Part shown: piece by piece, positions 1 through 64,000 of the stretch | How the letters are laid out: each line of letters starts with the position of its first letter | Numbering within the stretch: the stretch's first letter is position 1 | Assembly (NCBI GenBank): GCA_030583745.1 | Contig: CP129473.1 | Location: forward strand, 616,211 to 680,210 | From: Minisyncoccota bacterium | Lineage (GTDB): Bacteria > Patescibacteriota > Minisyncoccia > Phycocordibacterales > BOKC01 | DNA: 64,000 bases | Reading direction: 5' to 3' | Translations under genes and position numbers: made by a program | The notes under the pieces: model-generated | Told to the model about the DNA's origin: nothing | The model's input: the letters and a program-made list of their open reading frames with translations, nothing else | The model's database searches: none

Positions 1-1
1 G

Positions 2-91
2 ACGGCATTGCCGGCCGGTGTCGGTACGATTATCGGCGGTTCGTACCTGCTTGCCTTGCGCTTGCAGGGCCGGAGGACAACAACCGCTTGA
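2..91 (+). CDS. Partial 3' end of a GC-rich upstream gene; the C-terminal ~29 aa (TALPAGVGTIIGGSYLLALRLQGRRTTTA*) look membrane-protein-like
   Basis: Frame 2 is open from the window edge to TGA at 89-91. The segment is ~65% GC, in sharp contrast to the rest of the window, and is followed by a strong terminator. Confidence 0.3.
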   Translation, partial: TALPAGVGTIIGGSYLLALRLQGRRTTTA

Positions 92-100
92 TGAGCCATA

Positions 101-129
101 CCCCCGCGTCCATGTGACGCGGGGTTTTT
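101..129 (+). terminator. Rho-independent terminator
   Basis: Hairpin 'cccccgcgtc catgtga cgcggggg' followed by a TTTTT run. Confidence 0.7.
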
Positions 130-149
130 CTATTCTATTTCTGTCCCCA

Positions 150-317
150 CATTTTCAAACCATCTAAACCCTATACCCCAGCAGACCCTATACCCTAATT
201 TGACATAAATCTCCTTTCTGCTATTCTTTTACAAGCTCACCAAGAGCTATTTTAATTAGGGTTAGGAGTTTTGAATTTCCCTAAACCCTAAACCCTAGTC
301 GCTAAACCCTAGTTCTC
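150..317. repeat. Telomere-like ACCCTA/CCCTAAA repeat tract upstream of rpsZ
   Basis: Several 'accctata', 'ccctaaaccctaaaccctag' and 'gctaaaccctag' units. The same family recurs at 39480-39515, 39860-39915 and, in degenerate form, 18490-18560. Confidence 0.6.
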
Positions 318-503
318 ATGGCCACTAAAGCCCAAATTGCAAAATCAAAGAAAAAACCAAAGTTTCAAACCCGAACTGTTCGGCGTTGTTTTAAGTGTGG
401 TCGTTGCAGGGGTTATATGAGAGATTTTGACCTCTGCCGAATTTGTTTTAGGGAGTTTGCGAACGAAGGGGTTTTGCCGGGGATTAAGAAATCAAGCTGG
501 TAA
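318..503 (+). CDS. rpsZ: 30S ribosomal protein S14 type Z (zinc-binding)
   Basis: 61 aa with a CxxC...CxxC zinc ribbon (CFKCGRCRGY...CRICFRE), in the canonical position before S8. Confidence 0.93.
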   Translation: MATKAQIAKSKKKPKFQTRTVRRCFKCGRCRGYMRDFDLCRICFREFANEGVLPGIKKSSW

Positions 504-536
504 TTTTTTAATTTATCCTTCACTAGATTTGGAAAA

Positions 537-929
537 ATGACTGATCCAATATCCGATTTATTAATAAGAATTAAAAACGCGGCGCAAACTGGGAAAAAGC
601 ACGCTTCTGTTTCTTATTCCAAACTAATGCTTAATTTGTTGGAAGTTCTTGAAAAAGAAGGTTTTGTAGAAAAGATTTCGCAGAAAGGTAAAAAACCCGG
701 AGATCGATCTATTGAATTTGAAATTTCTTACGATGGCTCAAAACCGAAAGTCAAAGGTACGGAAAGGGTTTCCAGGTTTTCAAGAAGGGTGTATTTGAAA
801 AATAAGGACATTGCGGCAGTCAGAAAAGGTTTCGGACGCGTTATTTTAACGACCCCCAAGGGAGTTATGGCAGACAGAGAAGCTATTAAAGAAAATATCG
901 GCGGCGAGGCCTTGTTTCGAATTTGGTAA
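537..929 (+). CDS. rpsH: 30S ribosomal protein S8
   Basis: MTDPISDLLIRIKNA... is a typical S8 N-terminus, and the operon order fits. Confidence 0.95.
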   Translation: MTDPISDLLIRIKNAAQTGKKHASVSYSKLMLNLLEVLEKEGFVEKISQKGKKPGDRSIEFEISYDGSKPKVKGTERVSRFSRRVYLKNKDIAAVRKGFGRVILTTPKGVMADREAIKENIGGEALFRIW

Positions 930-937
930 TAAAAAAT

Positions 938-1471
938 ATGAGCAGAATAGGAAAAAAACCAATTTCTATACCGGAGAATACCACTGTCAGCTTAAACGAC
1001 GGCCTTTTGCTGGTAAAGGGCCCAAAAGGTGAGATTTCCAGAAAGTTTAACGACAATATCAAAATTTCTGTTGAGGATAATTCGGTAAAGTTAACACCTG
1101 CAAAGAAAGATAATTTCAGCCAAGTTCTCTGGGGAACCTACGCTTCTCATGTTGCCAATATGGTAAGTGGGGTAAACACCGGTTTTGAGAAAAAACTCGT
1201 AATAGAGGGTATTGGATTTAAAGCGGAGGTTAAGGGCGATAGCATTGTCTTAAACGTCGGTTTCTCTCATCCCGTAGAGTTAAAAATCCCTGGAGGGATA
1301 AATGTTGTGACCGAAAAAGATTCAATAAAAATTTCCGGGATTGATAAAGAAATGGTCGGGCAGTTTGCCGCTAAAGTAAGAGATGTTAAGAAACCAGAAC
1401 CTTACAAAGGAAAAGGTATTCATTACGAAGGAGAACAGATTAGAAGAAAACAAGGCAAGAAGTCTGCGTAA
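938..1471 (+). CDS. rplF: 50S ribosomal protein L6
   Basis: MSRIGKKPISIPENTTV... is a typical L6 start. The ORF could begin at 923, but 938 gives the canonical N-terminus. Confidence 0.93.
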   Translation: MSRIGKKPISIPENTTVSLNDGLLLVKGPKGEISRKFNDNIKISVEDNSVKLTPAKKDNFSQVLWGTYASHVANMVSGVNTGFEKKLVIEGIGFKAEVKGDSIVLNVGFSHPVELKIPGGINVVTEKDSIKISGIDKEMVGQFAAKVRDVKKPEPYKGKGIHYEGEQIRRKQGKKSA

Positions 1472-1489
1472 AAATTTTTAAACAAAGCT

Positions 1490-1828
1490 ATGAAAGTCTT
1501 AACAAAGATAGAAAGAAGGAGAAAGAGAATAAGGTCAAAAATTTTTGGCACGGTAGAGCGACCACGGGTTAGTGTGTTTCGATCCAACACTTCTATCTAC
1601 GCTCAAGTCATTGATGATAAAACCGGAGAGACATTGGTAGCTATTCATACTAAGAATGTTGAAGGTAAGAATCCTACCGAAAGAGCCAAACAAGCCGGCA
1701 AATTGTTGGCCGAGAAAGCTAAAGAAAAGAAAATTACAAAGATAGTTTTTGATAGAGGGGGTTATTTGTTTGGTGGTAAAATCAAGGCTTTAGCAGAAGG
1801 GTTGAGAGAGGGTGGTCTAGAATTTTAA
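1490..1828 (+). CDS. rplR: 50S ribosomal protein L18
   Basis: [20 protein letters not shown] motif. Confidence 0.93.
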
Positions 1829-1845
1829 TTTGTTTTTTAAAGATT

Positions 1846-2409
1846 ATGAAATCAGAAGAAAAAAAAGAGGAAAAAGCAGGGGCTGAAGTTGCAGACAACA
1901 AACAGCGTTCCGACAAGCCGGTCTTTGCAAAAAATAGAAGGCGCCGTTCGGACAAATTCGAAAAAGCCGGCCGACCTAAGCCGGAATTTGAACAGAAGAT
2001 CATAGAGATCCGCAGGGTTGCCAGAGTTGTTTCTGGTGGAAGACGCTTTAGTTTTAGTGTGGCCTTAGTTGCCGGCAATAGAAAAGGATCAGTCGGTGTC
2101 GGGCTTGGCAAGTCAAATGATACTCCGGTTGCGATTGAAAAAGCTTACAGAGACGCAAAGAAAAATTTGATAAATATATCTTTAACCAAAGACTCCTCTA
2201 TCCCACATTTGGTAAAAGGTAAATTTTCTAGCTCAAAAGTAATAATGATGCCGGCTCCTGGTAGAGGAATATTAGCCGGAAGCTCCGTTCGAGACGTGGT
2301 GGAATTGGCAGGAATAAAGAATATAAATTCTAAGGTTGTCTCCGGTAGCAAAAATAAGCTAAATAATGCCAAAGCGGCAATAGAAGCATTAGTTCAGTTT
2401 CAAGGTTAG
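1846..2409 (+). CDS. rpsE: 30S ribosomal protein S5
   Basis: IEIRRVARVVSGGRRFSFSVALVAGNRKGSVGVGLGKS is the S5 dsRBD/core. Confidence 0.95.
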   Translation: MKSEEKKEEKAGAEVADNKQRSDKPVFAKNRRRRSDKFEKAGRPKPEFEQKIIEIRRVARVVSGGRRFSFSVALVAGNRKGSVGVGLGKSNDTPVAIEKAYRDAKKNLINISLTKDSSIPHLVKGKFSSSKVIMMPAPGRGILAGSSVRDVVELAGIKNINSKVVSGSKNKLNNAKAAIEALVQFQG

Positions 2410-2430
2410 ATTTGAAATAAATTAAACACT

Positions 2431-2859
2431 ATGCAGTTACACAACTTAAAACCAAAAACCAAAAACAAAAAATCCCGCCAGGTTGGACGTGGAGGTAAGA
2501 GAGGAAAAACCTCCGGTCGTGGTATGAAGGGGCAAAAAGCTCGAGCCGGTCGCAAATTAAGACCGGAAGTTAGAGATTTGATAAAGCGTTTGCCTAAAAA
2601 AAGAGGTTATAGATTCAAGAGTTTTCAGATCAAGCCCGTAATTATTTCTCTACAAGATATAGAAGACAATTTTTCATCTGGCGAAGAGGTTAGTCCTGAT
2701 TCTTTATCTAAGAAAAATTTGATTACCAGAAAAGATTTGGAGATTGGAGTAAAAGTCTTGTCTGATGGTAAACTAACTAAAAAGATTGTTCTGTCCGGAT
2801 GTTTGTTTTCCAGTTCTGCAAAGTCTGCAATTGAGAAAGCCGGAGGCGAGGTAAAATAA
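2431..2859 (+). CDS. rplO: 50S ribosomal protein L15
   Basis: MQLHNLKPKTKNKKSRQVGRGGKRGKTSGRG. It follows rpsE directly, so there is no rpmD (L30) between them. Confidence 0.93.
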   Translation: MQLHNLKPKTKNKKSRQVGRGGKRGKTSGRGMKGQKARAGRKLRPEVRDLIKRLPKKRGYRFKSFQIKPVIISLQDIEDNFSSGEEVSPDSLSKKNLITRKDLEIGVKVLSDGKLTKKIVLSGCLFSSSAKSAIEKAGGEVK

Positions 2860-2863
2860 AAAT

Positions 2864-4135
2864 ATGAGCGGATTTAGCACAAAGTTAAAACTCATCTTCC
2901 AAGATAGGATTTTGAGAAAAAGAATATTTTTTGTCCTTGGGGCTTTAGTAGTCTTCAGGATGCTGGCATCCATCCCCATCCCCGGAGTTGACGCTTTTCA
3001 GTTAGAGAGGTTTTTTTCTGACAATCAATTTCTGGGTCTTTTGAACATTTTTTCCGGTGGTGGTTTGGCCAATCTTTCGATTGTGATGCTTGGTGTTGCG
3101 CCTTATATTACCGCTTCTATTATTATGCAGCTTCTGACCATTATGTCGCCCAAACTTAAAGCCATGTATCAGGAGGAGGGGGACGCGGGCAGGAAAAAAT
3201 TTAATCAGTATTCAAGATTTTTGACCGTGCCTCTTGCTTTTATTCAAGGTTTTGGTTTTTTGGCTTTTCTTCGCTCACAGGGCGTGCTTGCGGAAATGAC
3301 TTTAACTGATCAGTTGGTGAACGTTTTGATTATTGCCGCCGGTTCAATTTTGCTTATGTGGATTGGTGAATTAATTTCGGAGTTTGGTATTGGTAACGGA
3401 GTTTCAATATTAATTTTTGCCGGTATTGTCGCCGTCCTACCTTCAACTATTACCCAGCTCTTGTTTACTTTCGAAATATCGCAATTACCAATTTATCTTG
3501 CCGCCTTTGTTGCCGCTCTAGCGATAACTTACGGTGTGGTCTTTATTACTGAAGCCGAGAGGCCAATCCCAATTACTTATAGCAAGAGAATCAGGGGCTC
3601 TCGAGTCTTCGGTGGAGTTTCAACTTATTTACCGCTACGTTTGAATCAAGCTGGAGTAATTCCGATTATCTTTGCGCTCTCTATTCTTCTTTTCCCGCAA
3701 ATGGTCTTAAATTTTCTAGGTAGTATTGATAATTTGACAGTTCAAAATATTTCTCAAATTCTTTTGAGAATTGTTGAACAGCCGTGGATTTACGCGACAG
3801 TCTATTTTGGTCTGGTTTTCCTCTTCACCTATTTTTATACTGCTGTAACTTTTGACCCGAATACGACCGCGACTCATTTGCAGAAGAGTGGAGCTTTTAT
3901 CCCCGGAGTTCGTCCCGGAGAAAACACTTCTTCTTATGTCGGAAAGATTTTAACTCGCCTGACTTTGGTTGGCGCCTCGTTTTTGGGTATTATCGCTGTT
4001 CTACCCCTTGTTATGGTGGCTTTAACCGACATCACCGCTTTTGCTATCGGTGGCACAGGCCTTCTGATTGTTGTTTCGGTTGTGATTGATTTGATAAAGA
4101 AAATCGAAGCCCAGATAACAGCAAGAGAATATTAA
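2864..4135 (+). CDS. secY: Preprotein translocase subunit SecY
   Basis: 423-aa polytopic membrane protein in the conserved position after rplO; SecY-like TM pattern. Confidence 0.92.
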   Translation: MSGFSTKLKLIFQDRILRKRIFFVLGALVVFRMLASIPIPGVDAFQLERFFSDNQFLGLLNIFSGGGLANLSIVMLGVAPYITASIIMQLLTIMSPKLKAMYQEEGDAGRKKFNQYSRFLTVPLAFIQGFGFLAFLRSQGVLAEMTLTDQLVNVLIIAAGSILLMWIGELISEFGIGNGVSILIFAGIVAVLPSTITQLLFTFEISQLPIYLAAFVAALAITYGVVFITEAERPIPITYSKRIRGSRVFGGVSTYLPLRLNQAGVIPIIFALSILLFPQMVLNFLGSIDNLTVQNISQILLRIVEQPWIYATVYFGLVFLFTYFYTAVTFDPNTTATHLQKSGAFIPGVRPGENTSSYVGKILTRLTLVGASFLGIIAVLPLVMVALTDITAFAIGGTGLLIVVSVVIDLIKKIEAQITAREY

Positions 4136-4138
4136 AAG

Positions 4139-4732
4139 ATGCAAATGCGAACACGAACTTTCATGTTTTTTGGCCCGTCTGGCTCTGGCAAAGGCACACA
4201 AGCCAAGCTCTTGATAGATTTTTTGGAAAATAAACAGGGACGGAAAGTTATTTACATAGAAACCGGCCAAAAAATAAGGGAATTTATAATTAATGGCGGT
4301 TATACCAGTCGCCTGACCAAAGAAATCATAGACAAAGGTGGACTTCTACCGGCTTTTTTGCCGGTTTGGCTTTGGACGAGTCATTTGAATGAAAATTTTA
4401 CCGGTGAAGAAGATTTAGTGCTTGACGGTTTGTGTCGTCGACCATATGAAGCGCCGGTTTTGGATTCGGCTTTGAAATTCTACAAATTAGACAAGCCGTT
4501 TGTGGTTTCTTTAAATGTTTCTCGCGACTGGTCTATGGAAAGACTTAAATCAAGGGGCCGGAAAGATGACACCGAAGAATACATAAACAGCCGTCTTGAT
4601 TGGTATGAAAAAGAGGTGGCGCCCTCGGTTGATTTCTTTAGGAATAATCCCGATTATAATCTTTTGGAGATTAACGGCGAACAACCCATAGAGAAAGTTT
4701 ACGAAGAAATAATTCAAAAATCCGGAATCTAA
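4139..4732 (+). CDS. adk: Adenylate kinase
   Basis: P-loop FFGPSGSGKGTQAKLL and a position after secY. The true start may be an internal ATG near 4163. Confidence 0.88.
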   Translation: MQMRTRTFMFFGPSGSGKGTQAKLLIDFLENKQGRKVIYIETGQKIREFIINGGYTSRLTKEIIDKGGLLPAFLPVWLWTSHLNENFTGEEDLVLDGLCRRPYEAPVLDSALKFYKLDKPFVVSLNVSRDWSMERLKSRGRKDDTEEYINSRLDWYEKEVAPSVDFFRNNPDYNLLEINGEQPIEKVYEEIIQKSGI

Positions 4733-4741
4733 TTTTTCCAA

Positions 4742-5506
4742 TTGTCTATTTTAAAAAACAAAGAGGAAATAGAAATTTTGCGGGAGGGCGGACGACGTTT
4801 GGCTCGGATTCTTGCCAAGATAAAAAGTGCCTCAAAACCCGGAATTAGCACCAAAGATCTTGATGATTTAGCTTTTCGGTTGGCAGATGAAGGTGGCGAC
4901 AAACCGGCGTTTTTAAATTATTGTCCGGAAGAAAATGGCCGGCCATATCCAGCAACCCTTTGCGTTTCAGTAAATGAGGAATTGGTCCACGGCCTGCCTT
5001 CTCCCGAAAAAATTTTAAAAGACGGGGATATTATTTCTGTTGATATGGGTCTTAATCATCTGGGTCTTATAACAGATTCAGCAATAACTTTTCCGATAGG
5101 CAAGATTCAAAAAGAAACTCAGCTCTTACTTAAGGCGACAAGGGAATGTCTTGAAACTGGAATTAAGGAAGCTAAATCAGGAAACTTTGTTGGTGATATC
5201 GGTTTTGCTATAGAGAAAACAGCCAAAAAATACGGTTTTGATTTGGCAAAAGGACTGGCCGGACACGGTGTTGGTCACAAGGTCCATGAGGATCCGCTTA
5301 TTCCGAATACTGGAAGGAGGGGGAATGGCATGAAGCTAAAAATTGGTATGGTTTTAGCGATTGAGCCAATGCTTTGTCTTGGCAGTGGTGAGATTTCTCT
5401 GGAAAAAGATGGATTTACTATTAGCACCAAAGACAAATCCCTTTGCGCTCATTTTGAACATACAATTGCGATTACCGAAAAAGGCCCGGAGGTGTTGACT
5501 TGTTGA
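4742..5506 (+). CDS. map: Methionine aminopeptidase type I
   Basis: The pita-bread metalloprotease motifs (D..D..H..E..E pattern) are consistent, and the gene follows adk. Confidence 0.88.
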   Translation: MSILKNKEEIEILREGGRRLARILAKIKSASKPGISTKDLDDLAFRLADEGGDKPAFLNYCPEENGRPYPATLCVSVNEELVHGLPSPEKILKDGDIISVDMGLNHLGLITDSAITFPIGKIQKETQLLLKATRECLETGIKEAKSGNFVGDIGFAIEKTAKKYGFDLAKGLAGHGVGHKVHEDPLIPNTGRRGNGMKLKIGMVLAIEPMLCLGSGEISLEKDGFTISTKDKSLCAHFEHTIAITEKGPEVLTC

Positions 5507-5591
5507 AGTTCGCGATTTTGCTATTTTTAGTAAATTCTTCTATACTTTTTGCATTATCAACTACAGACTGTTAGCTACAAATTAATTTACT

Positions 5592-6194
5592 ATGCACCCA
5601 AGCAAAGAAAAAACACTAGTTATCATTAAGCCCGATGGAATTCAGAGGACTTTGATCGGCGAGATTATTGGACGATATGAAAGAATCGGCTTAAAGCTCG
5701 TTGGGCTCAAAATTGTGGTGCCGAAAGAAGATCAAGTTCACGCTCACTACACAGTTGATCCGGAATGGATTCAAAAAACTGGTGAAAAGGCGATTTCGGC
5801 TTATGAGAAGAAAGGGCAAACTCCTCCCTCAACAGATCCGATGGAAGTCGGCAACAAAGTTTTGGAAAATTTGAAAAAATATTTAACATCCGGCCCGGTT
5901 GTGGCAATGGTTTGGCAAGGCGCTCATGCGGTTGAGGTTGTTCGAAAAATTACTGGAGGCACGGAACCCCGTTCAAGCGATGTCGGCACCATCCGAGGCG
6001 ATTTTGTATTGGATTCATATCAAATGGCTGACACTGACGGCCGAGCTATCAGAAATCTTATTCACGCTTCCGGCTCAACTGATGAAGCTCAAAAAGAAAT
6101 TTCTCTTTGGTTTGACGGAAATGAAATCGTAAATTATCGATTAGTTCAGGAACAAATCACATACGATGTAAATCTAGACGGGATTTTGGAGTAA
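5592..6194 (+). CDS. ndk: Nucleoside diphosphate kinase with a ~50-aa C-terminal extension
   Basis: LVIIKPDGIQRTLIGEIIGRYERIGLKLVGLK..HASGS core; 200 aa compared with ~140 typical. Confidence 0.88.
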   Translation: MHPSKEKTLVIIKPDGIQRTLIGEIIGRYERIGLKLVGLKIVVPKEDQVHAHYTVDPEWIQKTGEKAISAYEKKGQTPPSTDPMEVGNKVLENLKKYLTSGPVVAMVWQGAHAVEVVRKITGGTEPRSSDVGTIRGDFVLDSYQMADTDGRAIRNLIHASGSTDEAQKEISLWFDGNEIVNYRLVQEQITYDVNLDGILE

Positions 6195-6346
6195 TTCTCT
6201 TGTTTTTGGTATAATCTATAAGGGGTTGTTTGAAACATTCTCTATGACATTTGTCAGGGAGTTCAAATTGCTCTACTCCTCGGAGTAGAGTTGAGAGCAC
6301 CCACCTATGATTTTATAGGGCAAATGTTTTCAAATGACCCCCACTA

Positions 6347-6390
6347 AAATTCCTCCGCCCGAAGCGGGGGAATTTTAGTTTTGGCACTGT
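6347..6390 (+). terminator. Strong rho-independent terminator, possibly the 3' end of a small RNA
   Basis: 15-bp stem 'ctaaaattcctccgc ccgaa gcgggggaattttag' followed by TTTT. An extended -10 'TGGTATAAT' lies upstream at about 6212-6221. Confidence 0.6.
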
Positions 6391-6423
6391 GATATCATTA
6401 AGGCGTGCAAAACTAGTTAAAAA

Positions 6424-6831
6424 ATGGAAAATAAAATTCTAAAAATTATCCTAGGACTCATTGTCGCTATTGCTATTTTACACACGGTAGCCATCTATTT
6501 CTATTTGTATTACGAACTTTGGTGGTTTGATATTTTGATGCACTTTGTTGGCGGTTTTTGGACAGTCTTGTTTTTTCTCTGGCTTTTGGTTTTTTCTGGA
6601 GCGTTTTTGCTTGATGTTGAACGTAAAAATCCGGCGATTCTGTCTTTCTTGGCAACGTCTTTTCTTGTGATCGTTGCTGTTTTTTGGGAAATTTTTGAAC
6701 TAAAATTTGGTCTGACTTCTCTTAACGACTTTGATTATATTCAAGACACAGTTTCTGATATCTTTTCGGCTTTTGCCGGCGGACTTTTGGCTTCTCTATT
6801 TTTCTTCCGGAAAGTTTTTAAAAACTTCTAA
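6424..6831 (+). CDS. Hypothetical small membrane protein (4 TM)
   Basis: Hydrophobic 135-aa ORF. Confidence 0.6.
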   Translation: MENKILKIILGLIVAIAILHTVAIYFYLYYELWWFDILMHFVGGFWTVLFFLWLLVFSGAFLLDVERKNPAILSFLATSFLVIVAVFWEIFELKFGLTSLNDFDYIQDTVSDIFSAFAGGLLASLFFFRKVFKNF

Positions 6832-6877
6832 AAGAAAAAGGCGCCCCATACAGATAGCGCCCACGAAACCGTCTTCA

Positions 6878-7045
6878 TCAGCTGCTGACTCTTTCCGCCT
6901 TACTCAGGTAGAGTTTCCGGCAGAGTTGACTCGGCTGGGGTTTGGTTTCCCCCCTTTCTTCTTTTTCTCCTTCTTTCCGGCACACTTCCTGTTCCTCTGC
7001 CGGATGCGTTGTTGATTGAGGTTTTTCCACACGCTCTTTTTCCAT
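6878..7045 (-). CDS. Hypothetical small charged protein (55 aa, 2 Cys)
   Basis: Good SD AAGGAGA 7 nt before the ATG; a terminator hairpin plus T-run lies downstream on the minus strand at about 6840-6868. Confidence 0.4.
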   Translation of the reverse strand: MEKERVEKPQSTTHPAEEQEVCRKEGEKEERGETKPQPSQLCRKLYLSKAERVSS

Positions 7046-7136
7046 GGATTTCTCCTTCTTGGTGTGCGAGTCCAAAATATATGATAGCAAAATATCCACC
7101 TCGCGCAATGCAAGGTGTGGATTTTGACTGTTGGAG

Positions 7137-7481
7137 TTAGGAGATTTTTTTAATTACCCTCTTGAAAGTTTCCGGATGATTTTGTGCCAAGCCGGAGAGG
7201 ATTTTTCTGTCTAAAGCGATATTGGCTTTTTTCAGAGCACCAATCAGTTTACTGTAAGAAACTCCCTGCTCTTTTGAAGCGGCTCCTATCCGCACGTTCC
7301 AAAGTTTTCGGAAGTCATTTTTCTTATCTCTTCGGTGCGCAAAAGCGTGAGCGCCAGCATGAACTAGCGCTTCATATGCTTGTCTTTCTTTTTTTGACCT
7401 GCCATGTCTGTAACCCTTGGCTCTCTTTAAAACATTCTTTCTTGTTTTAAGGGCGTGAACCCCCTTCTTTACTCTTGTCAT
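7137..7481 (-). CDS. rplT: 50S ribosomal protein L20
   Basis: MTRVKKGVHALKTRKNVLKRAKGYRHGRSK... Confidence 0.95.
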   Translation of the reverse strand: MTRVKKGVHALKTRKNVLKRAKGYRHGRSKKERQAYEALVHAGAHAFAHRRDKKNDFRKLWNVRIGAASKEQGVSYSKLIGALKKANIALDRKILSGLAQNHPETFKRVIKKIS

Positions 7482-7505
7482 GGTTCTTTCGGCTTAGATA
7501 ATATT

Positions 7506-7688
7506 TTATTTTGATAAAAATCTTCTACTGATTCTCTTGTTAAATTTCAGAGATGAGGATCTCCTTTTTGCAATCCCTTTCCGACCGCTGTCTTTGGAAT
7601 TGAAATGATTTTGACCAGTTTTTCTTGCAATAACTTTTCCTTTTCTGGTTACTTTCAACCTTTTTGTATACGATTTGTTTGTTTTCAT
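7506..7688 (-). CDS. rpmI: 50S ribosomal protein L35
   Basis: MKTNKSYTKRLKVTRKGKVIARKTGQNH... Confidence 0.92.
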   Translation of the reverse strand: MKTNKSYTKRLKVTRKGKVIARKTGQNHFNSKDSGRKGIAKRRSSSLKFNKRISRRFLSK

Positions 7689-7765
7689 AATCTTAAGTTA
7701 TTAAACGCTTAGTTTTTGACTCTAGTTTTTTATTGTATCCTGAAGCTAATTTATAGAACTTATTT

Positions 7766-8278
7766 TTATTTTTTCTCTATTATTATTGTCATTCCCTTCG
7801 GACTTTTTTTGGGCGGTTCAGCGATTTTATACTCAACCGGCAATAATTTCAAGATTCTATCCATTCTGTCCTTCAAGAAGTTTTGTTCAAGATATTTTGT
7901 TCGGCCTGGTAGGAACAAATCAATTTTTACTCTGTGTTTTTCGCTTAACCACTCGCCGGCTTTTTTAGCTTTTAAGCCAAGGTCATGCTCTCCGGTACCG
8001 ATTTTTATTTGTATATTTTTTACTTCTACTGACCGGGATTTTGACTTCGCTTGTTTTTGCTTCTTGTTTTCTTCGTACTGATATTTTCCAAAATCAGAGA
8101 TTCTGGCTATGGGCGGATTGGCGTTTGGTGAAATTTCTATTAAATCAAGACCCAGCTCCTCGCTTTTTTTGAGAGCTTCACTTAAGGTCAAAATTCCGAG
8201 ATTTTCGCCTTGGGATCCAATAACCCTTAATTCAGAGGCCCTAATTTGGTGGTTTATCCTTGCTTTCCAGTTATTCAA
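7766..8278 (-). CDS. infC: Translation initiation factor IF-3
   Basis: INHQIRASELRVIGSQGENLGIL and an IF3 C-domain; part of the classical infC-rpmI-rplT operon. The start may be non-AUG and lie further upstream. Confidence 0.92.
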   Translation of the reverse strand: MNNWKARINHQIRASELRVIGSQGENLGILTLSEALKKSEELGLDLIEISPNANPPIARISDFGKYQYEENKKQKQAKSKSRSVEVKNIQIKIGTGEHDLGLKAKKAGEWLSEKHRVKIDLFLPGRTKYLEQNFLKDRMDRILKLLPVEYKIAEPPKKSPKGMTIIIEKK

Positions 8279-8354
8279 TTATTTTAGGCGACAAGTTATT
8301 AACTTCTAAAGTATAGCACGACTTGTTTTTTACTGCAAATTTTTTCCTAGCGCT

Positions 8355-9500
8355 CTAGTGGTGATGGTGGTGATGGTGGTGTTCTATTTTTGGTTTTTGA
8401 CCCTTATATTTTTCCAGCACAAAGACGGCAATCAATGTTGTTATTGGTATTGTCAGCACAAGGCCGATGCTTCCGACTATTGTTCGTAAGATTTCTAAGG
8501 CAAAAACTTCTTGATTCACAATCATTCCAATACTGGATTCGGAAATAGAAAAGAGCATGAGAAGTGGCAGGGCGGCACCGGTATAAGCTAAGGCCAGTGT
8601 GTTGACCAAAGCGCCGGCATGCTCGCGCCCGACTCGCAGGGCTTTGCCATAGACTTCTTTTTTGGAAAGGTTTGGATTTGTGCCATAAAGTTCGCTAACC
8701 ACGGCCGATTGGGTTATGGCAATATCGTCGAGTACTCCAAGAACGCCGATTATTATTCCCGCCAAAAGTAATCCGGAAAGATCAAGTTGGCCGAAGGTGC
8801 TGAAGTTTAGATATATGGCTTCGTCGCTTGCGAAACCGGACAGTCGGCCGATTTTAACTGAAAGAAAAGCTAAGACGCTTGTGATAGAAACTGCCAGAAT
8901 TGTTCCAGTGAACGCCACGGTTGATTCGCGATTGAATCCGTGGGTGAAATAGATTGCCAAAAAGAGAACAATTGTTGCAATTAAAGTGCTTGTTAGAACC
9001 GGCGGATACCCATTTAAAAGTAACGGCAGAAGTATATAAATAATGACCAAAAAAGTTCCAAATAATCCCAACAGCGCCCTAAGCCCTTGCCATCCTCCGA
9101 AAATTAGAATCGTAAACGCAAAAAGCAAAGAAAATATTATCAATGTGGGTCGTCGGTCCACGTCTCTGACAGAGAATATTTCTCTTCCGTCTATTGTTAT
9201 TAGAAAATTGAGAAAAAAGGTGTCTCCGATTTTCAGGGGGATGTAATCGTTTTGCAAAGATATTATTTCACCACTTCTTTCTCCTTCCATAATTCTGGCT
9301 TCCAAAACCTGAACCACCGTTTCTGTATCGGTGCCGGGAATTAGGACCTTTTCTTCAGAAACCACTTTCTCAACCTTTGCTTTCCATGCCCCCTGAAAAT
9401 CTTGATGAATTTCTTGACCAAGAGCGATTTGGTTTGCGGTCGGCAGGAGAAAAAAGAGCAATATTAAAAAAAATGTTTTTAATCTTGGCATTTTCTGCAC
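8355..9500 (-). CDS. YibE/F-family membrane protein with a natural C-terminal His8 tail
   Basis: Polytopic, YibE/F-like TM core. The C-terminus is ...KPKIEHHHHHHHH*, encoded by mixed CAC/CAT codons, and the gene lies next to Fur/Zur and a ZIP transporter. Confidence 0.7.
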   Translation of the reverse strand: MQKMPRLKTFFLILLFFLLPTANQIALGQEIHQDFQGAWKAKVEKVVSEEKVLIPGTDTETVVQVLEARIMEGERSGEIISLQNDYIPLKIGDTFFLNFLITIDGREIFSVRDVDRRPTLIIFSLLFAFTILIFGGWQGLRALLGLFGTFLVIIYILLPLLLNGYPPVLTSTLIATIVLFLAIYFTHGFNRESTVAFTGTILAVSITSVLAFLSVKIGRLSGFASDEAIYLNFSTFGQLDLSGLLLAGIIIGVLGVLDDIAITQSAVVSELYGTNPNLSKKEVYGKALRVGREHAGALVNTLALAYTGAALPLLMLFSISESSIGMIVNQEVFALEILRTIVGSIGLVLTIPITTLIAVFVLEKYKGQKPKIEHHHHHHHH

Positions 9501-9910
9501 ACCCCGAATAGTTCAAAAGAGTGTTCCATTATTCTATCAAAATAAGATGACGAACGCAGGATTTTTTTGCTGATACGGTCAATGACACATTTGTTCGGGT
9601 AGAGGTTAAAATCTTCGACTAAACCACATTTTTTACAGACGATGTGGTGATGGTGGTTTTCGCTTAATTCGTACGACGTAAAATTTCCGCCCAGATCTAC
9701 TTTGCGGATAAGGTTTTTCTCCAGAAAAGTTTCAAGATTTCTGTAAATGGTGGCCAAATCCGCACCTCTGCCAGCCATTTTTTTATGGAGCTTCTCGGCA
9801 TTTAAAGGGGCGCGAGAGTCTTTGAATAATTTTAGCATCCAAACTCGGGTCGATGTAACTTTCAAACCATTTTGTTTCAGGATGTCTTGTTTTGTTTTGT
9901 TGTTTGACAT
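9479..9910 (-). CDS. zur: Fur-family metalloregulator, probably Zur
   Basis: Winged HTH followed by HHHH and CxxC...CxxC at the C-terminus. Divergent from a ZIP transporter. Start placed at MSNNKTK. Confidence 0.85.
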   Translation of the reverse strand: MSNNKTKQDILKQNGLKVTSTRVWMLKLFKDSRAPLNAEKLHKKMAGRGADLATIYRNLETFLEKNLIRKVDLGGNFTSYELSENHHHHIVCKKCGLVEDFNLYPNKCVIDRISKKILRSSSYFDRIMEHSFELFGVCRKCQD

Positions 9911-9914
9911 GTTT

Positions 9915-9960
9915 TTAGGGTCTGATAATATAATGCTATTACAAATGCGAATAATTTGCA
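9915..9960. promoter_or_regulatory. Candidate Fur/Zur box in the divergent zur-zupT promoter
   Basis: AT-rich imperfect dyad 'ATTACAAAT gcgaata ATTTGCAAT' between the two start codons. Confidence 0.45.
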
Positions 9961-9966
9961 ATTAAA

Positions 9967-10812
9967 ATGTTAACTTTTTATATTTTATTAAGTGTTTTTG
10001 CTGTCAGCTTGATCTCTTTGATCGGAGCTTTGACTCTGTCTTTTCAAAAAGAATTTTTGCAAAAAATTCTTTTTGTGCTGGTCGGCTTAGCCGCTGGCGC
10101 TCTTTTCGGCGATGCTTTTCTCCATCTTATTCCGGAAGCGTTTGAACACGTTGAAAATTGGGTAATCATCTCTCTTATGGTTTTGGCCGGGATTTTAACT
10201 TTTTTTGTTTTAGAAAAATTTCTCCATTGGCACCACCATCACGGTGTTGAAAGCGTGGAAGAGTGCCATACGTTAGAGCAGATGGAAAATCACAAAGGCA
10301 AAATCAAGCCGCTTGGGGTTTTAGTTTTGACTTCCGACTCCGTTCACAATTTGGTTGACGGCGTTATAATTGCCGCAAGTTTCTTTATAAGCATTGAAGT
10401 TGGAATTGCTACCGCCATCGCCGTGGCTTTGCACGAAATTCCCCAAGAGATTGCCGATTTCGGGCTTTTAGTCCACTCCGGAATGTCGCGACTCAAGGCT
10501 TTGACTTGGAATTTTGCTACCGCCCTGTTCGCTGTTTTAGGAGCTAGTTTGACTATCCTTTTTGGTGTTTTTTTGGAGCCTTACATTTTTCACATCGGCG
10601 CTTTCGCCGCCGGCGCCTTTATCTATATCGCTGGTTCAGACTTGGTGCCGGAAATTCACAAAACTCGCAACCTAAAAAAATCCGCCATTCAATTCGCTTC
10701 TATAATTGTTGGAATTCTAATAATGCTTTCTCTCGTTGCTTTGGAGGAAGGACATCACGATGAGGAGGAACATAACAATTTTGGTGAAATAGTGGAAATC
10801 CAAACTATCTGA
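9967..10812 (+). CDS. zupT: ZIP-family zinc/iron permease (ZupT-like)
   Basis: His-rich loop HWHHHHGVE..ECH; HEIPQEIADFG signature. Confidence 0.88.
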   Translation: MLTFYILLSVFAVSLISLIGALTLSFQKEFLQKILFVLVGLAAGALFGDAFLHLIPEAFEHVENWVIISLMVLAGILTFFVLEKFLHWHHHHGVESVEECHTLEQMENHKGKIKPLGVLVLTSDSVHNLVDGVIIAASFFISIEVGIATAIAVALHEIPQEIADFGLLVHSGMSRLKALTWNFATALFAVLGASLTILFGVFLEPYIFHIGAFAAGAFIYIAGSDLVPEIHKTRNLKKSAIQFASIIVGILIMLSLVALEEGHHDEEEHNNFGEIVEIQTI

Positions 10813-10837
10813 TTTTTAAAAAATCTTTACAAAAAAC

Positions 10838-10880
10838 ATTCTAACATTCTATAGAATGTTAGAATGTTTTTTTATGATTA
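10838..10880 (+). terminator. Rho-independent terminator (perfect 17-bp palindrome plus T-run)
   Basis: 'aacattctaacattcta tagaatgttagaatgtt ttttttt'. Confidence 0.75.
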
Positions 10881-11086
10881 GAATTTAAGAATCCTGATTC
10901 CTGGTTATTTTTTTGTAATCTGCTGCCAGAGCCAGATGCCGAGAAGTATCGCGTCTACAAATATCACAATCCAAAAGATTGTGAATAAGAGACCGGCTCC
11001 TCCCATCATGCCCCAGCCGCTAAAGTTCATCATATGAGGTTATTATAGCATTTCTAATCCTCCATTCTTTTTCTCATTTGCATAAA

Positions 11087-11103
11087 ATACCCCTAGGGGG
11101 TAT
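11087..11103. promoter_or_regulatory. CsoR-type operator overlapping the -10 element
   Basis: GC-rich palindrome ATACCCCTAGGGGGTAT immediately followed by TATAAT, about 35 bp before csoR. Confidence 0.65.
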
Positions 11104-11137
11104 AATTGGGAAACAATAACTAATAATCAATAACGAT

Positions 11138-11407
11138 ATGAAAGCTGAATATAAAAACAAAGCCAAAAGACGACTTAAGATAATTGAAGGGCAGATCAGA
11201 GGTCTACAGAAGATGGTCGAGAATGATAAATACTGCGTTGATATTATTGTTCAAGCAGAGGCAGTAAAGGAGGCGCTTTCTGGGATTGAGGATTTGATTT
11301 TGGAGAATCATTTGTCTACTCATGTTATGGAGCAGATGAAATCTGGAAAAGAGAGTAAAGCAACTAAAGAGATTTTGTTGTTATATAAATTATCAAGAAA
11401 GAAATAA
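11138..11407 (+). CDS. csoR: CsoR/RcnR-family metal-sensing repressor
   Basis: 89-aa all-helical protein; Cys in YCVD and His in ENHLSTH match the CsoR W-X-Y-Z Cu(I) ligand positions. Confidence 0.85.
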   Translation: MKAEYKNKAKRRLKIIEGQIRGLQKMVENDKYCVDIIVQAEAVKEALSGIEDLILENHLSTHVMEQMKSGKESKATKEILLLYKLSRKK

Positions 11408-11440
11408 TTTGTTTTACTATTTTTAATTTTAGAAAAATCT

Positions 11441-12052
11441 ATGAATTCAAAAATTTCGTTTATTTTAATAGGAGTTGTCGGAATATTTATCGGCATTTTA
11501 ATTGCACCAATTTTCTCCGGTAACCTGATGATGGGATTTACTCCCGGCAAAAAATTAGCACCCACTACTTCTCTAGGAAATATAGATAGACACTTTATTG
11601 AGGAGATGATTCCTCATCATAATGGTGCTATTGCTATGGCAGAGCTCGCTCTTGAACGTTCAGGGCGGGAAGAGATTAGATCCTTATCTGAAGATATTAT
11701 TAAAGCCCAGACTTTGGAAAATAATCAGATGAAAGAGTGGTATCAAGCTTGGTTTGGCGGAGAAGTTCCGGAAAGTTTTTCGGGAATGTCCGGTATGATG
11801 CATGGCCAAATGCCTATGCATATGGAGGGAATGGAGGGAGACATTGAAGCTCTACTAAGAGCAGAAAATTTCGACCTTGAGTTTTTAAGGCAAATGATTT
11901 TACACCATGAAATGGCTATTATGATGGCCAGAATGCTATCTACCGGAAGTGTCCGGTCAGAAATGCAAATTTTGGCTGACCAGATTATAACTTCTCAATC
12001 TGAAGAGATTGAAATTATGAGAAACTGGCAAAAAGAATGGTCTAAAAAATAA
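11441..12052 (+). CDS. DUF305 protein with a Met/His-rich copper-binding motif
   Basis: Two HH...A.MA ferritin-like repeats (PHHNGAIAMAE / LHHEMAIMMAR) and MSGMMHGQMPMHMEGMEG; N-terminal TM/signal. Confidence 0.8.
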   Translation: MNSKISFILIGVVGIFIGILIAPIFSGNLMMGFTPGKKLAPTTSLGNIDRHFIEEMIPHHNGAIAMAELALERSGREEIRSLSEDIIKAQTLENNQMKEWYQAWFGGEVPESFSGMSGMMHGQMPMHMEGMEGDIEALLRAENFDLEFLRQMILHHEMAIMMARMLSTGSVRSEMQILADQIITSQSEEIEIMRNWQKEWSKK

Positions 12053-12074
12053 TTAGAAAGATTAAAAATTAGAT

Positions 12075-14240
12075 ATGAGTGAAACTATAAAAAATTTTTA
12101 TACTTGTCCTATGCACCCGGAAATTCAAAAAGATGGTCCGGGAATGTGTCCGGAATGTGGGATGAATTTAGTAAAAAGTAGAAAGTCAAAAGTAGAAAGT
12201 AAAGATGCTGCAAGCCACGATAAACATCAAGGACACAAAACGGAAAGTTTTTTGCGGAAATTTTGGGTGGCTTTAATTTTGACAATACCGCTTGTAGCTT
12301 ATTCAGAACTTCCAGAATTGTTTTTCGGCAAAGGATTACCGTATTTCCCCGGACTTGAATATTTGATTCTGGTTTTAGGTTCAATCGTCTTTTTCTACGG
12401 CGGTTGGGTTTTTCTGACAGGGGCATTTAGAGAACTTCGAGCTCGGTTGCCGGGAATGATGACTTTGATTGCTTTGGCGATTTCAGCAGCTTATCTTTGG
12501 AGTATTTATGCCATTTTTGCCGGCGAACACCCTCTTTTCTGGGAGCTTGGAACTTTAGTGACAATTATGCTTTTAGGCCACTGGCTTGAAATGAAGGCGG
12601 TTAAAAAAGCCCGCGGTGCTCTAAAAGAATTAGCAAAATTAATTCCCGACACTGCCGAATTAATATTAAGGACATCAGATGTCAATATATCGACATCGCA
12701 AGTCCTTAATTTGAATAAAGGAGGGTTTAAAACAAAAATTATTTCGATTCTAGAGCTTAGAGTCGGAGATGTGGTTTTGGTAAAACCGGGGGCGAGAGTG
12801 CCGGCTGATGGAAAAGTTATTCGGGGTCAATCTGAACTGGACGAGTCAATTGTAACCGGTGAATCAAAGTTGGTTTCCAAAAAAGCCGGAGATGAAGTAA
12901 TTGCCGGTACCATAAACAGCGACGGAAGTTTAGAAGTTGAGGTAACAAAAATCGGTGAAGAAACTTTTTTAGCCGGAATAATGCGTTTGGTTGCTGAAGC
13001 CGAAAGCTCTAAGTCACGCCTTCAAATTCTCTCCGACAAAGCGGCGCTCGTTTTAACAATTATTGCCGTTTCAGCTGGAGCTATTACTTTAACTGCTTGG
13101 CTTTTGGCTGGCCGGGAAGTTGCTTTCGCGGTAGCTCGGCTAGTGGCAGTTTTGGTTATTGCCTGTCCTCACGCTTTGGGCCTAGCTGTGCCATTAGTTG
13201 CATCAATTTCTACCAATATGGCGGCTTCAAACGGTTTTATCGTAAAGAGGCGTCTGGCTCTTGAAGAAGCTCGCCGAATCCAAGTTGTGCTTTTTGACAA
13301 AACCGGGACTTTAACGGAAGGAAGGTTTGGTGTGGATGTAATTTTGTCTGCCGATGGAGTTGAAGAGAATAAAGTTTTGCAAATGGCTGCTTCTGTAAAT
13401 AAACATTCCGAACACTCAATTGCCAAAGCAATAGTTGAAGAAGCAAAAAAAAGAAATATTGGTCTTGAAGACATAAAAAATTTTGAGCGCCTAGCTGGTA
13501 AAGGCGCAAAAGGATTTATCCTCGGAAAAGAAATTTTAGTGGGAAGCGAGGTTTTGGTAAAGGAGAAAAATATTCAAATTAGCGAAGATGTTTATTCAAA
13601 AGTTAAAGGGTTAGAAGGGCAAGGTAAAACGGTAATTTTTGCTTTGTCTGGAGATAAACTTTTAGGCGGCATTGCCTTATCGGATGTTATTCGTCCAGAG
13701 TCCAAAAAAGCGGTTGAGATGCTCCATAATCAGGGTATTAAGGTTGCAATGGTTACGGGGGACTCGGAAGATGTGGCCTCTTATGTTGCTAAAGAATTGG
13801 GGATTGATGAATATTTTGCTCGGGTCTTGCCAGAGCAAAAGGTTGAGAAAGTCAAAGAATTGCAAAATCGTGGTTTGAAAGTGGCGTTTGTGGGCGATGG
13901 TGTGAACGACGCTCCGGCTTTAACTCAAGCCGACTTGGGAATTGCGGTCGGTGCAGGCACTAATGTGGCCATTGAATCGGCTGGCATAATTTTAGCTAAA
14001 AATGATCCACAAGACATTTCGAAAATAATCAGGCTTTCAAAGCTAACTTACAATAAAATGATTCAGAATCTTTTCTGGGCAACGGGTTACAACATTATCG
14101 CTTTGCCTTTGGCAGCCGGAGCGCTGATGTTTTACGGGGTGCCGCCGGTGGAGCCGGCAGTGGCCGCAATTTTTATGTCGGCCTCAACTGTTATCGTGGC
14201 AGTAAATGCAATGTTTTTAAGAAGTAGGTCATTGAATTAA
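12075..14240 (+). CDS. copB: P1B-type copper-transporting ATPase (CPH-type, CopB-like) with an N-terminal YTCPMHPE heavy-metal-binding domain
   Basis: DKTGTLT, GDGVNDAPAL, a TM6 'CPH' motif, and N-terminal YTCPMHPEIQKDGPGMCPECGM. Confidence 0.92.
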   Translation: MSETIKNFYTCPMHPEIQKDGPGMCPECGMNLVKSRKSKVESKDAASHDKHQGHKTESFLRKFWVALILTIPLVAYSELPELFFGKGLPYFPGLEYLILVLGSIVFFYGGWVFLTGAFRELRARLPGMMTLIALAISAAYLWSIYAIFAGEHPLFWELGTLVTIMLLGHWLEMKAVKKARGALKELAKLIPDTAELILRTSDVNISTSQVLNLNKGGFKTKIISILELRVGDVVLVKPGARVPADGKVIRGQSELDESIVTGESKLVSKKAGDEVIAGTINSDGSLEVEVTKIGEETFLAGIMRLVAEAESSKSRLQILSDKAALVLTIIAVSAGAITLTAWLLAGREVAFAVARLVAVLVIACPHALGLAVPLVASISTNMAASNGFIVKRRLALEEARRIQVVLFDKTGTLTEGRFGVDVILSADGVEENKVLQMAASVNKHSEHSIAKAIVEEAKKRNIGLEDIKNFERLAGKGAKGFILGKEILVGSEVLVKEKNIQISEDVYSKVKGLEGQGKTVIFALSGDKLLGGIALSDVIRPESKKAVEMLHNQGIKVAMVTGDSEDVASYVAKELGIDEYFARVLPEQKVEKVKELQNRGLKVAFVGDGVNDAPALTQADLGIAVGAGTNVAIESAGIILAKNDPQDISKIIRLSKLTYNKMIQNLFWATGYNIIALPLAAGALMFYGVPPVEPAVAAIFMSASTVIVAVNAMFLRSRSLN

Positions 14241-14260
14241 AAATTAAAATAAACTAATTT

Positions 14261-14734
14261 ATGAAAAAAATATTTTTTATTTTTACTACCCTTGTTGTGT
14301 TTGCCGGAATATTATTTTTTTGGCAAAGTTCCCCAGATGTTGTTCAAATAAGTTTAGCCGGAGAAAAGGTAGAAGTTTTTAAAACACCCGAGTGTGGTTG
14401 TTGCGGAGTCTATGTCAACTATCTTTCCAGAAGCGGAGTAGAAGTGGAAGCAAAAAATGTTTCTAATTTTGAGTTGGGAAAAATGAAAGAGGAATACGGA
14501 ATTCCGCAAAGTTTATCAAGTTGCCACACTTCATTTGTGGCCGGCTATGCGATTGAAGGTCATATTCCGCTTGAAGTGATTGAGAAACTACTGACAGAGA
14601 AGCCGGATATAAAAGGTATTGCGTTACCAGGGATGCCTTCTGGAACACCCGGAATGCCGGGGCCAAAGACCGAAGACTGGGTTATTTATGCTACTTCAAA
14701 TGATGGAGAAATTTATGAATTTATAAAAATATGA
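14261..14734 (+). CDS. DUF411 (CopG-like) periplasmic metal-binding protein
   Basis: TPECGCCGVY (CxCC motif) and the SCHTSF..GH thioredoxin-like fold of CopG. Confidence 0.8.
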   Translation: MKKIFFIFTTLVVFAGILFFWQSSPDVVQISLAGEKVEVFKTPECGCCGVYVNYLSRSGVEVEAKNVSNFELGKMKEEYGIPQSLSSCHTSFVAGYAIEGHIPLEVIEKLLTEKPDIKGIALPGMPSGTPGMPGPKTEDWVIYATSNDGEIYEFIKI

Positions 14735-15255
14735 AAAAAGAATTATTAACTTTGCTAGGTTTGTTTGCGCTTGCACCTAAATTTGTTTCGGCTCATTGTC
14801 CGCTTTGCACCGCTGGCGCCGGAGTACTCGCGGTTTTTGCCGCCTCAATTGGTGTTAAAACGCCGGTAGTCGGAGTTTTTATCGGTGCTTTTGCATTAGC
14901 TTTAGGTCTCTGGATGGCGCGGCTTATAAAAAAGAAGCACATGAAATATCAGGACACCCTCGTTGCGGTCGGTGTTTATTTATTAACAATCGTTCCCATA
15001 ATGCCTTTTATCATAGAATACCGTCCTCTTTACATTTCTTTTTTCGGCGAATACGGAACTTTATTCCATAACACTTATCTTATAAACCCCTATGTTTTCG
15101 GATCGGTTTTAGGAGGCATTCTGTTATTTTTGGCACCTTATTTAAGCAGATTTATTGCCCGTTTAAGAAATGGTCAAATCCTACCTTATCAGGGTTTGGG
15201 AATCACCTTCATTCTTCTTATTGTGGCAGGGGTAATTTTACAACTGACAATTTAA
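14731..15255 (+). CDS. Hypothetical membrane protein with an N-terminal HCPLC motif
   Basis: Signal/TM plus CxxC and 4-5 TM segments, inside the copper cluster. Confidence 0.55.
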   Translation: MKKELLTLLGLFALAPKFVSAHCPLCTAGAGVLAVFAASIGVKTPVVGVFIGAFALALGLWMARLIKKKHMKYQDTLVAVGVYLLTIVPIMPFIIEYRPLYISFFGEYGTLFHNTYLINPYVFGSVLGGILLFLAPYLSRFIARLRNGQILPYQGLGITFILLIVAGVILQLTI

Positions 15256-15256
15256 T

Positions 15257-15688
15257 ATGCTCTGGGCTTTAATTTCAATAGCCGTTTTATTTTTTCTCTC
15301 GCTCGGATTAAAAAAGCTGTTTCCAAGCTTGTGCGCCATTTGCTTTTCGGTATTCGCCACTTGGCTTTTTGGACTTCTTTTATATTTTTCGGGGCAAATT
15401 TTTATTGAAATTGACCCGCTGGTTTTGGCTCTTCTTATGGGCGGAAGTGCTGTCGGATTTTTATATTATTTAAACCGTCATCTGCCGAAAAGATTTCTGG
15501 TGTTTCGGTTGCCGTATCTTTTAACCGTTTTCATTGTTTTTTATTTTTTCCTTAAATTTGAGATTGATTTGCCGGTGTTGGTTTTTGTCTTTGTTATTTG
15601 GGTAATTTTCGGATTGGTTTTTCTTCTTAGAAATAAAACAGCCGACGGTTGGTTTAAAAAAATAATAGATTGTTGTAGAAGTTGGTGA
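15257..15688 (+). CDS. Hypothetical membrane protein
   Basis: Hydrophobic 143-aa ORF in the same operon. Confidence 0.5.
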   Translation: MLWALISIAVLFFLSLGLKKLFPSLCAICFSVFATWLFGLLLYFSGQIFIEIDPLVLALLMGGSAVGFLYYLNRHLPKRFLVFRLPYLLTVFIVFYFFLKFEIDLPVLVFVFVIWVIFGLVFLLRNKTADGWFKKIIDCCRSW

Positions 15689-15787
15689 TTTATGGTTTTG
15701 TTGGGCTGAAGGCGGTTTGATAGCAATAATGCTGATATAATAATATTGTTATGTTTTATTGGTTCTAATTTTTAATCTATATTAATT

Positions 15788-16264
15788 ATGAAAAAATTAC
15801 TTAAATTTTCATCAGGTTTGGCGATTGTAGCCGGCATAGCAATGGTTGTCGCCGGTATTTGGGGAATTTGTTTTACTTATAAAAATATTTCGGCAGAAAA
15901 TATTATTACGCCGTCCGACGCTAGGATTCCGGAAGTAGTAGTGCGAGGACCGCTGACCTTAAAAGCTCAAGCCGATATTATACGTGAGCATACTTTGCGG
16001 ATGACAGACGGAAAAACTTATGCGGAGATGCCAAGACTTGTGCCAAGACTTGATACTAAAGGCCGTCCGGTTTTAAACGAAGAAGGTGAGCCGGTTATGG
16101 TCCCTAACGAAGCTCGAAACATTTGGATTACCGCCACAGCTCTCATCACTGCTCTTCATTTGGGAATTTTAACCTATGTTTTTTCCGGACTGATTTTACT
16201 ACTCGGACTGATTTCAATTTGGACTGGAATTATTTTTTGTCTGCTTTCTAGGAGGGGTTTTTAA
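15788..16264 (+). CDS. Hypothetical membrane protein
   Basis: N- and C-terminal TM segments. Confidence 0.5.
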   Translation: MKKLLKFSSGLAIVAGIAMVVAGIWGICFTYKNISAENIITPSDARIPEVVVRGPLTLKAQADIIREHTLRMTDGKTYAEMPRLVPRLDTKGRPVLNEEGEPVMVPNEARNIWITATALITALHLGILTYVFSGLILLLGLISIWTGIIFCLLSRRGF

Positions 16265-16274
16265 TTTTCTTTAA

Positions 16275-16847
16275 ATGGATTCAAAAAATAAAAAAATTAT
16301 AAAGGCTCCTCAGGGCAAAGCCACAGGGTATTGTCAGAACTCGCTTTACTCGTTCATTCGCGCGACAGAGCTGCGCAGTATTGAACCTATATTAGCTCCT
16401 CGGCCGTTGGCACGATGGAGTCGGCCTTTGGCCAGACGAAGTCGGCCGTCGGCACGATGGAGTCGGCCTTTGGCCAGACGAAGTCGGCTCGGAAATGTGA
16501 AAGCTTTGCTTTCCCATTTCTCTCGCTCTACGTCGCTAATAAAATTTTTAACTATTGCAATCGTCGCTTTTCTTTTTGCGCGTCTGGCTTTAAACCTGCC
16601 TCTTGTTTATTTGCCTCTAAATTTGTTTTTTGTTTCAAGCTATCTTTTGTTGTTTGCCTTGCTTCAGAAAAATTCCGCATGGTTTTTGTTTCTTCTGGCT
16701 ATCTTCTTGTCGGTTGATTCAATGTTTGGCACTTATTTTTTTGCCGGCGGTCGCATTGGTCAGATTGAATATTTTGGTACAATGGCTGTTAATTTATTAT
16801 TTACCACCTTTGGTATTTGGCGAGACAGGTTAAAATATTCCAGTTAA
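16275..16847 (+). CDS. Hypothetical membrane protein. Its N-terminal region carries a GC-rich tandem repeat (RPLARWSRPLARRSR...), so the start is uncertain.
   Basis: The C-terminal half is clearly polytopic, but the N-terminus crosses a 2x42-bp tandem repeat. Confidence 0.4.
   Translation: MDSKNKKIIKAPQGKATGYCQNSLYSFIRATELRSIEPILAPRPLARWSRPLARRSRPSARWSRPLARRSRLGNVKALLSHFSRSTSLIKFLTIAIVAFLFARLALNLPLVYLPLNLFFVSSYLLLFALLQKNSAWFLFLLAIFLSVDSMFGTYFFAGGRIGQIEYFGTMAVNLLFTTFGIWRDRLKYSS
16398..16490. repeat. GC-rich 42-bp tandem repeat (about 2.2 copies)
   Basis: 'ggccgt(t/c)ggcacgatggagtcggcctttggccagacgaagtc' x2. All three forward frames are open across it. Confidence 0.8.
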
Positions 16848-16902
16848 TCAGCTAAAAAGTCGAGATTACTCGCTTTCTTTTAGTTATGTTAAAATTAAAA
16901 AT

Positions 16903-17553
16903 ATGAAAAAAAATAACGCGTTTTTGTGGGTTGGTTTTGGAGTTTTTATTATTGCTTCAGTGTTTGGAATTATTTTTTTGGGTGCTAAGACGGACAAATC
17001 CTCCGGCTTGGTTTCTCGTGAGCCACAGCCGATTAGCGCATCTGATTGGATAAATGGTGAGATGTCGGCCGAGGTTGTGATTATAGAATATTCTGATTTT
17101 GAGTGCCCTGCCTGTGCTTCTTATTTCCCAATCCTAAAAGATTTGAAAGAGAAGTTCGGTTCGCAAATCGCAGTTGTTTATAGACATTTTCCTCTTACAC
17201 AAATTCACAGAAATGCGGAGCTCGCCTCGTTGGCATCAGAAGCGGCTGGCCGTCAGGGGAAGTTTTGGGAAATGCATGATTTATTGTTTGAAAACCAGAG
17301 AAATTGGTCTGCCAATTTCGGGGCTAAAGAAATTTTCATCGGTTATGCACAGCAATTACAACTTGATGAAGAACAATTCATAAATGACCTTGACGCGAAA
17401 GACTTGCAAGATAAAGTTTCTGCTAGTTATAGAGAGGGGGTTTCAATTGGTATTGCCGGCACCCCAACTTTTTTCTTGAACGGAGAAAAAATTTCCAACC
17501 CGCGCGGTTATGAAGAATTTGAAAGAGTTATTTCTGAAAAATTAAATCAATGA
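16903..17553 (+). CDS. DsbA-family thiol:disulfide oxidoreductase
   Basis: Thioredoxin CPAC active site (EYSDFECPACASY) and an N-terminal TM anchor. Confidence 0.85.
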   Translation: MKKNNAFLWVGFGVFIIASVFGIIFLGAKTDKSSGLVSREPQPISASDWINGEMSAEVVIIEYSDFECPACASYFPILKDLKEKFGSQIAVVYRHFPLTQIHRNAELASLASEAAGRQGKFWEMHDLLFENQRNWSANFGAKEIFIGYAQQLQLDEEQFINDLDAKDLQDKVSASYREGVSIGIAGTPTFFLNGEKISNPRGYEEFERVISEKLNQ

Positions 17554-17993
17554 CAAAAAGTATAAAGATTGCTGTTGTTATATTTTTAGTGGTAGGTGTT
17601 ATTGGTTTTCTTGACGCGACTTATCTTACGGTTGAGCATTATCGTGGCAATATTCCGCCGTGCACGATTCAGGGCTGTGAAGTTGTTTTGACGAGTGAAC
17701 AAAGCAAAATTTTTGGCGTTCCGGTCGCTCTTCTGGGCGCTTTGTATTACTTGGTCATTTTGATCTTGTCTGTCAGTTTTCTTGATGGTAAGAAAGAGGG
17801 GGTTATTAGATTTGCTTCTCGGCTTACTTTTTTAGGGTTTATTGCTTCGGTATATTTTGTTTATCTTCAGTTTTTTGTTATTGGAGAGATTTGTCAGTAT
17901 TGCATGATTTCGGCCGGCACCTCAACCCTTCTTTTTGTTTTAGGAATTTATATTTTAATTAAAACTCGCCAGAGCAAGGTGGTGCAATATTAG
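17550..17993 (+). CDS. Vitamin K epoxide reductase (VKOR) family protein, the DsbB-equivalent partner of DsbA
   Basis: Loop Cys pair PPCTIQGCE, active site CQYC and 4-5 TM segments; translationally coupled to the dsbA-like gene. Confidence 0.85.
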   Translation: MTKSIKIAVVIFLVVGVIGFLDATYLTVEHYRGNIPPCTIQGCEVVLTSEQSKIFGVPVALLGALYYLVILILSVSFLDGKKEGVIRFASRLTFLGFIASVYFVYLQFFVIGEICQYCMISAGTSTLLFVLGIYILIKTRQSKVVQY

Positions 17994-18007
17994 TTATACC
18001 AATTAAC

Positions 18008-18040
18008 AAAAATCAGCTCTGTTAAAACAGGGCTGATTTT
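18008..18040. terminator. Bidirectional terminator between the VKOR gene and ssrA
   Basis: 'aaaaatcagctctg ttaaaa cagggctgattttt', with T-runs on both sides. Confidence 0.7.
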
Positions 18041-18047
18041 TGTACAA

Positions 18048-18489
18048 ATGGAGATGGCGAGAATCGAACTCGCGTGCAAAAGGTGATTAAATGTACTTCT
18101 ACAAGGCATAGTTCGTTTTTTCCGCTTACAGCGGATTTAAATGAACAAGCTTTAAAACAAACAAAACACTTATTCACCGAGCCCCATAAGTTTCGAAAAT
18201 TGAATGAGACAATTCAATCTCTATCCCGACCCGCGCTACGCCGAAAGCTTCGGCGAGGCGAGAAATATTACACCTCTAACTCTTTATCGGAAGTCGAAAG
18301 AAGAGATGTCGCTCGAGCTTTATTAAGCGTGAGCGAAAGCAAATTGGTTGGCCCCGAAATACGGAGATACAACTGATTTTGCTTTTGCAACTAAGTTGTT
18401 TGCACTTAGAAGTTTCCAAGCTTTTTGAGAGTTCTTGGAGCTCTACCTTGCGCGCAGACAATCAGTCTTTTGTCTAGACCGATCATCCC
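18048..18489 (-). ncRNA. ssrA: tmRNA (SsrA)
   Basis: The 5' GGGGAUG pairs with 3' CAUCUCC-A, including a G3:U70 alanine identity pair. The 3' end has T-arm GAGUUCGAUUCUC. An internal in-frame tag ...GCC AAC CAA UUU GCU UUC GCU CAC GCU UAA UAA (ANQFAFAHA**) is present, and the gene is adjacent to smpB. Confidence 0.85.
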
Positions 18490-18594
18490 CAAATATGAGG
18501 CTCTAGGGCATTAGACCCTAGGCTCTAGGAAAATTCTGTTTTCTCCTAAGGCCTAGCGCCTAATCCGCCAGCTGGCGGACCTAATGCCTATCTG

Positions 18595-19038
18595 TCAAAG
18601 ATCTTTCAATTCGCGTTGGGTGTCGCGCAGAGTATCGCGCTTTTTTATATCCTCACGCTTGTCGTATTTCTTCTTTCCTTTTGCGACAGCCAACTCAAGC
18701 TTGATTTTGTTGCCTTTAGTATATACTGAAATTGGCACTATTGTCAACCCTTTTTGCTTTTCAAGGCCGGCAAACCTAGCAATCTCTTTTTTGGTTAAGA
18801 GTAGCTTTCTCTCTCGTCTCGATTCATATTCTTTTGGCGTATTACCAGCTTGGTATGGAGGGATTTCCAAATTTAAAACAAAAGCTTCTCCATCTTTTGT
18901 AGTAGCATATCCGCCTTCAAGCGAACCCCTCTTACTTTTCAGAGATTTAACCTCAAACCCGAAAAGTTTAATTCCGGCTTCAAATTTTTCTATGAATTCG
19001 TAATTGAGACCGGCTTTTTTGTTTTTTAATAAAATCAT
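18595..19038 (-). CDS. smpB: SsrA-binding protein SmpB
   Basis: GIKLFGFEVKSLKSKRGSLEGGYATTKDGEAFVLNLEIPPY and a basic C-terminal tail. Start placed at MILLKNKK. Confidence 0.92.
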   Translation of the reverse strand: MILLKNKKAGLNYEFIEKFEAGIKLFGFEVKSLKSKRGSLEGGYATTKDGEAFVLNLEIPPYQAGNTPKEYESRRERKLLLTKKEIARFAGLEKQKGLTIVPISVYTKGNKIKLELAVAKGKKKYDKREDIKKRDTLRDTQRELKDL

Positions 19039-19139
19039 CTTTCTGAAATGTACAAAATTGTTTATCAATCTCAAATAGATTATACTGGACAGACGATTTA
19101 ATCCACAAGGTTAATTTAACCGTTATATAAAAATTCAAA

Positions 19140-21083
19140 ATGCCCCAACAAAAAAATCAAAAGAAAGGAGAACAAAAGAAAAAGGTCTTTTTAGTTAGAA
19201 AACCAGTAAAAAAGGGAAAAACGCCGGATAAAAAGCAGTTCTGGATGAATCTGTTGACGGCTTTTTTGTTTTTCTTCATCCTTATCACTTTCTATTCTTT
19301 TATTGTAGAACAGAGGCAGAAAGCAGAGATTATCGCTATTTCGCAGTTAGCTCAAGATGTTAGATCAGGAATTGTTTCAGAGATTGTAATTCGTGGCGAC
19401 AAGTTGGAAATTTTGTATCAAGACGAAGCTGTGAAGGAATCAAAAAAAGAAGTAGGGGTTTCGTTGACCGAAGTTTTGGTCTATCACGGCGCGTCACCGG
19501 AAGATCTGGCTGGTGTTTCAATTGAAGTTAAAAACCAGTCTGGTTTTGGTTTTTGGCTTTTGAATCTGGCGCCGTTTTTAATTCCCCTAATTTTTATCAT
19601 TTTTATCATCTGGTTTTTATCAAGGCAGGTTCGTGGCGCCGGAATGCAAGCTTTTTCTTTTGGCCAATCGAAAGCCCGAATGATTTTGCCTCATGATAGT
19701 AAACAGAGAGTAACCTTCAAGGATGTTGCCGGTGTCAAAGAAGCCAAGGAAGAATTGAAAGAAGTTGTTGATTTTCTCCGTAATCCTAAAAAGTTTATAG
19801 AAATTGGCGCGCGGATTCCAAAAGGGGCACTCTTGATCGGCCCTAGCGGTACCGGCAAAACTCTTCTTGCCAGAGCAGTCGCTGGTGAAGCCGGAGTCGC
19901 TTTCTTTTCAATTTCTGGTTCAGAATTTGTTGAAATGTTTGTAGGTGTGGGCGCTTCAAGAGTCAGAGACCTTTTCAAGATGGCTAAGCAGGCGGCGCCA
20001 GCTATAATTTTTATTGATGAGATTGACGCCGTTGGCCGAGTTCGCGGGACTGGTGTGGGCGGAGGTAACGACGAGCGTGAGCAGACACTGAACCAAATCT
20101 TGGTAGAAATGGACGGTTTTGAGCCAAATGAAAAAATAATAATTTTGGCGGCAACAAATCGCCCGGATGTTTTGGATCCAGCTCTTGTCCGACCCGGACG
20201 TTTTGATAGACGTGTTGTGATAGACATGCCGGACAGAGACGACAGGGAAGAAATTCTGAAAATTCATGCCGGTGGTAAAAAACTCGCTGAAGATGTAAAT
20301 TTGCGGGTTATTGCCGAACGAACTCCGGGTTTTTCCGGCGCTGATTTATATTCATTAATGAATGAGGCGGCGATTTTGGCGGCTCGAGAAGAGCGTCAGA
20401 AAATTTCCCAATACGATCTTGTCCGTTCAATTGAAAAAGTTATGCTTGGCCCTGAACGTCGAAGTCATATTCTTTCCAAAAAAGAAAAGGAAATAACCGC
20501 TTATCACGAAGCCGGCCATGCTCTTGTGGCTAGCGTCTTGCCTTATGCTGATCCGGTCCATAAAATTTCAATTATTTCTCGCGGGCGAGCGGCTGGCTAT
20601 ACTCTGAAATTGCCGTTTGAAGACAAACGGCTCCAATCGCGTAAAGAATTTTTAGACGATATTGCTGTTTCGCTTGGTGGCTATGCGGCCGAGACGATGA
20701 TGTTTGATGATCTAACCACTGGTTCCTCAAATGATTTACAGGTTTCAACTGCTCTGGCGCGTGATATGGTGACTAAATACGGCATGTCAGAAAAGCTCGG
20801 CGCCATGGCTTTTGAGGGTCAAGCAGGCAGAACAATGTTTGGCCATGGGCTGGACGAAAAAGAGTATTCGGAAGAAGTTAGCGCTTTGATTGACGAGGAA
20901 GTCAGCAAGATTATGAAAGAGGGTTTAGTAAAAGCCCAACAGATTTTGACTGAAAAGAAAAATGTTTTAGACGCTATTGCTTTGCGTTTGATTGAGGTTG
21001 AGACGATTGAACGTGAAGAATTTGACCAAATTCTAGTTGCCAACGGCATTCAGCTAAAGAAAAAAGAACAAGAAAATTCCTAA
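19140..21083 (+). CDS. ftsH: ATP-dependent zinc metalloprotease FtsH
   Basis: N-terminal TM, AAA+ module ([18 protein letters not shown]), SRH motif, and HEAGHA zinc site. Confidence 0.95.
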
Positions 21084-21141
21084 ATCTGCCCCAGCTTTCT
21101 TGTGGATAAACTATCGGTCTTTTGTGGTATAATCTTTAGAT

Positions 21142-21303
21142 ATGATTACGGACAATGTTAATGAAGTAAGCTCGGCTAAGAGAAAATTTCTGGAAAAGGT
21201 TGGGCGTTTGACAGCCGATTATCGACGCGAGGTCCAATCTGTCGCGGCTGTTCTGGAAAAAGAGCACCTGTCTCGTTTAAGTGAAGAATTAAAAAATTCT
21301 TAA
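21142..21303 (+). CDS. Hypothetical small protein (53 aa) whose stop overlaps the start of the next gene (TAATG)
   Basis: Preceded by an extended -10 'TGGTATAAT' at about 21126-21134. Confidence 0.35.
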   Translation: MITDNVNEVSSAKRKFLEKVGRLTADYRREVQSVAAVLEKEHLSRLSEELKNS

Positions 21304-22976
21304 TGTCTTCTGAATCAATAAAACCTAGTGCCGGAGAGGAGAAATTGGGACAGCCAATTTCGGAAGAGGGATTGGAAACTCCGGAAACTTTGAAAACTCC
21401 GGAAAAGCCAAGCGATGTCATCGCGACTATTGAAGGTGTTAATGGTGAGGTTGTGGCAGTTATGAATAGCGCTTACAAGAGGGTTGAAGGTTTGGGCGGC
21501 GATCCGAATCTTTTGCGAGATGCTGACCAAAAATTATCAGCCGGAATGGAAGCCGCCAAGAATGATTTTTTAAGAGAATTTGTTGACGCCGCGCCTGATG
21601 TCTTGCGAGCAAGGGTAAACGAAGTGGCTTCACTTTTAGCGACGATTAACGAACCTTCCGCTAAAGACTTAGAGCGAGAATTTGCATTGGATCCAGAAAC
21701 TGCCAAAGTCTATTTTACTTTAGCTAGTGCATTCAATAGTGTTTCGGAAAAGACTAGAGCAGAAAATATTGAAAATTCTAAAGAAGAAATCACACCCGGT
21801 TCATTAGTTACACGCCAGGGTTGGTCTGAACCCGGAAAAGTTTGGAAAATAGAAAACGGTCAGGCCTTTATTGAGGGTGTGGCTAATAGTGTTCCCCTAG
21901 ACGATCTTTCTTTATTTGAAGAAAAGATAGCAGAGCCAGAGACGCAACCTGTGAATGATTCAACACCTCTAGAAACGGTAGAAGTTAAAAATCCAACTGA
22001 ACAAGAATTTCAAAATAGAGAGGTTACGATTGAATCAGAGACACCGCCTGTAGTAGAGACAAAAAACGCGGAGATTCCAAAATCTGTGTTGAAGCAATTG
22101 AGTCCGGACAATCGGAATCTGATTCAAAAATTACCCGAGAAGACCTGGAATTTTTTGAGAGATAAAATTTTAACTCCGCCGATTTTTGCCACCAAACTTA
22201 TTGCCAGCCGAATTTCGCATAAAGCTCTGAGAGATGCCGGTGAAGTTCATCTCCGCTACGGATTTATCGGTTCCAGAGTCGGCACTCTTTTCAACAGTGT
22301 TTTGATTGATAGAGAAAAAACCGGATGGATTAGGTACGGCACAACCTTGGAGGGGATCCAGCAAAAATTTGATAAAACTGACGAGATTGCCAAAGAATAT
22401 GAAAGCCAGATCGCCGAGCTTGATAGACAGGAAAGAGAATTGTCGGCACAAGGGACACTTTCGTCTTCAGAAAGGTTAAAGATTGAGCATGTCAGAGAAC
22501 GTATAAACAGGAAATTGGAGCAAGTCAGAAACAAAAGAAATGCCTTGAGTCATCGGTCAGAAGAAGTCGGTGCCAGAATTAGTCGTTATGAAAATCGCCG
22601 TCAAGTTATTTCTGAAAACTTGATAAAGCGGGTTGAGTCGCGCCTTAAACCGCTCGAGTCCAGGATGGAGAAGATAAAATCCGCCAAGCAAAAATTGGAA
22701 GCCGAAACTCAAGAATTGAAGCGGGCGGTTGAAGAGAGACAAGCTCGGCTAGAAGATTTGAAGGCAAGGATGTCGGCAAATCCAAATCTAAAATCGGTCT
22801 TAAAACCCCGAAGCAAAGAAATTTCAGCGATTATGAAAAAAGCCGAAAAATTGATTGAATATAGGCAGACCAAAATAAGAGATTTTGACCGACAGATTTC
22901 GTTCTTGGTAGAAAGACTTAATCCCTATGACGAGATGAGGTCAAAGTTTCAAGGATTTATGAAATCACCAGTCTAA
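21303..22976 (+). CDS. Hypothetical protein (557 aa) with an acidic N-terminal region and a long C-terminal coiled-coil
   Basis: No recognisable catalytic motifs; the C-terminal 200 aa show a heptad-rich R/E/K pattern. Confidence 0.6.
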   Translation: MSSESIKPSAGEEKLGQPISEEGLETPETLKTPEKPSDVIATIEGVNGEVVAVMNSAYKRVEGLGGDPNLLRDADQKLSAGMEAAKNDFLREFVDAAPDVLRARVNEVASLLATINEPSAKDLEREFALDPETAKVYFTLASAFNSVSEKTRAENIENSKEEITPGSLVTRQGWSEPGKVWKIENGQAFIEGVANSVPLDDLSLFEEKIAEPETQPVNDSTPLETVEVKNPTEQEFQNREVTIESETPPVVETKNAEIPKSVLKQLSPDNRNLIQKLPEKTWNFLRDKILTPPIFATKLIASRISHKALRDAGEVHLRYGFIGSRVGTLFNSVLIDREKTGWIRYGTTLEGIQQKFDKTDEIAKEYESQIAELDRQERELSAQGTLSSSERLKIEHVRERINRKLEQVRNKRNALSHRSEEVGARISRYENRRQVISENLIKRVESRLKPLESRMEKIKSAKQKLEAETQELKRAVEERQARLEDLKARMSANPNLKSVLKPRSKEISAIMKKAEKLIEYRQTKIRDFDRQISFLVERLNPYDEMRSKFQGFMKSPV

Positions 22977-22977
22977 A

Positions 22978-23226
22978 ATGACAAATGTAAAAATGACAAA
23001 AGAAGAGAAAGAGCTTTTGAGAGATTTTGAAAAAGAACTCGCCGAGTTTGGGGTTTTTGTTCGAGACTTTGAAAAAAAGACTGAAAAACAGTTTGTTGAA
23101 ATTGAAAAAGATTTTGAGAAGCAAAAATTAGATTTTGAGAAATTAGAGGCAGAGATAATTGCTTTTGAAGAGAGACATGCAGAAGAGATTGATTCTTTGG
23201 CGATCAAATCTTTAATTAAAGAATAA
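22978..23226 (+). CDS. Hypothetical 82-aa coiled-coil protein with four DFEK repeats
   Basis: RDFEKELAEF / RDFEKKTEKQ / KDFEKQKLDFEKLEAE; translationally coupled to the upstream gene. Confidence 0.5.
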   Translation: MTNVKMTKEEKELLRDFEKELAEFGVFVRDFEKKTEKQFVEIEKDFEKQKLDFEKLEAEIIAFEERHAEEIDSLAIKSLIKE

Positions 23227-23229
23227 AAA

Positions 23230-23262
23230 AAAGAGCCCCGACGCGGTGTCGGGGTCTTAGGT
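23230..23262. terminator. Bidirectional rho-independent terminator
   Basis: 'aaaaaaaagagccccgaca ccgcg tcggggtctt'. Confidence 0.7.
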
Positions 23263-23267
23263 GCTGT

Positions 23268-23489
23268 TCAGGCGGCCGTGGCAAGAGAGAGGTGTCTCGT
23301 CTTGGTGCCTTCTGCGGTAATTGTGATTACCGCTCCGTCGTTCATGGCTTGGAGGAAGTCGGTTACCAAAATTGACACCGCACGTCGCCGATCTCCGTCA
23401 TTCAAAAAAGGGTATTGCCTTTTTGTGGCAATAACCAATTTTTCCAACAGAGGGCGAAGCTCTTTTCCCCAGTCAAATTCTCCCCGCAT
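23268..23489 (-). CDS. Hypothetical small protein (73 aa)
   Basis: Stand-alone minus-strand ORF between two terminators; no recognisable motif. Confidence 0.35.
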   Translation of the reverse strand: MRGEFDWGKELRPLLEKLVIATKRQYPFLNDGDRRRAVSILVTDFLQAMNDGAVITITAEGTKTRHLSLATAA

Positions 23490-23584
23490 CGCTTTTCTCC
23501 TTCTGTGTTTTGCCTGTGTTTTGCCCGGACTCTCTATCTTTCATACCAAAAAAACAAAAAATAGTCAAATATTGACATAATTAT

Positions 23585-23730
23585 TAAACAGGAAACTGGA
23601 GGCAGAGAAAATCTGGCCCCGCTCCAGATCTCGCGAGAACCATGACTGGTGAACCAGTCTTTCTTCCGGCCTGCCGGAAAGAATCAACACAGCCCGCCCA
23701 AGTTGCGAAAGCAACTCGGGCGGTTTTTTT
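23585..23730 (+). promoter_or_regulatory. Structured 5' leader with an intrinsic terminator (candidate attenuator or riboswitch-like element) upstream of the 916-aa ATPase gene
   Basis: Three perfect hairpins (ctgg..ccag; gactgg-tgaa-ccagtc; ttccgg-cctg-ccggaa), then a GNRA-looped terminator 'gcccgcccaagttgc gaaa gcaactcgggcgg' followed by TTTTTTT, about 27 nt before the ATG. Confidence 0.55.
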
Positions 23731-23757
23731 ATGATACAATTATCAAAATAAAACACC

Positions 23758-26508
23758 ATGCCTGAAAGTTTCGGAAAAAATTTTGGCAAATTTGATTCAG
23801 TTGAAGCAGAATTGGAATATTTACGGGAGAAAGTTCGGGAAAAGGAGGCGGCTTTTGAGGGCGCCAAAGAGCGGCCGGAAACGGAAAAAATAATTTCCGA
23901 AGAAATAGAAAGCTATCGCCGAGAGCCGACAGCTGGCCCGAAAGTTGAAATTCAACCCTCTGAAACAAAGGGCATTATTGAAGGCCTTAAGCCCGAGCCA
24001 CACGACAAGCAAATGAGTGAGTTGGCCGCTCTCATTCAAGAGAAGGGAATTAAAAACGCTTTTGCCATTTTGGACAAAGTCGGCGACTCGCATTTGGAAG
24101 ATGACCTTCATCGCTTTTTGGTCCAATATGTCAAAGCCGGCTATAAGCTCGGGCTTAAAGAAAAAGAGCCGCTTTACCGCGCGCTTAATATGACGCTTTT
24201 TGAAATTCTTTTGCCGGAAGAATACCGAGATAAAAATGAGCAGCAAAAGCCACTGAAAGAATTGATTTCTTCAATGGAGCAATTTTATGCAGGTATGCTC
24301 TCAATTCATGATCCGAAAAAGTGGCCAAGCCACTTTTCCATAGAGTTGGCGATGCCGGCAGTTGGCGAGGAATTCAGTTTTTATGTTTCGGTGCCAACAG
24401 AAAAAAGTGAGTTGTTTGAAAAGCAGATCTTATCAGTTTTTCCGAATGCTAAAGTTATTGAACAAAAAGACGATTACAACATTTTTAATGAAGATGGCGC
24501 GTCAGTTGGCTCAATCCTTGGTTTATCTAATAAACCGATTTTTCCAATAAAAACTTATGAAGAATTTGATTATGACCCAATCAACTCACTACTCAACGCT
24601 TTTTCAAAGGTAGACAAGGTTGGTGAGGGTGCATCGATTCAGATTATTTTTAGCCCTTCTGGTGGCGGAGAGATTTTGCGGAAATTCAAATATGCTTTGG
24701 AAGAAATAAAAAAAGGTAAATCGGTTAAAGAAGCCGCCAAGGTGCCGATGAGTTTCGGTGGCGAAGTTGTCGGAACTTTAAGAGAGGTATTTAGTTCAAA
24801 CAAGAAAAAGACAACAGACAAAGACGGTATTCCGGTTCAGAGAAATGAAGAAGTTAATCAGCAGGCATTAGAAAACATCCAGAAAAAAATTTCTTCGCCG
24901 ATTATCAAGACTAATATCCGACTAGTTGCTTCTTCTCGAACCGAAGATGAAGCTAGCTCAATTTTGTCTGATTTGGAGTCGGCTTTTAACCAATTTGAAA
25001 ATACAGATGGCAATAAATTCAAATTCTTACGACTTTCAGGTAATAAATTATTTCAAATGCAAAAAGATTTTTCATTTCGGATGTTTCGTGACGACTATGC
25101 CCTGCCATTAAATTTAAAAGAGTTGACAAGTATTATGCACTTGAACACCGAAGCGGTGAAAAGCGCGCCGCAGTTGAAACGCGCCAAATCCGGATCGGCG
25201 CCGACGCCAAGCGGCTTGCCGGCAGATGGAGTTTTGCTCGGGGTAAACCGGCATCGCAATTTGGCAACCGAGGTTAAAATTACTGACGAAGACCGGCTCC
25301 GACATTTTTACATCATCGGTCAGACCGGCACCGGTAAATCCTCGCTTTTGAAAAATTTGATTATTCAGGATATTGAAAAAGGTAATGGTGTCTGCTTTAT
25401 TGATCCGCACGGCGTTGATATTTTGGATGTTTTGGCAAATGTGCCGAAAGAGAGGTATGAAGATGTTATCTATTTTGATCCGAGCTACACTGCCCGGCCG
25501 ATGGGACTAAATATGCTGGAGTTTGACCAGAATTTTCCGGAGCAAAAAACCTTTGTGGTCAACGAGCTTTTCAGTATTTTCCAAAAGCTTTATGGTGGGG
25601 TTCCGGAATCAATGGGTCCGATGTTTGAACAATATTTCAGAAACGCGACAATGCTGGTCATTGAAGACCCGTCATCTGGCTCAACGCTTCTGGATGTTTC
25701 TCGTGTTATGGCCAATAAGTCCTACCGCGACCTCAAACTTTCCAAATGCAAAAATCCGATTGTTGTTCAGTTTTGGCGGGAAGTCGCCGAGAAAGCCGGC
25801 GGTGAAGCGGCTTTGGCAAATATCGTGCCTTATATCACCAGCAAATTTGACGTCTTTTTGGCCAACGACATTATGCGGCCGATTGTCGCTCAAGAAAAAT
25901 CAGCTTTGAATTTCCGAGAGATTATGGATAGTCGCAAAATTCTTCTGGTCAATTTGGCAAAAGGACGTTTGGGTGACATTAACAGCAATCTCTTGGGACT
26001 CATAATTGTTGGCAAAATTTTAATGGCCGCACTGTCGCGAGTGGATTCTTTTGGTAAAGAAATTCACCCTTTTTATCTTTATATCGACGAGTTTCAAAAT
26101 GTTACGACCGATTCAATCTCAACTATTTTATCCGAAGCCAGAAAATACAAATTGTCTCTGACCATCGCCCATCAATTCATCGCCCAGCTTGAAGAGGGAA
26201 TTCGTGACTCGGTTTTCGGCAATGTCGGCTCTCTTTCGTCTTTTAGAATCGGCTCGGATGATGCCGAATACTTGGAAAAACAATTCTCGCCGGTTTTCTC
26301 CGCCAAAGATTTGATGAATATAGACAATTATAATTGCTACTTGAAACTTTTGGTTCACGGCCGGCCGGTTACGCCGTTTAATATTGAAATTCCGCCGCCC
26401 AAACCCGGCCGGCCGGAAGTTGCCGACAAATTAAAAGAACTCTCTTACTTAAAATTCGGCCGCGACCGTGAGGAGATTGAGCAGGAGATAATGAGAAAAC
26501 ATCAGTAA
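23758..26508 (+). CDS. Large P-loop ATPase with a C-terminal TraD/VirD4 (T4CP)/FtsK-HerA-like motor domain and a ~470-aa N-terminal region of unknown function
   Basis: Walker A YIIGQTGTGKSS, Walker B FYLYIDEFQN, and EARKYKLSLTIAHQFIAQL, which resembles the T4CP 'RKYG..L.QS.sQL' motif. Confidence 0.7.
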   Translation: MPESFGKNFGKFDSVEAELEYLREKVREKEAAFEGAKERPETEKIISEEIESYRREPTAGPKVEIQPSETKGIIEGLKPEPHDKQMSELAALIQEKGIKNAFAILDKVGDSHLEDDLHRFLVQYVKAGYKLGLKEKEPLYRALNMTLFEILLPEEYRDKNEQQKPLKELISSMEQFYAGMLSIHDPKKWPSHFSIELAMPAVGEEFSFYVSVPTEKSELFEKQILSVFPNAKVIEQKDDYNIFNEDGASVGSILGLSNKPIFPIKTYEEFDYDPINSLLNAFSKVDKVGEGASIQIIFSPSGGGEILRKFKYALEEIKKGKSVKEAAKVPMSFGGEVVGTLREVFSSNKKKTTDKDGIPVQRNEEVNQQALENIQKKISSPIIKTNIRLVASSRTEDEASSILSDLESAFNQFENTDGNKFKFLRLSGNKLFQMQKDFSFRMFRDDYALPLNLKELTSIMHLNTEAVKSAPQLKRAKSGSAPTPSGLPADGVLLGVNRHRNLATEVKITDEDRLRHFYIIGQTGTGKSSLLKNLIIQDIEKGNGVCFIDPHGVDILDVLANVPKERYEDVIYFDPSYTARPMGLNMLEFDQNFPEQKTFVVNELFSIFQKLYGGVPESMGPMFEQYFRNATMLVIEDPSSGSTLLDVSRVMANKSYRDLKLSKCKNPIVVQFWREVAEKAGGEAALANIVPYITSKFDVFLANDIMRPIVAQEKSALNFREIMDSRKILLVNLAKGRLGDINSNLLGLIIVGKILMAALSRVDSFGKEIHPFYLYIDEFQNVTTDSISTILSEARKYKLSLTIAHQFIAQLEEGIRDSVFGNVGSLSSFRIGSDDAEYLEKQFSPVFSAKDLMNIDNYNCYLKLLVHGRPVTPFNIEIPPPKPGRPEVADKLKELSYLKFGRDREEIEQEIMRKHQ

Positions 26509-26596
26509 CTGTCCCTTCCTTTATCAGATTCTCACATACAATATAAATACGAACCTGATATAATATAGAAGTTATTTATAACTTAAAGGTTCGTGT

Positions 26597-27262
26597 ATGG
26601 CTAGAAGAAAAGATAAAGAAAAAGCTATTCAACTCCGACTTAAAGGAATGAGTTATAGCCAAATTAAGCAACAGCTCGGACTAAGTAAAAGTACATTAAG
26701 CGGTTGGCTTTCTGATTATCCTTTGTCTCCTGAAAGGATTAAAGAGCTAAGAGATATCAATCCTAGAAGAATTGAGAATTTTCGGAATACGATGAGGAAG
26801 AAAAGAGAGGAAAGATTGTCAAAAGTTTATGAAAGAGTAAAAAAAGATATTAGCAAACTTAATAAAAGAGAGATATTTTTATGTGGCCTGTTTTTGTATT
26901 GGGGTGAAGGATATAAGACGGCTGTTACAACAACGGCTGTAGCCAACACAGATCCTGCCGTACTCAAATTCTTTATTAAATGGCTCAAAACTATTCACGC
27001 TCCCTTTGATAAAATAAAGGTAAAAATTCATTTATATAAGGATATGGATAAAGATGAAATTGTAAGATATTGGAGTAAAGAACTAAAATTACCCACAAAG
27101 TGTTTTACTCAAATATATATAAAAAAATCCAAATTATCTGGTTTGAATTATAAAAATGGTTTTGGTAAGGGAACTTGCAACGTCATGATACACAACAGAG
27201 ACCTGAACGAGTATGTGATAATGGCAATGAAGTATCTTCAAGAAGAAGTTTCTAAAAACTAG
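26597..27262 (+). CDS. HTH-domain protein with a possible LAGLIDADG-like nuclease fold
   Basis: N-terminal resolvase-type HTH (GMSYSQIKQQLGLSKSTL). The downstream motif LFLYWGEGYK resembles a single LAGLIDADG motif. Confidence 0.4.
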   Translation: MARRKDKEKAIQLRLKGMSYSQIKQQLGLSKSTLSGWLSDYPLSPERIKELRDINPRRIENFRNTMRKKREERLSKVYERVKKDISKLNKREIFLCGLFLYWGEGYKTAVTTTAVANTDPAVLKFFIKWLKTIHAPFDKIKVKIHLYKDMDKDEIVRYWSKELKLPTKCFTQIYIKKSKLSGLNYKNGFGKGTCNVMIHNRDLNEYVIMAMKYLQEEVSKN

Positions 27263-27289
27263 AAATTATTGTAATATACTTTCAGATTT

Positions 27290-27363
27290 GCGCCTATAGC
27301 TCAATTGGTAGAGCGTCCGTCTTATACACGGAAGGTTTCTTGGTTCGAGTCCAAGTGGGCGCA
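27290..27363 (+). tRNA. tRNA with anticodon UAU, formally tRNA-Ile reading AUA
   Basis: Cloverleaf: acceptor gcgccta/tgggcgc; D-arm gctc-aattggta-gagc; anticodon stem tccgt/acgga with loop cTTATAc; T-arm cttgg-ttcgagt-ccaag; 6-nt variable region. Confidence 0.75.
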
Positions 27364-27423
27364 TTATCAGCTTTTATTATCCGCGTATATCAGCGGGTAT
27401 TTTACATCTGCGTTAATCCGCGT

Positions 27424-29589
27424 TTACTCAAAATGATACTTTCCTTTCTGGTTTTCCAGAATCTCTCTTAAGTGTTGGTGTTTTAGTTCTTTTAATTCCG
27501 GATCGGACTCAACAATTTCTCGGGCTTCGTTTCTGGCCGCCTCAACCATTTTAATATTTTTGATGGCTTCCATGCCGAGGTCCGTTATGCCCCATTGTTT
27601 TTGGCCATAAAGTTCGCCAGCACCCCTTTGCGCAAGATCCAATTCTGCCAATTCAAAGCCGTTCTTGGCTGTAATCATGGCTTTGAGTCGCTCTATTGAT
27701 TTTCCTGATTTTGAATCGGAGAAAACAAAACAATATGCTTGATGTCGGCTTCGTAAAACTCGGCCACGGAGCTGATGCAGTTGCGCCAAGCCGAATCTTT
27801 CTGCACCTTCTATAATAATTGTGGTGGCGTTTGGCACGTTGACACCGACTTCCACGACGGAAGTCGCGCAAAGAATTTGGATTTCATTTTTGGTAAATTT
27901 ATCCATAACTTTTTCTTTCTCGTCTTTTTTGAGTTTGCTATGAAGAATGCCAATTTCATATTCCGGAAAAATTTCTTTTTTGAGGCGCCTTGCTTCTTCT
28001 GTGACTGATTTAACATTTAGAGCCATTTCTTTTTCCGGATCTGGTTCGTTGATGCGGGGGCAAACAACATAAAGTTGTCGACCCGCCACAAGTTCGTGTC
28101 GGATTTTTTCATAAGTTTCTTTTCTTTTTTGAGGCGTGACAATTTCCGTAATGACCGGTTTTCGGCCACTTGGCATTTGGTCCAAAATAGTTAAATCTAA
28201 ATCGCCGTAAATTGTTAGAGCCAGTGTTCGGGGAATCGGCGTGGCGGTCATTGAAAGCAGATGCGGCAAAATATCGTCTTTTTTTCTAAGCCGGCTTCTT
28301 TGGGCGGTGCCGAAGCGGTGCTGTTCGTCAATTATGACAAAAGCCAGATTTTTAAAGTTCACTTTTTTTTCAATTAAAGAATGAGTGCCGATGAGAATTG
28401 GAATTTCCCCTTGAGCGACCCATTTTAGAAGCTGCGATTTAGAAATTGTTGTTGCTTCATTTGGGTTAATTTTTGACGGAAATTTTTTACAACCTGATCC
28501 GGTGATTAATCCGACTTTTATGTTAAGGCCGGCAAAGGTTTCAACAAAAGTTTTAAAATGCTGATTGGCGAGAATTTCTGTCGGCGCCATATAAGCCACC
28601 TGCAGTCCGCCGAATTTATTATCCGGTGGAGGAGTGGAAATAGTCGCGTAAGAAGTAATGGCGGCGACTGCCGTTTTTCCGCTTCCGACATCTCCCTCTA
28701 AAAGACGCGACATCGGAAATTCTCTTTTAAAATCTTTTAAGATTTCTGAAACCGCTCTATCTTGCGCATCAGTCAATCTGAACGGCAGTTTCTTCAAAAA
28801 TCCCTCCAAATCTTTTTTTGTTTTTTCAATTCTGAATGATTTTTTTTCTTGGCTCGCTTTTCTTTCTTTTTGTTTTTCAAGCTGAATGAAAAATATTTCT
28901 TGAAAAGCGAACCTTTTTCTGGCGGCTAAATAATCGCCTTCTTTTTTTGGTATATGAATCCAGACGAAAGAAGATTTTAATGTCGGTAAATTGTATTTCT
29001 TCAAAATTTCTGACGGAATCGGATCTTTCTGTTCTTCTAAAATTCCACTACGCAAGATTTTTTGGACAGCGAAATAAAACCAGCGCGAGCTTAATCCGGT
29101 CGTTTCTTTATAAATTGGCTCAAAAGGATTTTTGTCTTGATTTTCGGAATCTTGATTTAAGATTGGTAGTGGAATTTCTGTTATTTTATCAATTGTCGGA
29201 TTAACAAAACAAAGCGTGTTTTTTCTTTCAGATACTTTTCCGGAAATTTTAACCAACGGATTACCGGCAAACATTTTTGCCAGATAGGGCTGATTAAGCC
29301 AGAGAATTTTAATTTTACCGGTCGGATCAACCAGCGTTCCTCGAGAAAACGGCCTTTTGCCACTCCATGTTTTTCCGGTTTCCAGATTCGAAAGCCGTCC
29401 GTAGACAGACACCTCGTCTTCTTTTTGGAGACCGTTTATTGGCTTTTGAGTAAGCGTTTTTTCGTAGCGGATTGGAAAAAAATTCAAAATGTCACCATAG
29501 GTGTTAAGACCAAATTTTTTTAAGCCAGATTTTTGTTTGGGGTTTAGACGAAAATTTTCTTCAAGTGGTTTTTGGAGTATGTCTGTCAT
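27424..29589 (-). CDS. recG: ATP-dependent DNA helicase RecG
   Basis: N-terminal wedge/OB domain and SF2 helicase motifs (GDVGSGKT, DEQHRFG, ATPIPRT). Confidence 0.9.
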   Translation of the reverse strand: MTDILQKPLEENFRLNPKQKSGLKKFGLNTYGDILNFFPIRYEKTLTQKPINGLQKEDEVSVYGRLSNLETGKTWSGKRPFSRGTLVDPTGKIKILWLNQPYLAKMFAGNPLVKISGKVSERKNTLCFVNPTIDKITEIPLPILNQDSENQDKNPFEPIYKETTGLSSRWFYFAVQKILRSGILEEQKDPIPSEILKKYNLPTLKSSFVWIHIPKKEGDYLAARKRFAFQEIFFIQLEKQKERKASQEKKSFRIEKTKKDLEGFLKKLPFRLTDAQDRAVSEILKDFKREFPMSRLLEGDVGSGKTAVAAITSYATISTPPPDNKFGGLQVAYMAPTEILANQHFKTFVETFAGLNIKVGLITGSGCKKFPSKINPNEATTISKSQLLKWVAQGEIPILIGTHSLIEKKVNFKNLAFVIIDEQHRFGTAQRSRLRKKDDILPHLLSMTATPIPRTLALTIYGDLDLTILDQMPSGRKPVITEIVTPQKRKETYEKIRHELVAGRQLYVVCPRINEPDPEKEMALNVKSVTEEARRLKKEIFPEYEIGILHSKLKKDEKEKVMDKFTKNEIQILCATSVVEVGVNVPNATTIIIEGAERFGLAQLHQLRGRVLRSRHQAYCFVFSDSKSGKSIERLKAMITAKNGFELAELDLAQRGAGELYGQKQWGITDLGMEAIKNIKMVEAARNEAREIVESDPELKELKHQHLREILENQKGKYHFE

Positions 29590-29861
29590 TCTTCATATTC
29601 TATGCTCTCTTCTTGGAAAAGAAAATCATCAATTTCTTCCAGTCCTTTGGTTTTTCCTAAATTCTGAACTTCCGGACATTCTGGCAAGTCGCAGGCCGGC
29701 GGAATTCTTTTCACAACTGAACCATCAGGGCAGGTTAACGTTTCTATCGGGCAGGTCTCGGACTCAAAATTGATTTTGCTTTTGTTTAGAATATGAAAAA
29801 TTCCGCCGGTTATAAAAATAGCAATAATTAAGATAAAAGATATGTTTTCTTTATTCAGCAT
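29586..29861 (-). CDS. Hypothetical small secreted or membrane Cys-rich protein
   Basis: N-terminal TM, then ETCPIETLTCPDGS...PACDLPECP. Confidence 0.4.
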   Translation of the reverse strand: MLNKENISFILIIAIFITGGIFHILNKSKINFESETCPIETLTCPDGSVVKRIPPACDLPECPEVQNLGKTKGLEEIDDFLFQEESIEYEE

Positions 29862-29865
29862 ATAC

Positions 29866-30204
29866 TTACGGCAGTATCCGGGCTAATCTACCAACAATTG
29901 GCAGTGCCCGTTTTTTGCCGAGTAAGACATTCACGGCACCGAAGCACCAAAGTATAAAAATTGAAGAGAAAATTAAAAATCTTAAGAAAAGCCAGTCTGT
30001 TAATCCGGCTAAAAAATACGCCACGACTGACAATATAAATAAAACAAATGCTTGTTTTAGATGATACCAGACAAATTTACTTTTTCTGTGTTTAGATAAA
30101 AGTGGCAAGAAAAAAAATAAATAAGCAACAAATGCCCAGAAGACTTCAACCTCGCTTGGTTCGTCTTGGCTTTCAATTGTCTTTTGGTTAGGATTTTCCG
30201 ACAT
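29866..30204 (-). CDS. Hypothetical membrane protein
   Basis: Two or three TM segments and an acidic N-terminus. Confidence 0.5.
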   Translation of the reverse strand: MSENPNQKTIESQDEPSEVEVFWAFVAYLFFFLPLLSKHRKSKFVWYHLKQAFVLFILSVVAYFLAGLTDWLFLRFLIFSSIFILWCFGAVNVLLGKKRALPIVGRLARILP

Positions 30205-30280
30205 CTCCTAATTCTAACCCCACTTGGTATTTTTGAATAGTTTTTATGAAGACAAAAAATGCCGTGGTGGGTAAAGATTT

Positions 30281-30607
30281 CTACTTAACCAAACTTCCTT
30301 CCGAAACGGATTGGTCAACCGAAAGCAGAGAAAAGGTGTTGGCTTCGCCGGCGGCCAAAATCATGCCCTGACTTTGGAGCCCCATAAGACTTCTTGGTTC
30401 TAAGTTATAGACGAAAGCGTATTTATTGCCAATCAAAACTGAAACATCTTCAAAATAAAGACCAATGCCGGCGATAATCTGTTTCTCACCTTCATGTCCA
30501 AAAGAGACTATGAGTTTTACAAGTTTTAGGGAACCATCAACTCTCTCGGCGCTTAAAATTTTGCCAACTCGAATCTCAATCTTTTTTAAATCTTCTATTG
30601 TAGCCAT
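30281..30607 (-). CDS. tRNA-binding protein (CsaA/Trbp111 family, EMAP-like OB fold)
   Basis: MATIEDLKKIEIRVGKILSAERVDGS..LKLVKL..G. The longer ORF to 30904 would extend across a tandem repeat and overlap tRNA-Ser, so the start is placed at the internal ATG. Confidence 0.75.
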   Translation of the reverse strand: MATIEDLKKIEIRVGKILSAERVDGSLKLVKLIVSFGHEGEKQIIAGIGLYFEDVSVLIGNKYAFVYNLEPRSLMGLQSQGMILAAGEANTFSLLSVDQSVSEGSLVK

Positions 30608-30626
30608 GTTTTTATGATTTGCGAAC

Positions 30627-30878
30627 GTCGCCTTCGCAAACCCACTGGCGGACTTCGTCACGCCGTAGGTTCGCTTCGGCGAATCGAATGTTGCCTTCGC
30701 AAACCCACTGGCGGACTTCGTCACGCCGTAGGTTCGCTTCGGCGAACCGAATGTTGCCTTCGCAAACCCACTGGCGGACTTCGTCACGCCGTAGGTTCGC
30801 TTCGGCGAACCGAATGTTGCCTTCGCAAACCCACTGGCGGACTTCGTCACGCCGTAGGTTCGCTTCGGCGAACCGAAG
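30627..30878. repeat. 63-bp tandem repeat x4 that directly abuts the tRNA-Ser 3' end
   Basis: Unit 'gttgccttcgcaaacccactggcggacttcgtcacgccgtaggttcgcttcggcgaaccgaat'. It is GC-rich and open in three frames; in the longer ORF it would encode a 4x 21-aa repeat FGSPKRTYGVTKSASGFAKAT. Confidence 0.85.
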
Positions 30879-30879
30879 G

Positions 30880-30965
30880 CGGAGGAGGTGGGATTTGAAC
30901 CCACGAGGGGATTTCTCCCCTACGGATTAGCAATCCGCTCCGTTAGACCACTCCGGCACTCCTCC
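30880..30965 (-). tRNA. tRNA-Ser(GCU)
   Basis: Acceptor ggaggag/ctcctcc, 3-bp D-stem, anticodon loop tTGCTAa, long variable arm aggggagaaatcccct, and T-arm gtggg-ttcaaat-cccac. Confidence 0.9.
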
Positions 30966-31011
30966 AGACCACCTTACTTTAAGCTTTTAATCTAAAACTT
31001 TCAACTTTTTG

Positions 31012-31662
31012 TTAGTGTGCTACCACCACTGCTTTTATCTTTTTAGCCCCAGCTTTTCTCAAAACTTTTTTAATCTCATTCAATGTGGCGCCTGTGGTTA
31101 TGACATCATCAACAATAATCAGATTCCGTCCTTTGATTTTCTCCACACTAGAAACCTTGAAACAACCATTTAAATTTTTACTTCTTTCGGTCTTGCTTTT
31201 CAAAGAGCTCTGGTCTTTTGTTTCTCTGGATTTTGTTAAAACTTTAAGTTCCGCTTCAAAATTTTCTCCTTTATCTGTTTTCAAAATTTCTTTAACTAGA
31301 ATTTCTGTTTGATTGTACCCGCGTTTTGCCAACTTTTTCTTTGATAGGGGAACGGGCAACAATATCGGTTTTTGAAAATTTTCAAAAATCGCCCAATCAT
31401 TCATTTGACCAATAAGTTCTTCACGCATGGCTTTTGCCAAGACTTCCGCTGCTTTAAAATTATTTTTGTATTTTAGTTCCCAGATTAGTTTTTTTGCCAA
31501 AGTATCACCATAGTCAAAAATAACGATTGTGTTGTCGTCGTGCCAATCGAGGGGTTTTTTAATTTCTCTAATTCTGTCTTCTGTAACTGATTCTGGTAAT
31601 TGTGAGCTTGGAAAAACCAGTCCCAACAAAGTCTCTTTTATATTTTTTATAAAAATATCCAC
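31012..31662 (-). CDS. ComF-family phosphoribosyltransferase-domain protein (ComFC-like, without the zinc finger)
   Basis: PRTase motif LIIVDDVITTGATL; divergent from the pilM operon. Confidence 0.7.
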   Translation of the reverse strand: MDIFIKNIKETLLGLVFPSSQLPESVTEDRIREIKKPLDWHDDNTIVIFDYGDTLAKKLIWELKYKNNFKAAEVLAKAMREELIGQMNDWAIFENFQKPILLPVPLSKKKLAKRGYNQTEILVKEILKTDKGENFEAELKVLTKSRETKDQSSLKSKTERSKNLNGCFKVSSVEKIKGRNLIIVDDVITTGATLNEIKKVLRKAGAKKIKAVVVAH

Positions 31663-31721
31663 TTTCTTTGCTTTTTTGTATGATATTATGTAATGAATTA
31701 ATTATCGCATTTTTGTAAAAA

Positions 31722-32870
31722 ATGTTTACTGGTTTATTCAAGAAAAAAGGAAGTAATACGGTTGTCGGCATTGATATTGGTAGCTCGGCCATAAAAGTTG
31801 TCCAGCTTTCGGAGAAAAGAGGTAAGGCGGTTTTGGACACTTATGGCGCTTTAGCGCTCGGACCTTATGCGGGTGTTGAAATAGGACAGGCCACGAATTT
31901 GCCAGCCGATAAAATAATTTCCGCTCTAACGGAAATATTAAAAGAGTCAAAAGTTTCGACAAACGCCTCATCGATCGCCATTCCCTTCAACTCAACTCTT
32001 ATGACGGTTATAGAATTGCCATCTGCAAGTGAAAGACATCTAAAAAATATTATCCCGATTGAAGCCAAGAAGTATGTGCCCGTGCCAATAAGTGAAGTGT
32101 CTTTGGATTGGTCAATTTTACCGAAAGATCAGGTTGAGTCGGAAAGTCAGACGACAAGAAATGAATCAGAAAAAGAAAACAAAGAAGGTGGTGCTGGCAA
32201 CGACAAGACAGAAGAAAAGGCGGTTGGTGAAAAAATTAAAGTTTTAATAGTTGCTATTCATAATGATGTTTTTGGTAAATTCAAACAGATTATTGCTGGT
32301 GCCGGTTTGGAATCCGATATTTTTGAAGTTGAAATTTTTAGCACGCTACGAGCGGTTTTGGAGCCAACCGCAGAGCCAATTATGATTATGGATGTCGGTG
32401 CCGCTTCAACAAAGCTCTATGTTGTGGAGAGGGGTAATATTGAAAATTCACATACCATCAACCGTGGTTCGCAGGATATAACTTCTACTATTTCGCGCTC
32501 TTTACGTATTCCGATAAAAGAAGCCGAAATTGTGAAGCGGACCAAAGGTCTTGCTTTTCGCGAGGACAAAGAACTTGGCGGGGCGATTTTTTTAACTCTT
32601 GACCACATTTTTGCCGAGACCGCTAAAGTGATTAGGAATTACAATGCTAAAAACAATCAGGCCTTGAATAAGATTATTTTGGTCGGCGGTGGCTCTAGTA
32701 TGAAAGGTTTTGCCGAAGCGGCGAGCGCCAATTTGCAGGTTGAAGTTTTGTCGAGCGACCCCTTTTCTAAAGTCGAAGCGCCGGTTTTTGTTTCCGATGT
32801 ATTGAAAAATACCGGTCCGGAATTTGCCACAGCAGTTGGTGTTGCCTTGAGATATTTGTCAGAACAATAA
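31722..32870 (+). CDS. pilM: Type IV pilus assembly protein PilM (actin-like ATPase)
   Basis: VVGIDIGSSAIKVVQL start and an ASKHA fold. Confidence 0.85.
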   Translation: MFTGLFKKKGSNTVVGIDIGSSAIKVVQLSEKRGKAVLDTYGALALGPYAGVEIGQATNLPADKIISALTEILKESKVSTNASSIAIPFNSTLMTVIELPSASERHLKNIIPIEAKKYVPVPISEVSLDWSILPKDQVESESQTTRNESEKENKEGGAGNDKTEEKAVGEKIKVLIVAIHNDVFGKFKQIIAGAGLESDIFEVEIFSTLRAVLEPTAEPIMIMDVGAASTKLYVVERGNIENSHTINRGSQDITSTISRSLRIPIKEAEIVKRTKGLAFREDKELGGAIFLTLDHIFAETAKVIRNYNAKNNQALNKIILVGGGSSMKGFAEAASANLQVEVLSSDPFSKVEAPVFVSDVLKNTGPEFATAVGVALRYLSEQ

Positions 32871-32987
32871 TAGTGGAATACTCGCTTTGCCAGTTGTTCT
32901 TTATGTTCTATAATTAATAAATCCAAGGACAAAAACACAACAACCTTTTCTGAAGTTTTTGTTTTTGGTCGCACCACAAACCCAAAA

Positions 32988-33650
32988 GTGGAACAAAAAT
33001 CATCTTCATCTTTTATTCCTAAAAGCGTCGGTCCGAAAACTTTGAGGGCCAGGAAGCCTTTCAGCTTGTTTATTTGGCTGGTTTCTTTCTTGTTTATCGC
33101 CTCAGTATCTTCGTCGGTTATTATGTTCTTTTATGAAAGATTTTTGTTAAGCCAGCACGAAGCTAAAAAAGAGGCGATCCAAAACGAAATTCGAGCTTTT
33201 GAACCGGAACTGACTAGAGAATTGACCGCGGTCAAAAACCGTGTGGATTCTGGACAAAAACTTCTTCAAAGCCACATTTCAGCATCATCTTTCTTCTTGC
33301 TTCTTGAGAGTCTGACAGTGCGGAATGTCTTTTTTAGCGAACTTTCTTTGAACACTTCTTCTGACAGTTGGCCAACGATTCAAGCAAAAGGTGAAGCGCC
33401 AAGCTATGCTGTTCTGGCTTTTCAGTCAAATTCTTTGAAAGGGTCAGACGTTATTCGGAATGTGAAATTTGGTGATGTTAATTTAAATGAAAAGGGCACA
33501 GTAGGTTTTTCTCTAGAAATGGAGGTTGATCCGCGCTTAGTTCTTTACTCCGCTTTATTTCCTCGGCTTGAAGATTCTTCTTCCGAAACACAATCAGAGG
33601 TTGAATCTGAAGAACTTATACCAGAAACAGAATCAGAGCCAGCAGAATAA
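32988..33650 (+). CDS. pilN: PilN-like inner-membrane pilus assembly protein
   Basis: Single N-terminal TM followed by a coiled region; positioned after pilM. Confidence 0.55.
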   Translation: MEQKSSSSFIPKSVGPKTLRARKPFSLFIWLVSFLFIASVSSSVIMFFYERFLLSQHEAKKEAIQNEIRAFEPELTRELTAVKNRVDSGQKLLQSHISASSFFLLLESLTVRNVFFSELSLNTSSDSWPTIQAKGEAPSYAVLAFQSNSLKGSDVIRNVKFGDVNLNEKGTVGFSLEMEVDPRLVLYSALFPRLEDSSSETQSEVESEELIPETESEPAE

Positions 33651-33664
33651 TAATTTTATAAATT

Positions 33665-34219
33665 ATGCGAAATTTTTTTCCAATAATAATAATAGTTGCC
33701 ACCGCCGGCTTGGTTTATATGTACGTCTGGCCGCAGTTTAACAATGTCCAGGAGCTTTGGGCGGACGGCAGAAATTATGATGATGTATTAGCCAAGTCTG
33801 CCGAATTGAGGCAGGTTAGAGAAGGGTTAAGGGAGGTTTTGAGAGATTTACCGACACCTGAGCTGGAAAAACTTTCCAAAATGATTCCAAGTGGCAGTGA
33901 CAACGTTCAATTGATTTTGGATATTGATAATCTTGCCAGACGCCGTGGGATCTTGATGGAAAACATAAAAACCTCGTTCTCCGAAGACGAAACAGTAAAT
34001 TCTCGTAGTAGTAAAGCCACGCAGTCTTCGGGTGTTTACAATACAATGGTTGTAAATTTTCAGTTCAGCGCTTCGTATGAGAACTTGATTCTTTTTCTTA
34101 GAGACATAGAAGACAGCTTGCGAATAATGGATGTCTTGTCAATAAAGATCAAGGGCGATGAAGAGCGACCGAAAATTCAAAATTACGAACTATCAATAAG
34201 AACTTATTGGTTGAAATAA
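33665..34219 (+). CDS. pilO: PilO-like pilus assembly protein
   Basis: N-terminal TM, coiled-coil, and position in the operon. Confidence 0.55.
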   Translation: MRNFFPIIIIVATAGLVYMYVWPQFNNVQELWADGRNYDDVLAKSAELRQVREGLREVLRDLPTPELEKLSKMIPSGSDNVQLILDIDNLARRRGILMENIKTSFSEDETVNSRSSKATQSSGVYNTMVVNFQFSASYENLILFLRDIEDSLRIMDVLSIKIKGDEERPKIQNYELSIRTYWLK

Positions 34220-34225
34220 AATAAA

Positions 34226-34540
34226 ATGGATTTAGCAAAAAAATTAAGAGAAAATAAAAATACGATTATTCTGGTGGTTATTATCGGCGGGATTTTTTTG
34301 GGGTTTTGGTCTCTGAATAGGGGTAAAGAACCGTTATTGTCGGTTACAGTCCGAACCCCAAATCAAGAAATCATCGGCCGAGAACTTGTAGTTGAGCTTG
34401 AAAGGTTGAGAACCCTAAGTCGGATAAACACTTCGCTTTTCAATGACCCAGTTTTTAGAAGGTTGCAAGACACCGAAGTACGTCCAGCAGTTCAGTCAAT
34501 AGGCAGGAGAAATCCTTTTGTGCCGCAAGCTTTAGAATAA
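34226..34540 (+). CDS. Hypothetical single-TM protein, possibly PilP-like
   Basis: Position in the pilMNO(P) operon. Confidence 0.4.
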   Translation: MDLAKKLRENKNTIILVVIIGGIFLGFWSLNRGKEPLLSVTVRTPNQEIIGRELVVELERLRTLSRINTSLFNDPVFRRLQDTEVRPAVQSIGRRNPFVPQALE

Positions 34541-34603
34541 TTGCCGACGTGTGAATTTTAAAATATCTGTCTATTCCAGAATTTTCTTGTCGGCAATTAT
34601 TCT

Positions 34604-36202
34604 ATGGCAAACGGTTTCAATATTCAAAAGATAAAAATTGGCAACCAAAAAATTCCGAGCGAAATTCTAAGCATTGTTCCGGAAGAATCAGCCAAGCACT
34701 ATAAATTTGCCCCACTTGGTATAAGGGACAGTGTTTTGGAATTAGGCATAGTTGATCCAGATAATATTGAGGCAAGAGATGCTCTAAATTTCATTTCGGC
34801 CAAAACCAGGTTGCCTTACAAACTTTTTTTGATTTCGGAAGAAGATTTTGAAAAGGTTTTGTCTATGTATCGCGGATTGTCAGAAGAGGTGACAAAAGCC
34901 CTTTCCCAACTTGAGGGTAACTCTGAAGCCGTCACCGGCGTGTCTTTCAGTCAGGAGGAAGAAGATTCAATAAAAGAAAAAAAACTCAAAGACACAAGTG
35001 AGAAGCAAGAGACAAAAATAGTTGAAACGGCTCCAATCACAAAAATCGTTGCCACAATTTTGCGTTATGCCGCTGAAGGTAATGCTTCTGATGTCCACAT
35101 TGAAAAAATGACGGAGAATATAAGGGTTCGTTTTCGGGTGGACGGTGTTTTAAATACAAGTCTAGTTTTACCTGCCAAGGTTCATTCTGCGATTGTCGCA
35201 AGAATAAAACTTTTATCAAACATGAAGTTGGATGAAAAGCGTAAGCCACAAGACGGAAGGTTTAGCGCTAAAATCGATGGTCGGAAGATTGATTTTCGTG
35301 TTTCAACCTTTCCAACTTATCATGGCGAGAAGGTGGTGATGAGAATTTTGGATTCCGGAAAAGGTATGAAGAAGCTCGAAGAGCTTGGATTTTCGGAAGA
35401 CAGCTTGGTGATGGTTAGAAAAGCCATAAAAAAACCTTACGGCTTGATTTTGATTTCTGGTCCGACCGGTAGCGGAAAGACAACTACTCTATATTCAATC
35501 CTCAATGAATTTGATAGGGAAAAAAACAACGTGCTTTCTTTGGAGGATCCGATTGAATACAACATTGAGGGCGTTAACCAGTCGCAAGTCCGCTCAGATA
35601 TTGGCTATACTTTCGCTAACGGTTTGAGAACTACTTTGCGCCAAGATCCAGACATTATAATGGTCGGTGAAATCAGAGATGCGGAAACTGCCGGTCTTGC
35701 GATTCAGGCCGCTTTGACTGGACATTTAGTTCTGGCAACAATCCACACCAATAATGCTGCGGGTGTCATTCCGCGTCTTATAGACATGAAGGTTGACCCG
35801 TATCTCATTGCCCCTACTTTGATTTTGGCAATGGCGCAAAGACTTGTAAGCTTGCTGTGTCCGGGGGCCGGCACGCCGACTCCGATTGAAGGTTCAATCA
35901 AAATGATGATAGACAAGCAGTTTAGTGATCTACCCGAAGAATTTCGCAAGAAACTGCCGATTGGGAATGAGGTTTACCGCTTGTCGCCCGGGCCCGAATG
36001 CCCGTCTGGTACTAGGGGCAGGATAGTCGTTTCCGAAATGTTTGAGATGGATAAAGATGTTGAGAGCGCGATTCTGAAGGGCTCGTCTGAACTTGAAATA
36101 GACAAAATCTTGAGAAATAAAGGCATGCTTAAAATGAAAGAAGATGCGATTTTGAAGTCATTTAAACGACTCATACCTTTTGAAGAGATATTGGGTTTGT
36201 AG
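34604..36202 (+). CDS. pilB: Type IV pilus assembly ATPase PilB (GspE family)
   Basis: Walker A LISGPTGSGKTTTL, Asp and His boxes, and a tetracysteine CPGAG...CPSG. Confidence 0.92.
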   Translation: MANGFNIQKIKIGNQKIPSEILSIVPEESAKHYKFAPLGIRDSVLELGIVDPDNIEARDALNFISAKTRLPYKLFLISEEDFEKVLSMYRGLSEEVTKALSQLEGNSEAVTGVSFSQEEEDSIKEKKLKDTSEKQETKIVETAPITKIVATILRYAAEGNASDVHIEKMTENIRVRFRVDGVLNTSLVLPAKVHSAIVARIKLLSNMKLDEKRKPQDGRFSAKIDGRKIDFRVSTFPTYHGEKVVMRILDSGKGMKKLEELGFSEDSLVMVRKAIKKPYGLILISGPTGSGKTTTLYSILNEFDREKNNVLSLEDPIEYNIEGVNQSQVRSDIGYTFANGLRTTLRQDPDIIMVGEIRDAETAGLAIQAALTGHLVLATIHTNNAAGVIPRLIDMKVDPYLIAPTLILAMAQRLVSLLCPGAGTPTPIEGSIKMMIDKQFSDLPEEFRKKLPIGNEVYRLSPGPECPSGTRGRIVVSEMFEMDKDVESAILKGSSELEIDKILRNKGMLKMKEDAILKSFKRLIPFEEILGL

Positions 36203-36253
36203 TCTAAAAGCTGTAGATTTGAAATTTATATTCTGAAACTGTATATTACTACT

Positions 36254-36649
36254 ATGCCTGATAAAAAAAATTATAAAATTTTATTGTTAGACGATGACCG
36301 ACTACTTCTGAATATGTACGAGAAGAAGTTTAGCGCTTATGGTCATGAAGTCTTAGCAACACTAAGCAGTGCCGAAGCTCTTTCAAAACTTCGCGAAGGA
36401 TATAACCCCGACATTTTAATACTTGATGTTGTTATGCCTCATCCGGACGGAGTCGAGGTCTTAAAGATTATTAGGGAAGAAAAACTTGCTGACTCTGCCA
36501 CCGTGGTAATGCTTACCAATCAAGGTGCATCTCAAGACATCGAAAAGGCAAAGCAGTATGGTATAGATGGCTACATTATCAAAGCCGCTCTTATCCCCTC
36601 CGAAGTTGCCATTGAAGTTTTAAAAATCGCCGAAAGCAAGAAAAGATAA
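36254..36649 (+). CDS. CheY-like response regulator receiver (PilH/PilG-like)
   Basis: DD..D..K receiver residues (LLLDDDRLL, ILDVVMP). Confidence 0.85.
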   Translation: MPDKKNYKILLLDDDRLLLNMYEKKFSAYGHEVLATLSSAEALSKLREGYNPDILILDVVMPHPDGVEVLKIIREEKLADSATVVMLTNQGASQDIEKAKQYGIDGYIIKAALIPSEVAIEVLKIAESKKR

Positions 36650-36776
36650 TTTTTTTCTATTTCTTCATTTCCCCAGTCTTTATCTGGCGTATATTTAAAT
36701 CACGGGTTAAAATAGATTTAGGAAACTAGACAAAATTATTTTTAAATTTTGTCCGGATTCAAATTTCCTAGATAAA

Positions 36777-37838
36777 ATGAATTATAAACAAGAATTGGAC
36801 GAGCTCGTAAAAATTGTTTTGGCCGAAGGCGGGTCCGATTTGCATTTAGGCGAGGGTAGGAAGCCGACAATTAGAGTCAACGGCTCACTTATCCCAATTT
36901 CTAACAAAGAATCCATCAACCGTGAGTATATATACGGCATGATTGACGAGCTTTTGACCACTGAAAACAAAAAAAGGTTTTTGGCCTTGAAAAATGTTGA
37001 TTTCGCTTATAGTCATGTCAACAAAGAGAGATTTAGAGGTAACTCATATTTTCAACAAGGTCTTATAGCCATTTCTCTAAGATATATTCCGGAAAAAATC
37101 AGAACTTTTGAGGAGCTAAATTTGCCTCCGATTTTGGAGAATTTTACTGAAAAGAAGCAAGGTTTTTTCTTGGTTGTCGGACCGGTTGGTCAAGGTAAGA
37201 GCACGACATTGGCGGCCATGATTGAATTGATAAACCAAAGGCGTGCCGAGCACATAATCACTATCGAAGACCCGATTGAGTATGTTTTCAAGGAAAACAA
37301 ATCAATAATCGACCAGCGGGAAATCAGGACTGATAGTCCAGATTTTTACAGTGCTTTGAAAAATGTTTTCAGGCAGGATGTTAATGTAGTGATGGTCGGC
37401 GAAATGCGCGAGACCGAGACGATTGCAACGGCCGTTACCGCCGCCGAAACTGGACATTACATTCTTTCAACTCTACACACAAATGACGCGGCGCAAACTG
37501 TTGAGAGAGTAATTGATGCTTTTCCGGCTGCCCAACAAAACCAAATTCGTCTTCAGCTCGCTGGCAGTTTAACCGGAATATTTTCACAAAGATTGGTGCC
37601 GACAATTGCCGGTGGTTTGGTGCCAGCTTATGAGCTTTTGATAAATAATACCGCCGTCTCAAACGTCATTAGAGAAAACAGAGTTTATGAAATTTCGACC
37701 ATTATTGAAACCGGCTTAGGCGAAGGTATGATAAGTCTAAACCGCTCGCTTGTTGAATTGGTCCGGTCTGGACAGATTACCGCTGAAAATGCTTTTAGGT
37801 ATTCAAACGACGTGAAGAGTCTGGAAAAACTCCTGTAA
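36777..37838 (+). CDS. pilT: Twitching-motility retraction ATPase PilT
   Basis: Walker A VVGPVGQGKSTTLAAMI, HTNDAAQTVERV, GMISLN. Confidence 0.92.
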   Translation: MNYKQELDELVKIVLAEGGSDLHLGEGRKPTIRVNGSLIPISNKESINREYIYGMIDELLTTENKKRFLALKNVDFAYSHVNKERFRGNSYFQQGLIAISLRYIPEKIRTFEELNLPPILENFTEKKQGFFLVVGPVGQGKSTTLAAMIELINQRRAEHIITIEDPIEYVFKENKSIIDQREIRTDSPDFYSALKNVFRQDVNVVMVGEMRETETIATAVTAAETGHYILSTLHTNDAAQTVERVIDAFPAAQQNQIRLQLAGSLTGIFSQRLVPTIAGGLVPAYELLINNTAVSNVIRENRVYEISTIIETGLGEGMISLNRSLVELVRSGQITAENAFRYSNDVKSLEKLL

Positions 37839-37888
37839 TAGTTTTGTAGTTTGTAGTTGTTAGTTTATAGTTTGATATTAATAGACAG

Positions 37889-38242
37889 ATGGGCAGAGGA
37901 TATAAAGATTTAATTGTTTGGCAGAAGGCAAAAAATTTTTGTGTAAAAATATACAGAGTGACTGAGGAGTTTCCTAAATCAGAAACTTTTGGATTAGTAA
38001 GTCAATTAAGAAGGTCGTGTGTATCTATCCCGTCAAATATAGCAGAGGGCTCCAAAAGAAACAGTAAAAAAGACCAAAATCAATTTTACTCTATTGCCTA
38101 CGGTTCGGGAGCCGAGGTTGAAACCCAGTTGGATATTTCAAAAGAATTATTTCCAACATTAAAAGATAAAATTACCGCTATTGAAAATGAGCTGACTGAG
38201 ATTATGAAGATGTTAAATAAGTTAAGAAGTTATAAACTATAG
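37889..38242 (+). CDS. Four-helix-bundle protein (TIGR02436, the '23S rRNA intervening-sequence protein' family)
   Basis: LIVWQKA..F...Y.....FPK.E.FGL.SQLRR...SI..NIAEG; flanked by inverted 'tagttt' hexamer repeats. Confidence 0.85.
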   Translation: MGRGYKDLIVWQKAKNFCVKIYRVTEEFPKSETFGLVSQLRRSCVSIPSNIAEGSKRNSKKDQNQFYSIAYGSGAEVETQLDISKELFPTLKDKITAIENELTEIMKMLNKLRSYKL

Positions 38243-38276
38243 TCTATCAACCATAAACTAAAAACTATAAACTGAT

Positions 38277-39479
38277 ATGTTATTCAAATACCACGCCATA
38301 GATAATAGTGGAGCTGAAAAAGAGGGAATAATTGATGCTTTGAACAAAGATGTGGCTATCAGCTCTTTGCAAAACAGAGGTCTTGTAGTTTCGTCTGTTG
38401 AGCTTCTTGAGAAACCATCAATCTTAAGAAAAATTCCGTTTCTAAATAGGGTTGCTTCAAAAGATATTGTGATCGTGACCCGTCAGATGGCGACCTTGTT
38501 TGAGGCGCAAGTTTCAGCTTTAAGAGTTTTTCGTCTGCTGTCTTCGGAAACTGATCACCCGGTCTTGAAGAGGTCTTTGGGTCAAGTCGCTGATGATTTG
38601 CAGGAAGGAAGTTCAATTTCCGCCGCCTTGGAAAAGCATCCGCATATTTTTTCAGACTTCTATGTCAGCATGGTCAAAGTCGGTGAAGAGTCCGGAAGAT
38701 TGAGTCAGGTTTTTGTTTACCTCGCTGATTATTTGGACCGGACTTATGCCGTAACAACCAAAGCCAAGCACGCCCTAATTTATCCGACTTTTGTTATTAT
38801 CGCTTTTATAGGCGTGATGGTTCTTTTGTTTACTGTGGTTATTCCGAGAATTACCCCGATTTTGCTTGAGACAGGAGTTGATTTGCCGGTTTACACTAAA
38901 GCTGTTTTGTGGATGAGCTCTTTTCTTTTGAACTACGGAATTTATCTTTTGGTGGCACTTATTATCATGACTTTTGTCTTTTTTAAATATTTCCGGACAC
39001 AAAGCGGGCGTTTGACCTTGGATAATTTAAAACTTAGCGTGCCCTATGTCAGCAATTTGTACCAGAAACTTTATTTGACCAGAATTGCCGACAATATGAA
39101 TACTATGACTTCAAGCGGTGTTTCGATGATTCAAGCCATTGAATCAACTGCCGAAGTTGTTGACAATGAGATTTTCAAAGAGATTCTGCAGGACGCCGCT
39201 CTGAAAGTGAAAGCCGGCAAGTCGCTTTCTTCGGCTTTGGCCGAATATCGTGAAGTGCCGAGCATTATGACCCAGATGATAAAAGTTGGCGAAGAGACCG
39301 GCGAGCTTGCGCATATTTTGGATACTTTGGCGAAATTTTACCAACGTGAAGTTATCACCGCGGTTGACACCTTGACCGATATGATCCAGCCGGCAATCAT
39401 TGTCGTCTTGGGTCTTGGTGTCGGTTTTCTTCTCGCCGCTGTGCTTATGCCAATCTACAACATCGCCGGTGCATTTTAA
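38277..39479 (+). CDS. pilC: Type IV pilus inner-membrane platform protein PilC (GspF family)
   Basis: Duplicated T2SS-F domains and 3 TM segments. Confidence 0.9.
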   Translation: MLFKYHAIDNSGAEKEGIIDALNKDVAISSLQNRGLVVSSVELLEKPSILRKIPFLNRVASKDIVIVTRQMATLFEAQVSALRVFRLLSSETDHPVLKRSLGQVADDLQEGSSISAALEKHPHIFSDFYVSMVKVGEESGRLSQVFVYLADYLDRTYAVTTKAKHALIYPTFVIIAFIGVMVLLFTVVIPRITPILLETGVDLPVYTKAVLWMSSFLLNYGIYLLVALIIMTFVFFKYFRTQSGRLTLDNLKLSVPYVSNLYQKLYLTRIADNMNTMTSSGVSMIQAIESTAEVVDNEIFKEILQDAALKVKAGKSLSSALAEYREVPSIMTQMIKVGEETGELAHILDTLAKFYQREVITAVDTLTDMIQPAIIVVLGLGVGFLLAAVLMPIYNIAGAF

Positions 39480-39518
39480 GTAGGGTATAGGGTCTAGGGT
39501 ATATAGCCAATAGGGAAA

Positions 39519-39878
39519 ATGCAATCTTACAAAAATCTGATTGTTTGGCAAAAAAATTTCGAACTTGTTAAATCTGTCTATAACCTGACCAAACAATTTC
39601 CAAGAGAGGAATTATACGGACTGGTTTCACAGATGCGCCGGTCGGCAGTTTCCATTCCGTCTAACCTTGCAGAAGGTTATAGTAGGAAATCAAGACAAGA
39701 ATATATTCAGTTTGTAAGAATTGCTTTTGGTTCTGGGGCGGAATTAGAAACTCAACTTTTATTAGTTATAGACCTGAAACTGGCTAACCAAAACGAAACC
39801 GAAAAAGTGTATAATCAATTAGTGGAGGTAATGAAAATGCTGAACAAATTAATTTCTTCCCTAACCCCTAAACCCTAG
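39519..39878 (+). CDS. Second four-helix-bundle protein (TIGR02436), about 45-50% identical to the first copy
   Basis: Same LIVWQK...GLVSQMRRSAVSIPSNLAEG motif; flanked by inverted 'tagggt' hexamer repeats. Confidence 0.85.
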   Translation: MQSYKNLIVWQKNFELVKSVYNLTKQFPREELYGLVSQMRRSAVSIPSNLAEGYSRKSRQEYIQFVRIAFGSGAELETQLLLVIDLKLANQNETEKVYNQLVEVMKMLNKLISSLTPKP

Positions 39879-40103
39879 TGGCTAGTCGCTATACCCTAGT
39901 CTCTAAACCCTATCTCACTTATCCACACCCTCTTTGTAGTACCTTACCTCTTTGTTATAATTAAATTCGTCGTAAAGACAAATATTATTGGGATTTTGGT
40001 CGAATCAAGCCCAATTTTAAAAAAATTATTAGTAGAGTTAAAAGTTAAGAATTGTTCGCGCGAGCAATTTTAAAGTCTTAACAAGACTTAATAAAAATAA
40101 ATT

Positions 40104-40472
40104 ATGAACATTTTCAGAAAAAGTCAAAAAGGTTTTACCTTAATTGAACTTTTGGTTGTTATCGCTATTATCGGTATCTTGTCTTCAGTTGTATTGGCTT
40201 CGCTTAATACTGCTAGAACAAAAGCAGCTATTTCAGCATATCAAGCTGAACTAAGAGGCGCTGTTCCATCACTTCTTGTTGATTGTGATGGCGCTGCTTC
40301 AGGTGCGAATGCTACAGTTGCGGCTACTGAGAGACATGCTGCAATCACAGTCACTTGTGATGGACTCGGCGGATTTGCTGATGTACAAGTTCCACCAATT
40401 CCGGCTACATTAGCAGAATGTGGAACGGTCACTGATGAGGGTGTAACCTTTACAGGTGCAGTTTGCGCATAA
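40104..40472 (+). CDS. pilA: Type IV major pilin (PilA-like)
   Basis: Prepilin leader plus GFTLIELLVVIAIIGIL, and a C-terminal Cys pair. Confidence 0.9.
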   Translation: MNIFRKSQKGFTLIELLVVIAIIGILSSVVLASLNTARTKAAISAYQAELRGAVPSLLVDCDGAASGANATVAATERHAAITVTCDGLGGFADVQVPPIPATLAECGTVTDEGVTFTGAVCA

Positions 40473-40497
40473 GCTTTCATTCTAAATGAGACCTACA

Positions 40498-40616
40498 GCA
40501 AGGAATTTGCTTGATAATTCCTTGATAAGAAAAACCCCCGCAAAACGGGGGTTTTTCTTTAAACTTCTAAAGTTTCCCACAACATCCTTACCTTATCAAG
40601 GAATTTCCTTGATAGA
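40498..40616. repeat. REP-like palindromic repeats (two copies) flanking the pilA terminator, upstream of the RAYT gene
   Basis: Perfect palindrome 'tatcaaggaatttccttgata' at 40593-40616 and a degenerate copy at 40498-40530. Confidence 0.8.
40535..40557 (+). terminator. Rho-independent terminator after pilA
   Basis: 'aaaaaccccc gcaaaac gggggttttt'. Confidence 0.8.
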
Positions 40617-40626
40617 ATAAAGGTAT

Positions 40627-41286
40627 ATGGGAATAAGAAACATAACTTTTTCCGAGGGTGAATTTTATCACGTATTCAACCGAGGTGTAGATAAAAGGGT
40701 TATTTTTATTGATAATGGCGATCGCGAACGTTTTGTCCGCCTTTTGTACGCGACAAACAGTACTATGGAAGCGCATATCAGCAATTATCAAGGAATTTCC
40801 TTGATAGAAATCCCGCGAGGGGAGACTATTGTAGACATTGGCGCGTGGTGCATTATGCCTAACCATTTTCATCTTCTGTTGAGGGAAAAAATTGAAAAAG
40901 GGATAAGTATTTTTATGAAAAAGCTATTAACGGGATATTCAATGTATTTTAATACTAAATATCAAAGGAAGGGTAAACTTTTTGAAGGGAAGTTTTCAGC
41001 AAAACATTTAAATACTGATAATTATTTAAAATACCAATACGCTTATATCCATTTGAACCCAATCGGCATTATTGAAAATGGTTGGAAACAAAAAAAGATT
41101 AATGACAAAGAAGGAGCCAAAAAATTTCTTTCTTCTTACGATTATTCAAGTTATTTAGACTATGCAAAATCAGACGACAGAGTAGAATCAGCCATTTTAG
41201 AAAAACCGGCATTTCCGGAATACTTTCAAACTTTCACTGAATTTAATTCAATGATTGATGAATGGATAAATTTTGAAGAATTATAA
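40627..41286 (+). mobile_element. REP-associated tyrosine transposase (RAYT, IS200/IS605-like HuH Y1 transposase)
   Basis: HuH motif CIMPNHFHLLL, the RAYT C-terminal motif YAYIHLNPIGIIENGW, and catalytic-Tyr region GYSMYFNTKYQ. It is flanked by cognate REP palindromes and contains one copy at 40785-40805. Confidence 0.8.
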
Positions 41287-41320
41287 TTTTTGCTTTTTTT
41301 GGTTTATAATTATTCTCATA

Positions 41321-41761
41321 ATGCATAGAAAAAATAAAGGCTTCACCTTGATAGAGCTCTTGGTGGTAATTTCTATTATTGGTGTTTTGGCTTCTATCGT
41401 TCTGGTCTCTCTTCAAAGCGCCAGGGAAAGAGCGCGACTAGCTGATGTTCAGAGTTCTTTAAGGTCAATTGTTCCTGCGGTAGTTTTATGCGTTGATTCT
41501 AATTCAGACCTTACTTGCGGACAATCGGGCCAGACCTTTCCTTGCACAGGTCAAGATGGCGGGGGGGACCAACCTTCAGCCGGCGTGCCAATATGTGGCA
41601 ATCTAAGCGCTACAGATGTTGCCTGGCCCAATTTACCAGCTGGCTGGAGTTATGGAAACAACGCAAGGACTAACCAAATAGAATCGACTTTTGAATATTC
41701 CGCAACTGGTAATGGTAATACCGTAACCTGCACTGAAACTGGCTGCCAAACAGAAAATTAA
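41321..41761 (+). CDS. Second type IV pilin or pseudopilin
   Basis: Prepilin motif KGFTLIELLVVISIIGVLASI. Start placed at MHRKNKG. Confidence 0.85.
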   Translation: MHRKNKGFTLIELLVVISIIGVLASIVLVSLQSARERARLADVQSSLRSIVPAVVLCVDSNSDLTCGQSGQTFPCTGQDGGGDQPSAGVPICGNLSATDVAWPNLPAGWSYGNNARTNQIESTFEYSATGNGNTVTCTETGCQTEN

Positions 41762-42628
41762 ATGACCATCTTTTTTTCTATTTCAATTTTTATTCTAGGA
41801 ACTTTAGTCGGTAGTTTTTTGAATGTGGTGACTCTGCGCTATGGCACGGATAGAGGTGTTGTTCGCAAGCGTTCTTCTTGCCCGTCGTGTAAAAAGGTCT
41901 TAGGTCCTGCCGAGCTCGTTCCAATCCTAAGTTTTATTTTGCAAAAGGGCAGATGCCGAAAGTGTAAGGCCAAAATTTCTTGGCAGTATCCGCTGGTGGA
42001 ATTTTTGACCGGCCTTGTTTTTCTCCTAGTTTTTTTAAAAGTTATCCTTTATCAAGGAAATTCCTTGATATCAAGGAATTTCCTTGATATGGGGACTATT
42101 GGAGAATTGTTTTTCTACTGGACAATCTTTTCTGTTCTAATTGCCATTTCAGTTTACGATTTCCATCATAAAATTATTCCGGATGAATTTGTTTTCACCT
42201 TTATCGCGCTTTCTTTTCTTGTCGGTTTTCTGGAATTTTTGAATTCCGGATTTTTAGCTTGGCTTTTGGCCGGACCCTTGATTGTCGCACCATTTTTTCT
42301 AATTTGGCTTTTTTCCGGCGGGCGTTGGATGGGCTTTGGCGATGTTAAGCTCGCGCTTGGTATCGGCTGGTTTCTCGGAATTGTCGGGGGAATTTACGCG
42401 ATCCTTTGGTCTTTTTGGATTGGAGGAGCAGTGGCGATTGTTCTTTTACTTTCAAAAAATTTTCTATCAACATTACCGTCCAAAGGCGCGTTGTTTTCAG
42501 AGCTTAAAGGGCTTACAATTAAGAGTGAAATCCCATTCGGTCCGTTTCTGGTCTTGGGCACGATGATTTATTTTTTTGCGGAACATGACTTTTTGGGGCT
42601 CGACATGTTTTTCAGACTAATTTTCTAG
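41762..42628 (+). CDS. pilD: Prepilin peptidase PilD (A24 family) with an in-frame tandem REP insertion
   Basis: Zn-finger CPSC...CRKC and peptidase A24 TM core. At 42051-42088 there are two head-to-tail 19-21-bp REP palindromes encoding ...YQGNSLISRNFLD... Confidence 0.88.
   Translation: MTIFFSISIFILGTLVGSFLNVVTLRYGTDRGVVRKRSSCPSCKKVLGPAELVPILSFILQKGRCRKCKAKISWQYPLVEFLTGLVFLLVFLKVILYQGNSLISRNFLDMGTIGELFFYWTIFSVLIAISVYDFHHKIIPDEFVFTFIALSFLVGFLEFLNSGFLAWLLAGPLIVAPFFLIWLFSGGRWMGFGDVKLALGIGWFLGIVGGIYAILWSFWIGGAVAIVLLLSKNFLSTLPSKGALFSELKGLTIKSEIPFGPFLVLGTMIYFFAEHDFLGLDMFFRLIF
42051..42088. repeat. Tandem pair of REP palindromes in opposite orientation inside pilD
   Basis: 'atcaaggaaattccttgat' plus 'atcaaggaatttccttgat'. 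Confidence 0.85.
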
Positions 42629-42644
42629 CCCCAACCTTTGTCTT

Positions 42645-43421
42645 ATGAAGAAAAATCAGAATCTTGAATCCGGCATCACACTGATTGAACTATTAGTCTC
42701 GATTTTTATTATTATCCTTATAACCTCTGTTGTTGTCTTTAACCATCGCGCCTTTACCGACAAACTGGAAATTACCAATCTGGCTTTTGATATTGCTCTC
42801 ACTATCAGGGAAGCGCAGGTTTCGGGCATTGCCGTAGAGCAGGCGCCTGATGTCGGGGGATTTGAAAACGCTTTCGGAGTCTCTTTTTTCATAAGGACAC
42901 AGCCGAGCGAGGGCGGAGATGTTAATAATGATAAAATTTTTATAAGATTCATAGATTTTGATTCGGAAGGTGATACTGATTTTTTAATGTATAACGGCAC
43001 TTACGATTGCACCGATTCAGAATGTTTGGAAAAAGTTGAAATAGGTCGTGGAAATAAAATAAGTCATATTTGCTACAGGAACGGAGGGGCTTTGAAGTGC
43101 GGTAGTCCGATAAGAAGTGAGCCGAGAGGGGTTGATATCGCCTTTTTAAGACCCAAGCCGGACGCTTCCATAAAATTCAGAGATGCGGGAGGGGAATATC
43201 TTTCAAGCGATGAAGGGGTATCTCTTGATAATTTGGAAGCGGTAATTTGTCTTGAGTCGCCCTTGGGTAGAAAAAAGAGCGTTCATGTTTTACCGACTGG
43301 TCAGATTTCGGTTCGAGACGGTGAAGGATGTCTTACACCTGGTGGCGGGCCGGGCGGAGGTGCTCCAGGAGGAGGTGGTCCAGGAGGAGGTGCTCCAGGA
43401 GGAGGTGGTCCACCCGGCTAA
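42645..43421 (+). CDS. Minor pilin or pseudopilin with a Gly/Pro-rich C-terminal tail
   Basis: Prepilin N-terminus GITLIELLVSIFII. The C-terminus GGGPGGGAPGGGGPGGGAPGGGGPPG comes from tandem ~21-bp repeats. Confidence 0.75.
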   Translation: MKKNQNLESGITLIELLVSIFIIILITSVVVFNHRAFTDKLEITNLAFDIALTIREAQVSGIAVEQAPDVGGFENAFGVSFFIRTQPSEGGDVNNDKIFIRFIDFDSEGDTDFLMYNGTYDCTDSECLEKVEIGRGNKISHICYRNGGALKCGSPIRSEPRGVDIAFLRPKPDASIKFRDAGGEYLSSDEGVSLDNLEAVICLESPLGRKKSVHVLPTGQISVRDGEGCLTPGGGPGGGAPGGGGPGGGAPGGGGPPG

Positions 43422-43460
43422 TAACTTGATATTCAAATTTTCTTAAATTTATAGCAAATT

Positions 43461-44093
43461 ATGTTAGTTAAAAAACACAAGAACAAAAAAGATAGAGGTC
43501 TAATTCTCTTGGAGTTGGTTGTGGCTTTGGGAATTTTCTTGGCGGTTATGACGATTGGTATGGGAGCAGTCTTGGAGATGTATGGGCTAAATAAAAAAAG
43601 TCAGTCGTTGAAACTCGTTATGACCAATTTAAATTTTGCAGTTGAAAGTATGGCGCGGGAAATTGTGGTGGGAACGGATTATAGATGTGACGACTCTGGC
43701 ACCGAACCCTTTGATTGTCCGATGGGCGGGGAGGGCGGAAAAGCGATCACTTTTTGTTCAAGTGAAAATCAGAAGGTTTTTTACAGGTTTTCAGAAGATT
43801 TAAAGTCTATCCAGCGGTATGTGGAAAAAGATGAGGATGAAGATACGTGTGATGAACATAGTCCAGACGGAGACAAGTTCCAGGATATTACCGCGCCGGA
43901 AGTTGAGATAGAGAAATTACATTTTTTTGTTGAGGGGACCGGGACCGGGACTGGAGATTGCGAAAAGCAACCAAGGGTTGTGATTTTGATAGAGGGAGTT
44001 GCTGGGGTTCGTGAAGAAGAAAAGTCGGAATTTTCAATACAGACCACGGTGTCCCAAAGAGTGCCTAAAATAAACGCATCATGTACTTATTAA
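43461..44093 (+). CDS. Minor pilin-like protein
   Basis: N-terminal RGLILLELVVALGIFLAV pilin-like helix. Confidence 0.65.
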   Translation: MLVKKHKNKKDRGLILLELVVALGIFLAVMTIGMGAVLEMYGLNKKSQSLKLVMTNLNFAVESMAREIVVGTDYRCDDSGTEPFDCPMGGEGGKAITFCSSENQKVFYRFSEDLKSIQRYVEKDEDEDTCDEHSPDGDKFQDITAPEVEIEKLHFFVEGTGTGTGDCEKQPRVVILIEGVAGVREEEKSEFSIQTTVSQRVPKINASCTY

Positions 44094-44662
44094 ATAAAAA
44101 AATCAAAAAATCTAAGAGCGGGTTTTCTCTGGTGGAGACATTAGTTGCGATTTTTATTTTGGCGATGGCGATTGCGGCGGCGATGACTGTTGCCAATAGC
44201 AGTTTGCAGGCCAGCTTTTACGCACGAGACAGAATCGCCGCTTTCTTTTTGGCACAAGAAGCCATAGAACTTATAAAAAATAAAAGGGATGTGAATGGAT
44301 TGTCTGGTAACCGATGGCTTGGCGGTATTGCCAATTGGGATTCATATGGCGGTTGGTGTGGAGAGAATAGTGATTGCGGGATTGATATCGATGGAAATAA
44401 TTTAGAACAATGTCTAATTCAAGGATGTGAGTTGTGTAAAGACGAAAGTGGTTTATTGTTACATCGGGGAAACAATGCTTCCACCCCTTGCGATGGATTA
44501 GAACGCACCGGGATTTTTAGGACCATAAATATGAAAAAAATAAACGCAAACGAGGCAAAAATAACTGTAAAAGTGTCTTGGACACGGGGGCTTGGCACAA
44601 AAGAGCTTGTAGTCTCGGAGCACATTCTTAACTGGCATCCGTTTAGCGATATTGAAGAATAA
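44081..44662 (+). CDS. Minor pilin (PilV/PilW-like)
   Basis: KSGFSLVETLVAIFILAMAIAA prepilin motif. Confidence 0.75.
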   Translation: MYLLNKKIKKSKSGFSLVETLVAIFILAMAIAAAMTVANSSLQASFYARDRIAAFFLAQEAIELIKNKRDVNGLSGNRWLGGIANWDSYGGWCGENSDCGIDIDGNNLEQCLIQGCELCKDESGLLLHRGNNASTPCDGLERTGIFRTINMKKINANEAKITVKVSWTRGLGTKELVVSEHILNWHPFSDIEE

Positions 44663-44664
44663 AT

Positions 44665-45174
44665 ATGAAATCTGACAAAAAACAAAAAGGAATTTCTCTT
44701 TTCATTGCGGTTCTGGTGGCTTCTGTAGCAGCGCTTTTTAGTTTTGCGATTTCAAATATTGCTTTGCGGGAAGTTATTTTGGCGCAGACTGGCAGGGACT
44801 CGCAGTTGTCTTTTTATGCCGCAAATTCCGGCATTGAATGTGCCCTTTTTTGGGATTTGAAAAAAGGTTCATTTGAACCTGGGAAAATCAGCCAGATAAA
44901 TTGCAATAATCAGACCAAGACTGTAGATATGAGACTAAGTACGGATGATGGAACTACTTATGTCTTTAACTTACCCATAAACAATGCGATTTCTTTGGGA
45001 GATTCCTCAAACGACTCTTGTTTTGTTTTTACTATGACGAAAAAAATAAATTTTGACGACGGCAATGAAGGTGAAATTGAAAGTATTGATACCACCCTTG
45101 TTTCCCGTGGTTATAATACTTGCGATTTTAACAGCGCGCGGGTTTTGGAAAGAGCGATACGGGTAACGTATTAG
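44665..45174 (+). CDS. Minor pilin-like protein (PilX-like)
   Basis: QKGISLFIAVLVASVAALFS N-terminal hydrophobic helix. Confidence 0.6.
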   Translation: MKSDKKQKGISLFIAVLVASVAALFSFAISNIALREVILAQTGRDSQLSFYAANSGIECALFWDLKKGSFEPGKISQINCNNQTKTVDMRLSTDDGTTYVFNLPINNAISLGDSSNDSCFVFTMTKKINFDDGNEGEIESIDTTLVSRGYNTCDFNSARVLERAIRVTY

Positions 45175-45204
45175 TGAGTAGAGAGGAGGTAAGCGGTAGT
45201 GTAA

Positions 45205-47259
<2,055 letters not shown>

Positions 47260-47266
47260 CTTAACT

Positions 47267-47566
47267 ATGGCGGAAATAAGCACAGAAGACTTAAATAAGC
47301 TGGCTGAACTAGCCAGATTGAGATTTGACTCGGCTGAACTAGAGTCTTTTTCAAAAGATATCGACTCAATTTTGTCTTATGTAAAACAGGTACAAGAGGT
47401 AGCAATCGGAGAGATTTCTAACCGGCCGGCCGGAGTTTACGCACTCTTGGAAAACCAAATGAGGCGGGACGAAAACCCTCATCCGGCCGGAGAATTTACG
47501 GAAAAGATTCTCGGTCAAGCACCACAAAGAGAGGGAAATTACTTTAAGGTTAAGAAAATACTTTAG
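47267..47566 (+). CDS. gatC: Glu-tRNA(Gln)/Asp-tRNA(Asn) amidotransferase subunit C
   Basis: LAELARLRFDSAELESFSKDIDSILSYV. Confidence 0.85.
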   Translation: MAEISTEDLNKLAELARLRFDSAELESFSKDIDSILSYVKQVQEVAIGEISNRPAGVYALLENQMRRDENPHPAGEFTEKILGQAPQREGNYFKVKKIL

Positions 47567-47599
47567 CAAATTGCTCTAATTAAACTAATTTTTAATTTC

Positions 47600-47760
47600 T
47601 AAACAATGACCAATTATTATTTTGAAATTCTAAACTCTAAGTTCTAATCAAACTTAAAACTCAAAGATTAAAACTCTAAAATGAAATTTGGAACTTTGAT
47701 CTTAGAACTTAAAACTTGATTAGAGTTTAGAACTTAGAGTTTAAAATGTTGTAGAATAAT
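47600..47760. repeat. AT-rich imperfect inverted repeat (MITE-like or a large hairpin) between gatC and gatA
   Basis: 'aaactctaagttctaa' and 'cttaaaactc' motifs on the left arm, mirrored as 'ttagaacttagagttt' and 'gagtttagaac' on the right arm. Confidence 0.6.
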
Positions 47761-47781
47761 TAGGCCAATTCTTTTGAAGAA

Positions 47782-49221
47782 GTGTTACTAAAAACTATGT
47801 CAATCGATCTAAAATCATTAACCATACGCAATACTCACGACCATCTCAAGGCGGGTGATTTTTCTGTTATGGAATTGGTCGAATCATGCGTCAAAAACAT
47901 TGAAAAAGAAAATCCGGAATTAAATGCCTTCCTGGAAATTTTTGACGATTGGAAAAACCAAACTGAAGAAGCGCAGGAGTTTTTTCGTTCCGGCCAAGCC
48001 GATTTTTTAACCGGCATACCAATTGCCGTAAAAGATAACATCTTGATAGAAGGTAAAATCTGTTCGGCTGGTTCAAAGATTTTAGAAAATTATCGCGCGG
48101 TTTATGATTCCACCGTTGCTTCAAAATTAAAGAAAAGAAAAAGTATTTTGCTCGGTCGGACAAACATGGATGAGTTTGCTATGGGTTCGTCAACGGAAAA
48201 CTCGGCTTACGGCCTGTCTAGGAATCCTCTCGATAAAGAGAGAGTGCCGGGTGGTTCAAGTGGCGGCTCGGCGGTGGCGGTTGCTATGGGTGGCTCGCTT
48301 GGCGCTTTGGGCTCTGAAACTGCCGGCTCTGTTCGCCAGCCAGCAAGTTTTTGCGGACTTGTCGGTCTTAAGCCGACATACGGGAGTGTATCAAGGTATG
48401 GGCTTATCGCTCTTGGTTCTTCTCTTGACCAAATCGGACCTTTTGCAAAAACCGTCGGAGACATTGAAATATTGTTTGATGCTATAAAAGGCCACGATCC
48501 GCTTGACGCAACAACTGCTAAAGTTTTGGGAAGTGATAGTTTGCCTAAAGACTTGGTGATTGGTGTGCCAAGGGATATTTTGTCCCAGCCCGGGATAGAT
48601 AAAGAAGTTTTGAAAAATTTTGAAGATTCAATCGCGCGGCTTTCTAAGCTCGGATTTCATATAAAAGACATTTCTTTACCTCACACTTCATATTCTTTGG
48701 CTGTTTATTACATAATCATGCCGGCTGAAGTTTCTTCCAATCTGGCGCGGTTTGATGGAGTTAAATACGGCTTGAGAAAAGAAGGAGAAAATCTGCTTGA
48801 TGAGTATGTAAAAACCAGAACAAGCGGTTTTGGAAAAGAACCGCGTCGCAGAATTATTTTGGGAACATACGTTTTGTCTACCGGATATTACGACGCCTTT
48901 TATAACAAAGCTAATTTGGTGCGCAATCTTATCATCGATGATTTTGAAAAGGTCTTTGCCGACGGCGTTCATTTGGTCGCTACGCCGACAACTCCAACTG
49001 AAGCGTTTAAGATTGGAGAGAAAGCGAACAACCCTCTTTCAATGTATATGTCTGATCTGTTGACCGCGCCGGCAAATATCGCTGGTTTGCCAGCAATTTC
49101 TTTGCCAAGCGGTTTTACCGAAAAAAACAAAATGCCGCTCGGATTGCAGTTTATCGCACCAAATTTTAGAGAGGACATGCTATTTGAAGCTGGTAAGCGT
49201 TTTTTGGGAGAGAATGATTGA
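47782..49221 (+). CDS. gatA: Glu-tRNA(Gln) amidotransferase subunit A (amidase signature family)
   Basis: GGSSGGSAVAVA and the Ser-cisSer-Lys amidase signature. gatB is not adjacent. Confidence 0.92.
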   Translation: MLLKTMSIDLKSLTIRNTHDHLKAGDFSVMELVESCVKNIEKENPELNAFLEIFDDWKNQTEEAQEFFRSGQADFLTGIPIAVKDNILIEGKICSAGSKILENYRAVYDSTVASKLKKRKSILLGRTNMDEFAMGSSTENSAYGLSRNPLDKERVPGGSSGGSAVAVAMGGSLGALGSETAGSVRQPASFCGLVGLKPTYGSVSRYGLIALGSSLDQIGPFAKTVGDIEILFDAIKGHDPLDATTAKVLGSDSLPKDLVIGVPRDILSQPGIDKEVLKNFEDSIARLSKLGFHIKDISLPHTSYSLAVYYIIMPAEVSSNLARFDGVKYGLRKEGENLLDEYVKTRTSGFGKEPRRRIILGTYVLSTGYYDAFYNKANLVRNLIIDDFEKVFADGVHLVATPTTPTEAFKIGEKANNPLSMYMSDLLTAPANIAGLPAISLPSGFTEKNKMPLGLQFIAPNFREDMLFEAGKRFLGEND

Positions 49222-49270
49222 TTGTTATAAGAGCTTGGGTGATAATTTAAAAGAAATTTTTAATTTTTGA

Positions 49271-49930
49271 TTGATTAAAACAATGGCCGATTACAAACCA
49301 AAGACACCAAGTTCCTCAAGTTCTGACCCGATTGAGATTTTGCTCATTCTTGGTTTTCTAACTCTTATTGGAGGTTTTTTACTTGAGAGAATCATCTCTT
49401 TTTCAAGAGCAGAGGGTCCATTTTTGGAGGTCGCATACTCTTATTTCATCAATGTTTTTTATGTGATAATGCCACTTTCTTTTGTAATTTCATCTGTTTT
49501 CTTGTTTGGGATAATTTATAGTTTACGGAAACTTAGTCGATTGAATAGGGAGCTCAAGCTTAAATTTCATTCTCAAAAATCTGATTTTGGTTCGAGCGAA
49601 ACCGTCTTTAAAAAGGCAGAAGAAAGATGGGGAAAGATTTTAGAGCATTTGGAGTCTTTTAATATGAGTGATTGGAAAATGGCGATTCTTGAAGCAGACA
49701 TAATGCTTGAGGAAATGGTTGACAAGATGGGTTATCCTGGCGTAGGTTTAGGCGAAAAATTGAAAAATATTGAGCGGAGCGATTTTAATACTTTGGACAA
49801 GGCGTGGGAAGCGCATAAAATAAGAAATACCATAGCGCACGAAGGGACCAGCTTTTATATTACGCAAAGCGAGGCCAGAAGAGTCATCGGGCTTTTTGAA
49901 GAAGTATTCAAAGAGTTTAAATATATTTAA
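49271..49930 (+). CDS. Membrane-anchored HEPN-domain protein (DUF4145/Swt1-like), candidate RNase, toxin or defense protein
   Basis: Two N-terminal TM segments. The C-terminal all-helical domain carries an Rx4H motif (RNTIAHEG). Confidence 0.5.
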   Translation: MIKTMADYKPKTPSSSSSDPIEILLILGFLTLIGGFLLERIISFSRAEGPFLEVAYSYFINVFYVIMPLSFVISSVFLFGIIYSLRKLSRLNRELKLKFHSQKSDFGSSETVFKKAEERWGKILEHLESFNMSDWKMAILEADIMLEEMVDKMGYPGVGLGEKLKNIERSDFNTLDKAWEAHKIRNTIAHEGTSFYITQSEARRVIGLFEEVFKEFKYI

Positions 49931-49936
49931 ATTCAC

Positions 49937-49960
49937 AAAAACCCGCTTAAGCGGGTTTTT
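49937..49960 (+). terminator. Rho-independent terminator
   Basis: 'aaaaacccgc ttaa gcgggttttt'. Confidence 0.8.
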
Positions 49961-49970
49961 GTGAACCTTG

Positions 49971-50041
49971 TTGCGGGGGCCCGAATTGCACGGACGTCTC
50001 CAGGTTATGAGCCTGACGAGATACTACTTCTCCACCCCGCG
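49971..50041 (-). tRNA. tRNA-Met(CAU)-like with an initiator-type C1:A72 mismatch and an atypical T-loop; possibly a pseudo-tRNA
   Basis: Acceptor cgcgggg/ccccgca (C1xA72); D-arm gaga-agtagta-tctc; anticodon stem tcagg/cctgg with loop cTCATAa; T-stem gtccg/cgggc with loop 'tgcaatt' (G at position 55). Confidence 0.55.
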
Positions 50042-50131
50042 AGAATTTGTTTGTTAATTATACAGAAATTTTTTAAAAATGCAACGCTTATTGAATTATT
50101 TCTCTTAAAATGTTATTTTCTTGTAACAATT

Positions 50132-50205
50132 GTCGGGGTAGCTCAGTTGGTTAGAGCGCGGGACTCATAAGCCCGAGGTCGTGGGTTCGACCCCCACCCC
50201 CGACA
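50132..50205 (+). tRNA. tRNA-Met(CAU) elongator (or tRNA-Ile2 if lysidinylated)
   Basis: Acceptor gtcgggg/ccccgac; D-arm gctc-agttggtta-gagc; anticodon loop cTCATAa; T-arm gtggg-ttcgacc-cccac. Confidence 0.85.
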
Positions 50206-50250
50206 CACGACACAGAAAATTTTTTTTGTTAGAATCACTGTGTTAGTTTT

Positions 50251-50325
50251 GCGGGTGTAGCTCAATTTGGTTAGAGCACTCCCCTGTCACGGGAGAGGTT
50301 GCGGGTTCAAGTCCCGTCGCTCGCG
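50251..50325 (+). tRNA. tRNA-Asp(GUC)
   Basis: Acceptor gcgggtg/cgctcgc with two G-U pairs; anticodon stem ctccc/gggag with loop cTGTCAc; T-arm gcggg-ttcaagt-cccgt. Confidence 0.8.
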
Positions 50326-50429
50326 CATTTCGGGATTAAAGGCGGCAAATTCGTCTTTTTTCGTAAGTTGAAGATCTAGCCAATTATAAGCTATCTTTGT
50401 CGCTGATTTGTCTGTGTTAAAATTTAGTT

Positions 50430-50978
50430 ATGTCTTTTGAATCTCCAATTTCAAGAAAAGAGCCAATCAGGAAAGTTAATATTGAGGGGGGTGTGAGTAA
50501 GGAAGAGCACGATCTTGTGGTTGGCATTTGCATTACTCGCTTGGCAAAAAACAAAGAAGGAGAAGGAGAGGAGGTGACGGAATATCTCTTGGTGCAAAGA
50601 GATCCACCTGATGGTCCATGGTATTTTCCTGGCGGAAAAGTGCATCAAGGAGAAACTATGAAAGACGCGCTTAAAAGAGAGCTTGAAGAAGAGGTGGGTT
50701 TAAAGTATGAGGAAGATTACTCCGGACCATTTAGAGATTTAACTTCAGGTTCTTACAATATAGAAGGCAAAAATTTTGCGATTGTTAATGTTTCTATTCC
50801 CCGAGATTCCATTAAAAAAGAACCGAAATTACAAAGCGATGACAAAGTCCAAAAAATGATCTGGACCAAAGACCCTTTAAGTCTAGATTTAATACCGCAG
50901 ACGAGAGAAATTTTAGAGGCAAAGATGAAGGGGGAAACAAATTTACCAAAAAGTAAGATGAAGAATGTGAAAAACTAA
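50430..50978 (+). CDS. NUDIX hydrolase
   Basis: Nudix box GGKVHQGETMKDALKRELEEEVGL. Confidence 0.85.
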   Translation: MSFESPISRKEPIRKVNIEGGVSKEEHDLVVGICITRLAKNKEGEGEEVTEYLLVQRDPPDGPWYFPGGKVHQGETMKDALKRELEEEVGLKYEEDYSGPFRDLTSGSYNIEGKNFAIVNVSIPRDSIKKEPKLQSDDKVQKMIWTKDPLSLDLIPQTREILEAKMKGETNLPKSKMKNVKN

Positions 50979-51174
50979 TTATACATATTTTCAATTCTAG
51001 AGTTTTCGTATATAACAAATTTACAAATATAGTCCCTCGGGACTCTGCCCTCAACAATTCGGGCAGGCGGCGGGGCAACTTATTTTCGCTCGGGCGGATC
51101 AGCAGGAGGAGGTGAGGGGGAGGAATGCCGAGCCGCCCACCAAATGGTTGGTCAAAAACCGAGAGGTCTAATTC

Positions 51175-51250
51175 TGGAGCCGACCCGGGGACTTGAACCC
51201 CGCACCTACGGTTTACGATACCGTTGCTCTACCAGATGAGCTAGGTCGGC
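51175..51250 (-). tRNA. tRNA-Thr(CGU) with an encoded CCA
   Basis: Acceptor gccgacc/ggtcggc; D-arm gctc-atctggta-gagc; anticodon stem acggt/accgt with loop aTCGTAa; T-arm cgggg-ttcaagt-ccccg; discriminator U plus CCA. Confidence 0.9.
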
Positions 51251-51298
51251 AGTGTTTCTACTATAAACTAAAAACTACCGACCACAAACCATTTCGGA

Positions 51299-51545
51299 GT
51301 CCCTATTGTACTCCGCTCGAACCTATTTTAGCAAAAATACCGAATGACCTGCCACGCGCCGCGCGCGTGGCGATGCGATACCAAATCGTACGCATTGGAG
51401 TTCGTGATGACTCTCAAACGCCGCCCAGCGCCTCCGCATCCGCTCCGGCGCTCCGCCCTCGCCCCGTTTCCGCTCTCATACTTTTCTTTTTTCGCGGGGG
51501 GATTTTTCAAAAATTGAATGGGCGGAAAACGGGGCTCGGTCGGCC
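51299..51545. repeat. IR1-L: a 247-bp GC-rich repeat that is identical, in inverted orientation, to 61304-61552
   Basis: The overlapping frame-translations are identical (82 aa SPYCTPLEPILAKIPNDLPRAARV...KTGLGR on opposite strands, and the 60-aa MKNPPAKKEK... ORF duplicated at 51328-51510 and 61343-61525). Confidence 0.9.
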
Positions 51546-52120
51546 TTCACCTAGGAAGGTGAAGGTGGGACGGCTTCCCATGCGGTGCCTCGTGACTTAT
51601 TCCTGTTTATATTGGCGTTCATGGTTAAAGGGATGGCACCCTCGGCATCCGCCTCGGGCTATTTCCGCTAGGGCTACGAGCGCCTAAATGCCTATGTGCG
51701 CTGCTTTTCCTCGCACTCCCGCTCTGCGGAGCGGGCGCTCGGGCAGCGCCTCTGTTTGGGGGAGAAAACGATTTTCTCCCCCAGCTTCAGGCTCCTCCTC
51801 GCAGTGGTTCACCAGAGTCTTCAGTGCTTAATTGTGTTTGTCTTTTGCACGCGCTTTGTGGCTTCGTTTAACGTGCCTTCGGAGTCCGCCTTCGCACAAC
51901 CCCCTCTTTTAGTTTTCATCCTTTCGTTTAGAGTGTCGCTTCCGCTACTAAACTTCTGTGACTTCGGTGTTCGTCGGCGCTCGTCCTTTAGCCCTGGACG
52001 CTCCTAGTGGAAATAGCCCGAGGCGCTGCCTTATGTGCTTGCCTGGCCGTGTTCACGGCTCCCACCCGTGCGCGCACAAACCCCGCCCGCTGACGCGGGC
52101 GGGGTTGCCTTATACTTTTT
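51546..52120. other. GC-rich, apparently non-coding structured region (candidate large ncRNA or a remnant of the element adjacent to IR1-L)
   Basis: No convincing ORF. Long-range complementarity 'gcctcgggctatttccgctagg' (51651-51672) against 'cctagtggaaatagcccgaggc' (52003-52025). An 11-bp perfect hairpin gggggagaaaa-cga-ttttctccccc at 51759-51783 and a terminal 10-bp hairpin ccccgcccgc-tgac-gcgggcgggg at 52081-52104. Confidence 0.5.
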
Positions 52121-52123
52121 AAG

Positions 52124-53923
52124 TTAAATCTCTTCTACTATCGGGACGCCTAAAATAGAAAGTCCGTTTTTTATTACTATTCCAACAGATTTTGTTAGTG
52201 CAAGCTTGTAATTTTCTCTCGGAGAACCGTCAAGGATCGGTTCTTTGGCATACCATGAATTAAAAGCAGAGCATATTTCTAGCAAGTATTGAGCAATGCC
52301 ATGCACAGATAAATCTGATCTGGCCATCTTAATGACGTCTGGTAAAAACAGAAGGAGCCACAGGAGCCTTTTTTCATCTTTCTGGTCATTGAAAATAAAT
52401 TTGGAAAAATCATGGGTATCTTTCGCCACTTCTTTTTTGCGTAAAATTGACTGAGTTCGAACGTATGTATACAAAATATAGATTCCAGAGTCACCTGATG
52501 TCTCTATTGATTTCTCGGTATCAAATGTAATGTCCTGTGTTCGATCCGGCTTAAGTAGAGCAAACTTTACTGAAGCAATTGCCAGACGTTCGGAAAGTTC
52601 TTCCATTATTTCTGAATCCACCTTACCTTCATTAAGAAAACGTTGATGGATCTTTTCTTTGACCTGATCAATCACATCATCAATAAGCACAACCGTGCCT
52701 TCTCTTGAAGACATTTTCTTAAACCCACCTGATTCTCCCTTCAGACCGACATACCCATAAGGAATATGTGTGAAATCATGAATGTCCCCGATACCCAACT
52801 GTTCACACACTGCAAAAAGCTGCTTCATGGCCAGAGATTGTTCTGGACCAATTACCCATACCAATTTATCGGCGCCATAACGGTTCTTTTTAAGAACAGT
52901 GAGAGCAATGTCCTGAGTGATATATAGAGATGTTCCGTCTCTCTTTAGTAATATCGTGTCTGAGATGTTATAAGCGGATAAATCGGTCAATATCGCACCA
53001 TCCTCTAATTGCTTAAAAATACCTTCCTTGAGACCGCGTTCAACATACTCTTTACCAGATTGATAATGCTCATGTTCATGCCATATAACATCCCAGTGAT
53101 TTTCTAACCGTGAAAGCGTTCTATTCATTCCTTCATATGCGTAGTTAAGAACATGAGACCAGAGATTCCATATTTGCTCATTATGATTTTCCCATTCGAC
53201 AACAAAGTTACGGACTTTATTCTCCACTTCAGAAGATTGTTTGAAATCGCTCTCTCCCAACACATAGCATTTGGTGACGAATAAATCAGGCTTTATCCCA
53301 ATTTCTGACGGAGCAAGCCATTCATCCTTATGAGAAATCCAGTAAGTAACATCGATTGGTAAATCATCTTTCTTTCTCATATGCGCAAGAAATCCCCACA
53401 TTAATTTTGCGATAGCTATACCGCGATTGTTATCCACCGCATCAGACACAACAGATGCTCCGTTCCATTTCAATAACCGAACAAGTCCCATGCCGACCAA
53501 ATTATTACGCAAGTGACCCAAATGCATTGCTTTGTTTGGGTTTGGGGATGTGTGTTCAACCACCCACTTTTCTCCAGATAAGTCAGTATTACTTCCAAAG
53601 CCTGATCCTTGATTTAAAATATCCTTAAGAAGACTGCTAAAAAAATCTTCGGAAAAAGTTATATTAATAAACCCTGGTTTTATTACTTCAATCGTTTTAA
53701 CATCTTTTATTTTTCTTGATAAAAGATGTCCGGCTATCTTATTCGCTAAAGCAAACGGGCTGATCTTTGCATTTTTTGAATATTTAAGAGCAATATTGCA
53801 CGTAACATCTCCCATTTCTTGACTCGGTGTCCTATCCAAACTCACCGCCGAAGTACTGATTTCAAAATCAGTAATACATTTTGCTATTTCAGATCGAATT
53901 GTTGCTAATGTCTTCGAATACAT
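52124..53923 (-). CDS. argS: Arginine--tRNA ligase
   Basis: HIGH motif HLGHLRNNLVGMG, class I Rossmann fold and a DALR anticodon-binding C-terminus. Confidence 0.92.
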   Translation of the reverse strand: MYSKTLATIRSEIAKCITDFEISTSAVSLDRTPSQEMGDVTCNIALKYSKNAKISPFALANKIAGHLLSRKIKDVKTIEVIKPGFINITFSEDFFSSLLKDILNQGSGFGSNTDLSGEKWVVEHTSPNPNKAMHLGHLRNNLVGMGLVRLLKWNGASVVSDAVDNNRGIAIAKLMWGFLAHMRKKDDLPIDVTYWISHKDEWLAPSEIGIKPDLFVTKCYVLGESDFKQSSEVENKVRNFVVEWENHNEQIWNLWSHVLNYAYEGMNRTLSRLENHWDVIWHEHEHYQSGKEYVERGLKEGIFKQLEDGAILTDLSAYNISDTILLKRDGTSLYITQDIALTVLKKNRYGADKLVWVIGPEQSLAMKQLFAVCEQLGIGDIHDFTHIPYGYVGLKGESGGFKKMSSREGTVVLIDDVIDQVKEKIHQRFLNEGKVDSEIMEELSERLAIASVKFALLKPDRTQDITFDTEKSIETSGDSGIYILYTYVRTQSILRKKEVAKDTHDFSKFIFNDQKDEKRLLWLLLFLPDVIKMARSDLSVHGIAQYLLEICSAFNSWYAKEPILDGSPRENYKLALTKSVGIVIKNGLSILGVPIVEEI

Positions 53924-54006
53924 ATTTGTGTTAATTAACCCATCTTAACAGAAAAATAGCTAATAATAAATGGAATAATCTGGTTTTATCAAGTATTATT
54001 AAAATA

Positions 54007-55407
54007 ATGAAAACCCACAATTTTCTTATCGCTACAACAAGACCAGAACTGATCGTTCGACAAGTCAATGCCTTTATAAAAGTGAGAAATGGAAGGCAGA
54101 TAAATTTTTATATATTTGATGATAGTTATGACAAGAAAGAATACTTTTTAAGAGAAATTTCTAAGCTACCTAAGGACGAGGCGTGGGTGAAAGTCTTTTA
54201 TTTTAGCCTTGACCAACAGAAGGCAATGCTTCTGGACACTGCACGCAAATACTCCTTAAAACTTCATGTATCAGGAGAAGAAATACTGAAGTGTTTTGAG
54301 GAGAAAAATGAATTGCGGGGTATTAGAAGTATTCAAAACAAATCTATCCTGATCTTCTATTTAAAAAACAATCAAAACAACAGTATTATCCATAAAATTG
54401 ATGACGATATTCTACCATACGAAGCTGACAGACGAAATGGTCGCGTAGAAATAATTCCTAAATACGACTTCTTTCAACATAAGGAAAATGTCATAGGTCA
54501 TGACAAAAAAGTAATCTGCGGAAGTAACTATACTATTGATTCACCGAGTCCATTGGTGCACTATGCGGATTTTGCAGAGTTTGTATATAAGTTTCTTACT
54601 ATAGCTAAAACAAAAACGGAATCCGAATTGGTTGGAGAAAATACAGTCACCATCTCACCTTCTCAGGCGGAAGAGGTATTAGATATCCACAACATTGTTA
54701 AGCTATTACCAATAGGCAAAAATCATACTTTTGGAAGCGCTCTCAGGGAACTTGAAAATCATATAAATTTTTTTAATAAAGGAATCTCAAGAGTTGTTAT
54801 AAATGATAATCGTCTACAGGAAAAAGGGACTAATAAATTCTTTCCGGGTGGTTGCGTTTCTTTTCTCTACAATAATGTCCCTACACTCACACCACTCTTC
54901 GGGAATCAAGACCTTCTATGGGAACTTTTTGAGGCGCTTGATGGAAAAACAATTTTCACCGATGGTTGTATTGGGCACGTAAAATCAGAATCAAATCGAT
55001 CATCTATACTTGAAGATTTAAAAGACTCTTCTTACAAGCACCAAACATCTGTAACCTATGCGGTGTTCAGCCATTTAGTTAGTAAAAATAGAGACGGTTC
55101 TCTGCATGATTTTGAAAAGAATTTTGTACATTTAATGAATAAGTGGTTAGAGGAAGCACGAGATTACACAAAAGATATACTACGTATATTAAACCATGAA
55201 GATGGTCTTTGGTTTCGTTCCGTTCAATACAGAAATGTTCTAAATAACTTAAAAGTTATTCTGAATGAATTTGAAAAATCTTATGAAGAAATAAAATCAA
55301 ATTTCTCTTATTCAAATATAGATGCTGATCGAATCGTTACAGATTATTTTCAAAAGAAGGGCATTTTCGATAAGTTGTTAAAACAAATCATCTCCGAACA
55401 TGTTTAG
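54007..55407 (+). CDS. Hypothetical protein (466 aa), possibly a glycosyltransferase accessory or nucleotide-sugar transferase-like
   Basis: Lies in the glycosyltransferase cluster; no clear motif. Confidence 0.5.
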   Translation: MKTHNFLIATTRPELIVRQVNAFIKVRNGRQINFYIFDDSYDKKEYFLREISKLPKDEAWVKVFYFSLDQQKAMLLDTARKYSLKLHVSGEEILKCFEEKNELRGIRSIQNKSILIFYLKNNQNNSIIHKIDDDILPYEADRRNGRVEIIPKYDFFQHKENVIGHDKKVICGSNYTIDSPSPLVHYADFAEFVYKFLTIAKTKTESELVGENTVTISPSQAEEVLDIHNIVKLLPIGKNHTFGSALRELENHINFFNKGISRVVINDNRLQEKGTNKFFPGGCVSFLYNNVPTLTPLFGNQDLLWELFEALDGKTIFTDGCIGHVKSESNRSSILEDLKDSSYKHQTSVTYAVFSHLVSKNRDGSLHDFEKNFVHLMNKWLEEARDYTKDILRILNHEDGLWFRSVQYRNVLNNLKVILNEFEKSYEEIKSNFSYSNIDADRIVTDYFQKKGIFDKLLKQIISEHV

Positions 55408-56080
55408 CATCATCATACCAGTACATAACTCATTAAAAATTCTCTCAGAGAATCTGAAAAATATTTGCTCCCAGATTGAGGCGTCTGATGAGATTATTGT
55501 AGTTGACGATAAGAGTGATAATGCGATTGAAATCAAAGAATTGGCCTATAGCTATAATGCAAAATATTATTACATCAATCCACATTCAACATATAATCGA
55601 TGTCTGGCAATAAATACGGGAGTTAAAAATGCCAGTAATAAATGGATCGTGGAATTAGATCAGGATAAAATACCAAATAGTAACGATTATTTTAAAGCTA
55701 TACGCGAGGAAATATCAAAGAATGATGACTATAAAATCGTCAGGTTTGGACACACCACAAACCACTTTCCAATCGAAATCAAATTGAAATACATAGATAA
55801 AAACAATAAGGCGACCTTCAATGCAATAGTAGGAGGCAATACTTGCTATTCCAAGCAACTTTTTAATGAAGTTGGTGGATACGACACTAAATTTGATGGC
55901 AACAAAGGATTCCAAGATTTCGATCTTTTCTATCGTTTTCAAAAACATGGCGCCAAACTATGTTATATAAAATCAATGCTCGCAGATCATGTGGATTCTC
56001 ACCAAAAAACAAACCAGATGTACAAGAAAAATATGTCTAGATTTTTTAATAAACATGGGTTTTATCCAGAGGTCGACTGA
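55400..56080 (+). CDS. Glycosyltransferase family 2
   Basis: FSIIIPVHNS...IIVVDDKSDN (GT-A DxD). Confidence 0.85.
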   Translation: MFSIIIPVHNSLKILSENLKNICSQIEASDEIIVVDDKSDNAIEIKELAYSYNAKYYYINPHSTYNRCLAINTGVKNASNKWIVELDQDKIPNSNDYFKAIREEISKNDDYKIVRFGHTTNHFPIEIKLKYIDKNNKATFNAIVGGNTCYSKQLFNEVGGYDTKFDGNKGFQDFDLFYRFQKHGAKLCYIKSMLADHVDSHQKTNQMYKKNMSRFFNKHGFYPEVD

Positions 56081-56092
56081 ATGAAATAAACT

Positions 56093-57268
56093 ATGAAGCG
56101 TAAATCACTACTTATCCTCGCACCGCCTGTGCCGCCACACCACATAGGGGGCGATGGAAAATTTGCGCTTGATATCGCTACTGAATTAAGCAGGAGGGGT
56201 CAGAAAGTCACTATCTTAACCCCGTTTTATAATGGCAGTTTTATAGATGAGCGACCTAACGATTTTTTAAGAATAATCAGAGTCCCGATCAGTGATCCGC
56301 TCAGTAAAGACCCATGGGACGTGCCTATTTGGGATCCAGAATTTACAATAGGAAGAGACAAGGTTCTTTTGGAGCATATAAGAAACCTTAATCTAATAAA
56401 TAAAGATGTGTGGGTTCATGAGATAGGCGGGTCTATTTACAATCGGTTACTACTTACTTTAAAAAACCAGGAAGAACTGTTTTACAGTTGTCACATACAG
56501 ATTGTCTTAGAAAATTACGATAAACTCATACCAAATAACAGGGATTTGAAAAAGCTTACTCTTGAGTCGCAACGATTGCTTATTAAAAATGCTTCGATGG
56601 TGTTCTTTTTATCAAAATTTGATTTCATACCATTTCAATACGATGTTAAAGACTACCGAATAGTTCCTAATGGAGTTGAGCTATCCAAATTTGTTTTTAA
56701 AAAGCAAGTTGAAAGAGATGCGTGGTATCGCATCTTTATCGGAGGAAGGTTGCATGACAAAATGAAAGGAGCGACAGAAATGTTCCCGATCCTTAATATG
56801 ATTTTAGAAAAAGAAAAAATGGTTGAATTGCATGTCTGTGCTCCCGATAAAACGTACTTCGAGCACTTCAGCGCTGAAGCAATGAAGCATGTTCATTACC
56901 ATGGATGGATTTCAGTCCAAAAAACTCAAGAGATTATAGGACGCTGTGATTTAAGCCTCGTACCATCTCTTTATGAGCCGTTTGGATTACTTGCCCTTGA
57001 GTCTCTAGCAAACGGCATACCAGTACTTGGTACAAAGACCGGAGGATTATCGGAGATGATAATACCAAATACCAATGGGGACTTTATAGATACGCAATAT
57101 CCAAATAAAGTGAAAACTATACTCGAGTATTACATATCACGCAAAAATAATTTACAACAACGAGATATTCAAGACAGTATCAGGAGGACGGTCGAAAAAT
57201 ATGATATCAAAAATATTGCTAATCTCTATATTAATAATCTCGGAGAATTTCAAGCGTCTGAATGTTAG
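56093..57268 (+). CDS. Glycosyltransferase family 4 (GT-B)
   Basis: EPFGLLALESLANGIPVLGTKTGG (the E-x7-E region). Confidence 0.85.
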   Translation: MKRKSLLILAPPVPPHHIGGDGKFALDIATELSRRGQKVTILTPFYNGSFIDERPNDFLRIIRVPISDPLSKDPWDVPIWDPEFTIGRDKVLLEHIRNLNLINKDVWVHEIGGSIYNRLLLTLKNQEELFYSCHIQIVLENYDKLIPNNRDLKKLTLESQRLLIKNASMVFFLSKFDFIPFQYDVKDYRIVPNGVELSKFVFKKQVERDAWYRIFIGGRLHDKMKGATEMFPILNMILEKEKMVELHVCAPDKTYFEHFSAEAMKHVHYHGWISVQKTQEIIGRCDLSLVPSLYEPFGLLALESLANGIPVLGTKTGGLSEMIIPNTNGDFIDTQYPNKVKTILEYYISRKNNLQQRDIQDSIRRTVEKYDIKNIANLYINNLGEFQASEC

Positions 57269-58179
57269 ACATCTGCTACAAACTTCTTACGGAATCTATT
57301 TCTTAGCTTTATTAGCGATGGAAACAAAAATTCAGGACGCACAATGGCACGTTTTACATACATCCAGAGACTTTCCATGCGGCCAAAATGCCTTATTAAA
57401 ACTTTATGTTCTTCAGTTTTTCTAGTTCCTTGTTCTCTAATTTCCGCTAAAGAATTTTGGTGTATTCGATATCCAGCAGTGACTTCTGGTATATAGCCTA
57501 TCTTTGTGTTAACAATTTTTGCATATTCAAACGAAGAAAGCGCGATGTCCACATCCTCAGCGCACCCAATATTAGGATCAAATGGTCCATCAAAACCATA
57601 ACGTCTTTTAACCCACAAGGTTAATCCTTCCAAAAAGTCTTTCCTCCAACACATGGTCGGATATGGCATCTTGCCAAAAATCCAAAAATTCTTGTATGCC
57701 CTTTGAGGGTTAAGAGCTTTCCAAACAAGGCGACCAGGGATATCATTATCGAAAAAAATAAAAGCATCAGAATAGCCAAAAGAAAATTGATTTTTCTCCA
57801 TAAAAGATAATCTCAAACCGAGATTGGTAACGAGATCATCAGAATCAGTGAATGAAATATATTTATGGTTGGAAATATCAATACCTGCTATATTTTTATG
57901 CTTGAGGCATAACTCTATTGCATAGTTTCTTGCATTTGTCGAACTTAGTGGTTCTGCATGAGACTTTTCTCTTCTGATCACTCTTCGCGTTGGATGGTCG
58001 GCATATTTTTTGCTTAATACCGAGTACATATCATCAGTGCTTCCATCGTCGACGATTAAATGGAAAAGATTGTCGAGATTTTGCGAATCAACTGATTGTA
58101 TTGTTTGTTCAAGATATTGGCGTCTATTTAGAAACCTCTGATCTCCAGACCGAGAATAATATGTGGTAATTAGAATCAT
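57265..58179 (-). CDS. Glycosyltransferase family 2
   Basis: ILITTYYS...HLIVDDGSTDD. Confidence 0.85.
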   Translation of the reverse strand: MILITTYYSRSGDQRFLNRRQYLEQTIQSVDSQNLDNLFHLIVDDGSTDDMYSVLSKKYADHPTRRVIRREKSHAEPLSSTNARNYAIELCLKHKNIAGIDISNHKYISFTDSDDLVTNLGLRLSFMEKNQFSFGYSDAFIFFDNDIPGRLVWKALNPQRAYKNFWIFGKMPYPTMCWRKDFLEGLTLWVKRRYGFDGPFDPNIGCAEDVDIALSSFEYAKIVNTKIGYIPEVTAGYRIHQNSLAEIREQGTRKTEEHKVLIRHFGRMESLWMYVKRAIVRPEFLFPSLIKLRNRFRKKFVADV

Positions 58180-60449
58180 AAAGAATTGATAATTTTCTCA
58201 AGCAACTTTTCTAGATATTCAAGGTGCCCAGAAAAATCAGAGTCAGATGTGTGAGGATTTCCTATTGTAACCCCCAGAACACGCAATTTTTGCTTACTAG
58301 GAATAATTTTCTCCGTGACATCGATAATGTCAAAAGTGTGTATGCACATGTAGCCCTCCGTATACGTCAGATTGTGAAGTGATTGGTTGATTTGGTTTAT
58401 TAATGAAGAGTCGAAAGTGATGTCTGGATAGTGTGATTGAAGTTTTTCTGGTGAAATAGAGAAAACTACACTATTTAGCTCAACATTATTAAGAGCGATG
58501 AAGTACTTCGATTCATTCATTGTTATAGACCACTTTTTTGCTAGGCTGAAGCGGTAATCCACCAACTCTCCCACACCATCAACACCAAGATGCTTCATGA
58601 AGAACCATAATTTTAAACTATCGAATGGTCTGCTCCCTAAAAATGGTGTTATCTGCCCCAAATCAAATGAACCCTTTTGAATAGTAATATCTGTGGATTT
58701 ACTAATCAGCTGAAGGTCGGCTAGATCTCTAAAGAGTATTGCGCTTGAGGAATATGGTATACCCAACCCCTTGTGTGGATCGATACTGATTGAATCAGCC
58801 ATTTCAATTCCTTGCATTTTCGCCTTTAAATTTTTTGAAAACAAGGCCACACCGCCATGACACGCATCGACATGTAGCCATACACTATGTTTTCTTGTAA
58901 TCAGTGCTATTTTCTCAAAATTTTCGATGGTAGTTGTTCTCGAATCACCAGCTTGTGCTACCACCGCAACTACTTTTGATGTTTTACTATTGTTGTATGT
59001 AACGAGCTTTGTTTCCAAATCATCATAATCAAGACGGTAATCATTAAGCATATTTATCTTCACAATATTCTCTTCCCCCAAACCGAGCCACCAGAATGCG
59101 GCTATATGAGAATAATGATAAATGGTATCGCCGGTAATGAGTAAGATCGGCTTTATATTTGATTCTGTTAAACCTTGCTTTCGTGATTCTGGAAAAACCT
59201 TACAACGAGCAACTAAAAGTCCGATGGTATTTGCAAGAGTACCACCAGTAACCATCACTCCTCCCACATCCAAAGCATTTCCAGGGATTTCTTTTGGATT
59301 CGCAAAACCAATAAGCTGGCGAAGCCAGTGAATAACCTGCACTTCGACAAAAGTCCCGGTTGGTGCGCTCTTAGCAGTTGCTATAAGATTCTGATTTGTA
59401 AAACACTCTAAAATACTTGCCGCCAATGCGGATGTGGCATTTCCAGAATCAGGAAAAGCTAAATAATTTGGAGATGATTGTCTTATTGAACCATCAAGTA
59501 TTTTTGTTTGATATTCTGATATAACTTGCTCCAAAGCCTGACCTTTCTCAGGGATATTCTCTAACAGATTTGCTTGAACTTTTTGTTCCGGATAAAAATT
59601 TAAAACTTTATGGTGATTATTGGTAATAAAATCAACACCGATATCTAAGCACTTTCTAAAAACCTTTTCCCCATATTCCTTGCCAATATCGCCAAGAAAC
59701 TTACTCTTTAAATCAAACTCAGATTTATCTGTTAATCTATTTAATGAGTTGATAGCATTGGATCTTCGCACGGTATATTTGTTTTCTGAAATAAGCACTA
59801 AGCCCTGCTGTTCGAGTTTCGATAGTATCAGCGGTAGATGCCTATCCAGATATTGTCTCGTGTAATTTGTATTGCAGAAACCCAAATATTCTTTGCCCTC
59901 ATCTAATAATCGGGTTATTATTTCTTGCTGATCAAAAGTATCTTTGCTACCGGATAACAACAGTAACAGTATGATAGATTGAAGACATCTGGTTTTTAAT
60001 TCCTCAAAACTTGCCGGGTCGCCTATAATCAACTGACTGGGACCAGCGCAAGCACTCAACCATTGTCTATACTCGTTGAATGTTGTCCACTCATTCGCGG
60101 CAAGAGGTAAAATCTCTACATGTTTTTGATCGTAAGTAAATCCGTATCCAGCTATTGCTTTTTCCAACTCAGAACGAGTAATAAACTCACCCGGGTAATG
60201 TTCATCAGGAATAAGTGCATAATCAACGTGAAACTGGATAAAGAATTCCTTAAACTCGTCAACCTTAGATTGAATTAAACTTCCGTCTTTGAAGATAAGT
60301 AATAAATCAATATCACTCGCTGGTTTGTTCTCAAGGCGAGCTCGGGAACCAAAAATAACTGCATATTCAACCTCAGTCGGAAACTGTTCCATTATCTTAT
60401 TCGAAAGAGTATGGATTAATTCGTCTTGATTTTCTATGTTGAACATCAT
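58176..60449 (-). CDS. Fusion protein: N-terminal Pol-beta-type nucleotidyltransferase domain plus C-terminal PLP-dependent group II decarboxylase-like domain
   Basis: NTase motif VIFGSRARLENKPASDIDLLLIF. The PLP-binding Lys sits in SISIDPHKGLGIPYSSSAILF, in a fold-type I decarboxylase (DDC/GAD-like) region. Confidence 0.75.
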   Translation of the reverse strand: MMFNIENQDELIHTLSNKIMEQFPTEVEYAVIFGSRARLENKPASDIDLLLIFKDGSLIQSKVDEFKEFFIQFHVDYALIPDEHYPGEFITRSELEKAIAGYGFTYDQKHVEILPLAANEWTTFNEYRQWLSACAGPSQLIIGDPASFEELKTRCLQSIILLLLLSGSKDTFDQQEIITRLLDEGKEYLGFCNTNYTRQYLDRHLPLILSKLEQQGLVLISENKYTVRRSNAINSLNRLTDKSEFDLKSKFLGDIGKEYGEKVFRKCLDIGVDFITNNHHKVLNFYPEQKVQANLLENIPEKGQALEQVISEYQTKILDGSIRQSSPNYLAFPDSGNATSALAASILECFTNQNLIATAKSAPTGTFVEVQVIHWLRQLIGFANPKEIPGNALDVGGVMVTGGTLANTIGLLVARCKVFPESRKQGLTESNIKPILLITGDTIYHYSHIAAFWWLGLGEENIVKINMLNDYRLDYDDLETKLVTYNNSKTSKVVAVVAQAGDSRTTTIENFEKIALITRKHSVWLHVDACHGGVALFSKNLKAKMQGIEMADSISIDPHKGLGIPYSSSAILFRDLADLQLISKSTDITIQKGSFDLGQITPFLGSRPFDSLKLWFFMKHLGVDGVGELVDYRFSLAKKWSITMNESKYFIALNNVELNSVVFSISPEKLQSHYPDITFDSSLINQINQSLHNLTYTEGYMCIHTFDIIDVTEKIIPSKQKLRVLGVTIGNPHTSDSDFSGHLEYLEKLLEKIINSL

Positions 60450-60454
60450 AGTAT

Positions 60455-61261
60455 TTATTTATGCAATTCACTATTTAACTTCTCGACGAGAAACCCATGT
60501 AGATGGCCGTTACTTAAAATAGCTCCTTTTATTGGACAATCATAACGTTGATCTTCACCAAATAAGTCCGTTACCTTACCACCAGCCTCTTCAATAATAA
60601 TCTTTAGTGGAGCAATATCGTACAAAGTATCCCACCAAAATATCACCGCATCCGCTTTCCCCATAGCCAGATAAGAGCAGTGTTCTGAAAAAGAATAGAA
60701 ATCAAGATAATACTTCGCGTCTTTTATAATATCTTTAATGAATGCACTGGGGGCATATAGTGCATTTTTATCATACAGACCAAAAATCTTTGCATCGCTA
60801 ATGGATCTAGTATCTGATATAAATATTTGATCGCATTTTTGATAGTTAGTGATTTTAGTCTTAAACGCACCACCACCCTTAAACGCAAAAAGTATTCGGT
60901 TTAAAATAGGATTTGCAACCACACCAAGCACTGGGGCGCCATCATCCAGTAGGCCTACTGATATTGTCCAGTTCGCTGAACCCATTACGAATGCGTCTGT
61001 TCCATCTATCGGATCAATAACCCATTGGAAATTAGAATTTTTCTTGAGAGAGATTTCTTCTCCCAAAACACCTTCTCCGGGATATTTTATGCTTATTTCG
61101 CTAATAAATTTTTTATTTAGGAAAACATCCAATTCTGTCACTAATGAGCCATCATTCTTTGAGTGATTATCATTATTACCATTATTAAAATGCTCCAGAG
61201 CCTTGTTTGCATTTGACGAAATAAACTTGAGCAGAAAATCAAGTCTATTATTTAGTTCCAT
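60455..61261 (-). CDS. Inositol monophosphatase / 3'(2'),5'-bisphosphate nucleotidase family protein
   Basis: Motifs WVIDPIDGT and WDxxA (FWWDTLYDIAP). Confidence 0.85.
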   Translation of the reverse strand: MELNNRLDFLLKFISSNANKALEHFNNGNNDNHSKNDGSLVTELDVFLNKKFISEISIKYPGEGVLGEEISLKKNSNFQWVIDPIDGTDAFVMGSANWTISVGLLDDGAPVLGVVANPILNRILFAFKGGGAFKTKITNYQKCDQIFISDTRSISDAKIFGLYDKNALYAPSAFIKDIIKDAKYYLDFYSFSEHCSYLAMGKADAVIFWWDTLYDIAPLKIIIEEAGGKVTDLFGEDQRYDCPIKGAILSNGHLHGFLVEKLNSELHK

Positions 61262-61303
61262 GGAATGTAATCTAGCGTAAAATTACTTTATTTTCAAGAA
61301 ATT

Positions 61304-61552
61304 TTAGGCCCGACCGAGCCCCGTTTTCCGCCCATTCAATTTTTGAAAAATCCCCCCGCGAAAAAAGAAAAGTATGAGAGCGGAAACGGGGCGAGGGCGG
61401 AGCGCCGGAGCGGATGCGGAGGCGCTGGGCGGCGTTTGAGAGTCATCACGAACTCCAATGCGTACGATTTGGTATCGCATCGCCACGCGCGCGGCGCGTG
61501 GCAGGTCATTCGGTATTTTTGCTAAAATAGGTTCGAGCGGAGTACAATAGGG
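61304..61552. repeat. IR1-R: inverted copy of the 247-bp repeat
   Basis: See IR1-L; identity ends at the same 'ctcggtcgg' boundary. Confidence 0.9.
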
Positions 61553-61554
61553 AC

Positions 61555-61655
61555 TCAAGAATCAAACTCAACTGCTTTTTAGGGGCAGAAGTTTTGGCGG
61601 CGCGAAGCGCCGCATAAGGGGGGATGGGATTTCCGCGCGCTTCGCGCGCGTGAAG
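61555..61655. repeat. IR2-a: a ~100-bp GC-rich repeat, inverted relative to 63307-63410
   Basis: Identical 33-aa translation HAREARGNPIPPYAALRAAKTSAPKKQLSLILE on opposite strands. It contains the palindromic core 'cgcgcgcgaagcgcgcg'. Confidence 0.9.
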
Positions 61656-61920
61656 GAGGTTCAGAAAATTCTGATCCGAAAATTTTGGAGGGAGGATCAA
61701 AAGGCAGCTCTGCAAGTTTATGTGTGTTTACCCCACCCGCCCGTGCGCACACACCAATCATCGCCGTTTTTGCGGAGACATTATAAAACGGCGATGATTG
61801 CTCCCATGGAAAGTGCTATACTTTAAGTGCAATCAATCCGACAGGTCGTCTTTCCTAATGGCCGTCCCAGACAGTTCAAGGCGACTTGGATTGATTGCAC
61901 CGGGGCGGCCATTTAAGTTT

Positions 61921-63468
61921 ATGAAATATTTTCTATACGCTAGAAAATCTACTGATGTCGAGGACAAGCAAGTGCTTTCTATTGAAGCACAGCTTTCAGA
62001 GTTGAGAATTATTGCCAGAAATCAGGAGTTGGAAATTTTAGAAGAGTTTATTGAAAAACGAAGTGCAAAATCTCCAGGCCGCCCCACGTTCGGCGACATG
62101 ATGGCGCGGATTCAAAAGGGCGAAGCGAATGGCATTATTTGTTGGAAGGTAGACCGCCTCGCGAGAAATCCCGTGGATGGCGGACAAGTGCAGTGGCTTT
62201 TGCAGCAAGGTGTCATTCGCCACATTCAAACACACGACCGCTCGCACTATCCGAACGACAATGTGTTGATGATGTCCGTCGAGCTCGGGATGGCGAACGA
62301 GTACATACGCCAACTCTCCGCAAACACAGCACGGGGATTGCGGCAAAAAGCGAGGCAAGGAATTTATCCCGGACTCGCCCCTATCGGTTACATAAATGAT
62401 CCGCGCACCAAAACCATCCGCGTTCACAAGAAAAATGCCGCGCTGGTGCGCGAAATGTTTGAAAAGTACGCAAGCGGAAGCGCAACGCTCGACGGCCTCG
62501 CGACTTTTCTTGAAAACGCAGGCGTAATATCAAAAGGAAATCGTCGCGTCCATATCTCGCGCATCTCGTTCATTTTGCAAAATCCATTTTATTACGGACA
62601 CTTCCGCTACGCGGGCGAAGTGTACGAGGGAAATCACATGTCTCTCATTTCAAAAGCACTGTACGACAAGGCGAACGCAGTGCTTCGCGGACGTGGCCGG
62701 ACACTCGCCGTCAAAACCGATCCTGCGCCATACTGCGGACTCCTGCGTTGCGGCTTCTGCGGCATGGCAATCACGGCCGAGATGAAAGAGAAGCATCAGA
62801 AGAACGGGAATGTTCATCGCTACACATATTACCGATGTACACGCAAGAACAAGGCCGTGAGATGCAAAGAAGCGCCGATGCGAAGCGAGCTTTTGGACTC
62901 GCAACTTTCGGCGCTTCTTTCCGAATACACCATGTCGCAGGAGTGGGTATCTCCACTTTCGGAGATGCTGAATACAGAAGCCGCTAACGCTTCCAAAACG
63001 GCGGCGGAGGCCGTTCAAGAACTGCGAGACAAGTGCGAAAACATTTCTCGGCAAATAACGCGCTTGACGGACTTGTATGTTGCCGAGGACATCGAGCGCG
63101 AAGATTACTTGTCTCGCAGGCGTTCTCTTATGTCGGAACGCCGGACGATAGAAGAAAATATCGTCCGTCTTGAACGAGCCCCCGCTTTATGGGTTGAACC
63201 TGTCCGAAATTGGATAACGGACGCTTCAACACTGGACAAAATCGCGCAAGCGGAAGACCTCCTTTTGAAAAAATCATCCCTCCAAAAAATTTTCGGATTG
63301 AACCTCTCAATTCACGCGCGCGAAGCGCGCGGAAATCCCATCCCCCCTTATGCGGCGCTTCGCGCCGCCAAAACTTCTGCCCCTAAAAAGCAGTTGAGTT
63401 TGATTCTTGAGCCAACGGTCGGAATTGAACCGACGACCTCGCCCTTCGCTTTTACCCCTGTTTCCTAG
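61921..63468 (+). CDS. Large serine recombinase (resolvase/invertase catalytic domain, recombinase domain, zinc ribbon and coiled-coil)
   Basis: YARKSTDVEDKQVLSIEAQ holds the catalytic Ser; zinc ribbon CGLLRCGFCG...YYRC. The gene is GC-rich, about 55%. The ORF's last ~55 codons run through IR2-b and the antisense tRNA 3' exon, so the real stop is uncertain. Confidence 0.85.
   Translation: MKYFLYARKSTDVEDKQVLSIEAQLSELRIIARNQELEILEEFIEKRSAKSPGRPTFGDMMARIQKGEANGIICWKVDRLARNPVDGGQVQWLLQQGVIRHIQTHDRSHYPNDNVLMMSVELGMANEYIRQLSANTARGLRQKARQGIYPGLAPIGYINDPRTKTIRVHKKNAALVREMFEKYASGSATLDGLATFLENAGVISKGNRRVHISRISFILQNPFYYGHFRYAGEVYEGNHMSLISKALYDKANAVLRGRGRTLAVKTDPAPYCGLLRCGFCGMAITAEMKEKHQKNGNVHRYTYYRCTRKNKAVRCKEAPMRSELLDSQLSALLSEYTMSQEWVSPLSEMLNTEAANASKTAAEAVQELRDKCENISRQITRLTDLYVAEDIEREDYLSRRRSLMSERRTIEENIVRLERAPALWVEPVRNWITDASTLDKIAQAEDLLLKKSSLQKIFGLNLSIHAREARGNPIPPYAALRAAKTSAPKKQLSLILEPTVGIEPTTSPFAFTPVS
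63307..63410. repeat. IR2-b: copy of the 100-bp repeat that ends exactly at the tRNA-Thr(GGU) 3' end
   Basis: Identity with 61555-61655 (inverted) stops at 63410, which is the discriminator position of the minus-strand tRNA. Confidence 0.9.
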
Positions 63469-63691
63469 AAGCTTATCAGGGGGCTAGACTGTATCTTAGA
63501 CTTATTCGTAATTGTGAACTTAGTCTCCCTTGTCAGTCGTTCGGGCCTCCCAATTAAATTAACTGAGATGCCACGGTCTTAACCAAGCTCTGGTCTTTAA
63601 CCGTTATTCAGGATTCTCTAAAAGATTTCTCTTTTAGAGGGCAGAAATGCTTTCTACCATGGGCGTGCTCTACCAACTGAGCTACGTTGGC
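63410..63691 (-). tRNA. Intron-containing tRNA, most consistent with tRNA-Thr(GGU)
   Basis: The 5' exon reads gccaacg-ta-gctc-agttggta-gagc-a-cgccc-auggu. The 3' exon reads aa-gggcg-aggtc-gtcgg-ttcaatt-ccgac-cgttggc-u. The acceptor and anticodon stems are perfectly complementary across a 209-nt insertion in the anticodon loop. Confidence 0.75.
63447..63655 (-). ncRNA. Candidate group I intron (~209 nt) in the tRNA anticodon loop between positions 36 and 37
   Basis: The 5' splice site follows a U that forms a U-G pair within a P1 hairpin (GGU|AGAAA gca UUUCUGCC). P2 is a 9-bp hairpin (CUCUAAAAG...CUUUUAGAG). A P7-like pair AGACUA / AGUCUAG is present. The intron ends in G (..AAAAGCG|AA). An A-rich bulged P4-P6-like hairpin is also present. 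Confidence 0.55.
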
Positions 63692-63789
63692 GCATTAAAT
63701 TAATGCGTGGCTAAATCCTATTATATAAAATCACTTTTTTCAACACTTTTTCATGTTAAAATCAAAACTACGATCAGGAAATTGAGGCG

Positions 63790-63995
63790 CTCCTGCTTAT
63801 GCTCCCATGCCTCCCGCCAAAGAAGGCTTCGGCCTGAAAGATGGAAACAGGGTAAAGCGGATTAGATACCCGCTGTGGGTGGGTTGAATTCCCACCGTTA
63901 ACACTTTGTACCCCTGTATCTCCCGCCCGAAAGGGAAACCGGCGGCCCCGTTTAGCGGGGAGCCCTCACGCACGAAAAAGTGCGAGAGGGTTTTT
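63790..63995 (+). ncRNA. Candidate GC-rich structured RNA ending in a strong terminator
   Basis: Nested helices (acagggta...tacccctgt; gcgg-attagatac-ccgc; ggtggg-ttgaatt-cccacc) and a terminator 'ccctcacgcac gaaaaa gtgcgagaggg' plus TTTTTT. It contains only a 12-codon ORF. Confidence 0.35.
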
Positions 63996-64000
63996 TATTT

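Follow-up and report, generated by a model that had tools for sequence, protein, structure and literature searches.

Fold and family of a 209-nt group I intron in a Patescibacteria tRNA-Thr(GGU) gene, and the recombinase cassette at its 3' end

Two halves of a tRNA-Thr(GGU) gene lie 209 nt apart in the window, the 64,000-nt stretch of a Candidatus Paceibacterota MAG analysed here, and a large serine recombinase gene adjoins the 3' half. The locus raises the question of what the intervening 209 nt are, to which lineage they belong, and how the recombinase gene is related to the split. A sequence-only reading had proposed that the anticodon loop is interrupted by a group I intron, and the splice sites, the full helix set, the covariation and a large homologous family bear this out. 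We put the probability at about 0.93 that the insert is an ORF-less group I intron, located between U36 and A37, from a lineage known in Patescibacteria.

The split gene and the fold of its precursor

With its intron search enabled, ARAGORN reported tRNA-Thr(ggt) i(37,209) at the locus; in default mode, without the intron search, it missed the gene. When the exons are joined in silico they form a perfect tRNA-Thr(GGU) cloverleaf, as expected if the halves belong to a single gene. On the minus strand the 5' exon reads GCCAACG UA GCUC AGUUGGUA GAGC A CGCCC AU GGU, and the 3' exon reads AA GGGCG AGGUC GUCGG UUCAAUU CCGAC CGUUGGC. The discriminator is the U at 63410, and CCA is not encoded. A pattern describing the exons only matched once in the 64-kb window and in none of 100 shuffles. 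The window contains a second tRNA-Thr gene (CGU, 51175-51250).

The intron runs from 5' AGAAAGC to AAAAGCG 3' on the minus strand (5' AGAAAGC...AAAAGCG 3'), and its elements are listed in Table 1. Unconstrained minimum free energy (MFE) folding of the 281-nt precursor recovered the four tRNA stems together with P1, P2, P4/P5, P6, P7, P8 and P9. The precursor fold has a z-score of -5.65, and none of 200 shuffles folded equally well. The features characteristic of group I are present: the U•G wobble in P1, the omega G with P9.0, the P3-P7 pseudoknot, P4-P6, P8, and J8/7 beside P7. The wobble and the intron-final G had both been anticipated, and the pseudoknot forms, with covariation in P3. One helix had been assigned differently. 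The AGACUA/AGUCUAG pair that had been taken for P7 joins the 5' strand of P8 to the 3' strand of P7, and the real P7 is GACUG/CAGUC. We rejected AGACU/AGUCU as P7, which is 57.6% paired across 33 homologues and displays no compensatory change. Inspection by eye gave no convincing P10 for the tRNA-Thr(GGU) intron. No ORF lies inside the 209 nt, so the intron lacks the homing endonuclease of a mobile intron.

The fold suggests how the gene would be expressed by the standard group I pathway. Transcription from the minus strand would yield the precursor, in which the intron internal guide GCC would pair with exon GGU and give U36 its P1 U•G wobble. A free guanosine in P7 would attack after U36. 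The terminal G (63447) would next be placed in the same P7 pocket by P9.0 and P7, and the freed 3'-OH of U36 would attack after this G, joining the 72-nt tRNA and releasing the intron. The CGCCC/GGGCG anticodon-stem pairing would keep both exons together, and CCA would be added to the tRNA-Thr after splicing. The data show the fold and the place of the intron in its family; catalysis by the intron itself is what we infer.

Table 1. Positions of the tRNA-Thr(GGU) gene, its intron and the neighbouring cassette in the window
Feature	Positions	Strand	Evidence or remark
Candidate promoter-like site TTGAAA-17-TAGGAT, 24 nt upstream of tRNA 5' end	63715..63743	-	Consensus scan; weak
tRNA-Thr(GGU) 5' exon, tRNA positions 1-36, 36 nt, up to anticodon GGU	63656..63691	-	ARAGORN intron search; spliced cloverleaf
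Group I intron of 209 nt without ORF, between U36 and A37	63447..63655	-	ARAGORN, Rfam alignment, fold, covariation, profile
P1, exon GGU + intron AGAAA with UUUCU-GCC	63640..63658	-	Splice-site U 63656 wobbles with G 63642
P2 hairpin, 10 bp	63616..63639	-	GAAA tetraloop 63629-63626
P3 5' strand UCCU, partner 63529-63526	63610..63613	-	Compensatory change at 4/4 pairs
P4 (ACGGU/ACCGU) + P5 hairpin, A-rich J4/5 and J5/4	63573..63604	-	
P6/P6a hairpin	63544..63572	-	6/7 counted pairs covary; present in MFE fold
P7 5' strand GACUG, inside invariant CGAACGACUGACA block	63534..63538	-	Rfam alignment; MFE fold; 33/33 invariant
P3 3' strand GGGA, closing pseudoknot with P7	63526..63529	-	Covariation
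P8 hairpin, 5' strand AGACU	63499..63525	-	4/4 counted pairs covary
J8/7 UAAGAUA + P7 3' strand CAGUC (63491-63487)	63487..63498	-	
P9.0 (GC 63484-63483 with GC 63449-63448), P9 (63482-63477 with 63460-63455), omega G 63447	63447..63484	-	
tRNA-Thr(GGU) 3' exon, tRNA positions 37-72, 36 nt	63411..63446	-	Sequence; spliced cloverleaf
Large serine recombinase gene, 515 aa	61921..63468 (ORF from 61798/61921)	+	100% identical to WKZ26465.1
Inverted repeat, right arm	63311..63411		Recombinase gene 3' end, up to last acceptor-stem base
Inverted repeat, left arm	61554..61654		Minus-strand reading runs into alternative tail SLLYSARTYFSKNTE* (61553-61506)
GC-rich island with recombinase cassette	61305..63411		Adjoins tRNA 3' end

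Homologues, covariation and the identity of the insert

A search of 185,579 species genomes with the exon pattern alone gave 47 loci, 42 of which are intron-split tRNAs. Thirty-two of the introns recovered share with the window intron the core GAAUNACGGUUAA..AGACCGU..CGAACGACUGACA..AUACAGUCUA, and the window intron is 53-71% identical to these genome copies. Scanning metagenomes with the intron core only gave at least 120 loci. Among the 120 listed, the tRNA-Thr(GGU) 36/37 context was found in 110 by a strict exon-context test (anticodon-stem complementarity) and in 6 by a relaxed one, and the 5' exon ends (A/U)UGGU in the 110 strict-test copies among the matches listed. The scans gave more than 150 copies, nearly all in tRNA-Thr(GGU). 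The intron lineage is large, conserved, common in Patescibacteria and almost exclusive to tRNA-Thr(GGU) 36/37.

Covariation across 33 sequences supports the fold. Of the cells counted, 90.3% are paired, compared with 72.7% in shuffles and 33-44% with slid partners, and compensatory changes occur at 39 of 55 pairs, the covarying helices being P1, P2, P3, P5, P6, P8, P9.0 and P9. In P1, the U•G wobble and two exon G-C pairs are kept in 33/33 homologues and the intronic part covaries. Compensatory change was detected at 9 of the 10 pairs of P2, the loop of which is GNRA in 112 of 143 intron copies (among the matches listed). P5 covaries at 4/4 pairs, P9 at 5/6, and P9.0 at both of its pairs (GC/GC, GU/AC, AU/AU). 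P4 is invariant in 33/33, and covariation is silent for or against P4 and P7 because neither varies within the family. J8/7 and the P7 3' strand agree with the Rfam consensus AAGAUAUAGUC and are invariant across the family; the terminal G is present in all 143 copies among the matches listed. A leave-one-out profile, built from the other 32 introns, matched 63648-63447 with E=3.1e-41, its sole significant match in 64 kb.

Rfam gave no intron match at its gathering threshold (50 bits). Below the threshold, Intron_gpI (RF00028) scored 20.6 bits (E=0.007 on 701 nt) over its full length (model positions 1-253), and the alignment puts J8/7 and P7 in the correct places. The covariance-model hit looked for was obtained in sub-threshold form only. 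Nine other members of the family likewise fall below the gathering threshold, and RF00028 is known to be insensitive to the Patescibacteria Thr intron lineage. Other kinds of element came into question solely for want of an above-threshold Rfam call: a group II intron, a bulge-helix-bulge intron of the archaeal type, or a small insertion sequence. They are excluded by the full-length alignment and by the covarying helices, which make up the group I complement, P9.0 and the P3/P7 pseudoknot included. We give these identities essentially no weight: the 209 nt hold no ORF, Intron_gpI is their only RNA-family match, and neither terminal repeats nor a target duplication were found at the splice sites.

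An insert descended from a group I intron could nevertheless be inactive now, leaving a dead tRNA, with ACC/ACU decoded by a further tRNA-Thr gene elsewhere in the genome. The low Rfam score and the presence of tRNA-Thr(CGU) in the window would fit such decay. We consider it improbable, since the window intron has lost none of the bases that never vary in the 33-sequence alignment, among them those of the U•G wobble, the strands of P4 and P7, J8/7 and the intron-final G; no disabling core mutations were seen, the helices are all intact and the exons are perfect. In addition, GCA_030583745.1 is listed with three Thr genes by intron-aware tools and two without them (PMC13011429 supplement; column order as read), counts that suggest that the split gene is its only GGU copy.

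The halves could also have been partial tRNA duplicates of the attL/attR type, produced by site-specific recombination and separated by 209 nt of unrelated filler. This origin draws on the large serine recombinase gene next to the tRNA 3' end and on a perfect 101-nt inverted repeat that stops exactly at the tRNA. The halves, however, do not overlap and jointly make up exactly one tRNA, the spacer between them has a ribozyme fold that is conserved and covaries, and the same split gene recurs in more than 150 other genomes or contigs. A recombinase homologue occurs in only about 10 of 167 listed loci, directly beside the tRNA in about 4 of those, and the recombinase repeat has its end at the 3' terminus of the tRNA rather than within the anticodon loop. 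The comparative data refute an att-duplicate origin, for which we see hardly any chance, and we retain the group I intron.

Published relatives and the subgroup question

Group I introns at 36/37 of tRNA-Thr(GGU) have been reported from Patescibacteria by Nakagawa et al. (2026, mSystems; PMC13011429 Table 1), as 'divergent group I introns', and by Williams (2020; bioRxiv 10.1101/2020.01.27.920355), whose gpI_bact_tRNA model in tFind finds such introns. The type is already known in this phylum, and the earlier remark that a tRNA-Thr intron would be unusual in a CPR-like genome is outdated. Three complete Patescibacteria genomes are listed with them, GCA_001029635.1, GCA_016700375.1 and GCA_030583745.1 (PMC13011429), two of which belong to Paceibacteria (PMC13011429 supplement). 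The published Thr introns escape RF00028, and ARAGORN miscalls two of them as Arg(GCG) 34/35 (PMC13011429). The splicing tests of Nakagawa et al. covered Asn and Asp introns at 35/36 only (PMC13011429). In the published pattern, group I introns persist in about 40% of Patescibacteria genomes, even though these genomes are reduced in size.

The window intron shares with the published Thr introns the tRNA, the anticodon, the insertion site, the phylum and the failure with RF00028. ARAGORN miscalled some members of our family as Arg(GCG) 34/35, reproducing the published miscall, and the MAG falls in Paceibacteria, the class of two of the three published genomes. In tRNA, site, phylum and tool behaviour we found no difference from the three published introns, and none of their genomes is among the loci that the exon pattern gave in the 185,579 species genomes. 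Because the type, tRNA, position and phylum have already been published, we regard the window intron as a further member of a family already described. The locus supplies one more instance of the published Patescibacteria pattern and changes nothing in principle. There is a consequence for annotation. According to the literature, tRNAscan-SE also fails on such split genes, and because this program, default ARAGORN and Rfam at gathering threshold all miss the gene, the genome would seem to be without tRNA-Thr(GGU) and less complete.

In the Michel-Westhof classification, subgroup IA carries extra helices, P7.1/P7.2, between P7 and P3. Subgroup IC3 is a compact P1-P9 structure with a P2 that bears a GNRA loop, and without P2.1 or P5abc. 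P7.1/P7.2, which would mark IA, are absent from the window intron, where P7 (63534) and P3' (63529) are separated by just ACA(A), and the helix inventory fits the IC3 layout. The published intron tree instead places the Patescibacteria Thr introns as a long branch within the IA clade, and Nakagawa et al. assigned no Patescibacteria tRNA intron to IC (PMC13011429). The Thr intron lineage may represent a separate structural subgroup, IC3-like in layout yet within the IA clade of the published tree.

Introns at 36/37 of tRNA-Thr(GGU) were also found in Alphaproteobacteria, namely SAR116, Rhodobacterales, Inquilinus and Micavibrio (loci L005, L011, L012, L014, L020, L021, L026, L027, L037 and L038). 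They resemble the window intron in tRNA, site and length (194-214 nt) but form a separate sequence lineage, in which J8/7-P7 reads AAGGGAUGGUCC or AAGAGACAGUCC, and 4 of the 7 searched pass the Rfam gathering score, with 52-61 bits. The window-lineage profile matched them weakly, over J8/7-P9 only (best E about 1e-4), and we kept them out of the family alignment because this similarity is merely marginal.

The tRNA introns of Azoarcus and Agrobacterium are about 200 nt long and ORF-less, with P1-P9, P9.0 and a GNRA loop on P2. They are IC3 introns inserted at 36/37 of tRNA-Ile(CAU) and tRNA-Arg(CCU), respectively (Reinhold-Hurek and Shub, 1992, as cited in PMC13011429). The window intron is like them in its location after the third anticodon base, its length of about 200 nt, the lack of an ORF and the minimal helix set; it differs in its host tRNA and in its divergent core, which reaches only 20.6 bits with RF00028.

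The recombinase cassette beside the tRNA

The recombinase gene encodes the Pfam domains PF00239 Resolvase, PF07508 Recombinase and PF13408 Zn_ribbon_recom, all above their cut-offs. The tRNA 3' exon and the intron 3' end lie opposite its last 20 codons, which read antisense to them; the ORF had been described as running through the exon into the intron, which it enters for 22 nt, in agreement with the NCBI annotation. The inverted repeat, perfect over 101 nt, has an imperfect extension to about 149 nt at 88.6%. The island has 51% GC, compared with 33-42% in its flanks (300-nt windows) and 40% in the whole window, and six Logan contigs with the neighbouring gene all end at 61339 (among the matches listed). 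We rejected an assembly artefact as the source of the inverted repeat because independent assemblies show the same arrangement with recombinases of 85% and 63% identity.

The recombinase family (~516 aa) gave 3791 matches at E<=1e-10 and is widespread in Patescibacteria. Its members adjoin tRNA-Thr 3' ends, read antisense into the tRNA and lie between 100-170-bp inverted repeats, and inversion polymorphism was seen at related loci. The sequence-only reading had made the tRNA the integration boundary of a recombinase element. The boundary itself is supported by base composition and by the behaviour of the family; the element is an inverted-repeat cassette rather than a simple attL/attR island. 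The cassette is an independent occupant of the tRNA-Thr 3' end, and its ORF simply continues along the strand antisense to the tRNA as far as the first stop codon, which lies inside the intron.

Sequence comparison suggests, tentatively, that the crossover site of this family might lie in its own last codons, after the conserved ...LILE, with the 3' end of tRNA-Thr (all three isoacceptors) as the partner, and that the segment between the ~100-170-bp repeats might be flippable. A flip would swap the recombinase C-terminus between the tRNA-antisense tail and the alternative 'SLL..ARTYF' tail, and the gene would flip with or without cargo. Larger cassettes would be shufflon-like chains of invertible segments beside tRNA-Thr. 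No description of the recombinase/tRNA-Thr/inverted-repeat arrangement was found in the literature searched. If the cassette proves active in inversion or integration, it would offer, from an under-studied phylum, a recombinase and its site in one compact and self-contained unit.

Attachment sites within the integrase's own gene are known from intP/intX of myxophage Mx8 and from the integrase of fusellovirus SSV1, and Hin, Gin and Rci are serine invertase or shufflon systems. The cassette resembles this set of systems in a recombinase C-terminus that changes with the DNA joined at the putative crossover point and in inverted repeats bracketing segments that are found in both orientations. Unlike them, it has a large serine recombinase, which is neither a tyrosine integrase nor a small invertase, its repeats are 100-170 bp long, and the predicted recombination would have the 3' end of tRNA-Thr as its partner.

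The split tRNA-Thr(GGU) gene and its group I fold

The minus-strand tRNA-Thr(GGU) gene is split in its anticodon loop, between U36 and A37. ARAGORN with intron search returned tRNA-Thr(ggt) i(37,209) on the genomic sequence, and the joined exons, 72 nt, fold into a perfect cloverleaf, identified by ARAGORN as tRNA-Thr(GGU). The sequence-only reading, which had proposed a group I intron in this tRNA, is right in its observation and in its main interpretation. The split gene was missed by default ARAGORN and by Rfam at the gathering score. G1-C72, C2-G71 and anticodon bases G35-U36 are presumably compatible with bacterial threonine identity elements. A U at 63410 directly follows the 3' exon; CCA is not encoded. 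A weak promoter-like site precedes the gene by 24 nt. The only other tRNA-Thr in the 64-kb window is Thr(CGU) (51175-51250).

Another tRNA gene of the window encodes tRNA-Ile with a UAU anticodon (ARAGORN 'tat'; Rfam tRNA 68.7 bits). Such a tRNA is uncommon in bacteria for AUA, the usual reader being a lysidine-modified CAU tRNA. A GC-rich non-coding stretch with a strong fold (-89.5 kcal/mol, z=-3.65) runs to the window end; its last part is a clean intrinsic terminator (hairpin plus U-run). Rfam gave no credible match to this stretch, which may encode an unclassified small RNA or be the leader or riboswitch of a gene beyond the window.

The unconstrained minimum free energy (MFE) fold of the 281-nt precursor contains the four tRNA stems and, within the insert, P1, P2, P4/P5, P6, P7, P8 and P9 (-100.6 kcal/mol vs -71.3 ± 5.2 for shuffles; z = -5.65). 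The P3 pseudoknot can be drawn around P4-P6, and it covaries (see below). In a permissive Rfam search of 63300-64000, Intron_gpI aligned over its full length (model positions 1-253) with 20.6 bits against a gathering score of 50 (E=0.007, 701-nt search). The covariance-model check suggested earlier thus fails at the gathering score and stands as a full-length sub-threshold alignment. No other type of intron or element fits this alignment and the covarying group I helices.

By established group I chemistry, guanosine would attack after U36, the terminal G would dock via P9.0 and P7, and ligation of the exons, kept together by the anticodon stem, would yield tRNA-Thr(GGU), with CCA added after splicing.

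Coordinates and sequences of the split gene, its intron, the recombinase cassette and other features (window coordinates unless a locus or contig is named; a slash marks the splice site)
Feature	Coordinates	Strand	Details
tRNA-Thr 5' exon	63691-63656	-	GCCAACG-UA-GCUC-AGUUGGUA-GAGC-A-CGCCC-AU-GGU
tRNA-Thr 3' exon	63446-63411	-	AA-GGGCG-AGGUC-GUCGG-UUCAAUU-CCGAC-CGUUGGC
P1		-	GGU/AGAAA with UUUCU-GCC; U36 in U•G wobble
P2			capped by GAAA tetraloop
P3			UCCU with GGGA; pseudoknot closed around P4-P6
P7	63538-63534 with 63491-63487	-	GACUG with CAGUC
J8/7 + P7			UAAGAUACAGUC; Rfam consensus AAGAUAUAGUC
P9.0			GC with GC, directly before terminal G (63447)
Recombinase, WKZ26465.1	61921-63468	+	large serine recombinase; Resolvase, Recombinase and zinc-ribbon domains
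Inverted repeat	61554-61654 with 63311-63411		perfect, 101 nt; brackets recombinase gene
Alternative tail	61553-61506	-	directly after left repeat arm
Homologous cassette	L054:52-2399		recombinase 85% protein identity; 96-nt repeat at 99%
Homologous cassette	L117:2721-5931		recombinase 63% identity; 169-nt repeat at 90.5%
Inverted segment	L055:3523-6096 vs L057:3497-6070		2,574 bp, 100% identical
Niastella populi intron	L002:5234-5414, NZ_LWBP01000002.1	-	intron lineage in tRNA-Thr(GGU)
Non-tRNA intron core	L066, ~6750-6990	+	CGAACGACUGACA...AUACAGUCUA
Non-tRNA intron core	L135, ~1130-1330	+	CGAACGACUGACA...AUACAGUCUA
Second group I intron	L009:3065-3334	-	Saccharibacteria; near Thr intron
GC-rich non-coding stretch	63776-64000	+	terminator hairpin at 63957-63996
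tRNA-Ile	27289-27364	+	anticodon UAU
757-aa ORF	58176-60449	-

Homologues and covariation of the intron

A pattern of exon bases only (GAGCNNNCCCNTGGT, then 177-237 nt, then GAAGGG-N10-GGTTC) was run against 185,579 species, each represented by one genome. This gave 47 loci, 42 of them intron-split tRNAs. Long invariant core blocks (GAAUNACGGUUAA, AGACCGU, CGAACGACUGACA and AUACAGUCUA) are shared with the window intron by 32 loci, at an overall identity of 53-71%. Their labels are mostly Saccharibacteria, Paceibacterota, Minisyncoccia, Nomurabacteria, Kazan or Patescibacteria. The exceptions are few: a cultured Niastella populi isolate (Bacteroidota) and MAGs labelled Phycisphaerae and Bacteroidetes (L019 and L043), these copies likewise lying in tRNA-Thr(GGU). 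The Thr intron lineage extends beyond Patescibacteria. Ten more genome matches, all alphaproteobacterial, share the tRNA site and form a lineage distinct in sequence. The window-lineage profile matches them only marginally, and the Rfam gathering score is passed by 4 of the 7 alphaproteobacterial introns searched vs 0 of 9 window-lineage copies.

The window-derived structure was tested on an alignment of 33 sequences, the window intron and the 32 genome copies. Paired cells amount to 90.3%, vs 72.7% in column shuffles and 33-44% with partners slid by 1-3 columns, and 39 of 55 pairs show compensatory changes; the observed values were reached in 0 of 500 shuffles. All helices that vary covary: P1 (intron part), P2, P3, P5, P6, P8, P9.0 and P9. 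P4 and P7 are invariant, so covariation neither supports nor contradicts them. The P7 originally proposed (AGACU with AGUCU) is only 57.6% paired in this alignment, with zero compensatory changes, and has to be reassigned, AGACU being the covarying 5' strand of P8. A profile HMM of the 32 other introns, with the window left out, matched at 63648-63447 (E=3.1e-41) and had no second significant match in the 64-kb window. A dead intron seems unlikely from the sequence because the window copy keeps every base that is invariant in the family.

JGI metagenome contigs were scanned with intron core bases only (CGAACGACTGACA-N18-48-ATACAGTCTA), which returned at least 120 loci. Among those listed, the flanks are a tRNA-Thr(GGU) split at 36/37 by a strict test in 110 and by eye in 6; a contig end cuts the locus in 2, and 2 have non-tRNA flanks (L066 and L135). 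The 5' exon ends in (A/U)UGGU in the 110 strict-test copies. Among all collected introns, the terminal G is present in 143/143 and a GNRA loop caps P2 in 112/143. Since related contexts also hold tRNA-Thr(GGU) genes that lack the intron (e.g. locus L055), intron presence is sporadic.

In L066 and L135, GCC again pairs with an exon ending ...GGU in P1. One ORF in L066 (...EMKRQMDGG) extends as far as the 5' splice site, with a further ORF continuing downstream; at these two loci the Thr-type intron may lie within a protein-coding gene. The second group I intron in L009 passes the Rfam gathering score with 63.1 bits.

A recombinase cassette abutting the tRNA gene

The last 20 codons of the recombinase gene (PTVGIEPTTSPFAFTPVS and stop) are antisense to both the tRNA 3' exon and the 3' end of the intron, bearing out the overlap noticed earlier. 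The gene lies in a GC-rich island (~61305-63411; 51% GC, vs 33-42% in flanking 300-nt windows and 40% in the whole window) with its right edge at the tRNA-Thr 3' end. All six displayed Logan contigs with the neighbouring gene stop at 61339, the left edge of the island. The 757-aa ORF has weak NTP_transf_2/Polbeta nucleotidyltransferase matches and a pyridoxal-dependent decarboxylase domain in the precomputed Pfam list of the identical gene in locus L048, an unusual fusion.

The recombinase has 3791 homologues at E<=1e-10 (~516 aa, mostly Patescibacteria). The best 120 of these are alike as far as ...LSLILE; beyond it their tails differ and read as tRNA genes translated from the antisense strand. 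Tails of the form LP...CSTN-stop correspond to intronless Thr(GGU) (at least 33 of the top 120), LR... fits Thr(CGU) (at least 19), and ...F[AV][YF]T... corresponds to the 3' exon plus intron end GGUGUAAGCG (11); an alternative tail, SLL..ARTYF, occurs in at least 6. Within this set LP thus denotes GGU, LR CGU, LQ UGU, and F[AV]YT the intron-bearing GGU gene. The tRNA overlap is real as an ORF; the tail follows whatever DNA is joined at ...LILE and need not be under selection as protein. The sequences suggest a crossover site within the last codons of the recombinase gene, with tRNA-Thr as the preferred partner.

The inverted repeat consists of the recombinase 3' end and an inverted copy of it, and continues imperfectly to ~149 nt; its right arm stops at the final base of tRNA-Thr. 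The same arrangement (repeat, recombinase, repeat, tRNA-Thr) is present in the independent assemblies of L054 and L117, which rules out an assembly artefact. Loci L055 and L057, from two JGI samples, carry one segment in opposite orientations; it adjoins the 3' end of a homologous recombinase, ends within 149-nt inverted repeats, and bears a 665-aa ORF with zero Pfam matches. L055 has three consecutive repeat-bounded segments, the last at its intronless tRNA-Thr(GGU).

Among 167 intron-bearing Thr loci fetched, ~10 have a recombinase homologue, which directly abuts the tRNA in ~4. Between the window and L054 the recombinases are 85% identical and the introns ~57% (approximate, as the L054 extract included some 5'-exon bases). 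Given the few loci with a recombinase and these unequal identities, intron and cassette are independent occupants of the tRNA locus. The alternative that the two halves are leftovers of attL/attR recombination, raised with the original proposal, is excluded: a conserved ribozyme lies between them, and many copies of the split gene have no recombinase.

The cassette may act as a switch that inverts, may be a mini-element whose termini are long inverted repeats, or may be both at once. No description of the recombinase/inverted-repeat/tRNA-Thr arrangement was found in the literature searched, and it is the part that might merit separate follow-up.

Relation to published Patescibacteria introns

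Introns at tRNA-Thr(GGU) 36/37 have been reported in 3 of 95 complete Patescibacteria genomes, two of them Paceibacteria, the class of the window source (Nakagawa et al., 2026; PMC13011429). They were missed by RF00028 and found by the tFind gpI_bact_tRNA model; Nakagawa et al. credit Castelle et al. (2018) with the term 'divergent group I introns'. Bacterial tRNA intron settings had been raised from 4 to 21 (Williams, 2020; bioRxiv 10.1101/2020.01.27.920355). ARAGORN calls two of the three published Thr introns Arg(GCG) 34/35 (PMC13011429, Table 1), a miscall that we reproduced on many members of the window's intron family. Published splicing validation covers Asn and Asp introns at 35/36 only, Thr not being included (PMC13011429). 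By its modelled helix inventory, from which P7.1/P7.2 are absent, the window intron looks IC3-like; the published tree places the Patescibacteria Thr introns on a long branch inside the IA clade and assigns no Patescibacteria tRNA intron to IC (PMC13011429).

The sequence-only reading had considered a group I intron in tRNA-Thr of a CPR-like genome unusual. That claim of novelty is wrong: the lineage is published and very common in our scans, and the window intron is another copy of it, sharing with the published Patescibacteria Thr(GGU) introns the same tRNA, the 36/37 site and the failure of RF00028.
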